Source: Terriglobia bacterium (lineage in GTDB: Bacteria; Acidobacteriota; Terriglobia; 20CM-2-55-15). From it: DNA of 14,937 nucleotides. The stretch is taken from contig CBDCLE010000013.1 in the NCBI GenBank assembly GCA_965218585.1, positions 1 through 14,937 on the forward strand, given 5' to 3'. A program made the translations under genes and the position numbers. Numbering within the stretch: the first letter of the stretch is position 1; every line of letters begins with the position of its first letter. Positions 1-14,937 of this stretch are shown here, piece after piece. The notes beneath the pieces are model-generated. The model had not been told where the DNA came from, searched no databases, and worked only from the letters and a program-made list of their open reading frames with translations.

Positions 1-551
1 TGGACGCCGACACGAAGCTGATGATCTCGTTCCGTCTCGGGGCTCGCTCACTTAACACGGCGTACGACTTTATGCACGACGTGGCCGAGCGGCTAGCCGG
101 ACGGATTCAGCTCACGACGGACGGAAACAGGGTCTACATCGAAGCCGTCGAGAGCGCCTTTCAGGACGAGATTGACTACGCGATGTTGCGGAAGCTCTAC
201 GGGGCCGACCCCGAAGCGCCTGAGACGCGATACAGCCCCGCGAAGTGCATCGGCTGTGACATGAAGAAGATCAGTGGAAATCCAGACCCAAAGCACGTTT
301 CAACGAGCTACGTGGAGCGTGCCAATCTCACGATACGAATGTCGATGCGGCGATTCACACGGCTCACCAATGGCTTCTCCAAAAAGCTGGAGAACCACGC
401 GGCGATGGTGGCTCTATACTTTATGTATTACAACTTCGCCCGCGTCCATCAGACGCTCCGCGTCACCCCGGCGATTGAGGCCGGGATCACTGACCACGTC
501 TGGAATATCGAGGAAATTGTGGGCCTACTGGATTCAAACTGACCCACTACC
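1..551 (+). mobile_element. Right part of an IS1-family insertion sequence (ISMhu11-like), running off the window start
   Basis: The transposase ORF ends inside TTCAAACTGACCCACTACC (533-551). Its reverse complement GGTAGTGGGTCAGTTTGAA has the GGT-start typical of IS1-family termini. An unrelated reading frame resumes immediately after. The left end and target duplication are not visible. Confidence 0.75.
3..542 (+). CDS. IS1-family DDE transposase, C-terminal part (5' end outside window)
   Basis: Frame is open from base 3 (DADTKLMISF...). Motifs QLTTDG and STSYVERANLTIRMSMRRFTRLTNGFSKK...YNFARVHQTLRVTPAIEAG are characteristic of IS1-family transposases. Confidence 0.85.
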   Translation, partial: DADTKLMISFRLGARSLNTAYDFMHDVAERLAGRIQLTTDGNRVYIEAVESAFQDEIDYAMLRKLYGADPEAPETRYSPAKCIGCDMKKISGNPDPKHVSTSYVERANLTIRMSMRRFTRLTNGFSKKLENHAAMVALYFMYYNFARVHQTLRVTPAIEAGITDHVWNIEEIVGLLDSN

Positions 552-553
552 CG

Positions 554-748
554 ATTTTCGAACATGGTTTGGAACTGTACCGTGAAGCCGATTTCGACGG
601 CGCGGACCAGGCATTTGACCACGTCATGAAACTTGTTCCGGAAGATGGGCCTTCGCGTATGATGAAGGCGCGCGTCGAAAAATATCGCGCGGAGTTCGTC
701 GGGGCAAGGTCGGAGTTCGATCCGATTCACAAGTTTGACGAGAAATAG
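554..748 (+). pseudogene. Severed C-terminal tail of a probable class III adenylate/guanylate cyclase (TPR-like tail), cut off by the IS1 element
   Basis: Start-less open frame not in the ORF track: IFEHGLELYREADFDGADQAFDHVMKLVPEDGPSRMMKARVEKYRAEFVGARSEFDPIHKFDEK*. It matches the F-x2-GL-x2-YR...A-x3-F...P-x-DGPS...D-x5-EK tail I recognise from CHASE2-type cyclases. It stops 26 nt before the FecR gene. Confidence 0.6.
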
Positions 749-774
749 CCTGGAAACAGCTTGGACACAGCCAG

Positions 775-2358
775 ATGGACAGCAAGAACCGACATTACTC
801 TCTGAAGGCAGTCGCGTTGGGAACCGCCGTGGCAATGCTGTTGGGTTGCTTTCCACTGGATCTGGGAGCAGAGCCTGGTGACATCGTCGGTGACATCGTT
901 CTCCTGGGTACAGTTGAGAGATCTGGTCGGCGTCTCACTAATGACGCAACGCTTTTCGAAGGCGACACTATACGAACAGCTTCGTCGAGTGGCGGCGTAC
1001 TTCGCCTCGGGGGAGCCCGTATGGAAATCGGGCAGTCCACCTACCTGGAAATAGTTCGTGCCGAACCTCTGACGATCACGCTGAGTTCCGGTTCGCTTGC
1101 TTTCAATTTTCCTGACGAGTTCGCATTCGAGATTACGACGCCGCAACTCGAAGTTCGTCCGAACCCCGAGTCTCGGGCGGTTTCGGGAGAAATTCTCGCT
1201 ATCCCGGAGGACGAAGACCGCGTCGAGAGCCGCAACGGCTCCCTGAGTATCCTGGAAAGACAGGAACACGGTGCGATCCGCATTGTGAACGGAGGAGAAA
1301 TCCTGATCGCATCGTTAGTACCCACGGTCTCCATACCGGTTGCCAGCCCTACGTTTGCGCCCCTGCAGGCGCCAACCCCTATCGCCCAATTCCAGGCCGT
1401 TGAAGGTGACGTCCGGCTCCAGCGTGTCAATACCACCCTGACAACACGTGTGGAGAATCCAGGCATCGCTTTGTTCAACGGCGATTCCGTGAGCACCCTT
1501 CAAGGTCGCGCTGATATCCTGTTCACAGATCAAAGCCTGATCAGTCTCGACGTCGGCACCACGGTCACGCTCGAAGAGCAACCCCAGCCTACTGGCATCT
1601 TCCGTCGCATCACGCAGGGCTTGGGCAACCTCTTCTTCGACATCCAGCAGGTTGTGGGAACCGAAACCTCACTTGAAACACCGACAGCGGTGGCAGCAAT
1701 AAGAGGAACGGAAGGTAATCAGATTGTCCCCAACGAAACTCAGAGCACGCACGCGCTGAATGAAGGACTGGAAGACATTACTGAGCGGATCACACAGCAG
1801 ACCGTCACGATAACCGACGGCCAGCAGGTCACCGCGATTCGGGGTGTCGGTTTCACTCCCATCGTTGCCCTGTTAGCCCTGATCCCCAGACCGGGGATTG
1901 GCGGGGGCGGCGGTGCTGCGGGCGGTGGTGCTGCAGGCGGCGGCGCGGGCGCCGGTGCGGGAGCTGGTGCTGGCGGCGCAGCCGGCGGAGCGGCGGGAGC
2001 AGCCGCCGGAGCCGCAACGTCCACGGTAACGTCTGTCGCCTCTGTCGCCGCAGCGACGGCAGCTACAGCGGCCGGTGTTACAGCTGCCGTTGTTATTCCA
2101 ACCACAAGCGACGAACCCGAGCCGGAAGACACGGCGACCGTACCGCTGAGCCGGCCGGGAGGCGAACTCACAACGGGGGGCGAACTCACCGCCGCACTTT
2201 CCGTACCGATCGCCAGCCGAAGCGGCCCACCACCCGCCAGTGCATCCGCACCCGGACGGCCTCTAGGTCGACCTCCTGATCGGTCAGACGGACCACCAGG
2301 ACAGCAGGAGGGTGGACCACCGGGACAGCCGGAAGACAGCCCTGTCGGACGACCATAG
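775..2358 (+). CDS. Exported protein with two tandem FecR-like domains, Gly/Ala linker, hydrophobic segment and Pro-rich tail (527 aa)
   Basis: N-terminal signal-like segment (KAVALGTAVAMLLGC). Two FecR-type repeats: LFEGDTIRT...GSLAF...EITTPQLEV and LFNGDSVST...ADILFTDQSLISL...LETPTAVAAIRGT. Confidence 0.75.
   Translation: MDSKNRHYSLKAVALGTAVAMLLGCFPLDLGAEPGDIVGDIVLLGTVERSGRRLTNDATLFEGDTIRTASSSGGVLRLGGARMEIGQSTYLEIVRAEPLTITLSSGSLAFNFPDEFAFEITTPQLEVRPNPESRAVSGEILAIPEDEDRVESRNGSLSILERQEHGAIRIVNGGEILIASLVPTVSIPVASPTFAPLQAPTPIAQFQAVEGDVRLQRVNTTLTTRVENPGIALFNGDSVSTLQGRADILFTDQSLISLDVGTTVTLEEQPQPTGIFRRITQGLGNLFFDIQQVVGTETSLETPTAVAAIRGTEGNQIVPNETQSTHALNEGLEDITERITQQTVTITDGQQVTAIRGVGFTPIVALLALIPRPGIGGGGGAAGGGAAGGGAGAGAGAGAGGAAGGAAGAAAGAATSTVTSVASVAAATAATAAGVTAAVVIPTTSDEPEPEDTATVPLSRPGGELTTGGELTAALSVPIASRSGPPPASASAPGRPLGRPPDRSDGPPGQQEGGPPGQPEDSPVGRP
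1900..2016 (+). repeat. Low-complexity Gly/Ala-coding tract inside the FecR-domain gene
   Basis: Encodes GGGGGAAGGGAAGGGAGAGAGAGAGGAAGGAAGAAAGAA with varied synonymous codons. Confidence 0.85.
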
Positions 2359-2449
2359 AAAACGAGTTGCAGTCAGTCCCGCGCCTGACTTAACAGGAGA
2401 CTGCACAAACCAGACCGGACTGCATCCGTAGTTCAATGTTTGAACCAAC

Positions 2450-2477
2450 CTGTCAGATCCGCCATAGGCGGTAGAAT
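2450..2477 (+). promoter_or_regulatory. Possible sigma70-type promoter for the redoxin gene
   Basis: CTGTCA (2450-2455), 16 nt spacer, TAGAAT (2472-2477), 10 nt upstream of ATG 2488. There is no clear SD before 2488. Confidence 0.3.
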
Positions 2478-2487
2478 GACCCGCTCA

Positions 2488-2998
2488 ATGTTGAAAGATC
2501 ACACGGACACACTGAGGAAGGGATATCCGGCGCCCGAATTTGAGCTACAGACGGCGAACGGGGAAAAAAATCGCCAGCAAAGATCTCAAGGGCAAAAAGG
2601 CGGTGGTGTTTTTCCTGCGGGGAACCTGGTGACCCAACAGCAGAAGGCAACTGACTCAGTTGGAGTCAGACTGGCATGAATTTGATCGGAGGGGCATAGG
2701 AGTCGTGTGCATCGCTGCACAGAAAATCGACAGCATCACAGGAGCGAAGAAATTCGTCGAGGAACACAACTACAGGTTTCCGATCCTGTTTGACGAAACT
2801 CGCGAAATCACCAAAGCATACGGCGTGTATCACTTCATCGGTTTCGATGCGTATCGGATCTCCCACCCCGCAGCGTTCATCCTCGATCCCGAAGGAAGAA
2901 TCCAATGGATCGCCGTCAGCCCGAATCAGGTAGAACTGCCGGTGAACCGAGATATCTTCGAAACCATTCAAGCTATCGAAGCCTCCGGTAAATATTGA
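2488..2998 (+). CDS. AhpC/TSA (peroxiredoxin-like) redoxin, probable selenoprotein (UxxS); one extra A at 2564-2570 shifts the frame as written
   Basis: Removing one A from the A7 run gives MLKDHTDTLRKGYPAPEFELQTANGEKIASKDLKGKKAVVFFLRGTW[TGA 2630-2632]PNSRRQLTQLESDW...FPILFD...AYGV...PAAFILDPEGRI, 169 aa. TGA occupies the first Cys of the RGxWCPxC motif. Alternative start at 2476. Confidence 0.8.
2630..2669 (+). promoter_or_regulatory. Putative bacterial SECIS element downstream of in-frame UGA
   Basis: Perfect 7-bp stem CTGACTC (2651-2657) / GAGTCAG (2663-2669) with apical loop AGTTG. There are 25 nt between the UGA and the loop, and G is at loop position 2 followed by U, fitting the bacterial SECIS consensus. 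Confidence 0.65.
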
Positions 2999-3500
2999 AA
3001 CCCACCTTGAAGGAATCTGTCCCGTTCACCGTGTACTGAGCCGTCGTCAAGGGACGGGCGGTGGAGAGAACGAACTTAAAGGTATGCCGGAAGGTAGCTT
3101 TCTGAACGCCCACCGAAACGGCCGGCCGATCGAATATCTCTCCGGTAAATCCCTTCACACGAGGCACATACTCTCCTACTACCGAGACAGACGGGGTGAG
3201 TCTCACGCCTGCACCCACACCGATCGCGGCCGTGTAGTCAAACTCTTCTCCGAAGAGAAACTGTGACGGCAGGAACGTGTCGTCGTTCCGGGTATTGAAG
3301 GCAATACTGGGCGCAACGGAAAGCGAAAATCGGTCTCCGAAGCTTCGTGTCGAAACGAATTGCACGAACGGAGCAAACCGATCCCGAAAGTTATTCCGGC
3401 CTTCGATTCCAACGCGAAGCTGTGTAGACAACGGGGTTTCGGAACTCTGCTGGGAAAGTTGGAACTGCGAACTGAGTTCTATGGTCCGATCCAGGTTGCT
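2973..3500 (-). pseudogene. 3' part of a DUF5777-like outer-membrane beta-barrel gene, 5' end removed at the IS21 boundary
   Basis: Amphipathic beta-strand pattern: SNLDRTIEL...FSLSVAPSIAFNT...AIGVGAGVRLTPSVSVVGEY...VGVQKATFRHTFKFVLST...FKVGFNIYR. The ORF-track N-terminus (3501-3602) is only translated IS21 repeats. The 3' end overlaps the convergent redoxin by 26 nt. Confidence 0.65.
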
Positions 3501-3504
3501 GACC

Positions 3505-3630
3505 ATCCTGAACACTGATTCCGATCCATCGTGAACACCGATTCCGGGATCGTGAACGCGGATTCCGGGATCCTGAACAGTGATTCCGGTGATCCTGAAC
3601 ACCGATTCCGGCCATCGTGATCACTCGTCG
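3505..3630 (+). repeat. IS21 left-end array: six ~21-23 bp tandem units (transposase binding sites)
   Basis: Units of ATC(C/G)TGAACAC(C/T)GATTCCGG-like sequence with no unique spacers. Confidence 0.9.
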
Positions 3631-3680
3631 GTAGCGAAGTTTGGAGCTTTTAGGTTCTCCTGAAGCACAGGAGGGCCTTG

Positions 3681-5231
3681 ATGGCAACGAAACGACTACC
3701 GATGAGACAGATACGCGAGATTCTACGACTCAAACACGACCAACAGCTCAGCCACCGGGCGATCGCCAGCGCATGTCGCGTGGGCTTGGGCACCGTTGCG
3801 GACTACTTGGGACGGGCCAAGCAGGCCGGACTGGAATGGCCGCTGCCCGAAGACCTGGACGAGGCAGCGCTTGAAGCGCGGCTGTTTCCCCGCGCGGGAC
3901 CGGGCTCCCGGGAACGGGTGGCTCCGGATGTAGAACGGATCCACCAGGAGTTGAAGCGTGTTGGAGTCACCCTGCACCTGCTGTGGGAAGAGTACCGAGA
4001 AGCGAATCCAAAGGGATATGCCTACAGCCAGTTCTGTGAGATCTACCGGCGTTGGGCCCAGAAATTGAAGCCCTCGATGCGACAGGTGCACCGCGCCGGA
4101 GAGAAGACCTTCATCGACTTTTCCGGCAAACGGCCACAGCTGACGGATCCACGGACGGGCAAAGCTATTCCAGTCGAGTTGTTCGTCGCTGTTCTGGGCG
4201 CCAGCGGTTACACCTACGCGGAAGCGACACCGAGCCAGAAACTCCCCGATTGGGTCGGCGTGCATATCCGCATGGTGGAGTTCTTCGGCGGATCGAGCCG
4301 GATCTGGGTTCCCGACCAACTCAAGAGTGCCATGACCCAGCCCTGCCGCTATGAAGCAGGCGTCAACCGTACCTACCAGGATGAGGCCGAACACTACGGC
4401 GCCGTTGTCATACCGGCCCGGCCGCGGAAAGCTCGGGACAAAGCGAAAGTTGAATCGACCGTCCTGGTCGCACAGCGGTGGATCCTGGCCAGGATCCGGA
4501 ATCGCACGTTCTTCAGTCTGGCCGACTTGAACGGAGCCATTCGAGAGTTGCTGGTGGAACTGAACCAGCGGCCGATGCAGAAGCTTCGAGTATCCCGCCT
4601 GGAACTCTACGAGCGGCTGGATCGACCGGCATTACAGCCCCTCCCGACCAACCGGTATGAACAGGCCGAGTGGAAGGACTGTCGTGTCAGCATCGATTAC
4701 CACATTACCGTGGACCGCCATCCTTACAGCGTGCCCTACCAGTTGATCCATGAGAGGGTGGAAGCGCGTTACACGGCGTCCATTGTCGAGGTCTACTACA
4801 AAGGCCGGCGCGTGACGTCCCATCGCCGTCGCTACGATCACAAGCCGTCGACTCTGTCCGAACATATGCCCAGTGCCCATCGGGCCCATGCGGAATGGAC
4901 ACCGTCCCGGCTGATTAGTTGGGCGGAGAAAACTGGCCCCAAGACCGGCCGCCTGGTCGAGGAGATCATGAAACGGTGGCCGCATCCCGAACAGGGGTAC
5001 CGGGCCTGCCTGGGATTGATGAGTCTAGGTCGCCGCTCCGGCGCCGAGCGGCTCGAAGCCGCCAGTGCGCGGGCGCTGCACTTGCAGTCCTATAGCTACC
5101 GCACCGTCAAGAACATCCTGTCGTCGGCCCAGGACCGGTTGCCTTTCGGGGACACCGAAACCCCACCGACGCCCCATCACGACAACATTCGTGGCGCCGC
5201 CTACTATGCGGACCCCGAGGAGACGCACTGA
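3681..5231 (+). CDS. istA: IS21 DDE transposase IstA
   Basis: AGGAGG SD at 3669-3674. N-terminal HTH (MRQIREILRL...SHRAIASACRVG). DDE residues in FIDFSG, VPDQLK and KAKVE. Confidence 0.95.
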   Translation: MATKRLPMRQIREILRLKHDQQLSHRAIASACRVGLGTVADYLGRAKQAGLEWPLPEDLDEAALEARLFPRAGPGSRERVAPDVERIHQELKRVGVTLHLLWEEYREANPKGYAYSQFCEIYRRWAQKLKPSMRQVHRAGEKTFIDFSGKRPQLTDPRTGKAIPVELFVAVLGASGYTYAEATPSQKLPDWVGVHIRMVEFFGGSSRIWVPDQLKSAMTQPCRYEAGVNRTYQDEAEHYGAVVIPARPRKARDKAKVESTVLVAQRWILARIRNRTFFSLADLNGAIRELLVELNQRPMQKLRVSRLELYERLDRPALQPLPTNRYEQAEWKDCRVSIDYHITVDRHPYSVPYQLIHERVEARYTASIVEVYYKGRRVTSHRRRYDHKPSTLSEHMPSAHRAHAEWTPSRLISWAEKTGPKTGRLVEEIMKRWPHPEQGYRACLGLMSLGRRSGAERLEAASARALHLQSYSYRTVKNILSSAQDRLPFGDTETPPTPHHDNIRGAAYYADPEETH

Positions 5232-5989
5232 TGCTAATGGAACAGACCCTGGAGAAGATGAACCAGATGAAGCTATCGGCCATGGTCGAGGCCCTCCAGC
5301 AGCAACGCCGCTCGAATCAGTACACGGATCTCGGCTTCGAGGAACGTCTGGGCCTACTGGTGGATGAGGAGTGGACGGCCCGGGAGCACCGCAAGCTCAC
5401 CCGACGCCTGCGCGCGGCGAAGCTGCGCTACGCGACGGCATCGCTGGAAAACGTCGACTTCAAACATCGTCGCCGTCTGGACCGTTCCCAAGTCCTCGCC
5501 CTGGGCTCCTGCGGGTGGATCCAAGACCGGCACAATCTTCTCATCACCGGTCCGACCGGCATCGGAAAGAGTTTTCTGGCTTCGGCTTTCGTCGAACGCG
5601 CCTGCCGGCGGGGTTTTAACGCCACCTACGTCCGCATGCCTCGGCTCTTGCACCAACTGGCGGTCGGCCGTGGCGACGGCTCCTACACCCGAGTCCTGGC
5701 CCGTCTGGCCAAAACCGATCTGCTGGCCATCGACGACTGGCTCCTGGCCCCGCTGCGCGACGCTGAACGCCGGGACCTGATCGAAGTCGTCGAGGAACGG
5801 AGCGAACGTTCCGCCCTCTTGATCGCCAGCCAGCTCCCGGTCCCCGACTGGCACGGCGTCATTGGCGACCCGAACCAGGCCGACGCCATCTGCGATCGCC
5901 TCCTCCACAATGCGCACCGTATCGAACTGAAAGGGGCATCGATGCGGCAAACCAAGACCCAACCCAAGACGTTGAAGGAGTCCCGATGA
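5231..5989 (+). CDS. istB: IS21 helper AAA+ ATPase IstB
   Basis: TGATG overlap with istA. Walker A GPTGIGKS, Walker B LLAIDDW, and ADAICDRLLHNAHRIELKG. Confidence 0.95.
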   Translation: MLMEQTLEKMNQMKLSAMVEALQQQRRSNQYTDLGFEERLGLLVDEEWTAREHRKLTRRLRAAKLRYATASLENVDFKHRRRLDRSQVLALGSCGWIQDRHNLLITGPTGIGKSFLASAFVERACRRGFNATYVRMPRLLHQLAVGRGDGSYTRVLARLAKTDLLAIDDWLLAPLRDAERRDLIEVVEERSERSALLIASQLPVPDWHGVIGDPNQADAICDRLLHNAHRIELKGASMRQTKTQPKTLKESR

Positions 5990-6136
5990 TCGGCGCACCG
6001 ATGCATCCACACGCCGTCGCCAGGGGGTACTCCAGGCCGGCCCCGGACCCAATCGTCGCTCCTGCGCAATCCTCGCGCGAAGGAAGTGCAGGAATCCGGG
6101 TCCGGGCGCGGAACGCGCGCCTCACGCAGGGCACGG

Positions 6137-6271
6137 GGCCTGTGGAAACTGCCGCAGCCGTGCAAATGGGAATGGTGGCCTTCGGCCGACTTTCTCTTGA
6201 TCATTTCCACCGCTGCTTGCAAAAGCCTCCGCAAAAAACGCTCCCGGCTTTCGCACAGTTACACACAGGCC
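6137..6271 (+). other. Multi-stem structured non-coding element in the IS21 3' region
   Basis: Outer stem GGCCTGTG (6137-6144)/CACAGGCC (6264-6271) plus AACTG (6147-6151)/CAGTT (6256-6260). Arm 1 GCAGCCGTG (6154-6162)/CACCGCTGC (6208-6216) plus AAATG/CATTT. Arm 2 TGCAAAAGCC (6218-6227)/GGCTTTCGCA (6246-6255). Confidence 0.6.
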
Positions 6272-6373
6272 GGCGGCGATTTATCACAATAATTTTGGAA
6301 AGGACTAAAACAGGGAAAACCTGGACTCTGAAGGAATAAACTGAGACGCTAACCCGTCGCTTCGCTCCGGCGA

Positions 6374-6427
6374 GTGTTCACGATGGCCGGAATCGGTGTT
6401 CATGATTCCGGAACTGGTGTTCACGAT
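6374..6427 (-). repeat. IS21 right-end array: three inverted copies of the left-end unit
   Basis: GTGTTCA(C/T)GAT...CCGGAA units, the reverse complement of the 3505-3630 units. Confidence 0.9.
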
Positions 6428-6430
6428 CAG

Positions 6431-7005
6431 CCCGCCCTAGACGGTGTCGTAGAGAAGATGGAGGCTGGCGCTCGTGTCGCCGATGTCGGGTGCGGCCACG
6501 GCGCAAGCACCATCCTCATGGCGAGAACTTATCCGCGTTCGGAGTTTGTTGGCATCGACTACCATGACGCGTCAATCGAGGCCGTTCGAAAGCGTGCTGC
6601 GGAAGCTGGGGCCGGTAACACGCGCTTTGAAGTCGCCGACGCGACCTCGTATGGCGGCGATGACTACGATCTCATCGCATTCTTTGACTGCCTCACGACA
6701 TGGCAGACCCGTCTAGCGTCGCCCGGCATGCCAAACAAGCACTGAAACCCGACGGACATTGTCTGCTGGTAGAGCCATTAGCGGGTGATAGCGTAACGGA
6801 AAACATGAACCCTATTGGACGTCTCTACTACGGTGCTTCGGCTCTGGTCTGCGTTCCGGTATCGCTTGCGAGACAAGGGCCAGCATTGGGGGCACAGGCG
6901 GGAGAGAAACGTTTAAGAAAAGTAATGGTCGATGACGGAGGTTTCACGCAGTTCCGTCGCGCAACGGAGACACCATTCAACTTTGTCTTCGAGGCACGGC
7001 CTTGA
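6431..7005 (+). pseudogene. Class I SAM-dependent methyltransferase (Rv2258c-like), 5'-truncated by IS21 and frameshifted near 6694
   Basis: PALDGVVEKMEAGARVADVGCGHGAS (motif I) and FVGIDYH. TTTGACTGCCTCACGACATG needs one more C to read the family motif FDCLHDM, which joins ORFs 6374-6745 and 6700-7005 (...ALGAQAGE...ETPFNFVFEARP). Confidence 0.85.
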
Positions 7006-7055
7006 CGCAGTCGAGACTTGAGAAAACTACGGAATATCATCAATCGACAAACCTG

Positions 7056-7084
7056 AAGGAACGGGTGCCGGTTCCTTGATTTTT
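7056..7084 (+). terminator. Possible intrinsic terminator after the methyltransferase
   Basis: AAGGAAC (7056-7062)/GTTCCTT (7071-7077) stem followed by GATTTTT. Confidence 0.45.
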
Positions 7085-7106
7085 GAGGTCAAGTCCTTAG
7101 AAATCA

Positions 7107-8355
7107 TGCCAGATCAACCGGTCGACGCAACACATGCGTCAAATCGTTTGGCAGGAGTTTCAAACCCCAGCGTCTTGCGTGGCCGCTCGTTGAGCCTCCT
7201 TGCAATGAAGTCCAGATGCGCCTGTGAGTGTACCGATAAGTTCGTTCCTTTAGGGAAATACTGTCGGAGCAAACCGTTCGTGTTCTCATTCGATCCGCGT
7301 TGCCATGGACTGTGTGGGTCGCAGAAATAGACGGCGATGTTTGTCGCTAGAGTGAACCGCTTGTGATCGGCCATTTCCAAACCGCGATCCCAGGTCAGTG
7401 ATTTGTAGAGTTCAGTCGGTAGTTGATACGCCTGTTCGATCAGCGCGTTGACGACGGTTTCGGTTTTCTTATTGGGTACCTTCGCCATCATCACATAACG
7501 GGAGTGACGTTCGACCAGCGTCGCGATGTAGGTGTTCCTGGATCCAGCAATCAGATCCCCTTCCCAATGACCAGGGACCGCGCGATCTTCAACCGAAGCC
7601 GGACGCTCACGGATAGAGATCATGCCCTCGATTCGTCCCTTTCCATGGCCTTTCCGGGTCGCTTTTGCAGACCGTCGAATCGTGCGTTTTGTCCGCAGAT
7701 ACTGAGTCAGTTCTTTCTTCAAAGCCCCACGGGCCTGGATGAAAAGGCTGCGATAGATCGTTTCGTGTGACACGTGAAGTGATGCGTCGTCTGGATATTC
7801 GAGTTTGAGCCCGCCGGCGATTTGCTCGGGCGCCCAACCCTGTCGGAGCTTGTCTTCGACCAGCCCACATAACTTCGGATTATCGACCAGTCGACATGGC
7901 TTCGGACGACACGCCCTCTCCCATGCCTGTGCGTCCGCTTCCAACGCCCGGTACTTATCATAGCCGCCGTTGCGGGAAATCTCCCGGCTTACTGTCGATG
8001 CTGCGCGACCCAGCCGGGCGGCAATCGATCGCATCGATTGCTTCGCGGCAATGCCTCTGGATATCTCTTCACGCTCGGCCAGGCTCAGTGCCCGCTTCGA
8101 GCGCGACCGGGGACAGGGCCGGATACCTCCGTACGGAGCGATCTGACCATAAACCGATGATCCCTCCTTTCCGAACACACGTCCGATTGCTTTCAGACTC
8201 TCTCCTCCCTCCCAACGAATCCACACCTCGTCCAAATCGGCGGCTGTATATCCTCGCCGTGTCCGCTCTTTGCTCTGCTTCTTCCGTCGTTTCTTATGCA
8301 TACACGTCTCCTCCTCCTTTCAGGTACAGTGTTGCATTGACCAGTTGAAATCGCC
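7107..8355 (-). mobile_element. IS30-family insertion sequence, 1249 bp
   Basis: 27-bp imperfect IRs at 7107-7133 and 8329-8355 (20/27 identical, shared TCAAC-GGTC-A-GCAACAC core). 2-bp direct repeat CA at 7105-7106 and 8356-8357. Confidence 0.92.
7114..8301 (-). CDS. IS30-family DDE transposase (395 aa)
   Basis: LSLAEREEI...IAARLGRAASTVSREI HTH, SHETIY, GHWEGDL, LTWDRG, and PWQRGSNENTNGLLRQYFPKG...LNERPRKTLGF. SD GGAGGAG upstream. Confidence 0.96.
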   Translation of the reverse strand: MHKKRRKKQSKERTRRGYTAADLDEVWIRWEGGESLKAIGRVFGKEGSSVYGQIAPYGGIRPCPRSRSKRALSLAEREEISRGIAAKQSMRSIAARLGRAASTVSREISRNGGYDKYRALEADAQAWERACRPKPCRLVDNPKLCGLVEDKLRQGWAPEQIAGGLKLEYPDDASLHVSHETIYRSLFIQARGALKKELTQYLRTKRTIRRSAKATRKGHGKGRIEGMISIRERPASVEDRAVPGHWEGDLIAGSRNTYIATLVERHSRYVMMAKVPNKKTETVVNALIEQAYQLPTELYKSLTWDRGLEMADHKRFTLATNIAVYFCDPHSPWQRGSNENTNGLLRQYFPKGTNLSVHSQAHLDFIARRLNERPRKTLGFETPAKRFDACVASTG

Positions 8356-8685
8356 CATCTTGTCGGACGTTGAGAAACAGCCACCGTAAATTCCAGACCG
8401 AAAAATCAGCTCCAATTTCTGGTTGAAGCGTCCAGGAGTCCCATTCGCTACGGGTCCCGTTAAGGTTTCTTTCCCTTGTACAGGAGTCCCAGCTCACTCT
8501 GTCATCAGAACGCGCTCAGACGACCCCGTAGAGCCTTATAGATCCCCTGCTCAAACCCTATCGAGCCCCTGACAATCCCCGACTGCAAAGGGACTCGATG
8601 AACAGGTTGTGATTGGGTGCCACGGGTGTCACTTCCTAGCGACACTCGATTGTTACATTTCTCGTTACATATTTGATCTGCAGGC

Positions 8686-8712
8686 AAAGAAAAGGGCGCC
8701 GAATGGCGCCCT
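8686..8712 (-). terminator. Intrinsic terminator downstream of the displaced tRNA 3' fragment
   Basis: Minus strand AGGGCGCC-ATTC-GGCGCCCT followed by TTTCTTT. Confidence 0.75.
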
Positions 8713-8724
8713 AATATGTTGATT
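8712..8724 (-). promoter_or_regulatory. IHF-consensus site next to the att-like tRNA fragment
   Basis: Minus strand AATCAACATATTA matches WATCAANNNNTTR exactly and lies 5 nt from the att repeat. Confidence 0.45.
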
Positions 8725-8729
8725 CTAAA

Positions 8730-8775
8730 AATGAGCCGTACTGGGCTCGAACCAGTGACCCTCTGCTTAAAAGGC
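8730..8775 (-). repeat. att-like direct repeat: 3' half of tRNA-Lys (anticodon loop to discriminator)
   Basis: 43/46 identical to 12671-12716. Two of the three differences are a compensatory T-stem pair (ACTGG/CCAGT vs ACAGG/CCTGT) and the third is in the T loop. No D arm or 5' acceptor strand. Confidence 0.9.
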
Positions 8776-8868
8776 CAGAATCGCAACAACGATTGCGATC
8801 GTCCATACTGTTGGAGTATTAACTTTACTTGTACGCATTACTAAACCTCCGCTGAACTTAACTTCGTA

Positions 8869-10182
8869 TTAATTGAACCCAAGGTCCAGCTCCTCTTGGG
8901 GCCTCTGCATGCCTTCCTCAAAATACACTTCCCAGGATTCGGCCCACGGGCGGCTGCCCATGTCCGGAACCCGGAACTGGATGATCTCTCCAGGCGCAAC
9001 CGGTGTGGCTCGCCCTTCGATCGGGTAGAACCGTCCGATACATTCTGTGTGCGAGAACCGCCCCTCCTCGCTCAAGGAATGCTGATAGCCTCGGTACCAC
9101 AGAAGCCGCACCGGTTCGACCAGAGCCTGTGAATCGTAGATGACTGCTTCCCAGTCGAGCCCGATCAGGTTGCCCGCCGCATCGTTCACCGGGGTGAAAA
9201 TCTCGACCGTCTCCAGCGCATCGCTCCACTCCCAGCTCGAGTGCTGGTTCCAGCCCTGCACGTTCGACGTCATGGTGATCAGTGCATCGCCATCCCAGAA
9301 ACCGATCGTGTCGCCATACCATTGAGGAGGACCTTCAGCGAGCGGGAACTCCCTATTGATCATCACCGTGCGTTTATTCGTGGTTCCAAGCATTAACACG
9401 ACTTCGGGAGTGACGACGAGGCGGTTGAAGGCGGTGGTCCCCGCCCCCGTCGCCCACTGCCGCATAAAACCTTCCGGATAGCAGTAGGCGATGGACCACT
9501 GATGGGCTCCGTCGACACCCTCATGATAGATCTGTTGCACCATGTGTTGTTGATGTTCCGGCGTCAGCAGCGAAAGGATCGTCGGCATCTGGTTGGCGCG
9601 CATGTAGTTCCAGACGACGCGGCGCGTACCATCGCCCCCATAGGCGCCGTCCCATTTGGGCATCGTTTCGTAGGTGTGCTGGGTCGGCCCCCCTCGGGAC
9701 TCCACCTCTGCCAGCAGCGCAGCGTAGTGTTCCCCGGCCCTGTCGAAAGAATAGGGGCTGAGAATATTCTCACGGGGCCAGTCCTCATCGCAGTTGCCCC
9801 ACCGGGCTGAGACCGGTTCGTTGGCGCCGATGCGTGGGTCGGCAGTGGCCACCCCGGCACCGCCGCTGCGCAGATCCGCCATCATCCGCGGGGCGTTGCA
9901 GCGCCAATACCGTTGATCCAACCACAGGTCGCGGTCCAGATAGAAATCCGTCGTGGTGAACACGTCCACCGGCAGTGCCTGGACCCCATCCGGTGGGCGG
10001 GCATCAAATTCCTGCCCCGCACCATAACTGGTAACGTCCACCGGTGGATAGGTGGCCGAAACAGCAAGCGGCGCACCCCTCAGGCCATCAAGCTCTGGTG
10101 GGTTGTATTGGGCGGTGGCCACGCCGGCAAACGTCACAAGCGATAAGATCATCGCTACTACTGCAATGCGGACTACGTTCAT
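8869..10182 (-). CDS. Secreted hypothetical protein (437 aa)
   Basis: Strong SD (GAGGAGGAGG) and Sec-type signal peptide MNVVRIAVVAMILSLVTFAGVATA|Q. Trp/Pro/Gly-rich with four Cys. Motifs CYPEGFMR and PQWYGDTIGFWDGDALIT. Confidence 0.85.
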   Translation of the reverse strand: MNVVRIAVVAMILSLVTFAGVATAQYNPPELDGLRGAPLAVSATYPPVDVTSYGAGQEFDARPPDGVQALPVDVFTTTDFYLDRDLWLDQRYWRCNAPRMMADLRSGGAGVATADPRIGANEPVSARWGNCDEDWPRENILSPYSFDRAGEHYAALLAEVESRGGPTQHTYETMPKWDGAYGGDGTRRVVWNYMRANQMPTILSLLTPEHQQHMVQQIYHEGVDGAHQWSIAYCYPEGFMRQWATGAGTTAFNRLVVTPEVVLMLGTTNKRTVMINREFPLAEGPPQWYGDTIGFWDGDALITMTSNVQGWNQHSSWEWSDALETVEIFTPVNDAAGNLIGLDWEAVIYDSQALVEPVRLLWYRGYQHSLSEEGRFSHTECIGRFYPIEGRATPVAPGEIIQFRVPDMGSRPWAESWEVYFEEGMQRPQEELDLGFN

Positions 10183-11073
10183 CTTCTTCCTCCTCCTCGA
10201 TTATCTCTGCTACGGCAAACGTGATTGCCACAGCAAGCAGACTGTAGTGCCCGGTAGCAATATTAAACCACAGGGCGGAGCCAGCGAACGTCGTCGCCTG
10301 CAGGAAGGCTCCTTCATTCATGTCGGTGATTATCGCTCAGACGAATATAAATATTGGACAAGAAAGCTTCGATGTTTTGCTGTCTTGCCCTGGATGCGGA
10401 ATCAGTGCTGAATGGCTGGTCAGGTGAAGGGAAATCGCTTGTGCCGCGCGTGCTCAACACGGCTAGCCTAGAAGTTCCGCGAACAGTTGCTTCGCCTGTT
10501 CTTCGTCATCCGTAAATGAAACAACCTTCGCGAAAGTGAGGAGGGCATCTACTCGCTCATCTGCTTTGCCGATTTGAAACTCTCGAATGACCGCTTTGAG
10601 TGTTTCGCAGTAGGAGTTACCCGCGAGATCGAGGGCCACAGCCACGAGGAAGTTGAACGCTTCCTCCCGTATTTCCACGACACCCACAATGCCTGAATGG
10701 ACATACCAGCTCATTTGAGGATAAAAACGCTCATACCACTCTTCAAACGGTTCACCTAAGCCCTCTACACGCGACGCAAGACTGCTGATTCCTGACCAGT
10801 GTTAAACTTTTTCTGCATCCGGCCAGAGGTGGCTCTGGAGAGTTTTGACCCTATCTGCTTCATTGTCGATGAACGATTTGTACGTTGTTGTCTCAAAGCC
10901 TGCCCCGGAATGCTTTTCCTTAAACTTGACGAGTTTTCTGGCAACTCTAAGCTTTTCGATGTCCGTGAAAGCTGCAATCTTCGCTTCTGAGTTGGAGACC
11001 GTATGAATCAGAGCTATCTCAACTGCCGTTTCAAAGAGGTTCCTGAACCTCCCCGGGTTTTCCGGAGACAGTT

Positions 11074-12302
<1,229 letters not shown>

Positions 12303-12624
12303 GATGACTCCAATTCTCTCAAGTAATGGAGTCTCCGGAAAACCCGGGGAGGTTCATCCTGGCTATCATCGCGATAACCTGGAAATCACGTGTTCCGGTC
12401 AGGTCTACGAGAGTCTGCACGTTGCCATAGACCCGGTAGTAGTTGCCGATCACCTGATTCTCGTGGACCGTTGGCGTAATAAGCGTCTGGACGACCCCGT
12501 GAATCCTGTCTTGGTCAAACTCAAACAGGCTCTTCACAGTCGCGTAGAATCGTTCGACTGTTTCCTTCGTTTTCATCGCCTTCCTTGCCAGGAGAACCGT
12601 ACATCTGGCACCCTATCGGCACCC

Positions 12625-12655
12625 AAACAACAAAGCCTGGGATCCCTCCCAGGCT
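12625..12655 (-). terminator. Intrinsic terminator downstream of tRNA-Lys
   Basis: Perfect 9-bp stem AGCCTGGGA/TCCCAGGCT with a GGGA (GNRA) loop on the minus strand, followed by TTGTTGTTT. Confidence 0.75.
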
Positions 12656-12672
12656 AAGTGCTTTGTTATCAA

Positions 12673-12745
12673 TGAGCCGTACAGGGATCGAACCTGTGAC
12701 CCTCTGCTTAAAAGGCAGATGCTCTACCAACTGAGCTAACGGCCC
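12673..12745 (-). tRNA. tRNA-Lys (anticodon UUU), CCA not encoded
   Basis: GGGCCGT TA GCTC AGTTGGTA GAGC A TCTGC CT TTT AA GCAGA GGGTC ACAGG TTCGATC CCTGT ACGGCTC A folds into a full 73-nt cloverleaf. Confidence 0.97.
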
Positions 12746-12811
12746 ACTCACGTGAACGTTTCTATCGTAACGCAGGAATCAAGCGCGGGGAAATAGGGGG
12801 ACGCGTGCCTA

Positions 12812-14098
12812 TTACGGAACGTGGAGTGTTTCTTCTCTCTCAGGTCCGGTCGACACCATACTGACCGGGCGTTCCATGAAGTCGGAGAGGAAGCGGACGT
12901 AGTCGCGGGCCTTTTCGGGAAGCTGTTCCCACTCGCGTGTCCCAGCAATCGAGGCGTTCCATCCGGGGAGATTCTTATAAATGGGCTCCACCTTATCCAG
13001 AACGTTCGCATCAGCGGGGAACTCATCGATCGGTGTTCCCTTGTAGGTATAGCCGACACAGACCGGGATCTCCTCGAACGTATCCAGGACGTCGATCTTC
13101 GTGATCGTAATAGAGTCCATGTCGTTGATCATCACCGAATAGCGGGCGGCCGCTCCGTCGAACCAGCCGCACCGCCTGGGCCGTCCCGTTGTCGAACCGT
13201 ACTCGTCGCCCTCTGAACGAAGGCGTTCGGCCGTCGATCCGTTGGCCTCGGTTGGGAACGGCCCTCCACCCACACGCGTGGCGTAAGCCTTCATGATGCC
13301 CATCACGGCATGAATGTGTTTGGGAGCGATTCCCAGACCGCTGGGGATTCCGCACGCGGTAGAACTCGAAGACGTTACGTACGGAAATGTCCCGTGGTCG
13401 ACATCGAGCAGGGTCGCCTGAGCGCCTTCGAAGAGAATCCGTTTGCCATCCTTCAACATCCTGTTTATCAGAGTCGTCGTATCGGCAAACAGGGGGCCGA
13501 GCCGTTCGGCGTACTCTCGATAAGCGTCACAGATCGGTTCGGGGTCAATTTCCTGAGGGTAGTTCAGGGCTTCCAGTGTGCGGTTCTTCTGTCCGACCTG
13601 TTCCCGAATGCGGTCGGCCAGGCTCTCGGGATTCATCAGGTCGCAGACCCGGAGGCCTCGGCGCGCCATCTTGTCTTCATAAGCCGGACCGATTCCACGG
13701 GACGTAGTCCCGATCTTCCTCTCGCCCATCTGAAGCTCCAGTGCAGCTTCCAGGACCCGGTGATAGGGGAGGATCAAATGGCAGCGGTTCGAAATGAACA
13801 GACGTCCTTCAACTTTAATTCCGCCTTCGGCCAATCCATCGCATTCCTCGATCAGGGCCAGCGGGTCGAGGACCACGCCGCTTCCAATGACACACTGCAT
13901 TTCAGGATGGAAGATGCCCGAAGGGATCAGATGGAGGATGAATCGTTGACTGCCGATCCGGATCGTGTGGCCGGCGTTATGCCCACCCTGGTAGCGGGCC
14001 ACGACATCGAAGTCGTCAGAGAGGATATCGATGATCTTCCCCTTGCCTTCGTCACCCCACTGCGCACCGACGACCGCAAGGTTCTCGTTGTTCGCCAT
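12812..14098 (-). CDS. purA: Adenylosuccinate synthetase
   Basis: QWGDEGKGK, RYQGGHNAGHT, IGTTSRGIGPAY, FEGAQ...DHGTFPYVTSS, STTGRPRRCGWFD, TKIDVLD, STGP. Confidence 0.99.
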   Translation of the reverse strand: MANNENLAVVGAQWGDEGKGKIIDILSDDFDVVARYQGGHNAGHTIRIGSQRFILHLIPSGIFHPEMQCVIGSGVVLDPLALIEECDGLAEGGIKVEGRLFISNRCHLILPYHRVLEAALELQMGERKIGTTSRGIGPAYEDKMARRGLRVCDLMNPESLADRIREQVGQKNRTLEALNYPQEIDPEPICDAYREYAERLGPLFADTTTLINRMLKDGKRILFEGAQATLLDVDHGTFPYVTSSSSTACGIPSGLGIAPKHIHAVMGIMKAYATRVGGGPFPTEANGSTAERLRSEGDEYGSTTGRPRRCGWFDGAAARYSVMINDMDSITITKIDVLDTFEEIPVCVGYTYKGTPIDEFPADANVLDKVEPIYKNLPGWNASIAGTREWEQLPEKARDYVRFLSDFMERPVSMVSTGPEREETLHVP

Positions 14099-14136
14099 GT
14101 CAGCTTTCTAGCCTGGGATCGGCCGGGAAGGTTGTT

Positions 14137-14475
14137 TTACTCGGCCTCGAAATAGTAGCCGCAGTCTTCGTCGATCTCTCTCAGGTCCTGGGGGACGAGA
14201 GGGAAGACGCGGCACTGAGCGAAGTGTTCCCCGTAGATCTCGCAACTGAATTCCCCATTGGCTTCTTGGAGGAAGGGGCACTTCATCAGGATCTTGCAGC
14301 AGGCACCACAACGGGTGCACTCTCCGCGCCGCTCTGCCAGCAGTTGGTCGTTGTCGCGGGTATAAACGTTAGACCGGATGAAACGGCGAATCTTTCCTCT
14401 GATCTGCAGGGCCCTGAAACGGACCTTCTCGACCCGCGGGTCTATGGTCGGCGCATTTATGACTGGAAGTTCCAC
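14137..14475 (-). CDS. Cys-cluster protein, CxxCxxCC (YkgJ-like putative Zn/Fe-chelating) family, 112 aa
   Basis: ECTRCGACC...CPFL...CEIY...QCRVFP...CGY pattern. GTG start with GGAG upstream. Co-directional between trxA and purA. Confidence 0.75.
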   Translation of the reverse strand: MELPVINAPTIDPRVEKVRFRALQIRGKIRRFIRSNVYTRDNDQLLAERRGECTRCGACCKILMKCPFLQEANGEFSCEIYGEHFAQCRVFPLVPQDLREIDEDCGYYFEAE

Positions 14476-14499
14476 TGCAAGCTCCGCTGGAAGATTTGC

Positions 14500-14829
14500 C
14501 TAGGAGAGATGCTTGGATATGGCGCCTACGATCGCGTCCTTCGGGACAGCGCCGACCAGTTGTTCCTTGACCTGACCGTCCTTGAACAGGAGCAACGTCG
14601 GTATGCCTCGAATCTGAAAACGTGCTGACAGACCGCTGTGTGCATCCACATCGAGTTTGCCGACCTTGACCTTACCCAGGTATTCCTCAGCAATCTGATC
14701 CACGGTGGGTGCCAAGGCCCGGCAGGGACCACACCACGCCGCCCAAAAATCGATGAGCACAGGTACGTCGGATTTTTCGACTTCGCTTTCGAAGTTTGAG
14801 TCTGTAATTTCTACGGTATTAGCTCCCAT
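14500..14829 (-). CDS. trxA: Thioredoxin
   Basis: PVLIDFWAAWCGPC, IRGIPTLLLFKDG; 109 aa; GGAG SD at 14836-14839. Confidence 0.97.
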   Translation of the reverse strand: MGANTVEITDSNFESEVEKSDVPVLIDFWAAWCGPCRALAPTVDQIAEEYLGKVKVGKLDVDAHSGLSARFQIRGIPTLLLFKDGQVKEQLVGAVPKDAIVGAISKHLS

Positions 14830-14864
14830 CAGTGTCTCCAGATAAGGTTTGGCGCAAGATCAGT

Positions 14865-14893
14865 AAGTTAACGGACACGTCCTGAAAAGTCAA
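14865..14893 (-). promoter_or_regulatory. Putative sigma70 promoter for trxA
   Basis: Minus strand TTGACT, 17 nt spacer, TAACTT, 35 nt upstream of the trxA ATG. Confidence 0.55.
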
Positions 14894-14937
14894 ACAGTTG
14901 GCTTGTTCTGGAACCGGAGTGGGCGCCAGTGGTCGAG

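Follow-up and report, generated by a model that had tools for sequence, protein, structure and literature searches.

Positions 2488–2998 of the window (the whole stretch of DNA analysed here, 14,937 bp, which is the complete contig C13 of a 26-contig, 4.55-Mb genome) raise the question of whether a TGA inside the active-site sequence of a redoxin gene is a stop or a selenocysteine (Sec) codon, and whether the gene as assembled could then yield a full protein. This span, whose 511 nt are no multiple of 3, would be one copy of a conserved gene, 169 codons long, that encodes a cytoplasmic redoxin with a thioredoxin fold (Table 1). The initial annotation had joined two partial open reading frames (2440–2679 and 2660–2998) into one gene; that they form one coding sequence held up, but they lie in different frames (frame 1 and, for the downstream one with the TGA, frame 2), and the switch between them falls in a run of seven A's. 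The TGA itself was confirmed in the frame of the downstream reading frame, where VVFFLRGTW precedes and PNSRRQL follows it (the FFLRGTW and PNS context first reported), and frame 2 from 2561 to 2995 forms a 145-residue thioredoxin-fold read-through with this single TGA. Thioredoxin-fold sequence was said to continue on both sides, and domain matches do run across the codon: Pfam AhpC-TSA over residues 1–116 of the read-through (83.4 bits against a cut-off of 26) and Pfam Redoxin over residues 2–125 (63.1 bits). In the paralogue and the orthologues, the initiating Met lies 47 codons ahead of Sec. A change of genetic code was rejected because the gene and most of its orthologues terminate at an ordinary TGA.

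Table 1 Features of the redoxin gene copy, in positions of the window.
Feature	Position	Strand	Description
5′ coding part	2488..2568	+	Frame 1, ATG at 2488, 27 codons; matches the N-terminus of the paralogue and orthologues
A7 homopolymer (one A in excess)	2564..2570	+	+1 frameshift relative to all relatives
Remaining coding sequence, including Sec48	2570..2995	+	Frame 2, 142 codons; Pfam AhpC-TSA (1.6e-23) and Redoxin (3.3e-17)
UGA, almost certainly Sec (residue 48, first position of the UPNS motif)	2630..2632	+	TGA/Cys column and ResA alignment
SECIS-type hairpin	2651..2669	+	7-bp stem CUGACUC/GAGUCAG (2651-2657/2663-2669), 5-bp core 2653-2657/2663-2667, loop AGUUG 2658-2662
Ordinary TGA stop	2996..2998	+	Protein alignment of the paralogue and most orthologues ends there

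We assessed the TGA column by a six-frame search of 40 relatives and the window's own genome, which returned 15 orthologue-level loci (E values from 5e-27 to 8e-97) in 14 genomes, and every one of the 15, the window's two copies included, contains a single TGA, placed between GTW and P. Across a phylum-wide sample, the gene was found in 14 of 401 genomes at E ≤ 1e-20, the window's genome among the 14; outside that genome, the 13 sample loci divide into 12 with TGA and one with TGC. The Sec column thus reads TGA in 26 and TGC or TGT in two (L058 and L049) of 28 related loci, a total that includes the weaker Cys locus L049 and, as the relatives are kin, overstates independence; the TGA is kept among homologues down to 36–44% identity. 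Further searching of genome contigs for related loci gave one useful locus, already in the set. Among public sequencing runs, no RNA run was listed as carrying the sequence and no run contained half of the sampled sequence words.

All ten fetched database homologues that span the site (nine full-length, of 169–174 aa, and one N-terminally cut, of 133 aa) have Cys at the Sec column and read RGTWCPNC, in agreement with the proposal that Sec replaces Cys in an RGxWCPxC motif; the full-length proteins are 51–61% identical and of the Cys type. Homologues with TGA or with Cys at this column, which the initial annotation had suggested looking for, therefore both exist, Cys occurring in two loci and ten proteins. 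Closer, Sec-type members are present in the protein collection only as C-terminal fragments of 95–133 residues, and the window's own database protein, of 97 aa, starts downstream of the active site, as had been foreseen for automated gene calls. Over 2561–2995, the window copy and the paralogue are 84% identical with a dN/dS of 0.125 (dS 0.66), and a ratio this low past the TGA indicates that the downstream frame is translated and under purifying selection.

A perfect 7-bp hairpin with an AGUUG loop had been described 25 nt past the UGA; it is exactly as described, with a gap of precisely that length between UGA and loop and an energy in context of −10.1 kcal/mol. The bacterial SECIS (bSECIS) model, as given in the Fig. 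2 legend of PMC13188914, asks for a loop of 3–9 nt, a stem of 4–16 bp, a G within the first two positions of the loop, a spacing of 16–37 nt and an energy of at most −7.5 kcal/mol, and the window hairpin (loop 5 nt, stem 7 bp, spacing 25 nt, −10.1 kcal/mol) lies within these constraints. Taken by itself, the sequence does not single out the hairpin: the 61-nt stretch folded alone has a z-score of −0.87 (34 of 200 shuffles fold as well), its minimum-energy fold differs from the reported hairpin, and an Rfam search of 2550–2760 at a permissive threshold gave chance-level matches (mir-378, snR75 and enod40) and no bacterial SECIS family. Together with the fact that a single change turns TGC or TGT into TGA, the non-significant fold and the lack of an Rfam match are what can be cited for the TGA being a simple nonsense mutation, or a read error, within a redoxin of the Cys type, the hairpin then being a coincidence of coding sequence. 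That the hairpin goes beyond chance is instead concluded from its conservation across relatives, and not from single-sequence folding.

For this comparison, 63 nt from the UGA onwards were aligned for 23 of the 26 Sec loci (L063, L064 and L066 were left out before counting). RNAalifold picks a 5-bp core from the 23 sequences (columns 24–28 with 34–38), in which 114 of 115 cells are paired, and 91.9% of the 161 cells of the 7-bp stem are paired, compared with 23–40% for slid partners. Three pairs of the 7-bp stem have changed on both sides, and its covariation score was reached by none of 500 shuffles, a control that kinship inflates. Pair 25:37 is AU in eight, GU in nine and GC in six of the 23 loci; double changes occur once each (CG to UA in one locus, and UA to GC in another, with a Glu-to-Ala replacement); and A29, G30 and U32 in the loop never vary. 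To control for coding constraint, we set codon use in the hairpin columns against that elsewhere in the same 23 genes, and the synonymous-site bias was strong: Ala/Thr codons end in T (GCT/ACT) in 21 of 22 cases at the hairpin column versus 51 of 439 elsewhere, Glu is GAG in 21 of 22 versus 65 of 160, and Gln at the loop column is CAG in 23 of 23 versus 75 of 119. An equivalent hairpin is absent from both Cys loci.

The alignment also holds a competing helix, in which the UGA and the next 8 nt pair with 2657–2668 (89.7% of cells paired; pair 6:33 occurs as CG, GU, GC and UG) and which excludes the hairpin. It may be an alternative or alternating conformation, and because it scores nearly as well, the exact shape of the SECIS element is not settled. 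Two further observations concern individual loci. L063, L064 and L066 have a different peptide after the motif and lack the family hairpin, carrying instead a candidate hairpin (CGCCG-GUU-CGGYG) that starts 12 nt past the UGA, so that, in this subgroup, one SECIS element appears to have given way to another inside a single protein family. L039, the orthologue in genome G002, keeps the TGA and the SECIS hairpin, and the conserved N-terminus of about 25 residues is absent in any frame; this locus may be 5′-truncated or rearranged.

The genome itself was expected to encode Sec machinery, and this stood in full for three of the components: tRNA-Sec (73.2 bits; called SeC/tca by ARAGORN), selB (376 bits) and selD (356 bits, with an in-frame TGA of its own), all three being intact and above cut-off. 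For selA the expectation stood in part: the gene is present and above cut-off (484 bits), but is frameshifted in the assembly. It lies on contig C2 at about 238,246–239,591 on the minus strand (loci L017/L020), in two frames split near residue 410, and a 1-nt deletion relative to all four same-genus relatives leaves its last ~45 residues out of frame. Either the assembly is wrong at this base, or the deletion is genuine and Sec synthesis could be impaired. Eight of the ten redoxin (thioredoxin-fold) hits in the window's genome contain one in-frame TGA, as do most of the weaker hits in the 40 relatives, and the lineage appears rich in thioredoxin-fold selenoproteins.

Weighed together, these results already contradict the reading of the TGA as nonsense or read error, to which we give practically no credence: the same column holds TGA in nearly all loci, even in distant homologues, the frame 3′ of it is under purifying selection, the hairpin shows both covariation and synonymous-site bias, and Sec machinery is encoded in the genome. 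The same lines of evidence, with the Cys/Sec pairing of homologues, support the recoding first proposed, and on this comparative sequence evidence the UGA is almost certainly read as selenocysteine, which would also hold for many soil bacteria related to this one. In the mechanism that we propose, SelB and tRNA-Sec would recode the UGA, guided by the hairpin in the coding region, whose loop begins 25 nt after it.

The reading as a selenoprotein gene is well supported, and the window copy as assembled is frame-broken by one extra base. Its A7 run is one base longer than that of the paralogue on contig C26, which stays in frame, and the +1 frameshift falls 60 nt upstream of the TGA, after codon 27; because the extra A breaks the frame, UGA read-through alone does not yield the full protein from the assembled copy. 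We are highly confident in the account as a whole, namely a Sec-encoding redoxin gene copy, hairpin-guided UGA recoding and an extra A in the A7 run. As to where that A came from, the low dN/dS against the intact paralogue implies that the assembly is in error or that the lesion arose very recently.

An assembly error is the origin to which we lean, with moderate confidence. It is favoured because the site is a homopolymer in a copy under strong purifying selection; because selA, too, has a single-base indel relative to four of four same-genus relatives, and a real indel there would disable a pathway that at least eight other TGA-containing redoxin genes need; and because 16 near-identical insertion sequence (IS) copies in the genome differ from one another at three homopolymer indel sites. 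Within these IS3-type copies (for example, C4:155859-157172), an internal C3/C4 run is split 7:9 and two more indels, in G runs, are singletons; the C3/C4 split could reflect slippage at the site or miscalled homopolymers.

It is possible, although we doubt it, that the window copy is a real pseudogene that lost its function only recently, the paralogue on C26 being the functional copy. The assembly has seven A's where the paralogue and the contigs of all four public runs have one fewer (the latter lacking one base at 2564/2565), but all four of these contigs are of the paralogue type and, at 89–92% identity (58–77 differences per 710 nt), are uninformative on the A-run length in the window copy. 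An intact paralogue exists, and the contig is dense in IS1-, IS21-, IS30- and IS3-type genes, with a truncated DUF5777 gene next to the redoxin; the dN/dS at a dS of 0.66, by comparison, indicates purifying selection through nearly all of the divergence, so that any lesion would be very recent. Three long housekeeping genes free of frameshifts (rpoB, rpoC and carB, open over ~3,950 codons) indicate that the assembly is not riddled with indels and thus speak for a real lesion, whereas homopolymers are the typical place for long-read indel errors, and the indels in selA and among the IS copies point the other way. A database fragment 88% identical to the window copy and 83% identical to the paralogue, on a 445-kb contig elsewhere, further shows that the window-copy type exists elsewhere as a normal chromosomal gene, which also argues against a pseudogene and in favour of an assembly error.

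We regard as very improbable a third origin, in which the extra A is real and is corrected by transcriptional slippage or +1 ribosomal frameshifting, so that expression would take two recoding events. Long A/T runs are known to cause slippage in bacteria, and the frame switch sits exactly in the A7 run, but seven A's are short for efficient slippage, and no such run occupies this place in any of the other 14 orthologue-level loci (two of which, the paralogue and L036, were checked at single-base level), so that no conservation suggests a programmed site.

The neighbouring genes give no hint of redoxin function. Of eight family loci examined, seven have a DUF5777 barrel gene convergently downstream and six a FecR-domain gene upstream. 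In the window, the DUF5777 beta-barrel gene (2973–3602, minus strand) converges on the redoxin gene, with an overlap at the 3′ end of the latter. It encodes 209 aa, compared with 399–436 aa in relatives, and breaks off at the point where similarity to C26 gives out (3507) and an IS21 element begins. The FecR-domain gene (775–2358) contains a Gly/Ala-rich low-complexity stretch (1902–2017) with 15-nt and 19-nt indels relative to C26, the total of which is not a multiple of 3. More broadly, the IS-dense contig is a mosaic: 552–3507 is 92.6% identical to C26, 3518–5944 is 88% identical to C10 (IS21 istA/istB), 11043–12356 is an 80%-identical relative of the 16 IS3-type copies, and 12671–14905 is 92.6% identical to C5 and includes a second, intact purA (12812–14098). 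This structure suggests either that a second strain was binned into this genome or that IS elements mediated a duplication. The divergence of the redoxin gene is itself mosaic, its interior (2618–2917) being only 81–85% identical to the paralogue and its flanks 93–98%, a pattern that recombination with a more distant allele would be expected to leave.

Turning to the protein, an AlphaFold model of the intact paralogue (29-sequence alignment; pLDDT 92.3, pTM 0.89) places residue 48 directly ahead of a predicted helix at 49–60. A Foldseek search of the PDB with this model returned peroxiredoxins first (Bcp4, AhpE and AhpC), with ResA among the matches, and in the phmmer alignment the two Cys of the ResA CxxC motif stand opposite Sec (the first) and the Ser of the window copy (the second). 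Residues F42, R44, G45, T46, W47, U/C48, P49, F97, L100, D102, R105 and G112 are invariant in the family. Of the 26 Sec loci, 22 carry UxxC, and the remaining four (the window copy, the paralogue, L038 and L055) carry UxxS. All 13 NCBIfam hits fell below cut-off, including all peroxiredoxin (Prx), ResA and selenoprotein-specific models; none of the Prx equivalog cut-offs was reached (AhpC 40.8 against 272, BCP 38.9 against 140, PrxU 28.6 against 270 and PrxQ 16.5 against 260). The description of the product as a peroxiredoxin-like redoxin was therefore borne out for the AhpC/TSA domain and the Prx-type fold, but not for the motif, which is of a ResA-like CxxC type, nor at the level of the Prx equivalogs.

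From sequence and model, we read the product as a probable cytoplasmic Sec-dependent thiol/selenol oxidoreductase on a peroxiredoxin-type scaffold, which may act on a peroxide or on a disulfide. The selenol, at the N-terminus of helix 1, would be the attacking nucleophile; in most orthologues (UxxC), a selenenylsulfide would form with the Cys three residues on, and in the UxxS copies resolving a Sec that is oxidised or bound to substrate would require an external thiol, as 1-Cys and monothiol enzymes do. The combined proposition that loss of the resolving Cys in this genus (UxxS) has made the redoxin a one-selenol enzyme, of peroxidase-like or monothiol character and reliant on an external thiol, and that the window copy is a real allele needing both slippage and Sec insertion strikes us as highly unlikely.

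The main value of these results lies in annotation correction: public calls of Sec-type members cover only C-terminal fragments and miss the catalytic residue, and the Sec-type members of this clade are picked up by no NCBIfam model. They also add to the picture of Terriglobia-type Acidobacteria as organisms with many thioredoxin-fold selenoproteins. The kind of selenoprotein is already known and no new mechanism is revealed; the change from UxxC to UxxS and the frameshifted copy are minor twists.

Among known systems, Bacillus subtilis ResA (PDB 3c71, 1st9 and others) matches the redoxin in sequence better than any other solved structure (E 4e-14), and its GTW-C-x-x-C segment aligns position by position, the first Cys opposite Sec. 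The redoxin differs from ResA in scoring 55.6 bits against an NCBIfam ResA cut-off of 170, in showing no N-terminal membrane anchor or signal on inspection of the sequence and alignment, and in having a 10-residue insertion absent from ResA. The best structural matches to the modelled paralogue are the BCP/PrxQ and AhpE peroxiredoxins (PDB 3hjp and 4x1u), with TM scores of 0.83/0.88 and an rmsd of 1.8 Å over 155 columns for the predicted superposition on Bcp4 (3hjp), whereas in sequence the redoxin falls far below all Prx equivalog cut-offs. The peroxiredoxin signature is T-x-x-C; here Thr stands two rather than three residues before Sec, so that this signature is absent.

Closest in kind are selenoproteins that have already been catalogued. 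Families with an AhpC/TSA domain are listed in Table 1 of PMC13188914 and Table 2 of PMC2398784, with PMC1976440 a further paper cited beside these catalogues. The entries include a "Prx-like thiol:disulfide oxidoreductase" (PF00578, UxxC/UxxU; 'predicted with high confidence' in Table 1 of PMC13188914), a "Redoxin family protein" (PF08534, UxxC) and 'Prx-like 1' (Table 2 of PMC2398784). In the main text of the BSepDB paper (PMC13326102), the searched terms had no match, and the supplementary family lists could name the clade. An AhpC/TSA-like UxxS selenoprotein (cd02970) resembles the window copy, by motif and Pfam domain, in its AhpC/TSA-like character, UxxS motif and single Sec, but in our clade most loci have UxxC, and UxxS (4 of 26 loci) is derived from it. 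With the Prx-like selenoproteins the gene shares, as far as the table descriptions allow the comparison, the PF00578 domain, Sec as the first residue of a CxxC-type motif, Cys homologues and a SECIS element in the coding region, the window copy, its paralogue and two further loci differing in being UxxS. The clade fits the UxxC class, the window copy is a UxxS variant (U-P-N-S), and the gene is, by those catalogue entries, a member of the known "Prx-like" UxxC/UxxS class of bacterial selenoproteins.
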